A stretch of 64,000 bases of DNA from Caulobacteraceae bacterium. GTDB lineage: Bacteria; Pseudomonadota; Alphaproteobacteria; Caulobacterales; Caulobacteraceae. The stretch lies in the NCBI GenBank assembly GCA_947478785.1, contig CANJXI010000006.1, positions 14,961-78,960 of the forward strand, read 5' to 3'. The position numbers were made by a program, and so were the translations under genes. The first letter of the stretch is position 1. Each line of letters begins with the position of its first letter. Below the pieces are notes generated by a model. That model had not been told where the DNA came from. It saw nothing but the letters and a program-made list of their open reading frames with translations, and searched no databases. Below, in pieces: positions 1 through 64,000 of this stretch.

Positions 1-896
1 GCCTGGATGGCCGGCTGGTCGGAAAGCTCGGTCCGCGCCCGCTCGGCGCTGCGGCCCAGGATGGTCAGCGCCGTGATCGTGCGTGGGTTCTCGGTCGCCG
101 GATTGGAGAGTTCGAAGGTGCCCACGAGATAGTCGGAGGCGGCCTTGGCGGCGGCGGCTTCCTTCTGGGCGATCTCGCGCTGCTGGTTGGCTTCGATCCG
201 CCGGGCGTTGGCGTAGAAGGCCAGGCCGCCGGTGAACACCATGCCGATCGTGGCCCCGGTGGTCAGCGCCATCAGCCGCTGCATCCGCCGCTGGGTCTCG
301 CGCTGGACGAGCTGGTCGACCTTCAGGCCGGTGAGGCCCGCCATCAGCTTCAGCTGCGCGAGGCGCTTGCCGTCGGCGTGCTGGCGGGCGTCCGCCGCGA
401 TCGGTTCGGCCGGGACATCCGACAGTTCCCCGTCGGCGCCCAGGCGGAACTTCAGGGCGCGGGGGAAGCATTCATCGGCCTCGCGGCCCGGCGTGTCGGC
501 GGCGTTCGGGGTGCCGCCGATGATCAGCGACAGCACGCGGCTGTCGCCGTGGACGCGTTTGAACTGCAGGATCTCCTGCTCGACCCAGCGCGACTTGGCC
601 GCGCCCGGCGAGCAGATGACCACCAGGAACATCGAGCCGCGGATCGCGGCGCTAAGCTCGGCGCCGAGGTCAGGGGAGGCCGGCAGCTCCTCGCGATCCC
701 GGAAGATCGGCGAAAGCCGCCTCGGCACGACCCCTATGGGCGTGGTCGTGCCGACCAGCTTAGCCGGAATCCGATAGGACTCCAGCGTGCGGTGCAGCCG
801 CATCGCGAAGTCCTTGTCGCGATGGCTGTAGCTGATGAAGGCGCGATAGGCGTAGGCGCTGCCCGGTCGGCCCGGCTGTTGCGGGTCGTCCGGCAT
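1..896 (-). CDS. TIR-domain transmembrane protein, 3' end beyond window edge
   Basis: Not in the ORF track; translated by hand from ATG 896 to the edge without a stop. MPDDPQQ..YRAFISYSHRDKDF..SRWVEQEI (TIR motifs), then one hydrophobic stretch LMALTTGATIGMVFTGGLAFYA, then AASDYLVGTFELSNPATENPRTITALTILGRSAERARTELSDQP. Confidence 0.9.
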   Translation of the reverse strand, partial: MPDDPQQPGRPGSAYAYRAFISYSHRDKDFAMRLHRTLESYRIPAKLVGTTTPIGVVPRRLSPIFRDREELPASPDLGAELSAAIRGSMFLVVICSPGAAKSRWVEQEILQFKRVHGDSRVLSLIIGGTPNAADTPGREADECFPRALKFRLGADGELSDVPAEPIAADARQHADGKRLAQLKLMAGLTGLKVDQLVQRETQRRMQRLMALTTGATIGMVFTGGLAFYANARRIEANQQREIAQKEAAAAKAASDYLVGTFELSNPATENPRTITALTILGRSAERARTELSDQPAIQ

Positions 897-902
897 CGTC
901 CG

Positions 903-2027
903 TCAGGCAGGGGCGAGGACGCGCCGACGCCGCAGAGCCGCACCGAGCAGGCCGAAGCCGAGGATCATCGAGATCCAGGTCGCCGGTTCGGGAACGTTCG
1001 AGGCCTCGAACGTCAGAATCCCGTTGGCGAACTGCGGCCGGTCGAACGTCTCGGGCGAGAAGTTCAGCCCGTTGATGACGCTGCCGTCTCCAGAGCCATG
1101 ATCGAACCGCGTGCCCCGGTTGAAGGCCGTCAGGCTGACCCCGCCGCCGCGGCCCACCGGGTCGCCGAAGCCGGAGAAACCGATCAGGCAGGTCGAGCCG
1201 GTGTCGCCCAGGCAGTCGGCGGTCACCTGGCTGTACACCGTCATGGAGTAGACGAGCTGCGTGATGCCGGAGGCGAGGGAGAGCTGAATCGATGTCTCAT
1301 CCCACTGGTAGATCAGTTCGGTCAGGCTGCCGAAAGGCGAATCCTCGCGGAAATTGACGAGGCTGCCGCGCGCGCCATATCCGGGCGAGAACGGCCCGTC
1401 GCCGTAGCTGCCCAACTGGTCGTCGACGAAGAAGCCGTCGGCGTTGTGGGCCAGGCTCAACGAGCCGGAGAGCTGGTAGAGCGAGGAACCTGGGTCAGCG
1501 TTGCCGTCGGAAATGCTGAAATTGAACCCGACGATGCCCAGGCTGGTGCCGGTGCTGGGCGCCAGGTCCTGCAGGCGGAAGGCCGAGCTGGTCTCGGTGC
1601 AGCCCGTATAGACGCAACCCGGGTTGGTGTCGGCGAGGTAGAAGCCGAGCGCTGCCGGCGTGATGGTCGAATGGAAGTCGACCGACTGGCCGGTGGTGTT
1701 GTTGAAGTCGATCGTCACATTGGTGTGGGAGACCGTGCTCACGTAGCCGCCGGAGCCGGTGTTGGCCGCCTCGAAGGTGATGGTCGGGGAGGAGGCCTCC
1801 ACGCCGGTGACGAAGGAATTGTAGGTCACGCCGCTGCCGCCGCCCGGCGCGGTCTGGGTGCCGGCGCCCGGGAGCACGGGCGGAGGGGGCGGGAGAAAGG
1901 TTCCCACGGTGGGCGGTGAGAACACAACCTGGGTCCCGGAATCGGCGGTGACATTGGTCACCTGCGCGTAGGCGGAAGCGCCTGAAAACAGGACCAGCGA
2001 GGCAACTGCAAAACCTAAGCGACGCAT
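903..2027 (-). CDS. PEP-CTERM (PEPxxWA-type) sorting-domain surface protein
   Basis: Signal peptide MRRLGFAVASLVLFSGASAYAQ from ATG 2027; C-terminus VPEPATWISMILGFGLLGAALRRRR. Confidence 0.92.
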   Translation of the reverse strand: MRRLGFAVASLVLFSGASAYAQVTNVTADSGTQVVFSPPTVGTFLPPPPPVLPGAGTQTAPGGGSGVTYNSFVTGVEASSPTITFEAANTGSGGYVSTVSHTNVTIDFNNTTGQSVDFHSTITPAALGFYLADTNPGCVYTGCTETSSAFRLQDLAPSTGTSLGIVGFNFSISDGNADPGSSLYQLSGSLSLAHNADGFFVDDQLGSYGDGPFSPGYGARGSLVNFREDSPFGSLTELIYQWDETSIQLSLASGITQLVYSMTVYSQVTADCLGDTGSTCLIGFSGFGDPVGRGGGVSLTAFNRGTRFDHGSGDGSVINGLNFSPETFDRPQFANGILTFEASNVPEPATWISMILGFGLLGAALRRRRVLAPA

Positions 2028-2255
2028 ACCCGAACCCTCTCTGACAGCCCGCAAGCCCGGCCGCAGGACTGCGTGACCGGACTTATGTAATTTTGACGCT
2101 AGCACATGGAACGGCGAGAGCGACCCTCCTCGTGTGTAGGTTGAATCAGGCGTTTGTGAACCTTTTTGGGAGCGCGTGGGGCGGACCCCCGGCCCAACTG
2201 CTCCGAATGATGCGCGTTCGAATGGACCAAGGGGAGATCTAACGAATTAATTTTC

Positions 2256-2855
2256 CTAGGATTTCGGGAATCCGCCTTCGAGAATCATGTCCGCCAGGGG
2301 ATTGCGGCCGCTGGGAATTTCCCGGGCGGCCAGCTTCTCGGGCAAGGTGTCGGCGGGGGCGGGCCGGCCTATGGCCAGCGCGGCCTCGACCCTGTGGTGG
2401 TCGGGGACATGCAGGTCGACGCGCGCCTTCTCCACGTCGAATCCCATCATGCCGTGGGCGGCCCAGCCGAGCTTGTGCGCCTGCAGCGCCAGGCTCATCC
2501 ACGCCGCCCCTGAATCGTAGGAATGGCTATGGGCGGGGACGGGGTCGCCGCCGGGAATCTCCAGGATCGTCTTGGAGACCGCCACCGCCAGCACAGAGGC
2601 GTTCTGGGCCCATAACTGGTTGCCGGGGATCAGCAGGTTGAACAGGGTCGGCCAGTGCGCCGTGTCGCGCCGGGCGTAGACAAACCGCCAGGGCTGGGCG
2701 TTGAAGCAGGAAGGCGCCCAACGCGCCGCCTCGAAGATGCTCATCAGGGTCTCGTCGGGGATCGCCTCTGCGCCGAAGGCCCTGGGCGACCAGCGATCCA
2801 GGAACTGTCGGTCGATGGCGTGGTCGGCGGTGCGACCGTTCCCGGTGAGCGCCAT
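2256..2855 (-). CDS. Nitroreductase family protein
   Basis: RWSPRAF, AARWAPSCFNAQPWRF motifs; start trimmed to ATG 2855. Confidence 0.92.
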   Translation of the reverse strand: MALTGNGRTADHAIDRQFLDRWSPRAFGAEAIPDETLMSIFEAARWAPSCFNAQPWRFVYARRDTAHWPTLFNLLIPGNQLWAQNASVLAVAVSKTILEIPGGDPVPAHSHSYDSGAAWMSLALQAHKLGWAAHGMMGFDVEKARVDLHVPDHHRVEAALAIGRPAPADTLPEKLAAREIPSGRNPLADMILEGGFPKS

Positions 2856-2941
2856 CAGCGCGCGGCCGGGTAGGCGACGAGGCCAAGGCTCTCGGGGTGA
2901 TGCATGGTGCGCTTCCGTGATCTGCGGGCGATATCGATAGC

Positions 2942-4663
2942 CTAGGTTCCCGGGGCGGCGAAGACCGAGATTTGCCGGCCCCGATAGAGTGGCCGCCACG
3001 CCGCCCCGACAATCGGATGGTCACCCTGCGCCAGCACGGTGGCGTAGGGAGCGGCCTGCCAGCCGAGGACATGTTCGCCCGGCGCCGCCAACAGCATGTG
3101 GGGATGCCCCGCGAACCGCAGGAAGACGATCCTGTCGATGTTGGGGTCGTCGGTGATGGCCAGGACGGGTCCCTGGCGCGCGGCCAGGATCGCCTGCGCC
3201 CGTGAAAGGTCGTGGGCGAGGTCGCGTCGGCCCGGGCCCGCCGCGTCGACCCAGAGCCGGTCGGCCGCCGTGGACAGAAGCGCGAGCGCCAGGACATAGG
3301 CCTGCCAGGCCCGCGCCATCGGCGCCCTGGCCAGCATCGCCAGCCCCACGGCGAAGGTGGCCGCGACCGCCAGCGCGCGATAGGGCAGGGGCGCGGCCAG
3401 GGCGAAGCGTCGCGGGTCAGACCGGAAGAAGGCCGTCAGCGCCGCCGAATCCCAGGGAAACAGCACCACGCCGGCCCGAAAGACCGCCAGCAGCCCCGCC
3501 AGGCCGGCCAGCACGACGGCGCAGGCCGCCACCGGCCGGCGCCAGCCCCGCGCCAGCCCCACGAACGGCGCGGCGGTCAGCCACAGCAACGGCGCGAAGA
3601 ACTCCACGTAGCGGCCCAGCAGCCGCCCCTGCTCGCTCTCATAGGCGCTGGCCCTGAAGGTGAACGCCGCGACCATGGCCAGTGTCGCCACGAGACTGAG
3701 CAGCACCAGCAGGAAGGCGCGTTCCGGTCCCTCGGTCGGCGGGCTGGCGCGCGCGCGCCAGCGGGAGAAACGAGCGCCAAGCCCGGCGAGGATCGGAACC
3801 CCGGCCAGCACCGCCATCAGGCTCGCCAGGCCCGCAAGCGTGGTCAGGGTCAGGCCGATGGCGTCTCGCGCCGGCCGCCCGGCGAGCAGGCCGGAATACA
3901 AGGGGGCCTCGAAGAACACCAGCGGTCCGGGCATCGGCTGGTGCGCAAGGGTCTGGATAAGCCAGCCGGCGCCGAAATAGGTGGGCAGCAGGACGCCCAG
4001 CCGAGCGGCGGCGAGGCCGATCCTCTGCTCGCCAAGCATCGCCTCGATGAGGGGAAGGGCGGCCAGGGCGGCCGCCATCGCGAGCCCCTGCGGCTTGATC
4101 AGCGTCAGCACCGCCGCGAGCACGCCAGCCAGCAACGCGTGGACGACCGGCCGGCGAGCGTAGAGCCGGTCCGTGGCGAAGACCACCAGCCCAAGCCCGC
4201 CCACGTACCAGCCCTCGGGCAGGGCGCTGAGCACGAAGCGCCAGTTGGGGAACAGTAGCGCCAGGAGCAGCACGCTCCAGGCCGCGCCGGCCGACAGGCC
4301 TCGACGCACGCAGGCCCAGGTCAGACCAATCCCGCCGAGATAGGCCGCGAGGCTGGCGGCGCGGATCCAGGGCAGGCCCGGTCCGGCGAGGCCGGCCACC
4401 GCCCGCAGGACCGCGAAATAGGCCGAGTTGGTCACCGAGCCTACGCCCGGATCCAGGGTCGGATCGGCCGCCAGCGCCGCGCCATGCAGGGCGCGGGCGA
4501 GGTAGGTTCCCTCGTCGAAGGCGTACAGGGGCAGGGGATCGACCAGCCGCCCGGCGTAGAACACCAGCACGGGCGCCGTGGCCAGGATCACGGCCGCGCT
4601 GAAGATCCATCCAAGGAGGGCGCGGCGCGGGCCGCCCGGTTGGGGCTGGTCGTTGGCGTTCAT
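2942..4663 (-). CDS. Polytopic membrane protein, possible GT-C (ArnT/PMT-like) glycosyltransferase
   Basis: Many hydrophobic helices; acidic FDEGTYL motif after the first TM; start ATG 4663. Confidence 0.6.
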   Translation of the reverse strand: MNANDQPQPGGPRRALLGWIFSAAVILATAPVLVFYAGRLVDPLPLYAFDEGTYLARALHGAALAADPTLDPGVGSVTNSAYFAVLRAVAGLAGPGLPWIRAASLAAYLGGIGLTWACVRRGLSAGAAWSVLLLALLFPNWRFVLSALPEGWYVGGLGLVVFATDRLYARRPVVHALLAGVLAAVLTLIKPQGLAMAAALAALPLIEAMLGEQRIGLAAARLGVLLPTYFGAGWLIQTLAHQPMPGPLVFFEAPLYSGLLAGRPARDAIGLTLTTLAGLASLMAVLAGVPILAGLGARFSRWRARASPPTEGPERAFLLVLLSLVATLAMVAAFTFRASAYESEQGRLLGRYVEFFAPLLWLTAAPFVGLARGWRRPVAACAVVLAGLAGLLAVFRAGVVLFPWDSAALTAFFRSDPRRFALAAPLPYRALAVAATFAVGLAMLARAPMARAWQAYVLALALLSTAADRLWVDAAGPGRRDLAHDLSRAQAILAARQGPVLAITDDPNIDRIVFLRFAGHPHMLLAAPGEHVLGWQAAPYATVLAQGDHPIVGAAWRPLYRGRQISVFAAPGT

Positions 4664-4694
4664 CCGCCAGCGTCGCCGCTGCATGAGGGTCGGG

Positions 4695-5255
4695 TCAACG
4701 GGAGATGCGGATGTCGCGGACCCAGCCGCCGGCCGCGCCATTGTCCGTCGCCATCACGTCGGCGGGGTCTTCGGCGTCCATCAGCTTCAGTAGACGCGCC
4801 CGCGCGCGGTTCACCCGGCTCTTGATGGTGCCGAGCGCGCAGCCGCAGATCTCGGCGGCCTCCTCGTAGGAAAGCCCGGCCGCGCCCACCAGGATCAGGG
4901 CTTCGCGGTGTTGGTCGGGCAGCTTGCGCAGCGCCGCCCGGAAGGCGCGCATCGCCACGCTCCAGTCCTGGGTCGCGGGCGTCGACAGCGCGCCAGCATA
5001 CTCACCGGCCTCGTCGCGCACCTCGCGGCGGCGGCGCAATATCTGACTGTAGTAGGTGTTCCGCAGGATCGTGAACATCCAGGCCCGCAGATTGGTGCCC
5101 GGCTCGAACCTGTCGCGGTGGCTCAACGCCTTGATCAAGGTGTCCTGGACCAGGTCGTCGGCGTCGGCGCCGTTGTGGCAGAGCGACCAGGCGAAAGCCC
5201 GCAACGCCGGGATCAGGCCGACGATATCGTCGCGCCAACTGGACGTCGCGGACAT
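4695..5255 (-). CDS. ECF sigma factor, EcfG/SigT/SigU general-stress type
   Basis: IPALRAFAWSL..ADDLVQDTLIKA..GTNLRAWMFTILRN (region 2) and LSYEEAAEICGCALGTIKSRVNRAR (region 4); ATG 5255 preceded by GAGG. Confidence 0.93.
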   Translation of the reverse strand: MSATSSWRDDIVGLIPALRAFAWSLCHNGADADDLVQDTLIKALSHRDRFEPGTNLRAWMFTILRNTYYSQILRRRREVRDEAGEYAGALSTPATQDWSVAMRAFRAALRKLPDQHREALILVGAAGLSYEEAAEICGCALGTIKSRVNRARARLLKLMDAEDPADVMATDNGAAGGWVRDIRISR

Positions 5256-5313
5256 CGCATCCTCAATCGTCCCTTGCCTGGGACAGTTGAAAGGCTCCTC
5301 CAGAGGCCGGGAA

Positions 5314-5338
5314 AACGTCGGCGCTTTCCTTCCGTTCC
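5314..5338 (-). promoter_or_regulatory. EcfG/SigT-type promoter for the ECF sigma gene
   Basis: Minus strand GGAAC (5338-5334) - 16 nt - CGTT (5317-5314), exact match to the established GGAAC-N16/17-CGTT motif. Confidence 0.8.
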
Positions 5339-5371
5339 GGCGCCTCGCCGCGGCAAAACATCGCGGAATGC

Positions 5372-5396
5372 GGAACTCCATGAGCCGCATGGCGTT
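5372..5396 (+). promoter_or_regulatory. EcfG/SigT-type promoter for egtB-egtD fusion
   Basis: Plus strand GGAAC (5372-5376) - 16 nt - CGTT (5393-5396). Confidence 0.72.
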
Positions 5397-5468
5397 GGCG
5401 CGGACGGTGCGAGTGCTTAGCTGTGCATTCGCGTCGGGGCCCGTGTCCAACGGGACCACGCCAAGGGG

Positions 5469-7690
<2,222 letters not shown>

Positions 7691-7694
<4 letters not shown>

Positions 7695-7903
7695 GTCTCG
7701 CGGCCGCGCGAACGGCCGCCGCCCCGGCTGGCTTCACCGCCCTTGCGCCCGGCCGCGGCGGCCAGGTCGCGGTCCTTGGCGAAGGAGCGTTTCTCGCTCG
7801 GAACGCTTGCGCCGCCCTTGCGGGCGATCTCGCGGCGACGCTCGGGATTCATGGCGGCGAATCCTCGACGGGCGCGGGGCTTGTCTGTCTCGACGCTCGG
7901 CAT
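7691..7903 (-). CDS. KGG-repeat general stress protein
   Basis: RRGFAAMNPERRREIARKGG..AAAAGRKGG; RBS GAGGAG. Confidence 0.9.
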
Positions 7904-7938
7904 TTTTTCTACTCCTCGAGTGGGCGTTTCGCGGGACT

Positions 7939-7964
7939 AACCAACGAGGCCCAGTCAAGGTTGC
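7939..7964 (-). promoter_or_regulatory. Imperfect EcfG-type promoter for KGG gene
   Basis: GCAAC (7964-7960) - 17 nt - GGTT (7942-7939); one mismatch in each element. Confidence 0.4.
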
Positions 7965-7981
7965 GTAGAAAAGGGTGCGAC

Positions 7982-9214
7982 CTATTCGCGCCTCAGCGCT
8001 TCGATCGGATCCAGGCGCGCCGCCCGCCAGGACGGATAGGCCCCGAACACCAGGCCCACGAGCATCGAAAATCCCAGGGCCAGTGGGCCAGCCCAGGCGG
8101 GCACCGCGGCCGGCCAGGATCCTAGTTTGGCGATGCCGATGGCGCCCAGAACGCCGATCGTCAGTCCGATCAGCCCGCCCACCAGCGAAAGCGCCACCGC
8201 CTCGACGGCGAACTGGATCAGGATGTCGGCCCGCCTTGCGCCCACCGCCATGCGCAGGCCGATCTCGCGGGTCCGTTCGGTCACCGCCACCAGCATGATG
8301 TTCATGATGCCGACCCCGCCGACCACCAGCGACACCCCCGCCACGGCCGCCAGCAGGACCGTGAAGGTGCCGATCGCCGCCTGACTGGCCTGGAGGATGG
8401 AGGCCATGTTCTGGGTCGCGAAATCGTCGTCGTCGCCGGCCTTGATCCGATGCTGGTCGCGGATCAGGTTGGTCACATCTTCCTGAACACGGTCCAGGCT
8501 GTCGGCGTCGGAGGCCTTCACATAGATGGTCTGCACCGCGTCGGCGCGGGTCCGCCGCCCGGTGATCCGCGAGCGCACGGCCCCGATCGGGCCCAGCACC
8601 ACATCGTCCTGGTCCTGGCCAAAGCCCGACTGGCCCTTGGACGCTAGCACGCCGATCACCTCGAAGGGCACGCTGCGCACCCGCACGCGCCGGCCGAGCG
8701 GGTCGACCTCGCCCCACAGCTCGCGGGCCACCGTGGCGCCGACCACCAGCACCTTGCGGCCCTGGCGGGCCTCGCGCTCGTCGAACATCCTGCCGGACGA
8801 GAGGGTCAGGTCGCGGGCGTCCAGATAGGCCGGGGTAACGCCTTCGATGCGGGTGTTCCAGTTGGCCCCCTCGGCGGCCAGCTGGGCCTGGCCGCGGACC
8901 ACCGGCGCCACGGCCACCACATCCTCCACCTGCTTGGCGATCGCCTCGGCGTCCGAATCCCGCAGGCTCAACCCCTGGCCGCCGCCGCCGCTGACGAAGC
9001 CGCCGCCGCGCTGGAAGTTCGGCGAGACGATGATCAGGTTCGAGCCCAGACCCGCGATGGTGTCCGTCACCCGCTTGGACGCGCCCAGGCCGATGGAGGT
9101 CATCATCACCACGGCGGCGACGCCGATCACCACCCCCAGCGAGGTCAGCACGCTGCGCATCGGGTGGGCGATGATCGCGCCCACCGCGAACCGGACCAGT
9201 TCCCACAGTCTCAT
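7982..9214 (-). CDS. ABC transporter permease, MacB/FtsX type
   Basis: RSVLTSLGVVIGVAAVV; GIMNIMLVAVTERTREIGLRMAVGA; AARLDPIEALRRE. Confidence 0.93.
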   Translation of the reverse strand: MRLWELVRFAVGAIIAHPMRSVLTSLGVVIGVAAVVMMTSIGLGASKRVTDTIAGLGSNLIIVSPNFQRGGGFVSGGGGQGLSLRDSDAEAIAKQVEDVVAVAPVVRGQAQLAAEGANWNTRIEGVTPAYLDARDLTLSSGRMFDEREARQGRKVLVVGATVARELWGEVDPLGRRVRVRSVPFEVIGVLASKGQSGFGQDQDDVVLGPIGAVRSRITGRRTRADAVQTIYVKASDADSLDRVQEDVTNLIRDQHRIKAGDDDDFATQNMASILQASQAAIGTFTVLLAAVAGVSLVVGGVGIMNIMLVAVTERTREIGLRMAVGARRADILIQFAVEAVALSLVGGLIGLTIGVLGAIGIAKLGSWPAAVPAWAGPLALGFSMLVGLVFGAYPSWRAARLDPIEALRRE

Positions 9215-9897
9215 GCCGCCGCTCCGCCGTGGTCGTCCGAGACGATCAGCCCGTCGAGGAACGAGACGCGCCGGTGCGCCTGGCCGGCGACGCCCTGGTC
9301 GTGGGTCACCAGCACCAGGGTGAGCCCCTCGGCGTTCAGCTCGCGGAACAGCGCCAGCACCTCCTGGCCGGTGTGTGTGTCGAGCGCGCCGGTGGGTTCG
9401 TCGGCCAGCAGCAGGTCGGGCCTGTTGGCCAGCGAGCGGGCGATCGCCACCCGCTGTTGCTGGCCGCCGGAGAGCTGGGTCGGCCGGTGGCCCTTGCGGG
9501 GTCCAAGCCCCACGCGCTCCAGGAGGGCCGCGGCCCGATCCCGCCGTTCAGGCCGGGGCACGCCCGCGTAGATCATCGGCAGCTCCACGTTCTGCAGCGC
9601 CGTCAGCCGGGGGAGCAGCTGGAAGGACTGGAAGACGAAGCCGATCCGACGGCGGCGGAAGTCGGCCAGCTGGTCGTCGTCGAAGTGGCCGACATCCTCC
9701 CCGTCGAAGCGGTAGGTCCCGCCGGTCGGCCGGTCCAGCCCGCCCAGGATGTTCATCAGCGACGACTTGCCCGAGCCCGAGGGCCCGATCACCGCCACAT
9801 GCTCGCCCCGCGCGATGCGCAGCGAAACCCCGGCCAGGGCCGCGACCTCCTCCTCGCCCATGATGTAGACCTTTCTCAGGTCCTCGAATTCGATCAT
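9211..9897 (-). CDS. ABC transporter ATP-binding protein (MacB/LolD-like)
   Basis: Walker A GPSGSGKS, signature LSGGQQQR, Walker B LLLADEPTG. Confidence 0.95.
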   Translation of the reverse strand: MIEFEDLRKVYIMGEEEVAALAGVSLRIARGEHVAVIGPSGSGKSSLMNILGGLDRPTGGTYRFDGEDVGHFDDDQLADFRRRRIGFVFQSFQLLPRLTALQNVELPMIYAGVPRPERRDRAAALLERVGLGPRKGHRPTQLSGGQQQRVAIARSLANRPDLLLADEPTGALDTHTGQEVLALFRELNAEGLTLVLVTHDQGVAGQAHRRVSFLDGLIVSDDHGGAAA

Positions 9898-9906
9898 GGC
9901 GGGCGC

Positions 9907-11496
9907 CTAACGGCCGGCCCTCGTCTGGGCTCCGCCGCCGGCCGCGCCGCCGCCGGGCGGTCCGCCGAAGCCGGCGCGCGCCTGGAGCTTGGGCTTGGGG
10001 CCGCCGCCGGTGATCACCTGGTCGCCGGGCTTCAGGGGCCCCACGATCTCGGTGCTGGTCCCGTCGCTGGCGCCGACGCGCACCGCCACGGGCTTGGGCT
10101 TGCCGTCAGCGTCGAGGGTGTAGACCACGCCGCCCTTCATGCCGCCGCTGGCGCCCTGGGCCAGGGTGGCGCGCAGCGCCGCCAGCTTGGTCTTCTGCGC
10201 CGGCTTCAGCAGGGGCTCGAGTCTGGCGAAGGATTCTTCGCTGATCTTGCGCATGGCCTGACGGACCTGGCTGCGGTCGCCGCCGGACGCGGCGAAGGCG
10301 GCCATCATCTTGGGTCGCTGCTCGGCCTCGATAGCCTGCCAGGCCGTCTTCTGCGCGGCCTCGAGGTCCAGTTGATCGACGATGTTCGCCATGCCGCCGG
10401 CGCGCTGGCCGCCGGGCTGGGTGCGTGGCGGCCCGCCGCCGAAGCCCGGCCCGCCGCCAAACCCGCCGCCGCCGAAGCCGCCGCCGACCGCAGCCTGGCC
10501 CTTCTCAGGTGGCGGGGTCCAGCGCAGGGCCGCCGCCGGCGCCTTCAGGACGTTGGGGTGCGTCTCGATGACGATATCGGCGTTGGCGGTCATCCCGGGC
10601 AGGAGCTTCGAGTGGGGATTGTCCGCCTCGGCGATCACGGTGTAGGCGACCACGTTCTGCTCGGTGGTCGGCTGCTTGCGGACCTGGGTCACCACGCCCT
10701 CGAAGGTGTCGTCGGGGTAGGCGTCCACCGTGAAGCGCATCGTCTGGCCTTCCCGCACCTGGCCGACGTCGGCCTCGTCGACGCTGATCTTCACCTGCAC
10801 CTTGGAGAGGTCCTGGGCGATGGTGAACAGCACCGGGGCCTGCAGGCTGGCGGCCACGGTGTTGCCCGGCTGCACCTTGCGGTCGACGACGATGCCGGCG
10901 ATGGGCGCCACGATGGTGGTGCGGGCAAGGTCCACCTGCTGGCTGCGCAGCGCCGCGCGGGACTGGGCGATGCGGGCCTGGGCGGACGCGACGTTGGCCT
11001 GGGCCACCCGATAGGCGGCGGTGGCGGCGTCGAGCACCGAGGGCGAATAGATCCCCTGGGCGACCAGCGTCTTCTTGCGGTCGTAGTCGGCCCTGGCGTT
11101 GGCGACCTGGGCCTGGGCCTGGGCGAGGGCGGCCGCGCCCGCCTGCACGTCCGCCTGGCTGGAGGCGACGCGGGTCTGGTAGGTCTGGGGATCGAGGGTC
11201 GCCATCACCTGGCCCTTCCTGACCTCGTCGTTGAAATCCACCAGGACCTGCTGCAGCTGGCCGGAGATCTGGGAGCCGACATCGACCGTGATCAGCGCCT
11301 GCAGCGAGCCCGAGGCCGAGACCGTCTTGGTGATCGCGCCCCGTTCGACGCTGGCCGTTCGATAGGGGTCCTTCACGGGCTTTGGCCGCATCTGGCAGGC
11401 GACTACGGCCACCACGATCATGGCGACCACGCCCAGCGCAACCATCAACGGCCGCGATAGGGGAAACGGTCGCCGGGTCGTCGGTTTCTGGCTCAT
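9907..11496 (-). CDS. Periplasmic adaptor (MacA/HlyD family) subunit
   Basis: N-terminal TM, VDVGSQISG lipoyl-like segment, coiled coil, APIAGIVV, VDEADVGQV; Gly-rich and helical insertion near the C-terminus. Confidence 0.92.
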   Translation of the reverse strand: MSQKPTTRRPFPLSRPLMVALGVVAMIVVAVVACQMRPKPVKDPYRTASVERGAITKTVSASGSLQALITVDVGSQISGQLQQVLVDFNDEVRKGQVMATLDPQTYQTRVASSQADVQAGAAALAQAQAQVANARADYDRKKTLVAQGIYSPSVLDAATAAYRVAQANVASAQARIAQSRAALRSQQVDLARTTIVAPIAGIVVDRKVQPGNTVAASLQAPVLFTIAQDLSKVQVKISVDEADVGQVREGQTMRFTVDAYPDDTFEGVVTQVRKQPTTEQNVVAYTVIAEADNPHSKLLPGMTANADIVIETHPNVLKAPAAALRWTPPPEKGQAAVGGGFGGGGFGGGPGFGGGPPRTQPGGQRAGGMANIVDQLDLEAAQKTAWQAIEAEQRPKMMAAFAASGGDRSQVRQAMRKISEESFARLEPLLKPAQKTKLAALRATLAQGASGGMKGGVVYTLDADGKPKPVAVRVGASDGTSTEIVGPLKPGDQVITGGGPKPKLQARAGFGGPPGGGAAGGGAQTRAGR

Positions 11497-11595
11497 TCTC
11501 GGGTCCGGCCTCTGGTTCTGCGGTCAAGCTTCTCAACGAACGGCGTTGCGCCGTGATTTCACGGTCCGGCCGGACTCTTGCGGGCGCGCAATATC

Positions 11596-12942
11596 CTAAA
11601 GGGGAAGCTGGACCCGGGCCGTCAGCCCGCCGCCGACGCGGTTCACCAGATCGACGTCGCCGCCGTGGCCGCGCGCGATGGAGCGGACCACGGCCAGACC
11701 CAGGCCGATGCCGCCGGTCTGGCGGCTGCGGGACGGCTCGCGCCGATAGAAGGGTTCGAACACCCGCTCGCGGTCCGAGGCCGGGATGCCGGGGCCGTCG
11801 TCCTCGATCTCGACGAAGGCGTTGGTGGCGTCCCGGAACACCCGCGTGCGCGCCCGGCCGCCGAACTTCACGGCGTTCTCCAGCAGGTTGGAGAACAGCC
11901 GCCGCAGGGCCATCGGGTCGCCGTCAAGCACCACCTTCTCGCCGGACTCCACCTCGGTGGCGGCTCCGGTCTCGGCCATCTCGTCGCACAGGCTTTCCAG
12001 CAGGGACGAGAGCTCCAGCGGGGTGCGCTCGCCCGGCCGGCTGGCGTCGCGCACGAAGGTGAGCGCGGCGGCGATCATCTCCTCCATCTGGTCGATGTCG
12101 GCGCACATCTTGGTGTGCTGTTCGTCGGGCAGGTTCTCGATTCGGAAACGCAGGCGGGTCAGCGGCGTGCGCAGGTCGTGGGCGATCGCGGCCACCATCG
12201 CCGTGCGGTCCTCGACATAGCGGCGCAGGCGCTCCTGCATGTCGTTGAACGCCTTCACCGCGACGCCAACCTCGGCCGGGCCCGCTGGTCCTGTCAGCTC
12301 AAGCGGCTCGGCGCGTGGATCGCGGCCCAGCCGCTCCGCGGCGTCGGCGAACAGGCGGATGGGCGCGGCCAGCCGGCGGGCGAAGATATAGGTGACCGGC
12401 GCCATCGCCAGGACCGTCAGCACGAACCACAGCACCAGCCGCTCCTGCCACGGGCTGAGTCCGAAGGCCGCCTGCGGCCGCACGATCGTCCAGCGGCCGT
12501 CGGCCCGCCGCACCCCGACCTCGAAGGGCGCCACCAGGAAATGTTCCTCCTGCACGCCTTCGCGGGCGATGCGCTCATGGAGGGTCCGGAAAGCGCGACG
12601 GTCGGCGTAGGGACCAGGATCGGTGGCGATGACGATGTTCTGGATGGGAACACCGATGTCCTGCGCTATGCGCGCGCGGATGCGCGGCGCCTGCCGGCCT
12701 TCCATGGCCGGACCGGGGGGCCGGTCACTCTGCTTGGCCTGCAGGGGCTGGCGCTCGGTGAAGGTTTGCGCGCCCCCTCGGAACGCCTGCTCGATCTCGG
12801 TCAGGCGATAGAAGTCGGGTGCGGGCGGGGGCAGGTTGAAGATCAGCAGCAGACTGATGACGTTGCCGGCCACCAGCGTCAGGCCCGTCAGCTTCAGCAG
12901 CTGGACAAACAGCGATGCGCTCGGCCGCCGGGCGGTGCTCAT
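11596..12942 (-). CDS. Sensor histidine kinase (HAMP, EnvZ/CpxA-like)
   Basis: Two TMs, HAMP, H-box AIAHDLRTPL, NLLENA, DDGPGI, GIGLGL. Confidence 0.95.
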   Translation of the reverse strand: MSTARRPSASLFVQLLKLTGLTLVAGNVISLLLIFNLPPPAPDFYRLTEIEQAFRGGAQTFTERQPLQAKQSDRPPGPAMEGRQAPRIRARIAQDIGVPIQNIVIATDPGPYADRRAFRTLHERIAREGVQEEHFLVAPFEVGVRRADGRWTIVRPQAAFGLSPWQERLVLWFVLTVLAMAPVTYIFARRLAAPIRLFADAAERLGRDPRAEPLELTGPAGPAEVGVAVKAFNDMQERLRRYVEDRTAMVAAIAHDLRTPLTRLRFRIENLPDEQHTKMCADIDQMEEMIAAALTFVRDASRPGERTPLELSSLLESLCDEMAETGAATEVESGEKVVLDGDPMALRRLFSNLLENAVKFGGRARTRVFRDATNAFVEIEDDGPGIPASDRERVFEPFYRREPSRSRQTGGIGLGLAVVRSIARGHGGDVDLVNRVGGGLTARVQLPL

Positions 12943-12979
12943 CCCGCTGGCCTCCCGATCGCGGCCTGGAGGGGAAGCG

Positions 12980-13696
12980 TCACGAGCGTTTGACCTTGGC
13001 CGTGAACATATAGCCCTCGTTGCGGATCGTGCGGATCAGTTCGTGGCCGCCGCCGCCATCGTCCAGCTTACGCCGAAGGCGGCTGATCTGCACGTCTATG
13101 GCGCGGTCGAAGGCGTCGGAGTCGGGGCCACGGGCGAATTCCAGCAACTGGTCGCGCGTGAGGACCCGCTGCGGCCGCTCCACGAAGGCCCTGAGCAGGC
13201 CGAATTCGCCGGACGAGAGGTTCACCACCACCCCCTGTGGCGAGCGCAGTTCTCGGCGAACCAGGTCGAGGCGCCAGCCGGCGAACTCACAGCCGGCGCT
13301 GACGCCCGAGGCGGTGCGCTGCTCGGCCCGGCGCAGCACGGCGCGCACCCGGGCCAGCAGTTCACGCGGATTGCAGGGCTTGGCCAGGTAGTCGTCGGCG
13401 CCCAGCTCCAGGCCCACGATCCGGTCGGTGTCCTCGCCCATGGCCGAGAGCATGATGATCGAGGGACCACCTTCGCCGGTGGCCAGCCGCCGGCAGATCG
13501 CCAGGCCGTCCTCACCGGGCAGCATGACGTCCAGCACGATCAGGTCGACGGGGCCGCGCTCCAGCGCGCTCTCCATCTCGGAGGCGTCGCCGGCGGTTTC
13601 CACCCGATAGCCGTGCTTGCCCAGGAAGTCCGAGACCAGGTCGCGGATGCCCGGGTCGTCATCGACCATCAGGATGCGGGCGCCCGCGGTGCTCAT
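12980..13696 (-). CDS. OmpR-family response regulator
   Basis: ILMVDDD, LDVMLPGEDG, GADDYLAKP, winged helix DRAIDVQISRLRRK; start trimmed to ATG 13696 (13714 alternative). Confidence 0.95.
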   Translation of the reverse strand: MSTAGARILMVDDDPGIRDLVSDFLGKHGYRVETAGDASEMESALERGPVDLIVLDVMLPGEDGLAICRRLATGEGGPSIIMLSAMGEDTDRIVGLELGADDYLAKPCNPRELLARVRAVLRRAEQRTASGVSAGCEFAGWRLDLVRRELRSPQGVVVNLSSGEFGLLRAFVERPQRVLTRDQLLEFARGPDSDAFDRAIDVQISRLRRKLDDGGGGHELIRTIRNEGYMFTAKVKRS

Positions 13697-13763
13697 GTCG
13701 ATCGATAGCTCCATGTCCGGGAACTTGGACTCGCCGCGTAACCGTCGGATTGCACGCTTGAAA

Positions 13764-14450
13764 TCACCGCTTGGCCAGGATCGTGTCGGCGACGAACGGA
13801 TTGGTCCGCCGTTCCTGGCCGAAACTCGACATCGGCCCATGCCCCGGCACGAATCGCACGCCGTCCCCGAGCGGCCAGAGCCGGGTGGTGATGGCGGTGA
13901 TCAGGTCGGCGTGGTTGCTGCGCGGGAAATCGGTCCGACCGATGGAGCCCTGGAACAGCACATCGCCCACTTGGGCCAGCTGCGCCTGGCGGTGGAAGAA
14001 TATCACATGGCCCGGCGTATGGCCCGGGCAGTGGTAGACCTCGAATTCCGTCTCGCCGAGCGTGACCGTGTCGCCGTCCCGCAGCCACCGGTCCGGGGTG
14101 AAGCCACGCGCCTCCGGCATGCCCCAGGTCGCGCCCTGGGCGTCGATCTGGTCGATCCAGAAGGCGTCGTCCGGATGCGGACCCTCGATGGGGACCCCGG
14201 TGGCCGCCTGCAGTTCGGCCGCGCCGCCGGCATGGTCCAGGTGGCCGTGGGTGATCCAGATCTTCTCCAGGGTGAGGCCGTGTTCCTGCAGCGCCTCCAG
14301 CAGGCGGGGGACCTCGCCGCCGGGATCGATGATCGCGGCCTTCAGGGTCCTGGCGCACCAGACGATGGTGCAGTTCTGCTGCAGCGGTGTCACCGGCGCC
14401 ACCACGGCGCGGATCGGGAGCGGGGGCGTCGGCGCGTTCATCGGCTCCAT
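13764..14450 (-). CDS. MBL-fold metallo-hydrolase (glyoxalase II-like)
   Basis: THGHLDH, PGHTPGH, GDVLF, PGHG motifs. Confidence 0.93.
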   Translation of the reverse strand: MEPMNAPTPPLPIRAVVAPVTPLQQNCTIVWCARTLKAAIIDPGGEVPRLLEALQEHGLTLEKIWITHGHLDHAGGAAELQAATGVPIEGPHPDDAFWIDQIDAQGATWGMPEARGFTPDRWLRDGDTVTLGETEFEVYHCPGHTPGHVIFFHRQAQLAQVGDVLFQGSIGRTDFPRSNHADLITAITTRLWPLGDGVRFVPGHGPMSSFGQERRTNPFVADTILAKR

Positions 14451-14548
14451 GATCGTGTTTCGGCTCGGGAAAGGGAAGGGGCCGCGCCTGGATGGAGCCG
14501 ATCTTCCATGTCAGGCTTCGCCGCAACGCGGAACGAGGAGGCCTCACG

Positions 14549-15172
14549 ATGGACCAGGCGATCGCCGATGTGCTCGCGATCTACGACGCGCGCATGGCTG
14601 ATGACATGCGGAAGATGAAGGCGGCGCGCGACGGCCAGGCCAGTTTCGACGAGGTGCGCGATCAGGTCCTGCTGGCCGTGGGGCCGGAGACCGGGCGGCT
14701 GATCAACATCCTGGCCAGGGGCATGACGGCGCCGACGATCCTCGAGCTCGGCACCTCCTATGGCTATTCGGGGATCTGGCTGGCCGAGGCGGCCAGGGCC
14801 AGCGGCGGGCGGCTGATCACCATGGAGAAGGCCGACTACAAGGCGAACTACGCCCGCGAGATGTCGGTGAAGGCGGGCCTGGCCGACCATGTCGACTTCC
14901 GGGTCGGCGACGCGGTGCAGATGATCCGCGACCTGCCGCATGGCGTCGACTTCGTGCTCGTCGACCTCTGGAAGGACCTCTACGTCCCCTGCCTGGAGGC
15001 CTTCTATCCCAAGCTCAACCCGGGCGCGGTCATCGTCGCCGACAACATGCGCCAGCCCGATCCGGTCGAGGCCGCCAAGTACCAGGCCGCCGTCCGCGCC
15101 ATGCCGAAGATGACCAGCATCCCCGTTCCGGTTGGCTCCGGGCTCGAGATCAGCCGGTTCGACGCTGCCTGA
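14549..15172 (+). CDS. Class I SAM-dependent O-methyltransferase
   Basis: ILELGTSYGYSGIWLA motif I; RBS GAGGAG before ATG 14549. Confidence 0.88.
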   Translation: MDQAIADVLAIYDARMADDMRKMKAARDGQASFDEVRDQVLLAVGPETGRLINILARGMTAPTILELGTSYGYSGIWLAEAARASGGRLITMEKADYKANYAREMSVKAGLADHVDFRVGDAVQMIRDLPHGVDFVLVDLWKDLYVPCLEAFYPKLNPGAVIVADNMRQPDPVEAAKYQAAVRAMPKMTSIPVPVGSGLEISRFDAA

Positions 15173-15189
15173 TCAAGAACTTTGGCTGA

Positions 15190-16767
15190 TCAGGCGTGAC
15201 CGTCGCCGATACCCTTGGCGATGGCCTGTTCGGGTCCGGGACCGGCGCCCTGGTCGTCGTCGATCTGGGCCAGGCCCTGGCCCATCCGCGAGTTGCGGTA
15301 GCCGTAGCCCGCGTAGATCAGCGCCCCCAGCACCAGGTAGCCGCCCAGCAGCGAGGCCGGGATCGGGTCGCCGTGCGTGGCCTTCTGCACCATGTCGAGC
15401 AGCAGCGGCGCGATCATCACCAGGGCGAAGAAGATGCCCAGGATCGGCGTGACAACCCCGAAGGGGGCAGTGAACGGCCGCTCCAGGTTCGGGTGCGTCT
15501 TGCGCAGGCGCATCACACTGATGCAGACGATGGCGAAGGCCGTGGCCGTGCCCAGGCTGACCAGGTCGCCGAGAATCTCGATCGGCAGCATCGCGGCGGC
15601 CAGCGCGATGACGCACCCCAGCACCAGGGTGCCGATCCACGGCGTCCGGAATTTCTCGTGCAGGGTCGAGAAGAAGCGCGGCAGGAGGCCGTCGCGGGCC
15701 ATGGCGTAGAACACCCGCGTCTGGCCGTAGGTGAGGATCAGCATCACCGAGGTGAGGCCGGCCACGGCGCCGACCTTGATCAGGATCTGGAACCAGCCCA
15801 CGCCCATCCGGTCGACGGCGAGCGCGATGGGCGCGGCGACGCCCAGCTCGCGGAACGGCACGACGCCGGTCAGCACCGCGGCCACCGCCATGTAGATCAC
15901 CGTGCAGACGCCCAGCGATCCGAGGATGCCGACGGGGATGTCCTTCTGCGGGTTCTTGGCCTCCGCCGCGGCCGTCGAGACCGCCTCGAAGCCCACATAG
16001 GCGAAGAAGATCACCGAGGCCGCGCGGAACACGCCGGGCACCCCGTATTTGAACCCGCCTTCGTTGGGCGGGATGAAGGGATGCCAGTTGTCGACATTGA
16101 TGAAGCCGATGCCGAAGCCGATGAACAGCAGCAGCACGCCCACCTTGATGAACACGATGACATTGTTCACCGAAGCGGACTCCGAGACGCCCAGCACCAG
16201 CAGACCGGTGACTCCCAGGATACCCAGCGCGCCCAGCAGGTTGAAGCCGCCGCTGGCCACGAAGGTGAGTCCGCCCGGGCTCTGCACCGCCTTGATGAAG
16301 GAGGTCGTGAGGTCCGGCGGTATCGCCAGGCCGAAGTTGGCCAGCAGGCTCACCACATTGCCCGACCAGCCGGCCGCCACCGTCGAGGCCGCGACACCGT
16401 ATTCGAGCACCAGCAGCCACCCCATCACCCAGGCGAACAGCTCGCCCAGCGTCGTGTAGCTGTAGGTGTAGGCCGAGCCCGCCACCGGCATGGTCGACGC
16501 CAGCTCGGCGTAGCAGAGCCCCGCAAACACGCAGGCGAAGAAGGCCACCACGAAGGAGAGCATCACCGCCGGGCCGGCGAAATTGGCCGCCGCGTTGCCG
16601 GTCATCACATAGATCCCGGCCCCGATGATGCAGCCGATCCCCAGCAGCACCAGGTTCCAGGCGCCCAGGGTGCGCTTCAGCCGGTGGGTCTGCGATTCCC
16701 GCTGCACCTGTTCGATGGATTTCCGGATGAAGAGCCTGTGCCCGCGCGGTGCGGCGTCTGCGCTCAT
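15190..16767 (-). CDS. Amino acid permease (APC family)
   Basis: GIGCIIGAGIY, CYAELAS, AGSAYTY, FFAYVGFEAVSTAAAEAKNP. Confidence 0.95.
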   Translation of the reverse strand: MSADAAPRGHRLFIRKSIEQVQRESQTHRLKRTLGAWNLVLLGIGCIIGAGIYVMTGNAAANFAGPAVMLSFVVAFFACVFAGLCYAELASTMPVAGSAYTYSYTTLGELFAWVMGWLLVLEYGVAASTVAAGWSGNVVSLLANFGLAIPPDLTTSFIKAVQSPGGLTFVASGGFNLLGALGILGVTGLLVLGVSESASVNNVIVFIKVGVLLLFIGFGIGFINVDNWHPFIPPNEGGFKYGVPGVFRAASVIFFAYVGFEAVSTAAAEAKNPQKDIPVGILGSLGVCTVIYMAVAAVLTGVVPFRELGVAAPIALAVDRMGVGWFQILIKVGAVAGLTSVMLILTYGQTRVFYAMARDGLLPRFFSTLHEKFRTPWIGTLVLGCVIALAAAMLPIEILGDLVSLGTATAFAIVCISVMRLRKTHPNLERPFTAPFGVVTPILGIFFALVMIAPLLLDMVQKATHGDPIPASLLGGYLVLGALIYAGYGYRNSRMGQGLAQIDDDQGAGPGPEQAIAKGIGDGHA

Positions 16768-16896
16768 GAAGCTGGTCCCCCTGAGCCGGCGGTCGCGCCG
16801 GCCGGTTAAGTCTCGGCCCGGACGTTAGAGAGCGCCGCGCCCTTCGGCAACGCGGTTGCGTGACCCGGCCGGCGGGCGCGGCTAAGCCTGCCTGGC

Positions 16897-19329
16897 ATGC
16901 TGCCCGTCCACGACATCCTGCCGCGATTGAAGGCGGCGCTGGCCCAGCGCACGGCTGCCGTCCTGGTGGCCCCGCCGGGGGCCGGCAAGACCACGGTCGT
17001 GCCTCTGGAGCTCCTGGCCGAGCCGTGGGTGGGGCGGGGCAGGATCATCGTTCTGGAGCCCCGCAGGCTGGCCGCCCGCGCCGCGGCCGAACGGATGTCC
17101 AGGAGCCTGGGCGAGCCGGTCGGCCAGACCGTCGGCTATCGCGTACGCCTGCAGTCTCGCGTCTCGGCCGCCACCCGCATCGAGGTCGTGACCGAGGGCG
17201 TCTTCAGCCGCCAGATCCTTGCCGACCCGGAGCTCCGGGGCGTCGCCTGCGTGATCTTCGACGAGTTCCACGAACGCAGCCTGGACGCCGACCTGGGCCT
17301 GGCGCTGGCCCGGGACGCACAAGACTTGCTTCGCGAGGACCTGCGCCTGTTGGTCATGTCGGCGACGCTGGACGGCGCGGCGGTCGCCCGGCTGCTGGCC
17401 GATGCTCCGGTCATCGAGAGTCACGGCCGGGCTCATCCGGTGGTCACCCACTATCTCGGCCGTGACGAGCGCCTGCGCCTGGAGGACCGTGTGGTCCGCG
17501 CCGTCAAACGCGCCCTGGCCGAGGAGACCGGCGGCGTCCTCGTCTTCCTGCCGGGCCAGGGCGAGATCCTGCGCACCGCGGAACGGCTGGTCGAGCGCGC
17601 CCGCCCGAACGTCGAGATCGCCCCGCTCTACGGCGCGCTCGACCCGCGCGAACAGGACCGCGCTATCGCCGGCGCGCCGGCCGGCGCGCGCAAGGTGGTG
17701 CTGGCCACCTCCATCGCCGAAACCAGCCTGACCATCGAGGGTGTCCGCGTGGTGGTCGACGCCGGCCTGGCCCGCGTGCCCCGCTTCGATCCGGCCAGCG
17801 GCCTGACGCGGCTGGCCACCGTCCGCGTCTCCCGCGCCGCCGCCGACCAGCGGCGCGGCCGGGCCGGACGCACCGAGCCTGGCGTCTGCTACCGCCTGTG
17901 GGACGAGGCCGAGACCCGGGCGCTGCCGGCCTACGCCGATCCCGAGATCCTCGACGCCGACCTCTCGGGCCTGGCCCTCGACCTCGCCCGCTGGGGCGCC
18001 AGGGACGCCGCGAGCCTGGCGTTCCTCGATCCGCCCCCCGCTGCCGCCTTCGCCGAGGCCCGCGCCCTGCTCACCCGCCTGGAGGCGCTCAATCCCGACG
18101 GCGTGCTCACCGCCCACGGCCGCGCGCTGGCCGAGGTCCCGCTGCCGCCACGCCTGGCCCACATGGTCCTGAGGGCCGGCGAGACCGGCCAGGCCCCGCG
18201 CGCCGCCCGCATCGCCGCCCTCGTCACCGAGCGCAACCTCGGCGGCCGCGACGTCGACCTGCGCCATCGTCTGGACGCCTTCGGCCGCGACCGGGGGCCG
18301 CGCGCCCGTGACGCCAATGCGCTTGCCGATCGCTGGGCGCGCGCCGCAGGAGGCGCCGGAAAGGGCGAGCCCCTGTCCGACGGCCTGTTGCTCGCCTTCG
18401 CCTATCCCGAGCGAATCGCCCGGGCTCGTGGTCCGCGGGGCGAATTCCAGCTGGTCGGCGGGCGAGGCGCTTTCCTTGAGCCCACCGACGCTCTGGCCCG
18501 CGAGACCTGGCTGGCTGTGGCAGAGCTGGGCGGCGGCGATCGCCGCGACCGCATCCTGCTGGCCGCGCCCCTGGACGAGGCGGAACTTCTCTCAGCATTT
18601 GCGGGCCAACTGGAGACCGAGGACCACCTGGAGGAGAGCGGGGCAGGGCGGCTGCGCAGCCTTCAGCTGACTCGCCTCGGACGCATCGTCGTCCGAGAGT
18701 CCGTCGATGATAACCCGGATCCGGCACTGATCGCCAAGGCCCTGCTGGACCGCGTCCAGGCCGAGGGCATCGGTGTCCTGCCCTGGGGCCTCTCCGCCCA
18801 GACCCTGCGTCGCCGGATCGCCTTTCTTCGCCAGCGCGATCTCGCCTGGCCCGACCTCTCCGACGCGGGCCTAGCGGCGCGCCTTGACGATTGGCTCGGC
18901 GCATTGCTGCCAGGCGTCCGCAGCCTCGCGGCCCTCAAGCCCGACGCCCTGGAAGCCGCGCTCCGCGCCCTCATTCCCTGGGACGTCCAGCGCCGCCTCG
19001 ACGCCGAGGCGCCGGCCCGCTGGACCGCCCCCACGGGCAACAGCTTCGCCATCGACTACGCCGCCGAGGGCGGTCCCCGCGTCGAGGTGCGCGTGCAGGA
19101 GGTCTTCGGCCTCACCAGCCACCCCGCCGCCGCCGGCGTCCCGCTCACCTTCTCGCTGCTCTCGCCGGGCCACAAGCCGATCCAGACCACCAAGGACCTG
19201 CCGGGGTTCTGGAAAGGCTCCTGGAAGGATGTCCGCTCCGACATGCGCGGCCGCTACCCCAAGCACGTGTGGCCCGAAGACCCCTCGACCGCCGCCCCCA
19301 CCGCCCGCGCCAAGCCGCGCGGGACGTGA
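16897..19329 (+). CDS. hrpB: ATP-dependent helicase HrpB
   Basis: APPGAGKTT, DEFHERS, MSAT, QRRGRAGR, C-terminal LLSPGHKPIQTTKDLPGFWKGSW. Confidence 0.96.
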   Translation: MLPVHDILPRLKAALAQRTAAVLVAPPGAGKTTVVPLELLAEPWVGRGRIIVLEPRRLAARAAAERMSRSLGEPVGQTVGYRVRLQSRVSAATRIEVVTEGVFSRQILADPELRGVACVIFDEFHERSLDADLGLALARDAQDLLREDLRLLVMSATLDGAAVARLLADAPVIESHGRAHPVVTHYLGRDERLRLEDRVVRAVKRALAEETGGVLVFLPGQGEILRTAERLVERARPNVEIAPLYGALDPREQDRAIAGAPAGARKVVLATSIAETSLTIEGVRVVVDAGLARVPRFDPASGLTRLATVRVSRAAADQRRGRAGRTEPGVCYRLWDEAETRALPAYADPEILDADLSGLALDLARWGARDAASLAFLDPPPAAAFAEARALLTRLEALNPDGVLTAHGRALAEVPLPPRLAHMVLRAGETGQAPRAARIAALVTERNLGGRDVDLRHRLDAFGRDRGPRARDANALADRWARAAGGAGKGEPLSDGLLLAFAYPERIARARGPRGEFQLVGGRGAFLEPTDALARETWLAVAELGGGDRRDRILLAAPLDEAELLSAFAGQLETEDHLEESGAGRLRSLQLTRLGRIVVRESVDDNPDPALIAKALLDRVQAEGIGVLPWGLSAQTLRRRIAFLRQRDLAWPDLSDAGLAARLDDWLGALLPGVRSLAALKPDALEAALRALIPWDVQRRLDAEAPARWTAPTGNSFAIDYAAEGGPRVEVRVQEVFGLTSHPAAAGVPLTFSLLSPGHKPIQTTKDLPGFWKGSWKDVRSDMRGRYPKHVWPEDPSTAAPTARAKPRGT

Positions 19330-19338
19330 ATGCAAAAA

Positions 19339-19360
19339 TCCTCCCTCGCAATGCGGGGGA
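19339..19360. terminator. GC hairpin between convergent hrpB and the TrmH-family gene (REP-like or bidirectional terminator)
   Basis: TCCCTCGC-AAT-GCGGGGGA stem with one G-U pair; resembles the element at 50919-50940. Confidence 0.45.
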
Positions 19361-19385
19361 TGAATGGATTGGAGCGAGCGGCCTC

Positions 19386-20177
19386 TTACGCCGTCGCCGC
19401 GTAGATCATCACACCCGTGGCCACTGACAGGTTCAGGCTGTCGGCGCGGCCGCGCATGGGGATCTTGACGTTGACGTCGCAGAGTTCGGCCATCTCGGGC
19501 GGCAGGCCCTGCTGTTCGTTGCCCATGAGGATCAGGGTCGGCCGGGCGTAGGCGGCTTCACTGTGGGCGGTCCGGGCCGATAGCAGCGTGCCCACCACCG
19601 AGCCCGGCCAGGCCCCCCGCCAGGCCGCGAACCGGGCCTCGTCGGCCTTGATCAGGGGAACCGCGAAGATCGAGCCCATGGTCGCGCGCACCGCCTCCAC
19701 CGAATAGGGATCGCAGCATTCGCCCACCAGGATCACTCCCCCGCAGCCGGCGGCGTCGGCGGTGCGGACGATGGTCCCCAGGTTGCCCGGGTCGCGCACC
19801 CGGTGCAGCGCCACCCAGCAGGGCGCGGCCTGCGGCTCGACCGTCTCCAGGGGCTGGAAGACCTGTTCGAAGACGCCCACCACGGCCTGCGGGTTGTCGC
19901 GCCGCGAGACCTTGGCGAGGATGTCCTGCGTCACCTCGATGACCTGACCTCGGCCCGCGCGCGTCGCCTCCACCGCCCGCTGCAGCAGCGGATGGCCGGC
20001 GGCGTCCGCCCCGTACAGCACGATCTTAGGCGCATGGCCGGTGTCGACGCCCTCGATGACGGTCTTCAGGCCCTCGGCTACGAACAGGCCCGTCCCGTCG
20101 CGTTCCTTGCGCAGGTGCAGCGCGCGGACCGCCTTCACCGTCGCATTCGACAGCGAGGTGATCGTGTGGACGCTCAC
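19386..20177 (-). CDS. TrmH/SpoU family RNA methyltransferase
   Basis: RDPGNLGTIVRTADAAG, MGNEQQGL, DSLNLSVATG; GTG 20177 overlaps the upstream stop (GTGA). Confidence 0.93.
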   Translation of the reverse strand: MSVHTITSLSNATVKAVRALHLRKERDGTGLFVAEGLKTVIEGVDTGHAPKIVLYGADAAGHPLLQRAVEATRAGRGQVIEVTQDILAKVSRRDNPQAVVGVFEQVFQPLETVEPQAAPCWVALHRVRDPGNLGTIVRTADAAGCGGVILVGECCDPYSVEAVRATMGSIFAVPLIKADEARFAAWRGAWPGSVVGTLLSARTAHSEAAYARPTLILMGNEQQGLPPEMAELCDVNVKIPMRGRADSLNLSVATGVMIYAATA

Positions 20178-21073
20178 GGCGACCACCGGGCGTAGAAACT
20201 CATCCCCACCTGCCGCTGTCCACCGTCCTGGACCAGGGACAGCTCGCCCCATTCGATGCGCCCGCCCCGGTTCGCCAGCTTCTCCGCCAACAGCCCCGAG
20301 AGCGCCGCGCCGGAGATCCGCTCGGCATAGGCGTTCAGCACCAGGAAGGCGGCGTTTTCCGAAAGAAGTTCGGCGCATAGGCCGGCAAGTTCAGGTAGGT
20401 CGTCGAACAGTCGCCAGACCTCGCCGCCTGGGCCCCGGCCGTACTTCGGCGGATCGAGGATGATCCCCTCGTAGCGCGAACCTCGGCGGGCCTCGCGCTG
20501 GACGTATTTGCGGGCGTCCTCGGTGATCCAGCGGATCGGCCGGTCGGCCAGGCCCGATAGCTCGGCGTTCTCCCGCGCCCAGCCCACGGCCTTCTTCGAG
20601 GCGTCCACGTGGGTCACCGCCGCGCCGGCCTCAGCCATGACCAGGCTGGCCACGCCGGTATAGCCGAAGAGGTTGAGCACCCTGGGCTGGCCCGCGCCGC
20701 GCACGGCGTCCCGCAGCCAGGCCCAGTTCGCCGCCTGCTCCGGGAAGAAGGCCAGGTGCCGGAAGGCGGTGAAGCGCCCCTTGAACTTCACCTCGCCCCA
20801 GGCCAGCGGCCAGGTGTCCACGGGCGCGGCCCGGAACCGCCAGCGGCCTTCGTCCTCGTCGCCCGCCGGGTCGAACACGGCGTCGGCCCTATCCCAGACC
20901 TCCGGCGGCAATCGCGGCGCCCACAGGCACTGCGGCTCGGGCCGCACCACGGTGAAGCGGCCATAGCGCTCCAGCTTGCGCCCGCCGCCGCTGTCCAGCA
21001 GGGCATAGTCGGCCCAGCCTTGCGTGCGCATCACGCCCGGCGCGTCGGCGACCCTGGGTTCGGTTGCGTCCAT
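20174..21073 (-). CDS. Class I SAM-dependent methyltransferase (RlmI/RlmK-like)
   Basis: VLNLFGYTG, THVDAS, IILDPPKYG. Confidence 0.88.
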   Translation of the reverse strand: MDATEPRVADAPGVMRTQGWADYALLDSGGGRKLERYGRFTVVRPEPQCLWAPRLPPEVWDRADAVFDPAGDEDEGRWRFRAAPVDTWPLAWGEVKFKGRFTAFRHLAFFPEQAANWAWLRDAVRGAGQPRVLNLFGYTGVASLVMAEAGAAVTHVDASKKAVGWARENAELSGLADRPIRWITEDARKYVQREARRGSRYEGIILDPPKYGRGPGGEVWRLFDDLPELAGLCAELLSENAAFLVLNAYAERISGAALSGLLAEKLANRGGRIEWGELSLVQDGGQRQVGMSFYARWSP

Positions 21074-21213
21074 GTCCGCGCATTAGGGCGCGCCCGACGC
21101 GGCGTCCACTCCGCTCTCCATTGAATCCCCAGCCGATCCCCGGGCGGGGCTTGTCACAGTTACAGAATTGGGCTCCCGTTGCCGCCACCAAGCGACGTGG
21201 GGGAAACCTGATC

Positions 21214-21852
21214 TTGACGGCAGCACCCGCCACCACCGCGCGCCGCTCCGCCCGCAAGGCCAAGGGCGACGGACACCTTCGGCGCGCCGAGATCCTGGAG
21301 GTCGCCGAGCGCATCTTCATCGCCCAGGGCTATGAGGGCGCGACGATCCGCAAGATCGCCGACGAGGTGGGCGTGTCTTCCACCGCGCTCTACATGCACT
21401 TCCCCGACAAGGATGCTATCCTGCTGGAGATTTGCGAGCGCACCTTCCGCCTGCTGCTGGAGCGCAACCGCGAATTCGCCGCCCGCCCGCTCGACGCCGT
21501 GGTCCGGGTGAAGATGATGCTGGAGGCCTATATGCGCTGGGGCCTTGAGCACCCCAACGCCTATCAGCTTGTCTATACCGCGCCCCGTCCGCTATCGGCG
21601 AGTCTATGGCCGGAGGACACGGTCGACCTGAGCACCCAATGCTACGTGATTTTCTGCAACGCCGTGCGCGAGATCGCCGCCGCCGGGCGGCTGCGGACGG
21701 GTACGGCCGACACGGCGGCCCAGGCGATGTGGATGTCCTGCCACGGCGTGGTGGCGCTCCTGGCCGCGCGTCCCAACTTCGCCTGGGCCGACCGCGAGGA
21801 GCTGATTCGGGTGACCCTCGATGGCGTGCTGAACGGCCTGGTGGTCGACTGA
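21214..21852 (+). CDS. TetR/AcrR family transcriptional regulator
   Basis: HTH GATIRKIADEVGVSSTALYMHFPDK; probable TTG start 21214. Confidence 0.92.
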   Translation: MTAAPATTARRSARKAKGDGHLRRAEILEVAERIFIAQGYEGATIRKIADEVGVSSTALYMHFPDKDAILLEICERTFRLLLERNREFAARPLDAVVRVKMMLEAYMRWGLEHPNAYQLVYTAPRPLSASLWPEDTVDLSTQCYVIFCNAVREIAAAGRLRTGTADTAAQAMWMSCHGVVALLAARPNFAWADREELIRVTLDGVLNGLVVD

Positions 21853-22649
21853 GGCCGTTCGGCCCCGCGCTCGCCCTGGCGCTCGCCCTGGCGACGGGCG
21901 CCCAGGCCTCGCCGAGGGTCCTCTCCTTCGACCAGTGCGCCGATCAGTTCGTCCTGGCGCTCAGCCCACGCGAGGCCATCGTCGGCCTCTCCAGCCGGGC
22001 CGACGACGCCGATTCCCGCCTGCGCGCCCAGGCCCACGGCCTGCCGCTACGGCGCGTGGACCTCGAATCCGCCCTGGCGGCGCGGCCGGACCTGGTGGTG
22101 CGCCACTGGGGCGGCGACGACCGCATGGTCCGGGCCCTCCAGAAGCGCGGCGTTCGCGTGGTCACCCTTGGCGAGGCGAGGGGATTCGACGACGTCCGTC
22201 GTAACATCCGTCAGGTGGCCCAGGCGCTCGGCCGCCAGGCGGCGGGCGAGCGCCTGATCGCCGTGATGGACGCGCGGCTCGCGCGATCGGCCGGCGCCTG
22301 GGGCGGCAGGAACGGGCTCTACCTCACCCCCAGCGGCGTCACCGCCGGGTCCGGCACCCTGGTGGACGCGGTCCTGCGCGCGGCGGGCATGTCCAACGCC
22401 GAGACCCGCACCGGCTACCAGACGGTGTCGCTGGAGGAGATGGCGCTCCGTCCGCCCCAGACCGTGGTCCTGGGCTTCTTCGACACCTTCCAGTTGGCCG
22501 GCGACAGCTGGGGCCCCGGCCGCCACCAGGTGCTGAAGCGCGTGGTCCGCGAGCGCGCCGTGGCCAGCCTGCCGGGCGGCATGCTGGGGTGTCCCGACTG
22601 GGGCGCCGCCGAGGCCGCCGAGCTGCTGGCCGCCAAGGCGCCGCGATGA
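21849..22649 (+). CDS. Iron-siderophore/cobalamin ABC transporter substrate-binding protein
   Basis: Signal peptide ..ALALALALATGAQA, RVLSFDQCADQ, TAGSGTLVDAVLRAAG; start uncertain, CTG 21849 proposed. Confidence 0.8.
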   Translation: MRPFGPALALALALATGAQASPRVLSFDQCADQFVLALSPREAIVGLSSRADDADSRLRAQAHGLPLRRVDLESALAARPDLVVRHWGGDDRMVRALQKRGVRVVTLGEARGFDDVRRNIRQVAQALGRQAAGERLIAVMDARLARSAGAWGGRNGLYLTPSGVTAGSGTLVDAVLRAAGMSNAETRTGYQTVSLEEMALRPPQTVVLGFFDTFQLAGDSWGPGRHQVLKRVVRERAVASLPGGMLGCPDWGAAEAAELLAAKAPR

Positions 22650-23632
22650 AGTCGCTGGCGCTCAACCTCCTGCTGGCGGTGATCCTGCTCGCGCTATTGG
22701 CCGCGGGCCTGCTGCTGGGCGAGACGGCCCTGACCCACGCCCAGATCCGCGAGGCGCTGCACAGCCCGGGTTCCGGGCCAGGCGAGATCCTCTGGACCAT
22801 CCGCGCGCCGCGCACCGTGGCCGCCGCGGTGGTCGGGGCTGCGCTGGGGCTGGCCGGGGCGGTGATGCAGGGGCTGTTGCGCAACCCGCTGGCCGATCCG
22901 GGCGTGCTGGGGGTCTCGGGCGGCGCGGGCCTTGGGGCGGCGCTCGCCATCTCGCTCGGCCTGGCCGCCGTCCCGGGGGCGGTGGAGGGCTCGGCGCTGG
23001 CCGCCGCCGTGGTCGCCGGGATCCTGCTGACCTTCCTGGCCGCCCGCTTCCGCGAGCCGGAGACCCTGATCCTGTTCGGCGTGGCGCTGGCCGCCTTCGC
23101 CGGCGCGCTGACCTCGCTGGTGTTCAACTTCTCACCCTCGCCGGTGACGCTCGCCGAGGTGTTCGCGTGGCTGCTGGGGTCGGTGGCCAACCGCGACTGG
23201 TCCGACATTGGCCGCGAGCTTGTCCCCATGGGCGTAGGCGCGGCGCTCTGCGCCTATGCGGCGCGGGGCCTGGTCATGCTGAGCCTTGGGGAGGAGACCG
23301 CCCAGCTCTCAGGCCTGCCGATGGCCAGGCTGAGGGCGGCCGCCGTCGCCGGCGCGTCCCTGCTCACCGGCGCCGCCGTGGCCATGGCCGGCATCGTGGG
23401 TTTCGTGGGTCTGGCCGCCCCACACCTGGTCCGATCCGCCGCCGGCGCCGATCCCGGCCGGGTGCTGCTGCCGTCGGCCTTCGCGGGCGCGGGCCTGCTG
23501 GTCGCCGCCGACCTGGCCGCGCGCGTGATCCCCACCGACCTGGAGCTCAAGCTGGGCGTCGTCACCGCGCTCTTCGGTGCGCCGCTGTTCGCCCTGATCG
23601 CCTGGCGCGCGGCGCGGAACTGGCGCGGATGA
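22646..23632 (+). CDS. FecCD/BtuC family ABC permease
   Basis: IRAPR, MQGLLRNPLADPGVLG, GIVGFVGLAAPH; ATGA overlap. Confidence 0.93.
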   Translation: MKSLALNLLLAVILLALLAAGLLLGETALTHAQIREALHSPGSGPGEILWTIRAPRTVAAAVVGAALGLAGAVMQGLLRNPLADPGVLGVSGGAGLGAALAISLGLAAVPGAVEGSALAAAVVAGILLTFLAARFREPETLILFGVALAAFAGALTSLVFNFSPSPVTLAEVFAWLLGSVANRDWSDIGRELVPMGVGAALCAYAARGLVMLSLGEETAQLSGLPMARLRAAAVAGASLLTGAAVAMAGIVGFVGLAAPHLVRSAAGADPGRVLLPSAFAGAGLLVAADLAARVIPTDLELKLGVVTALFGAPLFALIAWRAARNWRG

Positions 23633-24393
23633 CGCCGGTCCTGGACCTCCGGAACGCCACGGTCGCAAGGGGCTCCGCCGTCGTCCTGGCCGACGCCAGC
23701 CTGGTCGCGCGGCCGGGCGAGGTCGTGGGTGTGGTCGGGGCCAACGGGGCCGGCAAGACCACCCTGCTGCGCGCGGCCCTGGGCCTGGCCCACCTCAAGG
23801 TGGGCTCGTCGCTGCTGTCCGGCCGGGACGTGGCGGCCATGTCCGACGCCGAGCGCGCCGCGCTCGCCGCCTACCTGCCGCAGGAGCGCCGCGTCGGCTG
23901 GAACCTGCCGGCCTGGCGGGTGGCGAGTCTCGGCGCCTTCAGCCGACCGCCGCGCGAGGCCGAGGCTCTCGCCCGCGCCGCGCTGGTCCGCGTGGGCCTC
24001 GCGGGCCTGCAGGACCGGGGCGTCCTCGACATGTCCGGCGGCGAGCGGGGCAGGGCGCTGCTGGCCCGCCTGCTGGCCGCCCGCGCCCCGCTGGTCGTGG
24101 CCGACGAGCCGGCCGCCGGCCTCGACCCCGACGCCCAGCTCCTGGCGCTGGAGCTGTTCCGCGAGGAGGCCGAGCGCGGGGCAAGCGTCGTGCTGACCCT
24201 GCACGACCTGGGCCTGGCCGCGCGGGCCTGCGACCGCATCGTGGTTCTGCTGGCGGGGCGTGTGGTCGCCGACGGTCCGCCAGCCGACGCGCTCAGCCCA
24301 GATGTCCTGGCCGCCGCCTTCGGCCTCGATGGCGGTTTGCGCGAGACCGAGCTTGGCCCCATGCTCGCGGTCAGGCGGCGCAGGCTGCACTGA
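23629..24393 (+). CDS. Iron/cobalamin ABC transporter ATP-binding protein
   Basis: GANGAGKTT, MSGGERGR, VADEP, LHDL; ATGA overlap. Confidence 0.93.
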   Translation: MTPVLDLRNATVARGSAVVLADASLVARPGEVVGVVGANGAGKTTLLRAALGLAHLKVGSSLLSGRDVAAMSDAERAALAAYLPQERRVGWNLPAWRVASLGAFSRPPREAEALARAALVRVGLAGLQDRGVLDMSGGERGRALLARLLAARAPLVVADEPAAGLDPDAQLLALELFREEAERGASVVLTLHDLGLAARACDRIVVLLAGRVVADGPPADALSPDVLAAAFGLDGGLRETELGPMLAVRRRRLH

Positions 24394-24407
24394 AGGGGGG
24401 CGGTTCG

Positions 24408-24764
24408 ATGAAATTCGCGAAGTGGTCGTTCTACGCCGCGGCGCTCTACGGCTTCATCAGCCTGCCGCCGCTCTATTTCCTGGAGACGATGGCCGCGCCC
24501 GGCCTGACCCACCCGGAATACTATTACGGCTTCATCGGGACGGCGATCGCCTGCCAGATCCTGTTCGTGGTCATCGGCCGCGACCCGGTCCGGATGCGCC
24601 CGGCGATGCCGGCGGCCATGGTCGAGAAGCTCAGCTTCGTCGTGGCGCTCGGCTGGCTCTACGCGCTCCACCGCCTGCCCGGAAACATGCTGCTGTTCGC
24701 CGCTTTCGACGCGCTATGGGCCGCGCTCTTCATCGCTTCCTGGCGCAAGACGCCCAGGACCTGA
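24408..24764 (+). CDS. Small hypothetical membrane protein
   Basis: Four hydrophobic segments, typical codon usage, directly after the ABC operon. Confidence 0.75.
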   Translation: MKFAKWSFYAAALYGFISLPPLYFLETMAAPGLTHPEYYYGFIGTAIACQILFVVIGRDPVRMRPAMPAAMVEKLSFVVALGWLYALHRLPGNMLLFAAFDALWAALFIASWRKTPRT

Positions 24765-24767
24765 CGC

Positions 24768-26870
24768 CTACGTCCCCGGCTGGCCATTCGACGCCACCGA
24801 CGGCGGTGGACCCTGGTAGCTGTAGCCACCGCGCCGCAGGTCGTTGGAGAGCGTGATGGTCGCCGATCCGCCGTTCAGCTTGGCGCGATAGACCTGCATG
24901 CCCTCCAGCACCCGCATGACGTAGTTGCGGGTCTCCGAAAACGGGATGCACTCGATGAAATCCAGCGGATCGGTGGCGCCGCCGCGCGGGTCGCCGCAGA
25001 ACGACGACCACTGCACAGGCCGGCCGGGACCGGCGTTGTAGCCCGCCACCGCCATGACGTAGGAGCCTGAGAACTGGTCCACCAGCCCGCCCAGGTAGCT
25101 GGAGCCCAGGCGCATGTTGTAGTCCGGCTCGTCCAGCATGGCGGGCGAATAGCCCATGCCGTTCTTGCGGGCGACGACCGCCGCCGTGGTCGGCATCAGC
25201 TGCATCATGCCCCGCGCGCCCACGCCGGAGCGCACCATCGGGTCGAAGCCGCTCTCCTGGCGGGTGATGCCGAGCACCAGAGACGGCTCCGGCGCGTTCG
25301 ACACCGGCGGCGGATTTCGGAACGGGTAGGCCCGCTGCGGCAGGATGAAGCCGCGCTGGGCCGCGCCGCGGGCCACCTTCATGGAGGTGTCCTGGTCGCC
25401 ATATCCGCGCACCATGTCGACGAGCAGCGCCTCGTCCTCCAGCGTCGGCAGGGTGTCGTCGAGGTTGAGCGCGAACACCTTGAAGAGTTCGCGCTGGCCG
25501 TTGTCGTAGAAGAGGCGCGCGGCGGCCACCGGCGGGCGGGCTTCGAAGCGCAGGCGGGCCTCGGGCGTGATCACCGGGTCGGAGACCAGGGTCAGGCGCT
25601 GGCCGATCTTCTCGCCGGCGAGCTGGCCGTAGAAGGTCGTGTAGTGCTGAGCGGCGCGGCGATAGAAGTCCTCGGCGGCGGCCTGGTCCTTGCGCGCCTC
25701 GGCCGCGCGGCCCTGCCAATAGAGCGCCCGGCCCTTGGTGATCGGCGAGGAGCCGATCCGTTCCAGCGCCGCGAAATGGCGCGCCGCGCGCTCGGGATCG
25801 TTCAGGCGGGTCAGCGCGATCCAGCCCGCGTAGAATTCCGCGTCGGCGGCGTCCGAGCCGCTGGTCAGCCCCGAATCAGCGGCCGCGGCGTAGGCGCTGC
25901 GGGCGTCGCCGTTGCGCAGCGACGACAGCACCAGCCGGTGGCGCTCGTCCCAGATGCGGTCGCCCTGCTCGGGGGTGACCACTTCCTTCGGGAAATACTG
26001 CAGCTGGCCCAGCGCCAGGTTGTCCAGGCCCCGGCGGCGCAGGTATGCGGCGCGCTCGAAGGCCAGGCCCGGGCTGGTGGAGGCCTCGGCGGGCAGGGCG
26101 GCTGCGAGGTCGTTGGCGTTGCCGGCGTCGGCGCGGAAGGCCATCCGGGCCAGCGCCACCCGCTGCTCGTCGGCGCTGAGCATCGCCACCATCTCGCGCG
26201 CCGCGGGGCCTTGCGAGCCGTAGAGCAGGATATCGGCGCGGCGGGCGTGGTCCTCGACGGTGAGCACGTCGCCGAAGCGGGCCAGCATGGTCCGCTGGAC
26301 CTCGGCCTCGAAGGTCTTGTCGCGCCACCAGCGGCGGATCAGGGTGGTAGCCTCGGCGGGCCGGCCGAGATTGCGGTAGGCCTGGGCGAGCGCCATCGCG
26401 CCCTGGGCCGTGGCCGGCGGCGCGCCCGCGAACCAGTCGATAACCTGCTGCGGAGGCTTGCCGGCGCCTTCCAGGAGCCGCTCGGCCGCGGCCTGGCGAC
26501 GCCCGGCGCGGGGCCAATCGGCCAGGTCCCGGCGGGCCGCGTCCACCTCGTAGAAGCCCAGCGAATCGGCGTTGCTGTCGACCAGCACCCAGGTGGCCGC
26601 GCGCCTCGCCAGCGAATCACCGATCCCGCCGATGCTGTTCCGCGCGCCGGAAACGTCGCCCCGCCGCGCCTGTTCGATCGACTGGCGGAACAAGGTGAGG
26701 TCGCTGGCGGTTAGGGGGTGGCTGGCGTTGCGCTGGTCGAGGGCGGGACCCGCCAGATCGGCGGCGCGGGCGCTCTCCAGGATGTCGCCCAGGGGGTCAA
26801 CCGGCTGGGCGTGCGCCATGGCGGCGGCCATGGCGGCTATCCCGGCGATCAGTACAGTCTTGCGTGCCAC
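24768..26870 (-). CDS. Soluble lytic murein transglycosylase (Slt70-like)
   Basis: [36 protein letters not shown]; signal peptide from GTG 26870. Confidence 0.93.
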
Positions 26871-27003
26871 CGAATACAATCGACGCCCCTTGCGTCCCGA
26901 CGCTTTGGAACACGGACATTGCGGCCCATGCCCACGGCAACATAATGTCCCGGCAAATCTGAACGGCGCCTTACGTGCGCCCATCACGGCAAATTGCGAG
27001 AAA

Positions 27004-27888
27004 ATGGCAGAGCCTCTGTTCAAAGGCGTCCTCCCGGCGTTGGTTACCCCGTTTCGCGACGGCGCGGTCGATGAAACGGCCTTCGTGGCCCTGGTCGAGC
27101 GGCAGATCGCGGGCGGCGTGCACGGACTGGTGCCCGTCGGCACCACCGGCGAGAGCGCGACCCTCACCCACGACGAGCATCGGCGTGTCGTAGAACTCTG
27201 CGTGAAGACCACCGCCGGCCGCGTGCCGGTGATCGCCGGCTGCGGCTCCAACGCGACAGCCGAGGCCATCGAGCTCGCCCGCCACGCCAAGCGGGTCGGG
27301 GCCGACGCGGCCCTGGTGGTGACGCCCTACTACAACCGGCCGAGCCAGGAGGGCCTCTACGCCCACTATGCGGCGATCAACGAGGCGGTGCAGATTCCGG
27401 TGCTGGTCTACAACGTGCCCGGCCGCACCAGCATCGACATCGCCAACGACACCCTGGCCAGGCTTTCCAAGCTGCCGAATATCGTCGGCATCAAGGACGC
27501 CACCAGCGACATGACCCGGCCCAGCATCCAGCGGCTGACGTGCGGCGAGGACTGGGTGATGCTGTCGGGCGATGACGCGACCGCGCTCGGCTACATGGCG
27601 CACGGCGGCCACGGCTCGATCTCGGTGACCGTCAATGTCGCGCCCGAGCAGGTGGCGCAGTTCCACAACGACGCCCTGTCGGGCCAGTGGCCGGGCGCGC
27701 TCTACGCCCAGGACCGGCTGATCCGGCTGCACCGGGCGCTGTTCTCCGACGCCTCGCCGGCGCCAACGAAATTCGCGCTTGCCCACCTGGGGCTCTGCTC
27801 GGAGGAGTGCCGCCTGCCGATCACGCCCGCCTCTGAGGCGTCTCGCGCCGAGGTGCTCGCCGGAATGCGGGACGCCGGTCTCGTCTGA
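27004..27888 (+). CDS. dapA: 4-hydroxy-tetrahydrodipicolinate synthase
   Basis: [28 protein letters not shown]. Confidence 0.97.
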
Positions 27889-28352
27889 TGGCCCAGGCCG
27901 GCAAGCTGATCGCGGAGAACCGCCGCGCGCGATTCGACTATTTCCTGGAGGAGAGCTTCGAGGCGGGCCTGGCGCTGACCGGCTCGGAGGTTAAGTCGCT
28001 GCGCAACGGCAAGGCCAACATCGCCGAGAGCTACGCGGCGGTGGAGGGCGACCAGATCATGCTAGTGAACGCCGACATCCCGCCTTACGCCCAGGCCGGC
28101 CCGCACTTCAACCACGAGCCGCGCCGCCACCGGAAGCTGCTGCTCAAGCGCAAGCAGATCGACAAGCTGATCGGGGCTGTCCAGCGCGACGGGCGCACCA
28201 TCATCCCGACCAAGCTCTACTGGAACGACAAGGGCCTCGCGAAGCTCGAGATCTCGCTCGCCAAGGGCAAGAAGGAACACGACAAGCGCGAGGCCACCGC
28301 CGCTCGCGACTGGCAGCGCGACAAGGCCCGCCTGCTCAAGGACCATGGCTGA
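27888..28352 (+). CDS. smpB: SsrA-binding protein
   Basis: [33 protein letters not shown]. Confidence 0.98.
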
Positions 28353-29073
28353 ACTGGACGTCGAGGGCATCGAGCGCGCCACCATCGCCGGTGTCGCGCC
28401 GGCCAAGGTGGTGGAGATCGACGGCTGGCTGGCGGCGATGGACCAAGGGCCCATCCTCCGGGCCAAGAGCGCGGTCCCGCTGAGCCACACGGTCCGCAGC
28501 GACGGGCTCGCCGCCATCGAGGCCGCCTATCGCACGGCGGGCTTGCCGCCGGCCTTCCGCATCGCCGAGGTCGCTGGTCTCGCCGACGTCCGCGACGGGC
28601 TGACCGCAGGAGGCTACGCGGCCCAGCAGGCCACCCTCGTCAAGATCGGCGAAGTCGCTCGCCTGGCCGCGTTGCATGACCGCCCGGCCGACCTGCTCGA
28701 ACGGCCTGACGACGCCTGGCGAGCGGTGTTCATGGGCGAGGGCTTCGATCCGCAAGACGGGGCGGGCAGGGCGGCCGCGCTGACCCGCTCGCCGGACGCG
28801 GTCTATGCCGCCGTGCGCGAGGACGGCCGCATCGTCGCCGTGGGCGCCGCCACTTTCGGCCATGGCTGGGCGGGCGTGCACGGCATGCGCACGGCCCTGG
28901 ATCGTCGCGGCCGAGGCTACGCGAGCCGGGTGCTGACCGCGCTTGGGAGGGCCATCGCCGGGCGCGGCGTGAACGGCGTCTACCTGCAGGTCGACGAGGA
29001 CAACCCCGCACGCCGCCTCTACCGCCAGGCGGGTTTCACCGAGGCGTGGCGCTATCGTTACTGGCGCCTGTGA
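28345..29073 (+). CDS. GNAT family N-acetyltransferase
   Basis: [20 protein letters not shown]. Confidence 0.85.
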
Positions 29074-29749
29074 GGGCCAGCACCAGCGAGACCATCGGTC
29101 TGCGCACTTTGAACCCCAGCGTCTCGTAGAGCCCGATCGCGCCGGCATTGCTGGCGTAGGCGTGCAGGAACGGCGTCTCGCCGCGATCCAGGATCCGTCC
29201 CATGACCACCCGCATCAGCGCGCCTGCGTACCCACGTCCCCGGCAGTCGGGATGGGTGCAGACCGCGCTTACCTCGGTGAAGCCCTCCGGGCGCATCCGT
29301 TCGCCGGACATGGCGACCAGGCGTCCGTCCTGCTTGACACCCACGAAGGCGCCCAGCCTGTGGGTCATCGCCAGGAACGGCCCGGGCTCGGTGAGGTGGG
29401 CCAGCGCCCGCATCTCCGCCGCGTCGGCCTCGACCAGGTCAATCATCGCGAAGCGCGGTGGCGTCCCCGCCGTCATGGCCTCGGCGGTCATCTGGACCAG
29501 TTCGGCCCGGCGCCGGACCTGGATGCCGCGCGGGACCGGCGCGTCCCCGGTCTCGACCACCCACAGCGGGTCAACCTCGGTGATCAGACCGGCCAGGGCC
29601 GCCAGGCTCTCCGCCGAAGCGTCCGCCGCGGCCCCGAACGGCCCATAGTCCGGCCGTATGCGCAGGGCGCGCGCGTCTCCCAACGCCAGGCCGGACTGCC
29701 GCGTGGTCAGCGCGCTCCAGACGGGCCGGTCAAGCGGATGGGCCGGCAC
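29036..29749 (-). CDS. GNAT family N-acetyltransferase (FR47-like)
   Basis: HPLDRPVWSAL, SAVCTHPDCRGRGYA, NAGAIGLYETLGF. Confidence 0.9.
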   Translation of the reverse strand: MPAHPLDRPVWSALTTRQSGLALGDARALRIRPDYGPFGAAADASAESLAALAGLITEVDPLWVVETGDAPVPRGIQVRRRAELVQMTAEAMTAGTPPRFAMIDLVEADAAEMRALAHLTEPGPFLAMTHRLGAFVGVKQDGRLVAMSGERMRPEGFTEVSAVCTHPDCRGRGYAGALMRVVMGRILDRGETPFLHAYASNAGAIGLYETLGFKVRRPMVSLVLALTGASNDSATPR

Positions 29750-29764
29750 GGATGCGCGGCGGTC

Positions 29765-30163
29765 CTAGGGCTTCAGCTTCTTCGGGATCGCGGCGGCTTC
29801 GGCGGCCGTGAGCCTGGAGATGCCGTTCACGATGCAGGGCGTGGTGATGCCGTTCGCCCCGCCATTGCGCACGCCGAGGTCGAGGTCGATCGGCTTGCAG
29901 ACATAGCCACTCGAGGCGGTGGTGCCGATGACCAGCGGGTCCGTCGGGAACATGCCGGCGAAGCAGCGCCCGGCGGCGGTGATCCGATAAATCCCGCGCC
30001 CCCCGACATCCACATAGATCGTGTGGTCGTCGACGACGGTATGGTTGCGCATGTCCGAGGTCCGGAAGCAGCTGTTGGCGGGGGCCGTCGGCGCGGCCGC
30101 GGCGGGGCCGCCCAGGGCCTGGGCAAGCAGGCCGGCGGCGAGCACGGTGACAATGCGGTTCAT
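29765..30163 (-). CDS. Small secreted Cys-containing hypothetical protein (DUF6491-like)
   Basis: Signal peptide, CF..C..C..C pattern; the family label is tentative. Confidence 0.7.
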   Translation of the reverse strand: MNRIVTVLAAGLLAQALGGPAAAAPTAPANSCFRTSDMRNHTVVDDHTIYVDVGGRGIYRITAAGRCFAGMFPTDPLVIGTTASSGYVCKPIDLDLGVRNGGANGITTPCIVNGISRLTAAEAAAIPKKLKP

Positions 30164-30211
30164 GTCTTCCTCCATCGCGTCCCTTGGGGCGCAATGTAAC
30201 GCGCCGGGCGC

Positions 30212-30865
30212 CTAATCGTCGAGCAGGGTCCGCGCGCGCTCGAACACCGCTTCGAACATCGCGGGCGTCAGCCGGCCGGTGTTCGTGTTGAGCCGGGAGC
30301 AGTGATAGCTGTTCAGCACCACGTAGGGCCCGGCCCGGAACTCCGTCCCGTGGCCCGGCAGGCCGGCCGAGGCCTTCAGGCCCAGCGCCTTCAGCACATT
30401 GCGCCGCGATACGTCGCCCAGGGTAACCATCACCTTCAGCCGGGGCAGGGCCGCGATCCGCGCGCTGAGGAACGGCCGGCAGCTGGCCTCCTCGCCGGTC
30501 TCCGGCTTGTTGCCGGGCGGCGCGCAGCGCACCGCGTTGGTGATCATGCAGTCGACCAGGGCCAGGTCGTCGTCCCCGTTCGGATCATAGGCGCCGCGCG
30601 CGAACCCCGACTTCGCCAGGGTCGCATAAAGCAGCACGCCGGCGTGGTCGCCGGTGAACGGCCGCCCGGTGCGGTTGGCGCCCTGCCGGCCAGGGGCCAG
30701 GCCCACCACCAGGAGCCGCGCGGCCGGGTCGCCGAATGACGGGGCGGGGCCGTTGAACCAGGCCGGATTGGCGGCCGCGTTGGCCGCGCGGTAGGCGACG
30801 AGCCGTGGACAGATCGGGCAGTCGCGGGCGGGCTCCGGGCCGGTCTCAGGCGTCGGCGTCGGCAT
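30212..30865 (-). CDS. Uracil-DNA glycosylase, family 5 (UdgB-like)
   Basis: CPICPRL, GLAPG, GRPFTGD, NAVRCAPPGNKP, HCSRLNTNTG. Confidence 0.9.
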   Translation of the reverse strand: MPTPTPETGPEPARDCPICPRLVAYRAANAAANPAWFNGPAPSFGDPAARLLVVGLAPGRQGANRTGRPFTGDHAGVLLYATLAKSGFARGAYDPNGDDDLALVDCMITNAVRCAPPGNKPETGEEASCRPFLSARIAALPRLKVMVTLGDVSRRNVLKALGLKASAGLPGHGTEFRAGPYVVLNSYHCSRLNTNTGRLTPAMFEAVFERARTLLDD

Positions 30866-31442
30866 CGGTTTCCCGCTCGCCGGCCCGGCTTTCCTGGATG
30901 AACCGGGGCAGGCGCGACGGCCGGCCGATGATCTCGTTGAGGTCGGCCAGGTCCACGAAGCTGTCGGCCTGCCGGCGCAGGTCGTCGGAGACCATCGGCG
31001 GCTGCGATTTCACCGTGGAGACCACCGTCACCCGCACGCCCTTTCGCTGCAAGGCTTCCACCAGATGCAGGAAGTCGCCGTCCCCGGAGAACAGCACCAG
31101 GTGGTCGGCGGAGGCGGCCATCTCCATCATGTCGACGGCGATCTCCACGTCCATGTCGCCACGCCAGCGCTTGCGCCCCTGGGAGTCGGTGTATTCGCGG
31201 GCCGGCTTGGTGACGAGCTGATAGCCGTTGTAGTCGAGCCAATCGACCAGGGGCCGCAGCGGGGAGTAGTCCTCGTGCTCCACCAGGGTGGTGTAGTAAT
31301 AGGCGCGGATCAGCACCCCGCGCTTGCGGAATTCCTCCAGCAGCTTGCGGTAGTCGATGTCGAGGCTCAGCGCCTTGGCGGCGGCGTAGAAGTTGGCGCC
31401 GTCGATGAAGAGGGCGATCCGGTCCGTGGGGTAGAAGGTCAT
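30846..31442 (-). CDS. NYN/LabA (DUF88) domain protein
   Basis: ALFIDGANFY, GDMDVEIAVD, SGDGDF; start ATG 31442. Confidence 0.93.
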   Translation of the reverse strand: MTFYPTDRIALFIDGANFYAAAKALSLDIDYRKLLEEFRKRGVLIRAYYYTTLVEHEDYSPLRPLVDWLDYNGYQLVTKPAREYTDSQGRKRWRGDMDVEIAVDMMEMAASADHLVLFSGDGDFLHLVEALQRKGVRVTVVSTVKSQPPMVSDDLRRQADSFVDLADLNEIIGRPSRLPRFIQESRAGERETDADADA

Positions 31443-31479
31443 CGTCGCGAAATTCCCAAAGGCCCGGCTGGACGAGGCG

Positions 31480-31962
31480 GTGATCGTCGCCCTCGGCGGC
31501 AATATGTCGGACAGTTACGCGTCCTGCGAGTCGCTTCTGGAGGCGGCGCTGGCGCGTTTCCCCCAGGCAGGATTGCCTGTCCTGGCCAGGTCCGGCTGGT
31601 GGCGGTCCGCCGCCTGGCCCGACCCGACCGCGCCTGAGTATCGCAACGGCGTCGTGATTGTCGAGGCGAACGGCTCGCCGCGGGATACCCTGGGTATACT
31701 GCTGGCCATCGAAACCGCCTTCGCCCGCGAACGGACCGCCCGCAACGCGCCGCGCACCCTCGACCTCGACCTGATCGCCCATGGCCGCCAGGTGATCGAC
31801 GAACCGGGCCTCGCCGTACCGCACCCCAGGGCCCACGAGCGCCTGTTCGTCATGGGTCCCCTGGCCGAGATCGCGCCGGATTGGACCCATCCCGTCTGGG
31901 CCGAAACCGCCCGGGCCCTGGCAGCCAAGGCCACCGTCGGCCGCGACGCGAGGCCCATGTAG
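31480..31962 (+). CDS. folK: 2-amino-4-hydroxy-6-hydroxymethyldihydropteridine diphosphokinase
   Basis: [30 protein letters not shown]. Confidence 0.93.
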
Positions 31963-32053
31963 GCGCGCCTTGACCCGCCGCGACCTTTGGGGCGTTGCAC
32001 AAAGGGCCCCGAACCGCTATTTTCCCAGGTTATCCCCCCGGTCAGAGGACTCC

Positions 32054-32413
32054 ATGGCTCGCGTCACCGTCGAAGATTGCATCGAAAAGGTCCCCAACCG
32101 CTTCAGCCTCGTGCTGCTGGCGGCTCACCGCGCGCGCGCCATCTCGGCGGGCTCGCAGATCCTCGTCGATCGCGACAACGACAAGAACCCCGTCGTCTCG
32201 CTGCGTGAGATCGCCGACGACGTGGTCGACGCCGAGGAGCTGCGCGAGAACCTGATCGGCACCCTGCAGCGGGTGGACGAGCGTTCGGAAGCCGAGGAAG
32301 AGGCCGAAACCCTGGCCCTGCTGGCCGACCCGACCCACATGCAGATGAGCGAGCTGGAACTGGTCCGCGCCCTGCAGAGCGACCGCGATGGCGGTCAGGA
32401 GGAGCGGTACTGA
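32054..32413 (+). CDS. rpoZ: RNA polymerase omega subunit
   Basis: [35 protein letters not shown]. Confidence 0.98.
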
Positions 32414-32520
32414 GCCCGGAAGGCGCAGAACCCCTCATCACCAAGGCGGCGCCTAAACCCGCCGCTCCGCTGAAGGACGCCCCCGCATCGGCGGCGCCGA
32501 CGGCCGCCAGACGCCCGAAG

Positions 32521-34689
32521 ATGCTTCGCCAGTTCGAGCTCATCGAACTGGTGAAATCCTATGACCCCACCGCCGACGAGGCGCTGCTCAACCGCGCCTA
32601 CGTCTACGCCATGCGGATGCACGGCGCGCAGAAGCGGGCCTCGGGCGACCCCTACTTCGCCCACCCCATCGAGGTGGCGGGAATCCTCACCGACTATCGG
32701 CTGGACACCGCCACCATCGTCACGGCGCTGCTGCATGACGTGATCGAGGACACCCCGGTCACCCGCGCCGAGATCGACCGCCTGTTCGGCGCCGAGATCG
32801 GCGAACTGGTCGAGGGCGTCACCAAGCTCTCCAAGCTGGAGCTCTCCTCGGAGCATTTGCGCCAGGCCGAGAACCTGCGGAAATTCATCCTGGCCATTTC
32901 AAAGGACGTCCGTGTCCTGATGGTCAAGCTGGCCGACCGGCTGCACAACATGCGCACGCTGCAGTACATCCAGAGTCCGGCGAAACGTGAGAGAATCGCT
33001 CGGGAAACACTGGACATCTACGCGCCGCTGGCCCGCTCCATCGGCGTCCACCGGATCTGCACGGAGCTTGAGGAACTGGCCTTCGAGCACCTCAATCCAG
33101 TGGCGCGAGACGCCATCTACCGCAGGCTGGACACGCTGCGCGCCCAGCAGGGCGGGGCGGTCAGCCTGGTCTCCGGCGAAATCGCCGCCCGGCTGGAAAC
33201 CGCCGGCGTGCCGGCCCGGGTCTTCGGGCGTGAGAAGCACCCCTATTCGATCTGGCGCAAGTTACAGCGTAAATCGATTGGATTCTCACAGCTTTCCGAC
33301 ATCTACGCCTTCCGGGTGATCACCGACACCGAGGAGGATTGCTACCGCGCCCTGGGGGTGATCCACCGCGCCTGGCCCAATGTGCCCGAGCGGTTCAAGG
33401 ACTTCATCTCCACGCCCAAGCGCAACAACTACCGCTCGCTGCACACCACCGTGGTCGGCCCCAAGGGCATGCGCATCGAGATGCAGATCCGCACCGAGGG
33501 CATGGACCGGGTGGCGCAGGAGGGCGTCGCCGCCCACTGGCGCTACAAGGACCAGACCTACGGCTTCGACGCCGAGCACCAGGCCGCCGCTGGCGGCCGC
33601 GACCCGCTGGTCAACCTGCGCCACCTTGTCCAGGTGCTGGAACACGGCGGCGACGCCGAGGAACTCGTCGAGCACGCCAAGCTCGAGATGTTCCTCGACC
33701 AGGCTTTCGTCTTCACGCCGAAGGGGCAGCTGGTCAGCCTGCCCAGGGGCGCCATGCCGCTCGATTTCGCATACGCCGTCCACACCGACGTGGGCGACAC
33801 CTGCATCGGGGTGAAAATCAACGGCGAACTGAAGCCGCTGCGCACCGTCCTGCAGAACGGCGACGTGGTCGAGGTGATCCGTGGCGGCAAGCCCGTGGTG
33901 CCGCCCGACTGGCGCTCCATCACCGTCACCGGCCGCGCGCGCTCGGCGATCCGCCGCCACATCCGCCAGACCGAGAAGGAAGAGTTCACCAGGCTCGGAC
34001 GCGCCACCGTCGACCAGACCTTCGACAACGCCGGCAAGGCCCGCAAGGACGTCTCGCTGCGCCCGGCGCTGGACCGTTTCGCCGCCGCCACCGAGGAGGA
34101 TCTCTTCGAGGCCGTCGGCCGGGGCCGTGTCTCGCCGCCCCAGGTGCTCGACACCGTATTCCCGGGCCTGCGCGCAGACGAGCGCGAGGCGGCCACCGCG
34201 CGCCACCGGATCGAAGACGGCAAGGCCGCGCGGCTATACGTCCGCGGCGGCGGCCTGACGCCGGGGATCACCCTGCATTTTGGGGAATGCTGCTCGCCGG
34301 TGCCGGGCGACCGCATCGTCGGCATCCAGGAGGAGAGCGGCAAGGGCCTCACCGTCCACACCATCGACTGCGAGAAGCTGGCCGAGTTCGAGGATCGCGA
34401 GGAGCTATGGCGCGATCTGCAGTGGACGCCGGAGGCCGAGCGCAACTCCATCGCCCGCGCCCGGCTGGTGGCGACCATTCGCAACGCCCCGGGCGTGCTG
34501 GGTCAGGTCTGTTCGATCATCGGCGAGGCCGGCGGCAACATCGTGCAGCTACGGATGCACCATCGCCAGGCCGACTTTTTCGACGTCGATTTCGACATCG
34601 ACGTCAACGATGCGCGCCACCTGACCCACATTGCCGCCGCGCTCCGCGCCAATCCCAGCGTCGAAACCGTCGATCGGGCGAAGGGCTAG
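32521..34689 (+). CDS. spoT: Bifunctional (p)ppGpp synthetase/hydrolase
   Basis: HD domain LLHDVIED, KLADRLHNMRTL, synthetase SDIYAFR/EMQIRT, TGS and ACT domains; true start may be CTG 32410. Confidence 0.97.
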   Translation: MLRQFELIELVKSYDPTADEALLNRAYVYAMRMHGAQKRASGDPYFAHPIEVAGILTDYRLDTATIVTALLHDVIEDTPVTRAEIDRLFGAEIGELVEGVTKLSKLELSSEHLRQAENLRKFILAISKDVRVLMVKLADRLHNMRTLQYIQSPAKRERIARETLDIYAPLARSIGVHRICTELEELAFEHLNPVARDAIYRRLDTLRAQQGGAVSLVSGEIAARLETAGVPARVFGREKHPYSIWRKLQRKSIGFSQLSDIYAFRVITDTEEDCYRALGVIHRAWPNVPERFKDFISTPKRNNYRSLHTTVVGPKGMRIEMQIRTEGMDRVAQEGVAAHWRYKDQTYGFDAEHQAAAGGRDPLVNLRHLVQVLEHGGDAEELVEHAKLEMFLDQAFVFTPKGQLVSLPRGAMPLDFAYAVHTDVGDTCIGVKINGELKPLRTVLQNGDVVEVIRGGKPVVPPDWRSITVTGRARSAIRRHIRQTEKEEFTRLGRATVDQTFDNAGKARKDVSLRPALDRFAAATEEDLFEAVGRGRVSPPQVLDTVFPGLRADEREAATARHRIEDGKAARLYVRGGGLTPGITLHFGECCSPVPGDRIVGIQEESGKGLTVHTIDCEKLAEFEDREELWRDLQWTPEAERNSIARARLVATIRNAPGVLGQVCSIIGEAGGNIVQLRMHHRQADFFDVDFDIDVNDARHLTHIAAALRANPSVETVDRAKG

Positions 34690-35760
34690 GCTGGTGGTCT
34701 CGGGGAACAGGCGCCGGCGCCGTGCGCGGGCGCCCACGCCGCCCGACCTGGAGCGGCCGGAGATATAGGCCATGGTCGAATCGGCGTCGCGGTCGGCGTC
34801 GGCCTTGCGGCGAAGCTCTTCCGTCCAGAGCCGGCGGATCTCGTTGATGATGTAGGGTGGGCTCCAGTCGAAGTCCTGTGCGTCCGCGTCCGACAGGAAG
34901 AGCGGCGTGATGAACCGGTAGTGCTGCTCGATGACCGCCTCGCAAGAGGCGCGCACCGCCTCGACACCGGCCAGGTCGCGCCCGATGGCGGCGTCCGCGG
35001 GCTTGTTGCGCCCGCCGACGGGGATCCACAGGACAGGGTAGGGTTCGTCGTCGATGACGCCCTTCAGCTTCTGGCGGCCGCTGTAGTGGACCGGCAACGG
35101 CTCTTCCACCTCGCTGCAGGAGCTGGTCAGCAGGAAGGCCAGGTCCACCGATATGACGAACCGGCGCTGCGTCGCCCAGGACGTCAGGCGAAAGCCGGTG
35201 TCGATCGAGGGGCCGACGAAGTCGCGGGTGATGTCGCCGCGGCCGCGGTCGGCGTACCATTCGTCGCGCAGTTCCGCCTGCAGCAGCTGCGGGTCGTCCA
35301 GCAGGTCGGAGGCGAACCGCGCACGGTCACGGCGGAAGAAGACCTCGGCGTTCGGCACCGGGAAGAGGCCGACCCAGGCCGTCGACTTCACGTCCAGCCG
35401 CTCGGGGTGGCTGGCCATGCTCGCGCGGTACTGGTGCAGCACGCCCAGCCAGGTGTTGATGGTCTCGTGCGCCTGGTCCAGCCGTTCCAGCTGGCAGGTG
35501 TAGAGCAGCTCGTCGCCGTTGCTCTTCCAGAACTCCGGCGTCGGTATGCCGTTGTTGCTGTTTCCGTTGATCCGGCTGAACGCCGAATGCACCGTGTGAT
35601 CGAAGTCCCGATAGAAGTTCAGGATCGTCGGGCGCCAGGGTTGAAGCGATTGCTTGAGCGGCGTGGAGCCGACGATGTCGACGCTGAAGAACAGCCGCAG
35701 CCGGGGCTTGAGGCCCTCGGGAAAATCGGTCGGGAACGCTTTCCGCTCGCCGTACGACAC
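34549..35760 (-). CDS. Divergent class III nucleotidyl (adenylate/guanylate) cyclase-like protein
   Basis: FFSVDIVGST, WKSNGDELL, RDFVGPSIDTGFRL appear in the order of class III cyclase motifs; the last 141 nt overlap spoT antisense. Confidence 0.72.
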   Translation of the reverse strand: MSYGERKAFPTDFPEGLKPRLRLFFSVDIVGSTPLKQSLQPWRPTILNFYRDFDHTVHSAFSRINGNSNNGIPTPEFWKSNGDELLYTCQLERLDQAHETINTWLGVLHQYRASMASHPERLDVKSTAWVGLFPVPNAEVFFRRDRARFASDLLDDPQLLQAELRDEWYADRGRGDITRDFVGPSIDTGFRLTSWATQRRFVISVDLAFLLTSSCSEVEEPLPVHYSGRQKLKGVIDDEPYPVLWIPVGGRNKPADAAIGRDLAGVEAVRASCEAVIEQHYRFITPLFLSDADAQDFDWSPPYIINEIRRLWTEELRRKADADRDADSTMAYISGRSRSGGVGARARRRRLFPETTSLALRPIDGFDAGIGAERGGNVGQVARIVDVDVEIDVEKVGLAMVHP

Positions 35761-36130
35761 AGATCTTCCACCTTCTATTGGACGAGGGCTCGCAGCGCGG
35801 GATGCGCGTGCTCGGCCGTCGTCGGGACTGCCCCCGTGAAGTCCATCGATGCTCCCCCCACGATCAGCAACTGGTGAAGAAGCACCGTGAATCGGCGTTC
35901 ACCATCAAATGACCCGATGGGCATGGGAAATACGCCCGCCCTTTCGGGCTGGTCTTCGGGTCTAATCGGCCAATAATGTCAAATGCTTGTCAGCGGCCGC
36001 AATGATGAGGCCCGCGCGCTCACACAAGGCGGCGGCCGGGCCTGCGGCGTGGCGTCGCGGCCATCCTCCAGCCCTGAGGTTTAAGCGGGTGGCTTCCGGT
36101 GGCTCGGAAACGGCGCTATCTCCCGGCGCC

Positions 36131-36715
36131 ATGAACACCGAAGACGTCCTCGAAGAATTCCGCGGCGCGGGCGCGCTCCGCGAAGGCCACTTCATCCTGG
36201 CCTCGGGTCGCCACAGCCCGATGTTCCTGCAGAAGAACCTAGTCTTCCAGTACGCCGACCGCACGGAACGCCTGTGCAAGGCGCTGGCCGAGAAGATCAC
36301 CGCCCGGTTCGGCAAGCCTGACGTGATCGTGGCGCCCGCCGTGGGCGCTATCATCCCGGGCTATGAGGTGGCGCGCTGGCTGGGCGTGCCGTCCATCTAC
36401 GTCGAACGCGAGGACGGCGAATTCAAGCTGCGACGGGCCTTCAGGATCGCACCGGGCGCCAAGGTCGTGGTGGTGGAGGACGTGATCACCACTGGGGGCT
36501 CCTTCCGCGAGGCCGTGAAGCCCATCGAGGCGGCCGGCGGGGTCGTGCTCTGCTGCGCCTGCATCGTCGACCGCTCCGGCGGCAAGGCCGATGTCGGCTG
36601 GCCGCTCGTGGCGCTGGCCACCGTCGACGTGCCGTCCTACGCGCCGGACGAGATTCCGCCCGAACTCGCCGCGCTCCCCGCCGAAGAGCCCGGATCGAAG
36701 CGGCTGCGCGGATGA
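36131..36715 (+). CDS. pyrE: Orotate phosphoribosyltransferase
   Basis: [15 protein letters not shown] motif [13 protein letters not shown]. Confidence 0.96.
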
Positions 36716-36739
36716 CATGTGAAGAATGGGGCAGGCGCA

Positions 36740-37501
36740 ATGACCTCTAGCCTCCGCCTCGGCGTCAACATCGACCATGTGGCGACCGTGCGGAACGCCC
36801 GCGGCGACGGCTATCCCGATCCTGTGCGGGCCGCCGAAATGGCGCTGGCCGCCGGCGCCGACGGGATCACCGCCCACCTGCGCGAGGATCGCCGGCACAT
36901 CTCCGACGCCGACATCGACGCGCTCGCCGTGATCACCCGCCGCCGCGGACGTCCGCTGAACCTGGAGATGGCGGTCACCGGCGAAATGGAAGCCATTGCC
37001 CTGGCCCACCGGCCGCACGCCGCCTGCCTGGTCCCCGAGCGCCGCGAGGAGGTGACCACCGAGGGCGGCCTCGACGTTGCGGGCGGCCACAACCTCATCG
37101 CCCCGGTCGTGCGCCGGCTGGCGGACGCCGGCATCCGGGTCTCCTGCTTCATCGACGCCGACGTGCTGCAGGTGGCCGCCGCCAGCGCCGTGGGCGCCCA
37201 GGTCGTCGAACTGCACACGGGCGCCTACTGCCAGGCGGTGCGCGAACGTTCGCGGCACGCCGAGGCGATCCTCGGCCGGCTGAAAGGCGCCGCTCGCGAG
37301 GGCGCGCGCCTGGGCCTGGAGGTCCACGCCGGCCACGGCATCGACTACGAGACGGTGGGCGCCGTCGCCGCGATCCCGGAACTGGCGGAACTCAACATCG
37401 GCCACTTCCTGATCGGCGAGGCGATCTTCATCGGGCTGGGACCCGCCATCCAGCGCATGCGGACGCTGATGGACGAGGCGCGCGCCACGAGAGCGGCATG
37501 A
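36740..37501 (+). CDS. pdxJ: Pyridoxine 5'-phosphate synthase
   Basis: [40 protein letters not shown]. Confidence 0.98.
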
Positions 37502-37896
37502 TCGTCGGCATCGGCTCGGACCTGTCCGATATCCGCCGCATCGAGGCCAGCCTGGCGCGCTTCGGCGAACGTTTCACTCACCGCATCTTCACCGACCTCG
37601 AGCGCGCTCGCTCCGAGCGCAAGACTGACCGCGCCTCCAGCTACGCCAAGCGCTTCGCCGCCAAGGAGGCCTGCGCCAAGGCGCTCGGCACCGGCTTTCG
37701 CCGGGGCGTCTTCTGGCGCGACATGGGGGTGATCAACCTGCCGTCCGGCCAGCCGACCATGGCGCTGACGGGCGGGGCGCTGGCCCGCCTGAACCAGATC
37801 ACGCCCGCGGGCTGCCGCGCCGTCGTCCACCTCAGCCTCACCGACGACCACCCCTACGCCCAGGCCTTCGTGATCATCGAAGCCTTGCCGGAATAG
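37498..37896 (+). CDS. acpS: Holo-ACP synthase
   Basis: [30 protein letters not shown]. Confidence 0.98.
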
Positions 37897-38964
37897 CTAT
37901 TCCAGATAGGCGGCCCGCAGCCTGGCCCGCTCGGCCGGCCCCACGCCCAGCTCCTTCTGCAGGTAGGCGTCCACCGAACCCCAGCGGCGCTCCACGTCCT
38001 CGAAGGCCACGGCGAGCAGGGCCCTGTGGTCGGCGTCGTACAGCGGCTGCGGCTGGCGCGGCTTGCCGTCGCCCTGCTGTCCCTGGATGAACATGGCCGC
38101 GATCGCGCTTTCGCTCCGCCGGGCGGGGTCGATGCGCGGCATCTCGTATTCCGGCCGCCGGTAGGTGGTGGAGAGGTGGTAGTCGGCGAGGATTACGTCG
38201 CGCGGCACGCCCAGCGCCGACAGCACCATGGCGGTGGCGAACCCCGTCCGGTCCTGGCCCGCCGAGCAGTTGTAGACGACGGGTCCCGTCTGGGCGAGCA
38301 GGGTCTGGAACAAGATGCGCAGCTGCGGCGCCAGCAGGGTCGGGAACTGGTAATAGACCCCGTGGGCGTCGGCGAACGGCTTGGGTCCCGTGCCGCTGAT
38401 CTGGGACATCGGATAGCCGACGGCCGAATAGCGCACCCCGTCGATCCGGGTCGGGGCCAGGATGCGTTCCTCGTCGGAGCGCAGGTCGATCAGTTCGGCC
38501 AGCCCCAGCGCGCGCACCCGCGCCACATCGGCGTCGGTCAGCATCGGCGTCGCGCCCGAGCGGAAAATGCGCCCCCAGCGGACATGCTTGCCGCCGGCCG
38601 CTGGATAGCCGCCGATGTCCCGGAAGTTGGAACCTTGTTCCAGCGGCAGCACCCGCTCGGCCACCCGCACCACCGCCTTGCCTGGGACTTCCCGGAGCAG
38701 GATATAAGGCCGGCCCGTGGCTGCTGCGGGCAGCTCCAGCCGGCCTGAGCGATCCTGGCCCGACACCAGCCTGGCCTTGCCCACGCCCTCGTCCGGTCCA
38801 TCGGCCAGGTACACATCCACCGGCTGGGCGTCCGTCCAGGTCACGGCGATCCGATCGGGCGCGATGCGCTCGACCTTCTGGCCGGTGACCGCCGCGATGG
38901 CGGCGGTCTGCACGGCGAACGCGACAGGTATGGCGATGGCGAGGGCGGCGAGTTTCGAACGCAT
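37897..38964 (-). CDS. Secreted tyrosine-protein phosphatase-like protein (Y_phosphatase3 type)
   Basis: Signal peptide; NFRDIGGY, IDLRS, P-loop NCSAGQDRTG. Confidence 0.9.
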   Translation of the reverse strand: MRSKLAALAIAIPVAFAVQTAAIAAVTGQKVERIAPDRIAVTWTDAQPVDVYLADGPDEGVGKARLVSGQDRSGRLELPAAATGRPYILLREVPGKAVVRVAERVLPLEQGSNFRDIGGYPAAGGKHVRWGRIFRSGATPMLTDADVARVRALGLAELIDLRSDEERILAPTRIDGVRYSAVGYPMSQISGTGPKPFADAHGVYYQFPTLLAPQLRILFQTLLAQTGPVVYNCSAGQDRTGFATAMVLSALGVPRDVILADYHLSTTYRRPEYEMPRIDPARRSESAIAAMFIQGQQGDGKPRQPQPLYDADHRALLAVAFEDVERRWGSVDAYLQKELGVGPAERARLRAAYLE

Positions 38965-39022
38965 GGCCGGGTATCCTTCCGTAGACTTGGAGCTGGATCG
39001 CAGGGGCAGTGGATATCGGGCC

Positions 39023-39439
39023 TTATGGCTCGGGTCTACGCGCCTGACCGTAGCCCTTCATGAGGATCACCACGCCTAGCAGATTGAGCAGGGCCGGGGG
39101 TGACAGGACCAGCCAACCCAGGGGGGTCAGGGTTGGAACGGCGGCGATGTAAGAGATGTCGGTGAACAGGTCCGAGAACCGGATCCCCGCCGCCACCGCC
39201 AGCCACGCCGGGTTCTTTCGCCATATCGCAAGGGTGATCGCCTGTGCCAGGGCGAATGCCGCCCATTGACCGGCCGAGCGGCGGAGCAGCGCGACCTCCA
39301 ACCCGGCCGGCGCGGCGTGATGGAACAGCTGGAACCAGAGATCCGGCGCGGCCCAGGCCAGGATGAAGATCAGGCTGTCTTCGACGAGCGCGCCCCACAG
39401 ATAGATCTGGATGGCGATCCGAAGTCGGCGCTCGATCAC
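39023..39439 (-). CDS. Hypothetical membrane protein
   Basis: Four hydrophobic segments; GTG 39439 chosen as start. Confidence 0.6.
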   Translation of the reverse strand: MIERRLRIAIQIYLWGALVEDSLIFILAWAAPDLWFQLFHHAAPAGLEVALLRRSAGQWAAFALAQAITLAIWRKNPAWLAVAAGIRFSDLFTDISYIAAVPTLTPLGWLVLSPPALLNLLGVVILMKGYGQARRPEP

Positions 39440-39562
39440 GATAGCCTCACGGAAGTCCCGCGCCTGCCCGGCATGGGCGCGGCCGGCGGTTCCATTTGCA
39501 CCCGATACGGAGACCGAGGGCAAGTCGCCGCGAGGGCCTCGCGGCATGTGGGCGGGCGCCCG

Positions 39563-40459
39563 TCAGGCCGCCGCCAGCCTGCGCCTTCGCCACATGGGCC
39601 ACAGCGTGTTCAGCGCCAGGCCGCTCAGCACCAGGGCCGCGGCGGTGAGCTTCCAGGAGGCCAGGCTCTCGCCCAGCACCATCGTCGCGGTCGCCATGCC
39701 GAACACCGGCACCAGCAACGACAGGGGCGAGACCACGGCGGCCGGGTAACGCGAGAGCAGCCAGGCCCAGGCCGCGTAGCCGAACAGGGAATTGCCCACC
39801 GACTGGTAGAGGACGGCCGCCCAGGTCCCGGCGCTGGCGTGGGCGAGCCCCGCCGACACCGCCGGCCAGCCGTCGACGAAGAGGGCGAGCCCGATCAGCG
39901 GCGGGACGGCGAAGAGGCTCGACCAGACCACATAGGCCACCGTGTTCACCGGCCCCGCCGCCCGCTGCACGGTGTTGCCCGCCGCCCAGCACAGGGCCGC
40001 GAACAGGGTCAGGCCCAGGCCCAGCGCCGTCACGTCGGCGTTGACGTGGGCCATCAGCCAGCCCAGGCCGCTGGCGGCCAGCGCCAGCGCCACGACCTGG
40101 AAGCCTTTGATCCGCTCGCGCCCGAACACCATGAACATCCCGATGGTGAAGAACGCCTGGGTCTGCACCACCAGCGAGGCCAGTCCCGGCGAGATCAGGC
40201 TCTGCATGGCGATGTAGAGCACCCCGAACTGGCCGACCCCGATCAGCAGGCCATAGGCGGCGAGGTTCCACAGGGGCACGCGCGGGCGCTTGAAGAACAG
40301 CACCGCCGGCAGGGCCACGAAGGTGAACCGCAGGGCCGCGAAGGTCAGCGGCGGCAGGTGGCTGAGCGCCACCTTGATGACCACGAAGTTGGTCCCCCAG
40401 ACGATCGTCACAATGAGCGCCAGCAGGGCGGAAAGCGGCGTGAGCGACTGGCGGATCAT
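39563..40459 (-). CDS. EamA/DMT family transporter
   Basis: VWGTNFVVIK, ten TM segments, LLVPVFG. Confidence 0.92.
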   Translation of the reverse strand: MIRQSLTPLSALLALIVTIVWGTNFVVIKVALSHLPPLTFAALRFTFVALPAVLFFKRPRVPLWNLAAYGLLIGVGQFGVLYIAMQSLISPGLASLVVQTQAFFTIGMFMVFGRERIKGFQVVALALAASGLGWLMAHVNADVTALGLGLTLFAALCWAAGNTVQRAAGPVNTVAYVVWSSLFAVPPLIGLALFVDGWPAVSAGLAHASAGTWAAVLYQSVGNSLFGYAAWAWLLSRYPAAVVSPLSLLVPVFGMATATMVLGESLASWKLTAAALVLSGLALNTLWPMWRRRRLAAA

Positions 40460-40604
40460 GGCGACCTTTTGGGCGGCGGGCGGCGCTTTGTCACCCCGGC
40501 GCGGCGTTTGGCGGGCAAGCGTTCACAGGCACGGAACTTGCTCAGAGGCTGTCCAGCGCGTAGCAACCACCCGTCGGCCGACCGGCTGCCTTCCAGGACC
40601 ATCC

Positions 40605-41384
40605 ATGAGCGACAACGTGCAGGCCGCGAGCCCTCCCGAAAAGTCCGGCGCGATGAACGAGTTCGTCGAGATCATCAAGACGGTGGTCTACGCGCTGCTG
40701 ATCGCGCTCTTCCTGCGGGTGCTGTTCTTCCAGCCGTTCACCATCCCGTCCGCGTCGATGGAGCCCAACCTCTATGAGGGCGACTACATCATCGTCTCGA
40801 AATACACCTACGGCTGGTCGCACCACTCGATCCCGTTCAGCCCGCCGCTGTTCTCCGGCCGGGTCTTCGAGCGGCCCGCCCAGCGCGGCGACATCGTGGT
40901 CTTCAAGCTGCCGCGCGACGGCCACACCGACTACGTCAAGCGCCTGATCGGCCTGCCCGGCGACCGCATCCAGGTGAAGCAGGGCCTGCTCTACATCAAC
41001 GACGTGCAGGTCCCCCGCCAGGCCCTGCCTTCGGTGCGCGAGGACACCGGCTACGGCGTGCGCGACGTGGCCCGCTACCGCGAGACCCTGCCCGGCGGCC
41101 GCAGCTTCATCACCAACGACTACGGGACCGACCAGGACCTCGACAACACCGACGTCTTCGTTGTGCCCGAGCACCACTATTTCATGATGGGCGACAACCG
41201 CGACAACTCCTCCGACAGCCGGGTCCCGCCCGAGGCCGGCGGCGTGGGCTATGTCCCGGCCGAGAATCTGGTCGGCAAGGCGCAGATCATCCTGCTCTCC
41301 TGGAAGCCGGGCGCCACCATCTTCAAGCCCTGGACCTGGGTCATGAACGCCCGGCTCAGCCGGTTCGCCCATCCGCTGAAATGA
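40605..41384 (+). CDS. lepB: Signal peptidase I
   Basis: IPSASMEPNL, YVKRLIGLPGD, MGDNRDNSSDSR. Confidence 0.97.
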   Translation: MSDNVQAASPPEKSGAMNEFVEIIKTVVYALLIALFLRVLFFQPFTIPSASMEPNLYEGDYIIVSKYTYGWSHHSIPFSPPLFSGRVFERPAQRGDIVVFKLPRDGHTDYVKRLIGLPGDRIQVKQGLLYINDVQVPRQALPSVREDTGYGVRDVARYRETLPGGRSFITNDYGTDQDLDNTDVFVVPEHHYFMMGDNRDNSSDSRVPPEAGGVGYVPAENLVGKAQIILLSWKPGATIFKPWTWVMNARLSRFAHPLK

Positions 41385-42106
41385 ACACCCGGGTAGCGGC
41401 CGTCGCGGAACTCGAACGCCGCATCGGCTACACCTTCGCCGACCGGGACCTCCTGGAGCGCGCGCTCACCCACGCGAGCGTCGGCGACGGGGCCAGGGCC
41501 GTGCGCCACAACGAGCGGCTGGAGTTCCTCGGCGACCGGGTGCTGAACCTCTGCGCCGCCGAGCGGCTGATGGCGCTCGACCCCGACGCCCGCGAGGGCG
41601 AGATGTCGCGGCTGATGGCCAATCTGGTGAACTACCACGCCTGCTCGCGCGCGGCCCGGGCGGCGGGGCTGCCGGACGCCATGCGGCTCTCGGCCAGCGC
41701 CAGCAAGGTCGGCGCCCGCAACTCCGACGCCGTGCTGGGCGACGCCTGCGAGGCGCTGATCGCGGCCCTCTACATCGACGGCGGCCTGGAGCAGGCGAGG
41801 GCCTTCTTCCAGACCTTCTGGGCCGACGAGTTCGAACGCGTCGACGAGCCGCGCGCCAAGGATCCGAAGACCCAGCTGCAGGAGTGGGCCCAGGGCCGCG
41901 GCCTGCCGCTGCCGGCCTATGACGTCATCGGCCGCGACGGTCCCGACCACGCGCCCTGCTTCACCGTCCAGGTGTTCCTGATCGGCTTCGGTCCCGAACA
42001 GGGACAGGGCCGCTCCCGCCAGGAGGCCGAGAAGGCCGCCGCTCAGCGTATGCTGCTCAAACGCGAGGGGCCCGATCCGGACGCCTCTCAGAAAGACATG
42101 TCATGA
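41381..42106 (+). CDS. rnc: Ribonuclease III
   Basis: HNERLEFLGDRVL, DACEALIAA, dsRBD DPKTQLQEW. Confidence 0.98.
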   Translation: MNTRVAAVAELERRIGYTFADRDLLERALTHASVGDGARAVRHNERLEFLGDRVLNLCAAERLMALDPDAREGEMSRLMANLVNYHACSRAARAAGLPDAMRLSASASKVGARNSDAVLGDACEALIAALYIDGGLEQARAFFQTFWADEFERVDEPRAKDPKTQLQEWAQGRGLPLPAYDVIGRDGPDHAPCFTVQVFLIGFGPEQGQGRSRQEAEKAAAQRMLLKREGPDPDASQKDMS

Positions 42107-43038
42107 CCACCCGCGCGGGTTTCGCCGCCATCATCGGCGCGCCCAACGCCGGCAAGTCGACCCTGACCAACCGCCTCGTCGGGGCCAAGGTCTCCATCGT
42201 CACGCAAAAGGTCCAGACCACCCGCTTCCCGGTCCGCGGCGTCGCCATGGCCGGCGAGGCGCAGATCGTGCTGGTCGACACGCCCGGCATCTTCACCCCG
42301 CGCCGCAAGCTCGACCGCGCCATGGTCCGCGCCGCCTGGGGCGGGGCGGCGGACGCCGACGTGATCGTCCACCTGGTCGACAGCGTCGCCGAGCTGAAGG
42401 CGCCCGAGCCCGGCGCCTCCTCGGCCGACAAGCGCTCCGCCATCGACGTCGAGTCGATCGTCGAGGGCCTCAAGGCCTCCGGCAAGAAAGCGATCCTGGC
42501 GCTCAACAAGATCGACGGCATGCGCCGCGACACCCTGCTGGCCCTGTCGAAGACGCTCTTCGACACCGGCGTCTATTCGGAGGTCTTCATGATCTCGGCG
42601 GCCAAGGGCGATGGGGTGGACGACCTCCTGAACCGGCTGGCCGGGCTGATGAAGGAGGGCCCCTGGTTCTATCCCGCCGAACAGACCGCCGACATCCCGG
42701 CCCGCCTGCTGGCCGCCGAGATCACGCGGGAGAAGATCTACCTGCGGGTCCACGAGGAGCTGCCCTACGCCGCCGCCGTCGAGACCACCGCCTTCGAGGA
42801 GCGCCAGGACGGCTCGGCCCGCATCGAGCAGACCATCTATGTGGAACGCGACAGCCAGCGCCCGATCATCCTGGGCAAGGGCGGCCAGACCCTGAAGTGG
42901 ATCGGCCAGAAGGCCCGCGAGGAACTCCAGGAGCTGCTCGACCGCCCCGTCCACCTCTTCCTGCACGTCAAGGTCGACGAACGCTGGGCCGACAAGCGCG
43001 AGTTCTACGGCGACGTGGGCCTCGACTTCGACGCCTAG
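42103..43038 (+). CDS. era: GTPase Era
   Basis: GAPNAGKST, QTTR, DTPG, NKID, EELPY, KH domain. Confidence 0.98.
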   Translation: MTTRAGFAAIIGAPNAGKSTLTNRLVGAKVSIVTQKVQTTRFPVRGVAMAGEAQIVLVDTPGIFTPRRKLDRAMVRAAWGGAADADVIVHLVDSVAELKAPEPGASSADKRSAIDVESIVEGLKASGKKAILALNKIDGMRRDTLLALSKTLFDTGVYSEVFMISAAKGDGVDDLLNRLAGLMKEGPWFYPAEQTADIPARLLAAEITREKIYLRVHEELPYAAAVETTAFEERQDGSARIEQTIYVERDSQRPIILGKGGQTLKWIGQKAREELQELLDRPVHLFLHVKVDERWADKREFYGDVGLDFDA

Positions 43039-43043
43039 ACCGC

Positions 43044-43775
43044 ATGGAATTCGAGGACGACGCCTTCGTGCTCTCGGCCCGCGCCTTCGGCGAGGCGGGC
43101 GCGATCGTCGAGGTGCTGACCGCCAGCCACGGCAAGTATGCCGCCCACGTGGCCGGCGGGGCCTCGCGCAAGATGAAGCCGGTGCTGCAGGCGGGCGCGC
43201 GCGTGATCTGCCGCTACCGGGCCCGCGTTTCCGACCAGCTGGGCTCGGCCACCCTGGAGGCGGTGGGGGAGGGCCCCTCGGCCTTCTTCGACGACGCGCT
43301 GGCGCTGGCGGGCCTGGCCGCCGCCGCCGCGATCGCCGCCGGCGCGCTTCCGGAGCGCGAGCCGCATCCCGGCGCCTATCTGGCCTTCGAGGCGTTCTCC
43401 GCCGCGCTGGCCGCCACCGACGACTGGCCCGCCGTCTTCGTGCGCTTCGAGGCGGGCCTGCTGCAGGAGCTGGGCTTCGGCCTCGACCTCACCCGCTGCG
43501 CGGCCACCGGCGTCACCGACGACCTGGTCTACGTCAGCCCGCGCACCGGCCGGGCCGTCTCCCGCGAAGCTGGCGAGCCCTACAAGGAGCGCATGCTGGC
43601 GCTCCCGCCGTTCCTGCTGTCCAGCCAGTCGCGGCTGGGGCCGGGCGACGTCCGCGCCGGCCTCGACCTCACCGCCCACTTCCTCGAACAGTTCATCTTC
43701 AACCCGGTCAACAAGCCCCTGCCGCCCGCCAGGCTCTGGCTCGTCGACCGCCTGAGCGACGCGGGCAGGCTCTGA
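43044..43775 (+). CDS. recO: DNA repair protein RecO
   Basis: SARAFGE, ELGFGLDL..CAATG, YVSPRTGRAVS. Confidence 0.96.
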   Translation: MEFEDDAFVLSARAFGEAGAIVEVLTASHGKYAAHVAGGASRKMKPVLQAGARVICRYRARVSDQLGSATLEAVGEGPSAFFDDALALAGLAAAAAIAAGALPEREPHPGAYLAFEAFSAALAATDDWPAVFVRFEAGLLQELGFGLDLTRCAATGVTDDLVYVSPRTGRAVSREAGEPYKERMLALPPFLLSSQSRLGPGDVRAGLDLTAHFLEQFIFNPVNKPLPPARLWLVDRLSDAGRL

Positions 43776-43791
43776 ACCCCCATTTCAGTCC

Positions 43792-43893
43792 GTAATCACC
43801 CGGCTTGTCCGGGTGACCCATAAGCACGGAACGACCCAGGTAAATCCCCGGCGTCGGCGTCTATGGGTGGGCCCGGACAAGCCGGGCCATGAC
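43792..43893. repeat. REP-like inverted doublet between recO and parC
   Basis: Left arm GTAATCACCCGGCTTGTCCGGGTGACCCATA and right arm TATGGGTGGGCCCGGACAAGCCGGGCCATGAC are imperfect reverse complements; each arm is itself a hairpin. Confidence 0.8.
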
Positions 43894-43979
43894 GATCTAG
43901 ATGTGGATGGACCAGGGTGCGCAGCGACGCGCCGAAGTCGGCGCCTTAGTGTGGGGCAAATTTCCCCCCGTGATTCTCC

Positions 43980-46208
43980 ATGACCGACGCCACCACCGCA
44001 CCGCCGCCCAGCGACCGGATCATCGACGAGCCGCTGTCCGAGGCGCTCAGCCGCCGCTACCTGGCCTATGCGCTCAGCGTCATCACCGACCGGGCGCTTC
44101 CGGACGTGCGCGATGGCCTCAAGCCCGTGCAGCGACGCGTGCTCTACGCCATGCGCGAGATGCGGCTGAACCCCGACGCCAGCGCCCGCAAATGCGCCAA
44201 GGTGGTGGGCGAGGTGATGGGCGGCTATCACCCGCACGGCGACCAGTCGATCTACGACACGCTGGTCCGCATGGCCCAGGACTTCGCCCAGCGCTATCCG
44301 CTGGTCGACGGCCAGGGCAACTTCGGCAACATCGACGGCGATAACCCCGCCGCCATGCGCTACACCGAGGCCCGCCTGACGGAAGCCGCCGCGCTCCTGC
44401 TGGAGGGCATCGACGAGGACGCCGTCGACTTCAAGCCGACCTACGACGGCCAGGACACCGAGCCCGTCGTCCTGCCCACCGGCTATCCCAACCTGCTGGC
44501 CAACGGCTCCACCGGCATCGCCGTCGGCATGGCGACCTCGATCCCGCCGCACAACGCCGGCGAGCTGATCGACGCCTGTTTGCTTTTGCTCGAAAAGCCT
44601 GACTGCACGACGGCCGACCTGATGGCCCATGTGAAGGGCCCCGACTTCCCCACCGGCGGGGTGATCGTCGAGCCGGCACGCTCGCTGCTGGAGACCTACG
44701 AGACCGGCCGGGGCGGGGTGCGCCTGCGCGCGCTCTGGGCGCAGGAGGACCTGGGCCAGGGCAGGTACCAGATCGTCGTCACCCAGATCCCCTACCAGGT
44801 GAAGAAGGCCGACCTGGTCGAGCAGCTGGCCGAGCTGATCGAGAACAAGCGCCTGCCGCTGCTGGGCGACGTCCGCGACGAGAGCGCCGAGGACGTGCGC
44901 CTGGTGCTGGAGCCCAAGTCGCGCAACGTCGAGCCCGCCGTCCTGATGGAGAGCCTGTTCAAGCTCTCGGACCTGGAGAACCGCTTCAGCGTCAACCTCA
45001 ACGTCCTCGACGCCCGCGGCACGCCCGGCGTCATGGGGCTGAAGCAGGTGCTGCTGGCCTTCCTCGACCATCGCCGCGATGTGCTGGTCCGCCGCGCCCG
45101 CCACCGGCTGGCCAAGATCGAGGCCCGCCTCCACATCCTCGACGGCCTCCGGATCGCCTACCTCAACCTCGACGAGGTGATCCGCATCGTCCGCTACGAG
45201 GACGAGCCGAAGCAGAAGCTGATCGCGGCCTTCGAGCTCAGCGAGATCCAGGCCGAGGCCATCCTCAACACGCGCCTGCGCCAGCTCGCGCGGCTGGAGG
45301 AGATGGAGCTCCGTAGGGAACACGGCGACCTGGCCGAGGAGCGCGACGGCATCGCCGGCATGCTGGCCTCGGACAAGGCCCAGTGGAAGCTGGTCGGCGC
45401 GGGCCTGCGCCAGGTGAAGGCCGCGCTGGGCGCCCTCAACATCCGCCGCTCGCTGTTCGCCGACGCGCCCGAGATCGACACCGAGGCCGCGCTGGAGGCG
45501 ATGATCGTGCGCGAGCCGATCACCGTCATCCTGTCGGAACGCGGCTGGATCCGCGCCGCCAAGGGCCGCGTCGACGACCCCTCGGAGCTGAAGTTCAAGG
45601 AGGGCGACAAGCTCCAGTTCCTGGTCCCGGCCGAGACCACCGACAAGCTGCTGGTCTTCGCCTCCGACGGCCGCTTCTTCACCCTGGCCGCCGACAAGCT
45701 GCCGGGCGCGCGCGGCAACGGCGAGCCGCTGCGCCTGATGATCGACCTCGACGACAAGGTCGGCATCGTCGACGTCTTCGTCCACCGCCCGGGCGCCAAG
45801 CGCATCCTGGCCAGCAAGGAGGGCTACGGCTTCATCCTGCCGCAGGACGAGGCCATCGCCTTCCGCCGGGCCGGCAAGCAGGTGCTGAACGGCAAGGCGC
45901 TGATCTCACTCCCCCTCGGCGACGCCGACCAGCTCGCCGTCATCGGCGACAACGGCAAGCTGCTGGTCTTCCCCGTCGACGAACTGCCCGAGATGGCCCG
46001 CGGCAAGGGCGTCAAGCTCCAGTCCTACCGCGAAGGCGCCCTGCGAGACGCCTCAGCCTTCCGCACGGGCGAAGGCCTGGCCACGGTGGACAATTCCGGC
46101 CGCACGCGCGTGTGGGACGACTGGCGCGACTGGCTGGGCAAGCGGGCCGGGGCGGGGAAGGTGGCGCCCAAGGGCTGGCCGGCGAGCAAGCGGTTCAGGC
46201 CGAGGTAG
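43980..46208 (+). CDS. parC: DNA topoisomerase IV subunit A
   Basis: [32 protein letters not shown]; 742 aa, shorter than GyrA, no GyrA box seen. Confidence 0.93.
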
Positions 46209-46237
46209 GGAACTGCCCTAGGGCCGAAACTGCTTCC

Positions 46238-46672
46238 TCAAATGCTTCGGTAAAGTTCCCAAATCGCCTTGACCAACGGCTCCTTATTCCATCCCACAGT
46301 TCGAGATGCGGCCTTCGCGACTACGGAGGACGCTCGAAGCTGGCCCCAAGGATTTACAGCGAGAATTGGTTTCCCATAACCCACAGCTCCATCAATCTCT
46401 TTTCGAATCCATTTGCTGTAACTGGCATACATTCCGGTCGGGATAACGATGACATGGCTCATTGCAATCTGTTTGTAGATTGCCGCCTGAAGTGCTCCAT
46501 CTGTGGGAGCGGAGTGAATGGGGCTGCTGGACGGAACGGAATAGTCCCGCAAGTCGAGCGAGGTTGACCCGCTGCTCCATTTTTCTTGAAATATCCATTT
46601 TTCAAGTGTGTCGTAATGGTTCGAATACCACCAAGAATGGCTGATGAAGACATGTACCTGGGTGGTGCCCAT
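46238..46672 (-). CDS. TIR-like domain protein (DUF1863/MTH538, Thoeris ThsB-like)
   Basis: VFISHSW.Y, DYSVP, GMYASYSKWIRKEI (Glu at the catalytic position), KPILAVNPWG, VGWN; RBS GGAGAAGGGA; AT-rich. Confidence 0.88.
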   Translation of the reverse strand: MGTTQVHVFISHSWWYSNHYDTLEKWIFQEKWSSGSTSLDLRDYSVPSSSPIHSAPTDGALQAAIYKQIAMSHVIVIPTGMYASYSKWIRKEIDGAVGYGKPILAVNPWGQLRASSVVAKAASRTVGWNKEPLVKAIWELYRSI

Positions 46673-46959
46673 TCAGTGTCCCTTCTCCGTCGTGCCGCTT
46701 CAGTGCGCACTTGCTCTTAGATAAGCGCCCTACTGGATTTGAAGTTTTCAGGTTATGCCATTTTTGCAGCCTACGGTATTCACGCTCCGAATGAATGTCG
46801 ACAAAAGTTTGGGATGGTTTCTAGGTATAGAACTGATCTGGGGCGGCGGTGGTCGAGGTATTGTGAGTGTGGGGACTGGCTTTGCTACCTCTCAAGAGGT
46901 TTTGTGGCGGCGCTCGAGGCTAGGCTGACTGCCAGGGAATTGCGGGTCACAGGGGGTTG

Positions 46960-47466
46960 ATGACTATGCCCAACTTGAAAAAATTCACAGACGAGGAACT
47001 CTTCAGGACAAATCCGGATGAGTACTCCGATAAATATGTCGAGCATCTTCTTGAGCAATACAAAATATATGTGCAATCCCACGAAAAAATTAGCGAGCGC
47101 AGAGAAGGTGCAAACAAATTTTTCTTGGCGCTCAACAGCGCCGTCGTGGCCGGAATATCTGCTCTATGGGGAACGAGTTCCACTAATCAATTTATAATGT
47201 CATGTACGGGGGCTGCGGCTATCTCAATTTGTGTTTACTGGTATCGCGCAATTAGGTCGTATGACAATCTAAATACCGGAAAATTCAAAGTAATACATGC
47301 AATTGAACGCCGTTTGCCTCTAGCATTATATGAAGCAGAATGGATTGCATTGGGTAGGGGCAATGATCCTGAATTATATGTTCCGGTGAGTCATCTAGAA
47401 AGAGTTATACCGATCGCTTTCGGCGTTCTATATTTGATAATTATTGTTGCGAAGCTGTTCTCCTAG
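46960..47466 (+). CDS. Small integral membrane protein (RipA-like oligomeric membrane protein family, tentative)
   Basis: LLEQYKIYV..ISERREGANKFFLALNS, TM pair, W..AIRSY..LNTGKFKVIHAIE..LP, YEAEW, C-terminal TM; about 38% GC in the counted line 47221-47280; start 46957/46960/46966. Confidence 0.8.
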   Translation: MTMPNLKKFTDEELFRTNPDEYSDKYVEHLLEQYKIYVQSHEKISERREGANKFFLALNSAVVAGISALWGTSSTNQFIMSCTGAAAISICVYWYRAIRSYDNLNTGKFKVIHAIERRLPLALYEAEWIALGRGNDPELYVPVSHLERVIPIAFGVLYLIIIVAKLFS

Positions 47467-47543
47467 AGGCGCGTGGCCGTCGCCGCCGACGTGCGGGTAC
47501 CACGGTGATCGTGTAGGAATCGAGGCGCCGTATCGACGCCCGC

Positions 47544-47725
47544 CTACGTCCCCACTGGCTCCGGCGGGTCGAACGCCAGCATTCCCTTCGGCGGGCTCAC
47601 CAGCAGGTCGCCGTACCGCGCCCGGGGGTCCAGCCACACCGCGCGCGCGCGGCGTCGAGGAACACCGGCTGGCGGTCGTGGAACGGGCGCATGTCGTCGC
47701 CGTACCGGGCGTCCTGCGTGAGCAT
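47544..47725 (-). pseudogene. Truncated, frameshifted SRAP (SOS-response associated peptidase, YedK/HMCES-like) 3' fragment
   Basis: MLTQDARYGDDMRPFHDRQPVFLDAARA then, in another frame, VWLDP..; removing one GC unit from the (GC)n run at about 47640-47651 rejoins the frames; no 5' half. Confidence 0.65.
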
Positions 47726-47760
47726 GGGAATTACGGTGACAGTGTACGCAACCTGCTGCC

Positions 47761-48645
47761 TTACATCTGTACGTCCATGATCACCTCGGTCGCGTGGCGC
47801 TGGCCGTCCTCAGTGTAGGCCACCTCGAAGCGGTTGATGCCGCGCGCGAAGAACTTGGCCAGCGTCTTCGCGCTGACCTCGGCTACGGCGGTAGCGTCGC
47901 CGTCCTTCAACGTCACGTCCTTCACGCTAAGCGGGATGGCCTCGATGGTCTTGGAGTTCACGCTGTCGATGACCAGCGCCCTGGGCAGCGCGCCGTTCTT
48001 GGCGACCTTGATCCGGAAGGTGTCGTGCTTGGGCTGGGCCACGAAGTCGTCCAGCATGAAGTCGGCGGTGAAGCTCGGGCCGCCCAGGCCCGTCAGGTTG
48101 ACCCGGCGCGGCGCCGCCGCCTCCTGGCCCGCCAACCGCAGGTCGTTGACCGTCGAGACGTCGAACACCGTGCCGGGTGGTAGCTCGGCATTTCCGCCGG
48201 GCACGAACAGCACCGGCCAGAGCAGCAGCAGGCCCACTGTCCAGACCACCACCTTGTGGCCCGCGCCTTCCTTGTTGTAGCCGCCGGACAGCATGACGTT
48301 CTGGCCGTCGGTGGCGCGTGTCTCCACGCCGTCGATCGCCACCTTGCCCTCGGTGCCGGCCATGTTCCGGCGCGAGACCTTGCTGACCCGGCAGGTGGCT
48401 GGCGTGCCCGCCTTGATGAAGACGACGCCGCGCTCTTCCACGTCGCGCCACACCCGACAGCGGACCATGGTGCCCACGTCGTCGCCGCCGCGCGCGCTGG
48501 AGACGTTCTCGTCCAGTGACAGGTACATCCGCGTGCCGGCGTTCAACCCCGGCCCGCCCTCGGCCGCCTGCGCGCTCAGAGCCGGGGCCAAGCTGAGCTG
48601 GACGACCCCAAGCAGCGCAAGCGCTGCCGATCCGAAACGATTCAT
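47761..48645 (-). CDS. Secreted hypothetical protein with TrbI/VirB10-like beta domain
   Basis: Signal peptide; AGTRMYLSLDENVSS..G..V..RV.RDV...GVVFIKAGTPA.C.V pattern; internal hydrophobic hairpin. Confidence 0.75.
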   Translation of the reverse strand: MNRFGSAALALLGVVQLSLAPALSAQAAEGGPGLNAGTRMYLSLDENVSSARGGDDVGTMVRCRVWRDVEERGVVFIKAGTPATCRVSKVSRRNMAGTEGKVAIDGVETRATDGQNVMLSGGYNKEGAGHKVVVWTVGLLLLWPVLFVPGGNAELPPGTVFDVSTVNDLRLAGQEAAAPRRVNLTGLGGPSFTADFMLDDFVAQPKHDTFRIKVAKNGALPRALVIDSVNSKTIEAIPLSVKDVTLKDGDATAVAEVSAKTLAKFFARGINRFEVAYTEDGQRHATEVIMDVQM

Positions 48646-48916
48646 TTGCCCCCCGGCGATGAAGCGATCCGCCGCTCCTCACGGTTGTGAATTTGGCGGA
48701 CGCTCCTCTTGCAAGTCGTAGGCTCTAAGGCGACGCTTGCACAGTGAAAGCCGCCACCAACAGGCCGACAGGGACCCAGGCTTTTGTCGCGGAAGGCGCG
48801 TGAGGTTGGCTGCTGGGTGCGCGGGGGTCGGATCAGATGCGCACCCTTGGCAATGCATCTAAGGTGGTTGGTGGCGATCAGCCGCGCATAAGGTTCCGCC
48901 GAGGCGAGGTAGCAAG

Positions 48917-49045
48917 ATGCGCTCAATATTCGTAGCCGCACTGGCCGGTATTTTGGTGAGCGGCGGTCATGCCGAGGCTAAAGGCGTTCGCCAGTCCGAC
49001 CTCGACGCATGGGCAGGCCAGGCCCTGACGCATCCGGAGAGGTGA
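48917..49045 (+). pseudogene. 42-codon ORF with signal peptide, probable 5' remnant of a secreted protein gene
   Basis: RBS GAGG; MRSIFVAALAGILVSGGHAEAKGVRQSDLDAWAGQALTHPER*; below the ORF-track cutoff. Confidence 0.4.
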
Positions 49046-49063
49046 TGGACGGTAGCGCGCGGC

Positions 49064-49069
49064 TTGACA
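49064..49069 (+). promoter_or_regulatory. Consensus -35 element upstream of aspS
   Basis: TTGACA 59 nt before the aspS ATG; -10 element not clearly identified. Confidence 0.4.
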
Positions 49070-49127
49070 TCGCGGGGGCGCCATGCGCCCTTCCGCGCCT
49101 CGCAAATCACCCGAATTCGCTGACAAA

Positions 49128-50903
49128 ATGCACGCCTACCGCACCCACACCTGCGGCGCGCTTCGCGCCGCCGACACCGGCCAGACGGTCCGGCTTTCCG
49201 GCTGGATCCATCGCAAGCGCGATCACGGCGGACTGGTCTTCGTGGACCTGCGCGACCACTACGGCCTGACCCAGCTGGTGCTGCATCCCGATACGCCGGG
49301 CTTCGCCCTGGTCGAGCGCTTGCGCGCCGAAAGCGTCATCCGGATCGACGGCGAGGTGGTCGCCCGTTCGCCCGAGACGGTGAACCCCAACCTGCCCACC
49401 GGCGAGGTCGAAATCCGCGTGCGTGACGCCGCGGTCCTGTCGGAAGCCGGCGAACTGCCCCTGCCGGTGTTCGGCGAGCCCGACTATCCCGAAGAGATCC
49501 GGCTCAAGAACCGCCATCTCGACCTGCGCCGCGAGACGCTCCACCGCAACATCGTGCTGCGCTCCAAGGCCATCCAGTCGATCCGTAACCGGATGATCGG
49601 CCAGGGCTTCCTGGAATATCAGACCCCGATCCTGACGGCCTCCTCGCCGGAGGGCGCGCGCGACTTCCTGGTGCCGTCCCGCCTGCATCCCACCAAGTTC
49701 TACGCGCTGCCCCAGGCGCCCCAGCAGTTCAAGCAGCTGCTGATGGTCTCGGGCTTCGACCGCTATTTCCAGATCGCCCCCTGCTTCCGCGACGAGGACC
49801 TGCGCGCCGACCGCAGCCTGGAATTCTACCAGCTCGACGTGGAGATGAGCTTCGTCACCCAGGAGGACGTCTTCGCCGCCATCGAGCCCGTCATGCACGG
49901 GGTCTTCGAGGAGTTTTCCGACGGCAAGCCGGTGACGCCGTATCCGTTCCCGCGCATCCCCTACCGCGAATGCATGTCCAGGTACGGCACCGACAAGCCG
50001 GACCTGCGCAACCCCATCGTCATGCAGGATGTGTCCGACCCGTTCCGCGGCGGCGGCTTCGGGCTCTTCGCGCGGATCCTGGAGGACTCCAAGAACGCGG
50101 TGTGGGGCATCCCCGCCCCGACCGGCGGTTCCCGCGCCTTCTGCGACCGCATGAACAGCTGGGCGCAAGGCGAGGGGCAGCCCGGCCTGGGCTATGTCTT
50201 CTGGTCGGAGGACCAGGGCGGCTGGGGCGGCCCGATCGCCAAGAACTTCGGTCCCGAGAAAACCGACGTGGTCATGGGCCAGCTCGGCTTGGGCGCGGGC
50301 GACGCCGCGTTCTTCGTCGCCGGTGATCCGAAGACCTTCGCCAAATTCGCCGGAACGGCCCGCACCAGGGTCGGGACCGACCTGAAGCTCGTCGACGAGA
50401 ACCGCTTCGAGTTCGTCTGGATCGTCGACTTCCCGATGTTCGAGCTCAATGACGAGGGCAAGGTCGACTTCAGCCACAACCCCTTCTCCATGCCGCAGGG
50501 TGAGCTGGAGGCCCTGAACACCAAGGATCCGCTGGATATCCTGGCCTACCAGTACGACATCGTCTGCAACGGCTACGAGCTGTGCTCGGGCGCGATCCGG
50601 AACCACCTCCCGGAGATCATGCTGCGGGCCTTCGAGATCGCCGGCTACGGCGCCAATGTCGTCGAGGAACAGTTCGGCGGCATGCTGAACGCCTTCCGCC
50701 ATGGCGCGCCGCCGCACGGGGGCCTGGCCCCCGGCATCGACCGCATCGTCATGCTGCTGGCCGGCGAGACCGCCATCCGCGAGGTCATCGCCTTCCCGCT
50801 GAACCAGCAGGGTCAGGACCTGATGATGAACGCGCCTTCGGAAGTCGCCGACAAGCAGCTGAAGGACCTGCACATCCGCCTGGCGGCGCCGCTCAAGGCA
50901 TAG
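49128..50903 (+). CDS. aspS: Aspartate--tRNA ligase
   Basis: [54 protein letters not shown]. Confidence 0.98.
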
Positions 50904-50918
50904 GGCCGCTCACCCGGT

Positions 50919-50940
50919 CCTCCCCGCGCGCGGAGGAGGG
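50919..50940. terminator. GC hairpin between convergent aspS and lexA
   Basis: CCTCCCCGCGCGCGGAGGAGGG imperfect palindrome. Confidence 0.45.
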
Positions 50941-50949
50941 AGCCACGAT

Positions 50950-51639
50950 CTAGTGGTAGCGGCGGATCAGGCCCACCAGCTTGCCCTGCACGGCGACCTG
51001 GTCGGGACCGAAGATGCGGGTTTCGTAGGCCGGATTGGCGGCCTCGAGCGCGATCGACGCGCCCTTGCGGCGCAGCCGCTTCAGCGTCGCCTCCTCGCCG
51101 TTCACCAGGGCCACCACGATATCGCCCGAGGTGGCGGTGTCGCCGCGCCGGATGACCACGAAGTCGCCGTCCAGGATGCCGGCGTTGATCATCGAATCGC
51201 CCTGGATCTCAAGGACGAAGTGCTCGCCCGCGCCGAGCATGCTTTCCGGCACCGGCAGGCGGTCCCGCTCCTGCTGGATCGCCTCGATGGGCGTGCCCGC
51301 CGCGATCTTGCCCAGGATGGGCAGGTCGCGCGTGTCGTTGGCCGCCGGGGCCGCGGCCTGGCCGGCCTCGACGAGTTGCGGCTTGAAGGGCGAGCGGCCC
51401 TTTGGCGGCGCGGCGGGCGTGGCCTGCTGGGGAAGCTTGACCACCTCCAGCGCGCGGGCCCGGTGCGGCAGGCGGCGCAGGAACCCGCGCTCCTCGAGCG
51501 CGGTGATCAGCCGGTGGATGCCCGACTTCGACGCCAGGTCCAGCGCCTCCTTCATCTCGTCGAAGGAGGGCGAGACCCCGGACTCCTTGATCCGCTCGTG
51601 AATGAACATCAGCAATTCGTGTTGCTTGCGAGTGAGCAT
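50950..51639 (-). CDS. lexA: SOS repressor LexA
   Basis: MLTRKQ..SPSFDEM, cleavage site [19 protein letters not shown]. Confidence 0.98.
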
Positions 51640-51693
51640 CGGTCCGGACCTCGACTGGCGCGCCTGAGAACAAAGCGCAAACGTTATTTGGAT

Positions 51694-51708
51694 GTTCTCT
51701 AGGTGTTC
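51694..51708. promoter_or_regulatory. Alphaproteobacterial LexA box
   Basis: GTTC-TCTAGGT-GTTC (GTTC-N7-GTTC); second imperfect box GAAC-N7-AAAC at 51668-51682; -35 TTGACA on the minus strand at 51722-51717. Confidence 0.9.
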
Positions 51709-51776
51709 CGGATTAATGTCAAGTTACCGCGCGGCCCTATGAAAAATCAGCGGAATTCGGCGGCGGGATCGGCGAC

Positions 51777-52568
51777 TCAGGCCGCCAGCAAGGCGCGAGT
51801 CGCCGCGAGGACATCCGTCTGGCGCATCAGGCTCTCGCCCACCAGCATGGCCCGGGCGCCGCTGGCCTCCAGCCGCGCGGCGTCGGCGGCCGTCGCAATT
51901 CCGCTCTCGGTGACCAGCAGGGCGCCGGCGGGAACCCGGCCGGCCAGGGTCTCGGTCACGCCGATGTCGGTCTCGAAGGTGCGCAGGTCGCGGTTGTTGA
52001 CCCCGATGAGTTTGGCCCCAAGCCGGCCGGCCCGGTCCATCTCGGCGGCGTCGTGCACCTCGACCAGGGCGTCCATGCCGTGGCTCTCGGCCGCGGCGAT
52101 CAGGTCCGACGCCAGCGTGTCGTCGACCATGGCCAGGATCACCAGCACCGCGTCGGCGCCCAGCGACCGGCTCTCGGCCACCTGCCAGGGGTCCACCAGG
52201 AACTCCTTGCGGATACAGGGCAGGCCGCAGGCGCCGCGGGCCGCCACAAGGTCGGCGTCGGCGCCCTGGAAACTGGGGCCGTCGGTGAGCACGGAAAGGC
52301 AGGCCGCCCCGCCGTTCTCGTAGGCCACGGCCAGTTCGACGGGCTGGAAATCCGCCCGGATCAGGCCCTTGGAGGGCGAGGCCTTCTTGATCTCGGCGAT
52401 CAGCGCCAGGCGGCCCGGTGCGTGGGCCCTTTCGAGCGCCGCGCGGAACGGGCGTGGCTGCGAGACCTCCCGGATGCTCGCTTCAAGCGCGGCCCAGGGG
52501 CGCGTCGCCTTGCGGGCCGCCACCTCGCGCCGCTTGTAGTCGGCGATCTCGCTCAGAATGTCGTTCAT
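51777..52568 (-). CDS. trpC: Indole-3-glycerol phosphate synthase
   Basis: [39 protein letters not shown]; ATG 52568. Confidence 0.97.
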
Positions 52569-53578
52569 AGGCCCGCCACCGCCACCAGCTTGTCCAGCGC
52601 GCCCTGCGCCCTTCCGTCGTCTATCACCGCGCCCGCGAGCGCCACGCCGTCCCGCAGGGTCTCGACCTTGTCGGCGACCAGGAAGGCCGCGGCCGCGTTC
52701 AGCGCCACAATGTCCCGGTAGGGGCCCAGGTTCCCGTCCAGCAGCGCCCGCAGCGCCTGGGCGTTCTCCTTGGGCCCGCCGCCGCTCAGGTCCGCGAGCG
52801 CCGCGCGCGGCAGTCCGACGGCCTCTGGCGTCACGGTGAACAGCCTGACCTGGCCGTCGCGCAACTCGGCCACGCTGGTCTCGCCGGTCGTGGTCATCTC
52901 GTCCAGGCCCTGGCCGTGGACCACCCAGGCCCGCTCGGCGCCCAGCGCGCCCAGCGCCTCGGCCAGCGGCCGCACCCAGCGTTCGGCAAAGACGCCCACC
53001 ACCTGCCGCTGCGCCCCCGCCGGATTGGTCAGCGGGCCCAGAAGGTTGAAGATCGTCCGGAACCCGAGCTCGGCCCGGATCGGCGAGACGTGGCGCATGG
53101 CCCCGTGGTGGGCCGGCGCGAACATGAAACAGATGCCGGCCTCGTCCAGCGCCCGCATCTGCCGGTCCATGGAAGCCGCGATATCGACGCCCAGTTCGGT
53201 CAAGACGTCGGCGGTCCCGGATTTCGACGACAGGGCGCGGTTGCCGTGCTTGGCGACCTTCAGGCCGCCGCCGGCCGCCACGAACCCCACGGCCGTGGAG
53301 ATGTTCAGCGTATGCAGGCCGTCGCCGCCGGTGCCGCAGACGTCGATGGTCGGGTAGGGCGGCGTGATCCTGACGGCGGCCTGGCGCATGGCGCGCGCGC
53401 AGGCGGTGATCTCGCCCAGCGTCTCGCCGCGCATCCGCATGGCCGTCAGCGCCGCGCCGACCTGGGCCGGGGTGGGCTCTCCGCGCAGGCAGGCGGCGAA
53501 GAACACCTCGGCGTCCTCGTCGGACAGGGTAGCGCCGTCGGCCAGCCGGCTGAGCAGGGGTTTGAACGCGTCGGACAA
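52565..53578 (-). CDS. trpD: Anthranilate phosphoribosyltransferase
   Basis: [34 protein letters not shown]; TTG start. Confidence 0.97.
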
Positions 53579-53581
53579 GCG

Positions 53582-54172
53582 TCAGGCCCTGGCCAGGCGC
53601 CTCACGCCGGCGATGTCGAGGAAGTTCGTCAGCAGGTCGTGGCCGCACTCGGTGGCGATGGATTCGGGGTGGAACTGCACGCCGTGCACGGGACGCGTGC
53701 GGTGCCGCAGGCCCATGATCTCGCCGTCCTCGGTCCAGGCGGTGACCTCCAGGTCGGCGGGCAGGGTGGCCTTGTCCACCGCCAGGCTGTGGTAGCGGGT
53801 GGCCGTGAACGGGTTCGGAAGGCCCGCGAACACGCCCTTGCCCTCGTGATGGATGGCGCTGGTCTTGCCGTGCATGATCGCCTTGGCGCGGATGACGTCG
53901 CCGCCATAGGCCTGTCCGATCGCCTGGTGGCCCAGGCAGACGCCGAAGATCGGCAGGTCGGCCGGCGCGCCCGCCAGCAGCCCCAGGCAGATCCCCGCCT
54001 CGTTGGGCGTCTTGGGGCCCGGCGACAGCAGCACGCCCTGCGGCCTGAGCCCCAGCGCCTCGGCGACGCTGAGCGCGTCGTTGCGATGGACGAGCGTCTC
54101 CGCGCCCAGCTCATTGAGGTAATGAACCAGGTTGTAGGTGAAGCTGTCGTAGTTATCGATCACCAGGATCAT
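53582..54172 (-). CDS. trpG: Anthranilate synthase component II
   Basis: [33 protein letters not shown]. Confidence 0.96.
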
Positions 54173-54218
54173 GGGCTCTCTCTATGACGTAGGTCCGACT
54201 CCGGCAATGCTCCGCGCC

Positions 54219-54419
54219 ATGGCGATGACCAGCTCAGCCCTCGACCCGCACGAGATCGCCCGGGCTCGCGCGTTGCTCAGCCCGGTGGCCGCGCGGGAGC
54301 CGATCTGGCCGGCCCTGGCCGCCGCGGGGTTCCTGGCGCTTTCCGCCCTGGGCTTCGCCACCGCCATGGTGATGGCCCCGCCCATCGTCAGCGAACCCGT
54401 GGCTCGCGGCGTGCGCTAG
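54219..54419 (+). CDS. Small single-TM hypothetical protein between trpE and trpG
   Basis: ARARALL..WPALAAAGFLALSALGFATAMV; fills the intergenic gap on the opposite strand. Confidence 0.6.
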   Translation: MAMTSSALDPHEIARARALLSPVAAREPIWPALAAAGFLALSALGFATAMVMAPPIVSEPVARGVR

Positions 54420-54429
54420 CCCGAGCGCG

Positions 54430-55962
54430 TCACACGAACCGCCAGCTTTCCTCGGCCGCGCGGCGGAGCGCCCGGGCCTTGTGCAGGGTCTCGTCGTATT
54501 CGGCGTCGGGATCGCTGTCGGCCACGACCCCGCCGCCGGCCTGGACGTACATCACGCCGTCCTTGAACAGCGCGGTGCGGAGCACGATGCAGGTGTCCAC
54601 CGAGCCGTCGCAGCCGAAGTAGCCGACGGCGCCGGCGTAGGCGATGCCGCGCTTCTCGGTCTCCAGCTCGTCGATGATCTCCATGGCGCGGACCTTCGGC
54701 GCGCCTGACAGGGTGCCGGCCGGCAGCGCGGCCATCACCACGTCGACCGGGTCGAGGCCCTCCGGCGCGTCGCCCTCGACGTTGGAGACCAGATGCATCA
54801 CGTGGCTGTAGCGCTCGACGAAGAAGCTCGCGGTCACCCGCACCCGCGGTTTGCCCGCCGGCTGGGCCGGCGCATTCGCGCCGGGCTCCTTCAACATGGC
54901 CACCCTGCCCACGTCGTTGCGGCCCAGGTCCAGCAGCATCAGGTGCTCGGCCCGCTCCTTGGGATCGGCCATCAGCTCGGCCTCCAGCGCCACGTCCTCG
55001 TCGGGCGTCGCGCCGCGGGGCCGGGTGCCGGCGATCGGACGGATGGTGATCTTGCCGTCGCGCAGCCTGACCAGGATTTCGGGCGAGGAGCCCGCGAGCT
55101 GGAAGTCCCCGAAGTTCAGGTAGAACAGGAAGGGCGAGGGGTTGGTCCGCCGCAGGGACCGGTAGAGCGCGAACGGGTCGCGGCCGTAGGGACTGCGGAA
55201 CCGGTGACTGGGCACCACCTGGAAGATGTCGCCGGCGCGGATGTAGGCCTTGGCCTTCTCGACGATCGCCCGGTAGCCCTCGCGGCTGACCGGCGTGGTG
55301 AAAGCGTCGGGCTCGGCCCGGCCGTTGCCGATCAGCGGCGGCGTCGGGCGCTTCAGGTCGGCCATGACGGCATGCAACCGCCCCTGCGCCGCCGCATAGG
55401 CCGCCTTTGCCGACTCTGCGCCCGGCCTGACCGGCGTCACCAGGATGATCTCCTGGGCGATGGCGTCGAAGATCGCCACGATCGACGGCCGGGTCATGAT
55501 CCCGTCCGGCAGGTCCAGCGGGTCCGGGTTGATATCTGGCAGCCGCTCGGTGAGCCGGATCATGTCATAGCCGATCGCCCCGAACAGGCCCGCCGACGGC
55601 GGCGGCAAGCCCTCGGGCCGCTGGATCTGCGAGGCGGCGACCAGGTCGCGCAGGCTGTCCAGCGCGCCTCCGGGCTGCGCCGTGAACCGGCCGGCGGCGA
55701 CATCCTGGCCCTCGGCGACCTCCGCCCTGTCGCCCCGGCAGCGCCAAACCAGGTCGGGCTCCAGCGTGATGATCGAATAGCGCGCGCGGAAGGCGCCGCC
55801 CTCCACCGACTCGAACAGGAAGGCGTAGGGCCGTCCATGGCCGATCTTCAGATAGGCTGAGACCGGCGTCTCCAGGTCGTCGATCAGGCGGGTCCAGACC
55901 AGCTGCGGCGCGCCGCCCCGGTAGGTGGTCTCGAAGGCCTCGAAGGAAGGCTCTACGGTCAC
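54430..55962 (-). CDS. trpE: Anthranilate synthase component I
   Basis: LETPVSAY, FLFESVEGG, GDIFQVV, SSPEILV, AEHLMLLDLGRND, PAGTLSGAPK. Confidence 0.97.
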   Translation of the reverse strand: MTVEPSFEAFETTYRGGAPQLVWTRLIDDLETPVSAYLKIGHGRPYAFLFESVEGGAFRARYSIITLEPDLVWRCRGDRAEVAEGQDVAAGRFTAQPGGALDSLRDLVAASQIQRPEGLPPPSAGLFGAIGYDMIRLTERLPDINPDPLDLPDGIMTRPSIVAIFDAIAQEIILVTPVRPGAESAKAAYAAAQGRLHAVMADLKRPTPPLIGNGRAEPDAFTTPVSREGYRAIVEKAKAYIRAGDIFQVVPSHRFRSPYGRDPFALYRSLRRTNPSPFLFYLNFGDFQLAGSSPEILVRLRDGKITIRPIAGTRPRGATPDEDVALEAELMADPKERAEHLMLLDLGRNDVGRVAMLKEPGANAPAQPAGKPRVRVTASFFVERYSHVMHLVSNVEGDAPEGLDPVDVVMAALPAGTLSGAPKVRAMEIIDELETEKRGIAYAGAVGYFGCDGSVDTCIVLRTALFKDGVMYVQAGGGVVADSDPDAEYDETLHKARALRRAAEESWRFV

Positions 55963-57896
55963 TTCGCCTTCTCGGGCTTGCCGCCCGCCTTGGCGGGGTC
56001 GGTGGCGGCCGGCAGGGGCTCCATGCCGATGGCGGCGCGGGCGCGGGCCACGTCGGCCGTCACCTTGACCTTCTTGCGGGCGGCGAACTGGGCGCTCTCG
56101 GCGATCTCGCGGAAGATCGCGGCGCTCATCTGCGGCCGCATCTCCTCGGTGATCCGGGCCAGCGTCGAGGCTTCGCCGGCGCGGACCGTCTCGAGCTTGC
56201 CGACCGCCAGGCTGAACGCCTTGGTCTGGGCGGTGAACACCTCGCCGGGCTTGGCGCCGAACGCCTTCACCAGCAGTTCCTGGGACAGCACCTGGTTCTG
56301 GCCGGCCGACTGCCGGTCGAGATTGGCGACTCGGGTGACCGTCTGGCCGGCCGAGGCCGCCACCGCCTCCAGGCTCTCGCCCTTGCGGACGCGCGCGGCC
56401 AGTTCGTCGGCCCGGGCCTGCATCCGCTTGGCGGTCTCGCGCATCATCCAGAACTTCGTGAGCTGCGGCTTGATGTCGGCCAGGTTCACCAGGGCCGGCG
56501 GCGTCACCTTCTCCACGCGGACGGCGAAATATTCGCCGTTGCCGGCTTCCTCGACCTCGCTCTCGCCGCCGGCGGGCAGGGCGAAGGCGACGTCCATGAG
56601 CTTCTGGGACAGGCCCTGCACCGGCTGGCCGTGCGGATCGCGGCCATCGCGATTCAACGGGCCCATGGTCACCGCCGGCACGCCGGCCTTGGCCGCGGCG
56701 TCCGACAGGGCGGCGCCGGCCTTGCGGGCGTCGTCATAGGCCTGGCTGAGCGCATAGACCTTCTCGGACGCCGCGTCCTTGCGCAGCTCGGCCGCCAGGG
56801 CGGGGCGGGCCTCCGCGAGGGTCACGGCATGGCCGGGCGTGATGGCGACCACCTTGATCACCGCCGGGCCCAGGTCGCCCTGCACCGGGGCCATCTGGCC
56901 GGCCTGCAGGCCGAACGCGGCGGCGGCCACCTTCTTGTCGGCGATCGCCGAGGCGGGCTTGTTGTCATAGGTGATGGCTTCCACGCCTACCGCCTTGGCG
57001 ACCGCCGCCGGGGCCTCGCCCTTGGCCAGCCGCTGGCCGATCTCGGTCGCGGCCTGGGCGCTCTTGGCGGGGATCTGCACGATGGTCCGGGTTTCCGGCG
57101 TCGACATCGTATCCTTGCGGAAGTCGTAGCGCTTCTTCAGCTCGGCCTCGTCGATCGGCAGGCTCGCGCCCACCAGCACGGGCGAGAAGCGCGCCACCGT
57201 CAGCACCCGCATCTCGGCCTGCGTGAACTGGGCGGGATTCTGCTTCATGAAGGCGGTCAGGTCGGCGTCGGTCGGGAGCGCCGGCTGCGGCACGCTGGTG
57301 GGCTCGACCGTGAAATAGCCGATATCGCGGGCCTCCAGGGCGTAGATGGCGGCCAGCGCCGTATAGGCGCGCGGCACCTGCAGGCCGGCCGCCATGCCGG
57401 CCGCCACATGCTGCTGGGCGATGCCGTCGCGCATCACCTGGTCGAACTTGGGCGGCGTGAACCCGTTCTCGCCCAGCTTCTGTTCGTAGGCCTTCTTGTC
57501 GAAGCGGCCCGACACCTGGTCGAAGAACGCCGGGATCTTGCGGATCTCCTGGACGATCAGCTTGGGCGACGGCTGGACGCCGATCTGGCGCAGATATTCG
57601 GCGAACGCTTCGCGGCCCGCCATGCCTTCGAGCACGCGGCGGTCTATGCCGTTGGCCGAGGCCACCTCCAGCGACAGGGGCTGGCCGGCCTGCTGTTCCA
57701 GGCGCGCCTTGACGCCCTCGTACTCGCGCTTGAAGTCGGCCGGCGTCACCGTCCGCGAGCCCGCGGTGATCACGCCGCTCGAGACCTTGGCCTTGAACAT
57801 GTCGGACACGCCGAACACGGCGAAGCTGACGATGAGCAGGCCGATCAGGACGGCGGCGACCCAGGATTTCGCAAAGGCGCGGATAGCGGAAAGCAT
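55959..57896 (-). CDS. SurA-N/PpiD-like membrane-anchored chaperone/peptidylprolyl isomerase
   Basis: N-terminal anchor LIGLLIVSFAVFG, SurA-N-like region, rotamase-like segments; usual position between tpiA and trpE. Confidence 0.88.
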   Translation of the reverse strand: MLSAIRAFAKSWVAAVLIGLLIVSFAVFGVSDMFKAKVSSGVITAGSRTVTPADFKREYEGVKARLEQQAGQPLSLEVASANGIDRRVLEGMAGREAFAEYLRQIGVQPSPKLIVQEIRKIPAFFDQVSGRFDKKAYEQKLGENGFTPPKFDQVMRDGIAQQHVAAGMAAGLQVPRAYTALAAIYALEARDIGYFTVEPTSVPQPALPTDADLTAFMKQNPAQFTQAEMRVLTVARFSPVLVGASLPIDEAELKKRYDFRKDTMSTPETRTIVQIPAKSAQAATEIGQRLAKGEAPAAVAKAVGVEAITYDNKPASAIADKKVAAAAFGLQAGQMAPVQGDLGPAVIKVVAITPGHAVTLAEARPALAAELRKDAASEKVYALSQAYDDARKAGAALSDAAAKAGVPAVTMGPLNRDGRDPHGQPVQGLSQKLMDVAFALPAGGESEVEEAGNGEYFAVRVEKVTPPALVNLADIKPQLTKFWMMRETAKRMQARADELAARVRKGESLEAVAASAGQTVTRVANLDRQSAGQNQVLSQELLVKAFGAKPGEVFTAQTKAFSLAVGKLETVRAGEASTLARITEEMRPQMSAAIFREIAESAQFAARKKVKVTADVARARAAIGMEPLPAATDPAKAGGKPEKAK

Positions 57897-58020
57897 CAAA
57901 TCCCTTTCAGGGGCGCGAAGTGTGCGCGCCGGTATAGTGGAGGCCCGTCCCGCGGGGCAAGCGCGTGACAGAAGGCCCGGCTTGGCTTAACCGCCGCCGA
58001 CGCGCCAAAAGTGAGGCCTG

Positions 58021-58758
58021 ATGACCGCTCCCGTCCCCCTGATCGCCGGAAACTGGAAGATGCACGGCCTGGCCGCCGCCCTGGACGAGGCCCGCGCCGT
58101 GGCGGCCGGGGTTGGCGCCGCGGGCGCTCGCGTGGCCCTGTGCCCGCCGGCCAGCCTCGTCCACCGGATGAGCCAGGCGCTGGCCGGCTCGGCGGTGCTG
58201 GTGGGCGGCCAGGATTGCCGGGCCGAGGAGACCGGCGCGTTCACCGGCGACGTCTCGGCCGAGATGCTGGCCGACGCCGGCGCGGTCCTGGTGATCCTCG
58301 GCCACTCCGAGCGCCGGGCCGGCTACGGCGAAAGCGACGCCCTGGTGGCGGCCAAGACATTGGCGGCGCTGCACGCGGGGCTAGAGCCCATCGTCTGCGT
58401 CGGCGAGACCTTGGCGCAACGCAAGGCCGGCGAGGCGATCGCCGTCGTCACCGCCCAGGTGCGCGGATCGCTGCCGCCCGAGCTCGCCGGCCGGCCGTTC
58501 TCCGTGGCCTATGAGCCGGTCTGGGCGATCGGCACGGGCCTCACCCCCACGACGCCGGAGATCGAGGAGATCCACCGCGCCATCCGCGCGACCCTGGCCG
58601 CCATGTTCGCTTCCGCACAGGCCCCGATCCTCTACGGCGGCTCGGTCAAGCCCGGCAACGCCGCCGAGATCCTGCACGCGGCCGAGGTCGGCGGCGCCCT
58701 GGTCGGCGGCGCCTCGCTCAAGGCCGCCGACTTCCTGGGGATCGTCGGCGCGCTCTAG
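58021..58758 (+). CDS. tpiA: Triosephosphate isomerase
   Basis: AGNWKM, GHSERR, AYEPVWAIGTG, LYGGSV, LVGGASL. Confidence 0.98.
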   Translation: MTAPVPLIAGNWKMHGLAAALDEARAVAAGVGAAGARVALCPPASLVHRMSQALAGSAVLVGGQDCRAEETGAFTGDVSAEMLADAGAVLVILGHSERRAGYGESDALVAAKTLAALHAGLEPIVCVGETLAQRKAGEAIAVVTAQVRGSLPPELAGRPFSVAYEPVWAIGTGLTPTTPEIEEIHRAIRATLAAMFASAQAPILYGGSVKPGNAAEILHAAEVGGALVGGASLKAADFLGIVGAL

Positions 58759-59165
58759 ACGCCGGGCCCCTTCAGCTCGACGGTGTTGCCCTCCGGGTCG
58801 CGGATGTAGAGCGAGAAGCCCTCGCCGTCGGCCCCATAGCGCAGGCCCTCATCCACGATCGCCACGTCGTGCGCGGCCAGGTGGGCGCGGATCGCGGGCT
58901 CGTCGAACGGGCGCACCCGCAGGGCGAGATGGTCCAGGTTGTGTGCGTCGAGGCCAGGCGCGGGGCCGCCCGACGCGCCCAGCGGACCATCGACCGTCAC
59001 GAGGTCGATCAACTGGCCGCCCGCCCGGATGTGGGTCAGGCCCAGTTCCGGCCGGTCGCGGTCCACCGCCAGGCCCAGAACGCCCTGATAGAATCCGAGC
59101 ATCGCGGCCTTGTCGCGGATCCGCAGGACGATGTGGTCGAAGCCGGTGACGACGATGGGGTTCAT
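58755..59165 (-). CDS. VOC/glyoxalase family protein
   Basis: FDHIVLR, LDHLAL, YIRDPEGNTVEL. Confidence 0.9.
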   Translation of the reverse strand: MNPIVVTGFDHIVLRIRDKAAMLGFYQGVLGLAVDRDRPELGLTHIRAGGQLIDLVTVDGPLGASGGPAPGLDAHNLDHLALRVRPFDEPAIRAHLAAHDVAIVDEGLRYGADGEGFSLYIRDPEGNTVELKGPGV

Positions 59166-59189
59166 CGCGCAGAGATAGGCGCGGGCCCG

Positions 59190-59729
59190 CTACAGCAAAA
59201 GTCCGAACAGCTGGCAGTCGCGCCGCTCGCCGGCCCGCAGGACATGGCCGCGCAGCAGGCCTTCGGAGCCAAATCCCAGCTTTTCCAGCAGCGAGTCGGA
59301 GCGCCGGTTGCCCAGGTGGGTGCGGGCGATCAGCCGTCGAAGCCCGCTGGCCGCCGCATAGGCCGCCACCGCCCGCATCGCCTCCAGCGCGTAGCCCCGG
59401 CCCCAGCTGTCGCGGCCCAGCATGAATCCCACCTCCGCGCGCCGCTGGCGGCGGTCGATCTCCGACAGGTCGCAGGCGCCGACGAACCCGCCGTCCGCCA
59501 GCCGTCGGATCGCCCAATAGACGGCGCGCCCCGCCGCCATGGCCTCGACCTGGCCTGAGACCACGTCGGCCACCAGGTCCGGGTCGTCGAGTTCGGGCAC
59601 GTCCCAGTAGGCCATCACCTCGGCGTCGGCCATCAGGGGGAACAGCAGGGCCGCATCCCCGTCCGCCAGCGGCTCCAGCCGCAGGCGCTCGGTTTCCAGG
59701 ATCGGCGGGTGGTCGGGTCGCTGGATCAT
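59190..59729 (-). CDS. GNAT acetyltransferase (RimJ/RimL type)
   Basis: LETERLRL, WGRGYALEA, NRRSDSLLEKLGF. Confidence 0.9.
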   Translation of the reverse strand: MIQRPDHPPILETERLRLEPLADGDAALLFPLMADAEVMAYWDVPELDDPDLVADVVSGQVEAMAAGRAVYWAIRRLADGGFVGACDLSEIDRRQRRAEVGFMLGRDSWGRGYALEAMRAVAAYAAASGLRRLIARTHLGNRRSDSLLEKLGFGSEGLLRGHVLRAGERRDCQLFGLLL

Positions 59730-59869
59730 CGGCCTTGTGTCGGGACTGCGACGCCCTAGCTATGGCGCTGGGACGGGCTCGGTGTTAGAGCCCGCGCTTC
59801 ATTTCGGCGGACCAGCCTTTCATTTCCATGAAGGCCGGCGCCCGCCGATACGCACCGGACCCGGAACCC

Positions 59870-60301
59870 ATGCTGCTAGGCCTCCTGCTCACCGCCCAGA
59901 TCATCGTGAGCGTCCTGCTTGTCTGCGTCGTGCTGCTGCAGCGCTCCGAAGGCGGCGGCTTCGTCGGCGGCGGCAGCCCGTCGGGCATGATGTCGGTGCG
60001 CGGCGCCGGCGACCTGATGACCCGGATCACCTGGACCCTGGGCGCGGCCTTCTTCATCATCAGCCTGCTGCTGACCATCCTGTCGGGCCGCGAGAAGGGC
60101 GCCTCGTCGGTCGTCGACCGGCTGAAGGTCGATTCCCTCGATCCCGCCAGCCTCGCACAGCCGGCCCAGAAGGCTCCGGCCGGCGCCCCCGGCCAACCGG
60201 CCGGCCCGCAAGGCGCGCCCGCGCCGTTCCAGGCGCCCGCGCCGACGGTCAACAACCCGTTCCTCGGCGCGCCCGCCGAAACCGCGCCGCCCCAGAAATA
60301 A
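59870..60301 (+). CDS. secG: Preprotein translocase subunit SecG
   Basis: VVLLQRSEGGG, GDLMTRITW, two TMs; Pro/Ala-rich tail. Confidence 0.93.
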   Translation: MLLGLLLTAQIIVSVLLVCVVLLQRSEGGGFVGGGSPSGMMSVRGAGDLMTRITWTLGAAFFIISLLLTILSGREKGASSVVDRLKVDSLDPASLAQPAQKAPAGAPGQPAGPQGAPAPFQAPAPTVNNPFLGAPAETAPPQK

Positions 60302-60361
60302 ATTGTCGTGGATGGGCTGGATCGAGTGACGCGCGACGGCCCCGAATCACGGCTACTCTGA

Positions 60362-62005
<1,644 letters not shown>

Positions 62006-62112
62006 CCGGCCTCGTGGCTTGATCGCGCCGGGGCTTTCAGGCATACACCCCCGCTCACGTCGGCGGCCTTATCCGGCCGCCGTCCTCATTTCCACGCCCG
62101 CGAGATCCTCCG

Positions 62113-62295
62113 ATGGCCGTTCCCAAGAGAAAAACTTCGCCGTCCCGGCGCAACATGCGCCGCTCGCACCACGCGCTCGGCCCCAACTCCTTCGTCGAGG
62201 ACAAGGAGACCGGTGAACTGAAGCGCCCGCACCACGTCGACCTGAAGACCGGTATGTACAAGGGCCGCCAGGTCCTGACGCCGAAGGAAGACTAG
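62113..62295 (+). CDS. rpmF: 50S ribosomal protein L32
   Basis: [31 protein letters not shown]. Confidence 0.97.
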
Positions 62296-62320
62296 GCTCC
62301 ACGCCTTCGCCGAATCCGTC

Positions 62321-62350
62321 ACGCCGGCCGCGCCTCGCGGTCGGCGTTTC
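62321..62350 (+). terminator. Intrinsic terminator after rpmF
   Basis: 11-bp stem ACGCCGGCCGC/GCGGTCGGCGT (one G-U) followed by a short T run. Confidence 0.6.
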
Positions 62351-62393
62351 TGATTCCGGACGGGCCGTTGCCCGGCGGCCGGAAGCTGGCTAA

Positions 62394-63710
<1,317 letters not shown>

Positions 63711-63723
63711 GCCCACGCCGCAC

Positions 63724-63746
63724 TTCCCGGCGAAAGCGGGAGCCCA
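63724..63746. repeat. Degenerate REP-like hairpin after eno
   Basis: TTCCCGGCGAAAGCGGGAGCCCA followed by a T-rich tract. Confidence 0.4.
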
Positions 63747-64000
63747 GGTTTATTTGAGATCCTCACGATTGCCCCTGCTCAACGGCCGGTGATCGCTGGC
63801 GCCCAGGGGCCGGTGCAGGGATTGAGGACGAGACGCCCGGATAGGGGCCGCAATCACCAACGATATGAATCCGGTCGCTTCCGGGCGGCGGATTGCCATC
63901 GGCATTATCCAGGTGGATCGCCTTGAGAAGGACCGTTTGGCTGCACGGCTCAGTCCACGCCGGCAAGAAATTGAGTTGGATTGCGACCTGGATTTATCAG

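Follow-up and report, generated by a model that had tools for sequence, protein, structure and literature searches.

How the synthesis of ergothioneine, an antioxidant thiol, is tied to the general stress response (GSR) of a Caulobacteraceae bacterium, and to which of its sigma factors, is the question raised by a 219-bp intergenic region at 5256-5474 of the window, i.e., the whole 64-kb stretch of DNA that was analysed. The region separates two divergent genes and contains an exact GGAAC-N16-CGTT motif on each strand, as had been described in the sequence-only reading; both were found again, at 5314-5338 on the minus strand (GGAACGGAAGGAAAGCGCCGACGTT) and at 5372-5396 on the plus strand (GGAACTCCATGAGCCGCATGGCGTT), and no further match exists in the window. 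The reading preferred here, with a probability of about 0.8, is that these are two divergent EcfG-type promoters and that the genes which they face, a fused egtBD and an orphan EcfG-like sigma gene, are outputs of the GSR.

Both sites have the architecture of an EcfG-type promoter, in which a -35 box GGAAC and a -10 box CGTT are separated by 16-17 nt, here 16 nt in each case. In the sigma-facing promoter the -35 box covers 5338-5334 and the -10 box 5317-5314, in the egtBD-facing promoter the boxes are located at 5372-5376 and 5393-5396, and the -35 boxes are, as first noted, 33 bp apart (5338 to 5372). Each site lies on the strand of the gene downstream of it and at promoter distance, with 58 nt separating the -10 box from the sigma ATG (5255) and 78 nt separating the other -10 box from the egtBD ATG (5475). 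For the sigma-facing promoter a transcription start site at approximately 5305-5308 and a leader of approximately 50 nt are predicted, for the egtBD-facing promoter a start at approximately 5402-5405 and a leader of approximately 70 nt. That the egtBD 5'UTR contains a riboswitch or leader RNA was considered and rejected, as an Rfam search of the intergenic region returned no relevant element and the fold of the 5'UTR has a z-score of -0.78 compared to shuffled sequences.

The gene on the minus strand (4695-5255) starts with an ATG at 5255, preceded by a GAGGA Shine-Dalgarno sequence, and encodes a protein of 186 aa (P0001) that was assigned by Pfam, NCBIfam and tree as an EcfG-like sigma paralog of the ECF15 type. 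It contains the Pfam domains Sigma70_r2, Sigma70_r4_2 and PhyR_sigma2 (1.5e-12), and its best NCBIfam matches are the alphaproteobacterial models PRK12546/12547, at scores under the equivalog cut-offs. P0001 thereby possesses sigma-70 regions 2 and 4 of the EcfG/PhyR type, as is characteristic of ECF15 sigma factors, but the nepR-ecfG operon beside phyR that also characterizes this group is missing, and there is no room for a nepR gene between the sigma-facing promoter and the sigma ATG. Downstream of the sigma gene, on the same strand and overlapping or abutting its stop codon, lies a gene (2942-4741) for a protein of 599 aa (P0003) with many predicted membrane helices. A role of P0003 as anti-sigma factor or other partner in the module was rejected, as it has no Pfam or NCBIfam match and is not a neighbour of the sigma gene in nine relatives.

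On the plus strand the second box faces the genes for ergothioneine synthesis in the orientation and at the distance originally described, although egtB and egtD are not two genes here. They form a single fused ORF of 741 aa without internal stop (P0002, translated from 5469), which is placed at 5475-7694 and starts either with the ATG at 5475, which follows AAGGGG, or with an ATG at 5469. Residues 25-426 correspond to the sulfoxide synthase EgtB and residues 439-739 to the histidine methyltransferase EgtD. With 575 bits against TIGR03440 (EgtB; curated cut-off 360) and 388 bits against TIGR03438 (EgtD; curated cut-off 291) both halves of this one ORF are identified at equivalog level, and the Pfam domains are DinB_2, FGE-sulfatase and Methyltransf_33. 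Fusions of egtB and egtD are found widely across phyla, and both fused and separate forms occur inside the family Caulobacteraceae. In several of the split cases the egtB frame continues past one in-frame TGA or TAG close to the junction; the cause may be a sequencing error or a fusion or fission of recent date.

As to the sigma factor, it had been claimed that one box faces an EcfG-type sigma gene, which is correct for the domains of the protein; by sequence comparison, the gene is an orphan EcfG paralog and not the master EcfG linked to phyR and nepR. P0001 shares 73-81% identity with the egtBD-adjacent sigma factors of relatives and approximately 48-50% with their phyR-linked EcfG, the latter being found divergent from and adjoining a full PhyR in all five relatives analysed (Phenylobacterium, Caulobacteraceae). 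In a maximum-likelihood tree the egtBD-linked sigma factors form a clade of their own (84/93), while the phyR-linked EcfGs (98/98) and further paralogs are placed in a separate clade (97/99). Moreover, the alignment shows that the egtBD-linked sigma factors do not have the C-terminal extension of approximately 25 residues (GSYERDG...AGDAM..ILADAERLS) that is common to the phyR-linked EcfGs and the other paralogs. In regions 2.4 and 4.2 they are very similar to the phyR-linked EcfGs, a likeness that is suggestive only as to whether the paralog is bound and inhibited by NepR and recognises GGAAC/CGTT.

The assembly (147 contigs, 92% complete) contains neither PhyR (NF006623) nor NepR (PF18557), and P0001 is its only EcfG-like sigma factor. 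The phyR-nepR-ecfG locus most likely sits in an assembly gap between the contigs C34 and C20, because by synteny with four relatives the genes that flank their kinase-ecfG-nepR|phyR locus map to approximately 70-3,700 of C34 and 900-8,000 of C20, which in both cases are contig ends. A genuine loss of PhyR, NepR and the primary EcfG was rejected, as these positions of the flanking genes are better explained by the gap.

The motif class marks a real regulon in this genome, in line with the initial reading of it as a general-stress signal. GGAAC-CGTT with a spacing of N16 or N17 is intergenic in 29 of 43 cases compared to 25 of 138 for the spacings 12-15 and 18-21 (Fisher p = 3e-9), the whole-genome share being 18/26 for N16 and 11/17 for N17. 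For this tally genes were called crudely from GC3 (3,459 genes, 86% coding), and the two sites studied here were counted as intragenic in it, as the gene caller had over-extended the sigma ORF. Among the genes located 20-100 bp downstream of the motifs are those for a DUF883 protein, a Gly-zipper lipoprotein, a protein with a BON domain and topoisomerase IB, as well as two PAS/GAF-HWE histidine kinase genes, of which one precedes a receiver gene, a gene for a low-affinity iron permease and several genes for small membrane proteins. Such a set is typical of the general stress response in Alphaproteobacteria.

The arrangement is conserved in the family. Of 201 genomes sampled across the family, 72 encode the egtBD-linked sigma type, which is represented in 19 of 27 genera. 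For at least 52 of the genomes the coordinates place the sigma gene and egtB(D) adjacent and divergent. EgtB(D) was found in 161 of the 201 genomes, i.e., in 69 of the 72 sigma-positive versus 92 of the 129 sigma-negative genomes (p = 1.3e-5). Among 29 fetched family loci, 21 have egtB(D) as the divergent neighbour of the sigma gene, 24 carry the sigma-facing box and 15 carry both boxes. Conservation of the motif upstream of egtB in relatives, which had been proposed as a check, was observed in 16 of the 21 family loci that have egtB(D) as divergent neighbour. In nine of the 15 loci with both boxes the -35 boxes are 34-37 bp apart, similar to the window; other spacings among the family loci are 15-26 bp, and one locus has a fully overlapping palindrome. 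In an alignment of the divergent control region of the window with those of four relatives essentially only the two GGAAC and the two CGTT boxes are kept, while the surroundings of the boxes diverge. Outside the family the best matches to the paralog among 300 class-level genomes reach at most 58% identity and none is located beside egtBD, and the paralog was thus rejected as occurring there; most of these outside-family matches have a promoter box approximately 290-370 bp upstream of the sigma gene, leaving room for nepR.

Across genera the sigma-facing promoter shows the extended consensus C-GGAAC-G.A.G......G...G-CGTT (loci L117-L146, L010, L012 and L013), which none of the remaining regulon promoters in this genome showed and which could represent either an extended -35/spacer preference or an overlapping operator. 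Four loci of one sub-clade (L131, L134, L137 and L138) have a conserved palindrome, CCTATATGG / CCATATAGG, between the divergent -35 boxes; it is absent from the window and might be a regulator binding site.

The egtBD-facing motif, judged from its distribution, does not depend on an adjacent sigma gene. In a survey of 80 egtBD loci from many phyla, in which the 500 bp upstream were scanned on the egtBD strand for the strict motif, 16 of 40 alphaproteobacterial loci and none of 40 others contained it (Fisher p = 5e-6). Five of these 16 are from Caulobacteraceae and eight from Bradyrhizobium; the remaining three come from Methyloceanibacter, an Acetobacteraceae MAG and another alphaproteobacterial MAG. 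Four of the five Caulobacteraceae loci lie beside the sigma gene, and the fifth, from a Caulobacter sp., as well as all non-Caulobacteraceae loci among the 16 carry the motif upstream of egtBD without it. As 24 of the 40 alphaproteobacterial loci contain no strict motif, the link between motif and egtBD is not universal.

A link between the GSR and ergothioneine is already known, since EcfG-dependent egtB/egtD were shown in two sphingomonads, published as such for one and contained in the data for the other. In Sphingopyxis granuli TFA egtB and egtD belong to the direct GSR regulon, which was defined from dRNA-seq data on a double mutant in ecfG1 and ecfG2 together with the motif GGAAC-N16-CGTT; EcfG2 drives ecfG1 and the same promoters are read by both sigma factors (de Dios et al., 2020, Sci Rep, PMC7083833). 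The window locus resembles this system, as far as its sequence tells, in the motif class and in the ergothioneine genes as GSR targets, and the presence there of two paralogous EcfG sigma factors of which one drives the other provides a further likeness. In contrast, egtB and egtD of S. granuli TFA are separate and not located beside a sigma gene, while here they are fused and divergent from an orphan paralog, and ecfG1 is part of a nepR2-ecfG1 operon, while the window paralog has no nepR. In Sphingomonas melonis Fr1 a 'TIGR03440 family protein' (log2 -4.0) and an adjacent methyltransferase (-3.9) belong to the most strongly EcfG-dependent genes (Gottschlich et al., 2019, Sci Rep, Table 1, PMC6599016). 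That paper does not call them ergothioneine genes, no linkage to a sigma gene exists, and the motif is weaker (GCAAC...GCT, score 6.6); topoisomerase IB, a target within the EcfG regulon of S. melonis Fr1, is likewise preceded by the motif in the genome analysed here.

Within the Caulobacteraceae, the orphan paralog sigU of Caulobacter crescentus was shown to be 16-fold SigT-dependent and to possess a SigT motif (Britos et al., 2011, PMC3073932), which is similar to the window in that an EcfG-like paralog without nepR has an EcfG/SigT-type promoter. Orthology to SigU is not favoured by the tree, in which the Caulobacter-type second paralog (G005_b) is located outside the clade of the window paralog. 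EgtB is absent from a control Caulobacter vibrioides genome, and in a literature search no paper was found that links ergothioneine to regulation in Caulobacter. Back-to-back GGAAC-N16-CGTT pairs are also found at the canonical divergent phyR | nepR-ecfG locus, with offsets of approximately 39-43 bp in the relatives; however, the canonical pair drives phyR and nepR-ecfG, whereas the pair in the window faces a biosynthetic enzyme and an orphan sigma gene.

Taken together with these systems, the 219-bp region would act as two divergent promoters read by RNA polymerase with a sigma factor of the EcfG type. When general stress sets in, PhyR~P would capture NepR and the primary EcfG would be set free. 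The EcfG holoenzyme would then start transcription near 5403 on the plus strand to give fused EgtBD, which is expected to form hercynine and its cysteine sulfoxide adduct en route to ergothioneine, so that more ergothioneine would be made, and near 5307 on the minus strand to express the orphan sigma gene. The orphan sigma factor probably reads the same boxes again, because its DNA-recognition regions are near-identical or similar to those of the primary EcfG, and would thereby boost its own expression and that of egtBD in a feed-forward loop or positive feedback. This branch is likened to SigT acting on sigU in Caulobacter and EcfG2 acting on ecfG1 in Sphingopyxis. For the use of the promoters the primary EcfG and the paralog are, by sequence, both candidates.

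Two other explanations were weighed. If the motifs were chance matches or non-functional relics, egtBD and the sigma gene would have to use other, unrecognised promoters. The bare number of motifs is indeed weak evidence when taken alone, because at least two matches were also reached in 7 of 100 shuffles of the 64-kb window (mean 0.44). Their placement in one intergenic region is not weak evidence: both lie within 219 bp and each is aimed at its gene, and the chance for any of the approximately 3,460 intergenic regions of the genome to hold one motif per strand is approximately 0.005, based on a genome-wide total of 43 strict N16/N17 matches (3.95 Mb). The boxes are furthermore the sole conserved blocks in orthologous regions that have diverged across many genera, and as an alternative for these genes a sigma-70 promoter was rejected, since a promoter scan of 4600-8100 returned no sigma-70-like site. 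An accident of sequence is therefore highly improbable.

More serious, albeit still unlikely, is the explanation that both promoters are used chiefly or exclusively by the adjacent paralog, in a self-contained and autoregulated sigma-egtBD unit that perhaps answers to a specific oxidative or thiol signal and is largely insulated from PhyR-NepR-EcfG, the likeness of the motif then being due to shared ancestry. It would account for the retention of the divergent pair in many genera, for the rarity of the sigma factor in genomes without egtB(D), for the separate clade without the C-terminal extension and for the extended signature of the sigma-facing promoter that sets it apart from the rest of the regulon. 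Against such insulation, approximately 29 other intergenic GSR-type promoters in the genome have exactly this core motif, egtBD is preceded by the same motif in lineages without the paralog, egtB/egtD depend on ordinary EcfG sigma factors in both sphingomonads (PMC7083833; PMC6599016), and paralogous EcfG sigma factors share promoter specificity in known cases (PMC7083833). Motif conservation and the sphingomonad data thus favour the reading of egtBD and the orphan sigma gene as general-stress outputs, and the proposal that ergothioneine synthesis is such an output, already made from the sequence of the window, gains support from both.

The locus is a well-supported and fairly ordinary example of stress control, and what is known about the working of EcfG promoters is not altered by it. 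Comparative evidence is added that ergothioneine synthesis would be a recurrent output of the alphaproteobacterial GSR (Caulobacteraceae, Bradyrhizobium and others), so that the evidence now extends past the two sphingomonads for which expression data exist. The only fresh element, and a modestly new one, is the conserved module of orphan sigma factor and egtBD in the Caulobacteraceae, which suggests, for one orphan EcfG paralog family, a function that can be tested. As a tentative proposal, which we regard as rather doubtful, the sigma factor beside egtBD may represent a Caulobacteraceae-wide EcfG paralog subfamily whose job is to run, together with egtBD, a dedicated ergothioneine branch that could act as feed-forward amplifier or as separately gated oxidative-stress switch. 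If true, one class of the 'spare' EcfG paralogs, the roles of which are mostly unknown, would gain a definite physiological output.

Other back-to-back EcfG-type pairs occur in the same genome at C20:838-891 and C32:37273-37300. The latter is one overlapping palindrome, GGAACG...CGTTCC, that can be read both ways, and the relative L140 likewise has an overlapping-palindrome design in place of the promoter pair with an offset of 34 bp. Finally, identical 26-nt copies of the motif (GGAACATAGCTGGACATCTCGCCGTT) are found at C69:21941-21966 and C133:4708-4733, which suggests a duplicated segment or redundant contigs.

Follow-up and report, generated by a model that had tools for sequence, protein, structure and literature searches.

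A ThsB-like TIR gene and a PF24838 membrane protein gene in a low-GC islet behind parC: a probable Thoeris-like module of an already predicted class

A low-GC islet behind parC in an alphaproteobacterial genome carries a gene for a ThsB-like TIR protein and a divergently oriented gene for a small membrane protein of Pfam family PF24838. We consider it likely that the two genes form a Thoeris-like module, acquired by horizontal transfer, that protects against phages by abortive infection, with the membrane protein as its effector. Thoeris-type TIR signalling is one link between bacterial and eukaryotic innate immunity. The first-pass annotation of the window (the whole 64-kb stretch of DNA that was analysed) had proposed the pair as an unrecorded system. 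This part of the proposal fell: the pair is already catalogued as a putative class termed '3TM' in the accessible part of Table S1 of Yirmiya et al. 2025 (bioRxiv 10.64898/2025.12.03.692087, December 2025), and its novelty is therefore below the initial estimate. What is new here is that the '3TM' label is tied to a defined Pfam family, that the linkage of the two gene families is quantified, and that their clades are found to be shuffled.

Results

The islet and its genomic setting

The features considered here are the following, with positions as in the window:

46209..47466, no strand: low-GC islet, an insert between the end of parC and a high-GC gene of native appearance
46238..46672, minus strand: thsB-like gene for a TIR protein of 144 aa, with a PF08937 match and the catalytic Glu92 in KWIRKEI
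46673..46965, no strand: divergent intergenic spacer with 52.9% GC and two putative outward promoters
46957..47466, plus strand: ORF with the longer start of the 8xMP gene (TTG at 46957), 169 aa
46966..47466, plus strand: PF24838 '8xMP' gene, 166 aa, predicted Thoeris-type membrane effector (131 bits)

An abrupt change of base composition at both ends had been described in the first-pass annotation and is borne out by the counts. The islet has a GC content of 47.9% compared to 70.0% and 69.8% in the 10-kb flanks, and its lowest 60-nt lines reach 37–38%. When all 1258-nt segments of the whole 64 kb were considered, values below 58% were confined to segments overlapping the islet. The GC content falls within about 30 nt, at most, past the parC stop (46208) and recovers at the stop of the membrane protein gene at 47466. 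At third codon positions, parC has 96% GC, the TIR gene 54%, and the membrane protein gene 42%. The coding content of the 1.26-kb islet consists of these two intact genes, with no other credible gene. Neither the ORF list nor the Pfam search revealed SIR2, SLOG, Macro or caspase genes in the islet, which agrees with the earlier statement that a ThsA (SIR2-SLOG, Macro-TM or caspase) is absent.

Contigs assembled from three other data sets (SRR6787039, ERR3761214, and ERZ28612976) contain the islet and both of its junctions with 100% identity. Since the same sequence and arrangement occur in independent assemblies, the divergent layout is real and not an assembly artefact.

The genome that carries the islet (3.95 Mb in 147 contigs) has one PF24838 gene, and islet DNA was absent from all 18 genomes of the same genus that were searched. 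One of these genomes (G016) has an empty site, with a gap of about 30 bp between parC and aspS. Another (G009) has 1.5 kb between the two genes, including a serine-hydrolase-like gene. A third (G015) harbours a different low-GC islet straight after parC. One of its products is an HD-domain protein that matches dGTPase in PADLOC (7e-10); another has 168 aa and gave a weak DarG-like match. In a fourth (G018) a low-GC gene for a protein of 604 aa with no assigned function is located nearby. As the content after parC differs among these congeners, the site is a variable hotspot in the genus. The islet is a recent, horizontally acquired insert at this site and, for its host genome, an ordinary acquisition. 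Neither an integrase nor a tRNA gene was found at the islet, and a search for flanking repeats that would mark an insertion or inversion gave short matches at chance level only. The islet is flanked by parC and by a gene for a secreted protein without a Pfam match. The surroundings in the window consist of housekeeping genes and do not form a defence island.

The TIR protein

The 144-aa protein matches the Pfam family PF08937 (ThsB_TIR) with an E value of 9.6e-15 (55.3 bits, cut-off 21.2) and phrog_6988 with 4e-23, and it is recognised, weakly, by the ThsB models of PADLOC (1e-6). A PADLOC and HMM search had been proposed as a check of the ThsB-like assignment, which stands. More than 1,000 relatives exist; the best 119 listed are 63–78% identical to the protein, and all of them carry PF08937. 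The glutamate noticed earlier in the motif SKWIRKEI (Glu92) is indeed intact. It is invariant in 122 of 122 aligned rows of the subfamily, the window's own protein included, and it shares its alignment column with the glutamate of validated ThsBs of types I, IV, VII, and VIII. The TIR protein shares 61% identity with a validated type VII ThsB, that of Pseudohongiella nitratireducens SCS-111, and 67% with one TIR from a '3TM' row of Table S1. The TIR cluster to which it belongs also includes members of types IV and VIII. An SD-like sequence, GGAGAAGGG, ends 8 nt upstream of the ATG. The protein is a bare TIR domain and has neither a sensor nor an oligomerisation module.

The membrane protein

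In public gene calls (P0001) the membrane protein gene starts with the ATG at 46966, resulting in a protein of 166 aa, and the sequence AGGGGG is present 11 nt before this ATG. The protein matches PF24838 over model positions 1–135 of 136 (E 3.3e-38, 131 bits, cut-off 30). Pfam names this family 'Octameric membrane protein family (8xMP)'; the literature search did not reveal a paper behind this name. Among the matches listed, 120 of 120 homologues carry PF24838. A profile made from 57 homologues (A1) retrieved 3,910 representatives of clusters at 50% identity with E <= 1e-3, 592 of them with E <= 1e-30. 8xMP is thus a family of medium size.

The AF2 monomer model of 8xMP (pLDDT 83, pTM 0.71) is all-helical, with helices at residues 22–67, 74–114, 120–128, and 143–165. 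Three hydrophobic helices of membrane length are located at about 51–68, 76–96, and 147–165 (166-aa numbering). The distribution of Lys and Arg predicts a cytoplasmic location for the N-terminal helix and for the segment between TM2 and TM3. These two parts contain most of the invariant residues, among them Y32, Y35, S43, R46, N50, Y99, N103, K106, E114, and E125; W92 is invariant as well. Arg, Lys, Glu, Tyr, and Trp are all represented among the invariant positions of the predicted cytoplasmic parts.

As had been stated in the first-pass annotation, the membrane partner has no ligand-binding domain recognisable by Pfam search. PADLOC and NCBIfam returned no match for 8xMP, and PHROG returned nothing meaningful. 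The best hit of a sequence search for solved relatives in the PDB had an E value of 0.38, and the best fold matches of the model had E values of about 1 in the PDB and about 0.8 in BFVD. We also considered 8xMP as a homologue of the SLATT effector ThsH and rejected this, since hhalign of A1 against a profile of ThsH-like proteins (A2) gave a probability of 1% and no SLATT/DUF4231 match was obtained at E <= 1. The earlier idea of a small oligomeric, 'RipA-like' membrane effector holds in so far as the protein is small, is a membrane protein, and belongs to a family that Pfam names octameric; the label 'RipA-like' found no support in the libraries or in the literature. The Rst_2TM_1TM_TIR model, to which a comparison had been suggested, does not describe the islet, which has two genes, a partner with three TM helices, and no PADLOC match for this partner.

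Linkage of the two gene families

We sampled 80 metagenome loci by use of the 8xMP profile, 6 loci from species-representative genomes, 6 viral contigs, and 2 complete genomes found via the TIR, together with several contigs from exact protein look-up, and scored every ORF of these loci against a panel of ThsB TIRs. The linkage count covers 66 8xMP loci, all of them non-redundant and each with 400 nt or more of DNA upstream. A TIR ORF is located directly upstream and on the same strand in 59 of these 66 loci, with a gap of at most 20 nt and frequently with an overlap. One further locus has a convergent TIR gene, which brings adjacency to 60 of 66, and no TIR neighbour was detected in the remaining six (about 9%). 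The order TIR then 8xMP was also observed in all six IMG/VR viral contigs and in the two complete genomes, which belong to the same class and order; there the TIR is 54–58% identical to that of the window, and the 8xMP behind it is a distant one (33%). The co-occurrence across genomes on which the initial proposal depended is thus confirmed.

Convergent arrangements of the two genes occur in L020 and L104/L105, and one cluster representative is a single-chain TIR-8xMP fusion of 299 aa (P0380). Since co-directional, convergent, and divergent orders are all seen, adjacency outlasts rearrangement. It spans at least four TIR clades. Comparison of the window's genes with their closest homologues gave pN values of 0.15–0.27 and pS values of 0.7–0.93, the latter being saturated. 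Saturated pS together with low pN shows long-term purifying selection on both the TIR and the 8xMP gene.

In other loci the context of the pair is defence-like or mobile. It lies inside a type I RM locus (L002), between serine recombinases and together with a PDC-S49 NTPase (L007), and on phage-like contigs (L124–L129). An 8xMP gene for which no TIR was detected (L001) is located beside a PDC-S60-like DUF4062/NB-ARC/TPR STAND protein.

TIR and effector clades are shuffled

The closest TIR (L019, 78% identical) adjoins an 8xMP that is just 34% identical to that of the window. Vice versa, the two closest 8xMPs (L007 and L018, 68–69% identical) adjoin two different TIRs: the TIR of L018 belongs to the window's clade and is 69% identical, and the TIR of L007, whose partner 8xMP is 68% identical, gives no BLASTP match to the TIR of the window. 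Where the neighbours of members of the window's TIR clade could be read, the next gene in most cases encodes a protein of about 294 aa with SLATT_3/DUF4231/SLATT_1 matches. Examples are L012–L014 and a Providencia island with two tandem pairs (L016/L017), and the TIR relatives that adjoin SLATT_3/DUF4231 genes share 63–85% identity with the TIR of the window. Partners have thus been shuffled between effector and TIR clades. As closely similar 8xMPs occur with unrelated TIR clades, the clade of a TIR does not reveal the signal; a product common to the TIRs, or direct contact, is possible.

The '3TM' class corresponds to PF24838

Yirmiya et al. 2025 scanned defence islands for TIR operons, choosing TIR clusters for their enrichment beside defence genes, listed 29 putative Thoeris types, and validated types V–XI. 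Class '3TM' accounts for at least 100 rows in the accessible part of their Table S1. It appears among the 'additional putative effectors' of their Fig. 1C, is predicted, lies outside the 30 operons that were tested, and is described without Pfam identity, structure, signal, or phenotype (Yirmiya et al. 2025). Four '3TM' entries from the accessible part of Table S1 are exact substrings of TIR ORFs that we found directly upstream of a PF24838 gene: ga0172380_10000146131 (in L045), ga0209542_10000011137 (L088), ga0247841_100009458 (L084), and ga0116182_10008216 (L101). As far as the accessible part of the table goes, these exact matches identify '3TM' as the PF24838 family, and the pair in the window consequently belongs to an already predicted Thoeris class. 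Our literature search yielded no subsequent paper in which '3TM' is named or tested, and none in which a further Thoeris type is named.

Discussion

The evidence favours a Thoeris-like module in which the two proteins have separate roles. The ThsB-type TIR protein would sense infection, and its Glu92 site would turn NAD+ into an ADP-ribose-derived signal. This signal may bind to the cytoplasmic face of the 3-TM 8xMP, which is conserved, rich in basic and aromatic residues, and formed by the N-terminal helix and the TM2–TM3 segment, and would probably do so at the interfaces of a ring-shaped 8xMP homo-oligomer. The oligomer would then open or disrupt the inner membrane, leading to growth stop or cell death before phage release. 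This view is supported by other loci in which SLATT effectors are the partners of this TIR clade, the combination of type VII, which is validated and driven by cADPR. The minimal Thoeris-like system suggested at first is consistent with the presence of both families, the catalytic Glu, and the tight linkage; what does not stand is its status as a new pair, and its role in defence we infer. Several observations count against the module: 8xMP has no ligand-binding domain, no PADLOC match and no fold match in PDB or BFVD, about 9% of the 8xMP loci are without a detectable TIR, the islet has housekeeping surroundings, 68%-identical 8xMPs occur with unrelated TIR clades, and expression of the two genes is possibly uncoupled.

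By analogy to the nearest validated relative, the 61%-identical type VII ThsB, canonical cADPR is our tentative candidate for the signal. We do not go beyond this cautious assignment, since types IV and VIII also have members in the TIR cluster and since partners are shuffled.

The promiscuity of 8xMP allows a further reading, to which we give a small chance. 8xMP could serve as an all-purpose executioner at the membrane, able to work with different TIRs and not specific for a single cADPR isomer, and could be activated by a product that all TIRs have in common or by contact with the TIR at the membrane. This idea is based on closely similar 8xMPs that accompany mutually dissimilar TIRs and on the natural TIR-8xMP fusion. 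If true, it would represent a mode of Thoeris without a specific second messenger, and the divergent layout would then allow separate regulation of both parts.

The same observations bear on an explanation by direct contact, with the roles reversed. Here the TIR would be the killer that depletes NAD+, and 8xMP would act as membrane sensor, anchor, or regulator that responds, for example, to phage DNA injection or envelope stress and controls the TIR without a diffusible signal. Many bacterial TIRs are NADase effectors (Yirmiya et al. 2025), a covalent fusion of both proteins exists, 8xMP lacks a known ligand-binding domain, and its association with unrelated TIR clades at 68% identity is easier to understand if no clade-specific ligand is needed. 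We nevertheless regard this explanation as unlikely. A ThsB with 61% identity to the TIR of the window makes cADPR only on infection and for a separate effector, and the TIR clade swaps SLATT and 8xMP partners, a pattern expected of interchangeable signal receivers. The TIR is a bare domain of 144 aa without a sensor or oligomerisation module, and the charged and aromatic cytoplasmic residues of 8xMP are strongly conserved.

The layout of the islet raises the question of whether the module is still functional. The genes are divergent and 284–293 bp apart, and among about 85 loci examined this order was seen in the window only, so that the first-pass annotation was right in calling it unusual. 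Divergent transcription from the 0.29-kb spacer requires separate promoters for both genes, and the order could uncouple the expression of TIR and 8xMP in this genome. We found no homologue of the spacer in related loci. A sigma-70 consensus site was not found in the islet, a consensus that says little for an alphaproteobacterium, and a scan of the islet for terminator consensus gave nothing useful. Inversion of the TIR gene may thus have broken an operon and left a decaying or silent remnant, in which the pair is no longer co-expressed or functional. The unique orientation, the spacer without homologue or promoter-like site, and the different GC3 values of the two genes (54% versus 42%) would fit to such a remnant. 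Against this, both ORFs are of full length and have kept all invariant residues as well as SD-like sequences, the very low GC content compared to the host speaks for recent arrival rather than long neglect, and the identical arrangement is present in assemblies from three other data sets. We therefore consider a remnant improbable.

A function unrelated to phages, as addiction (toxin-antitoxin-like) cassette or as a selfishly spreading pair for NAD-linked stress or membrane signalling, would be compatible with the location among housekeeping genes, the mobile and patchy occurrence, and the status of the '3TM' defence role as a prediction, but is very improbable given the experimentally shown anti-phage roles within the TIR clade, the related loci beside RM, STAND, and PDC genes and on phage-like contigs, and the selection of the TIR clusters for enrichment beside defence genes (Yirmiya et al. 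2025).

For the Thoeris-like module that we favour, the wider interest comes from the comparison and not from the locus alone: the identity of '3TM' with PF24838, the fusion protein, and the closely similar effectors that occur with unrelated TIRs. The TIR-8xMP ('3TM') class is widespread, as seen from the number of 8xMP cluster representatives and from its presence on phage-like contigs. Two traits are particular to the copy in the window: its genes diverge, and it forms a minimal, cleanly bounded islet at a hotspot that is empty in a congener. As a 1.26-kb natural cassette for which this empty site is available as comparison, it is a convenient test object. It can be used to ask which ADPR isomer, if any, opens the 166-aa membrane protein, how so small a protein binds a ligand, and whether co-transcription of TIR and 8xMP is needed.

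Comparison with Known Systems

In Thoeris types I, II, and IV a ThsA SIR2-SLOG, Macro-TM, or caspase-like effector adjoins the TIR; such an effector is absent from the islet. Type II (TIR plus Macro-TM ThsC, signal His-ADPR) resembles the scheme proposed here in that a TIR signal is thought to trigger a membrane-disrupting effector. It differs from the window in its Macro domain, and the effector of the window is much smaller. Pycsar and Pucsar systems also have a small 3-TM effector, PycTM of the pJV1-spdB3 family, from nucleotide-signalling defence. In contrast to these systems, the pair in the window has no cyclase gene nearby, its effector has no PADLOC match, and the signal generator is another one. 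The name '3TM' is also used in a Pucsar preprint, and we rejected identity with that class, as it denotes the different family pJV1-spdB3/PycTM.

Type V Thoeris consists of ThsB and ThsF (DUF2270), uses 3'cADPR as signal, and has been validated (Yirmiya et al. 2025). Like the window it has a small effector with three TM helices, which for type V was modelled as a ring-shaped homo-oligomer with ligand pockets between the protomers. The window's protein gave no match to PF10028 (DUF2270) at E <= 1, and the TIR clade is a different one.

In type VII Thoeris, ThsB is combined with the SLATT effector ThsH. All three validated TIRs of this type produced canonical cADPR, and did so only upon infection; for cells with type VII Thoeris, cADPR was toxic (Yirmiya et al. 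2025). Type VII and the window have the two-gene organisation and a membrane effector in common, and at 61% identity the TIR proteins probably belong to one clade. The type VII effector is a SLATT protein of about 294 aa, whereas that of the window belongs to PF24838 and has about 166 aa and three TM helices.

The '3TM' type shares both families with the window and likewise has an effector with three TM helices. In the loci catalogued or sampled for this type, the genes run in one direction as an operon and often overlap, whereas the window presents the same pair in divergent orientation across a spacer of 0.29 kb.

Gene content on the 3′ side of parC in congeners

In the nearest same-genus genome (G015), the position directly 3′ of parC is occupied by another low-GC islet (L032, contig C34, 5868-7792), which contains:

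473-aa HD-domain protein (PADLOC dGTPase, 7e-10; Pfam HD and HD_assoc_2)
168-aa protein (weak DarG-like match)

The presence of this different islet at the same site suggests that the 3′ flank of parC is a hotspot for defence genes in this genus. A second congener, G018, has an ORF of low GC content (53-59%) that could encode up to 604 aa and lies roughly 0.8 kb away from the stop codon of parC (L033, contig C11, 5072-6886); Pfam and PADLOC searches gave no match for it.

On the other side of the window's islet, a gene of host-like GC content is located before aspS:

47761-48645, minus strand, 294-aa protein

The N-terminus of its product resembles a signal peptide, and no match was obtained in Pfam and PADLOC searches. 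Among the congeners it was matched only in G016, at a distant chromosomal site.

Possible other partners of 8xMP, and 8xMP fusions

A Chitinophagaceae MAG (L001, 3950-6997) carries an 8xMP gene with no TIR gene detected beside it, followed by a gene for an 833-aa DUF4062/NB-ARC/TPR STAND protein (PADLOC PDC-S60, 2.4e-33). The predicted 8xMP effector may work with this STAND protein in place of a TIR. At locus L007 (3618-6269) the gene after the TIR-8xMP pair encodes a 567-aa KAP/AAA_22 NTPase (PADLOC PDC-S49, 1.4e-23). Serine recombinases flank this set, and TIR, 8xMP and NTPase may therefore represent a mobile three-gene variant.

Several fusions occur among the representative proteins of the 8xMP profile search. 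8xMP is preceded by an N-terminal TIR in P0380 and by a hydrophobic multi-helix extension of about 220 aa in P0311 and P0347, while P0363 has an NMT1/periplasmic-binding-like domain at the C-terminus.

Gene neighbours of related TIR proteins

Shewanella sediminis HAW-EB3 (L015, 4001-7320) encodes a TIR of the window's clade (65% identical). The genes after it code for an alpha/beta-hydrolase-like protein of 315 aa and for a TPR-S/Trypsin_2 protein, with neither SLATT nor 8xMP in that place; an additional TIR_2 gene lies downstream. On a contig of Providencia stuartii and on a Logan contig (L016 and L017, 2523-5313), a PIN_12 protein gene follows two TIR-SLATT pairs in tandem, within an island that also holds BrxA, integrase, PsiA and restriction genes. 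These pairs resemble type VII Thoeris.
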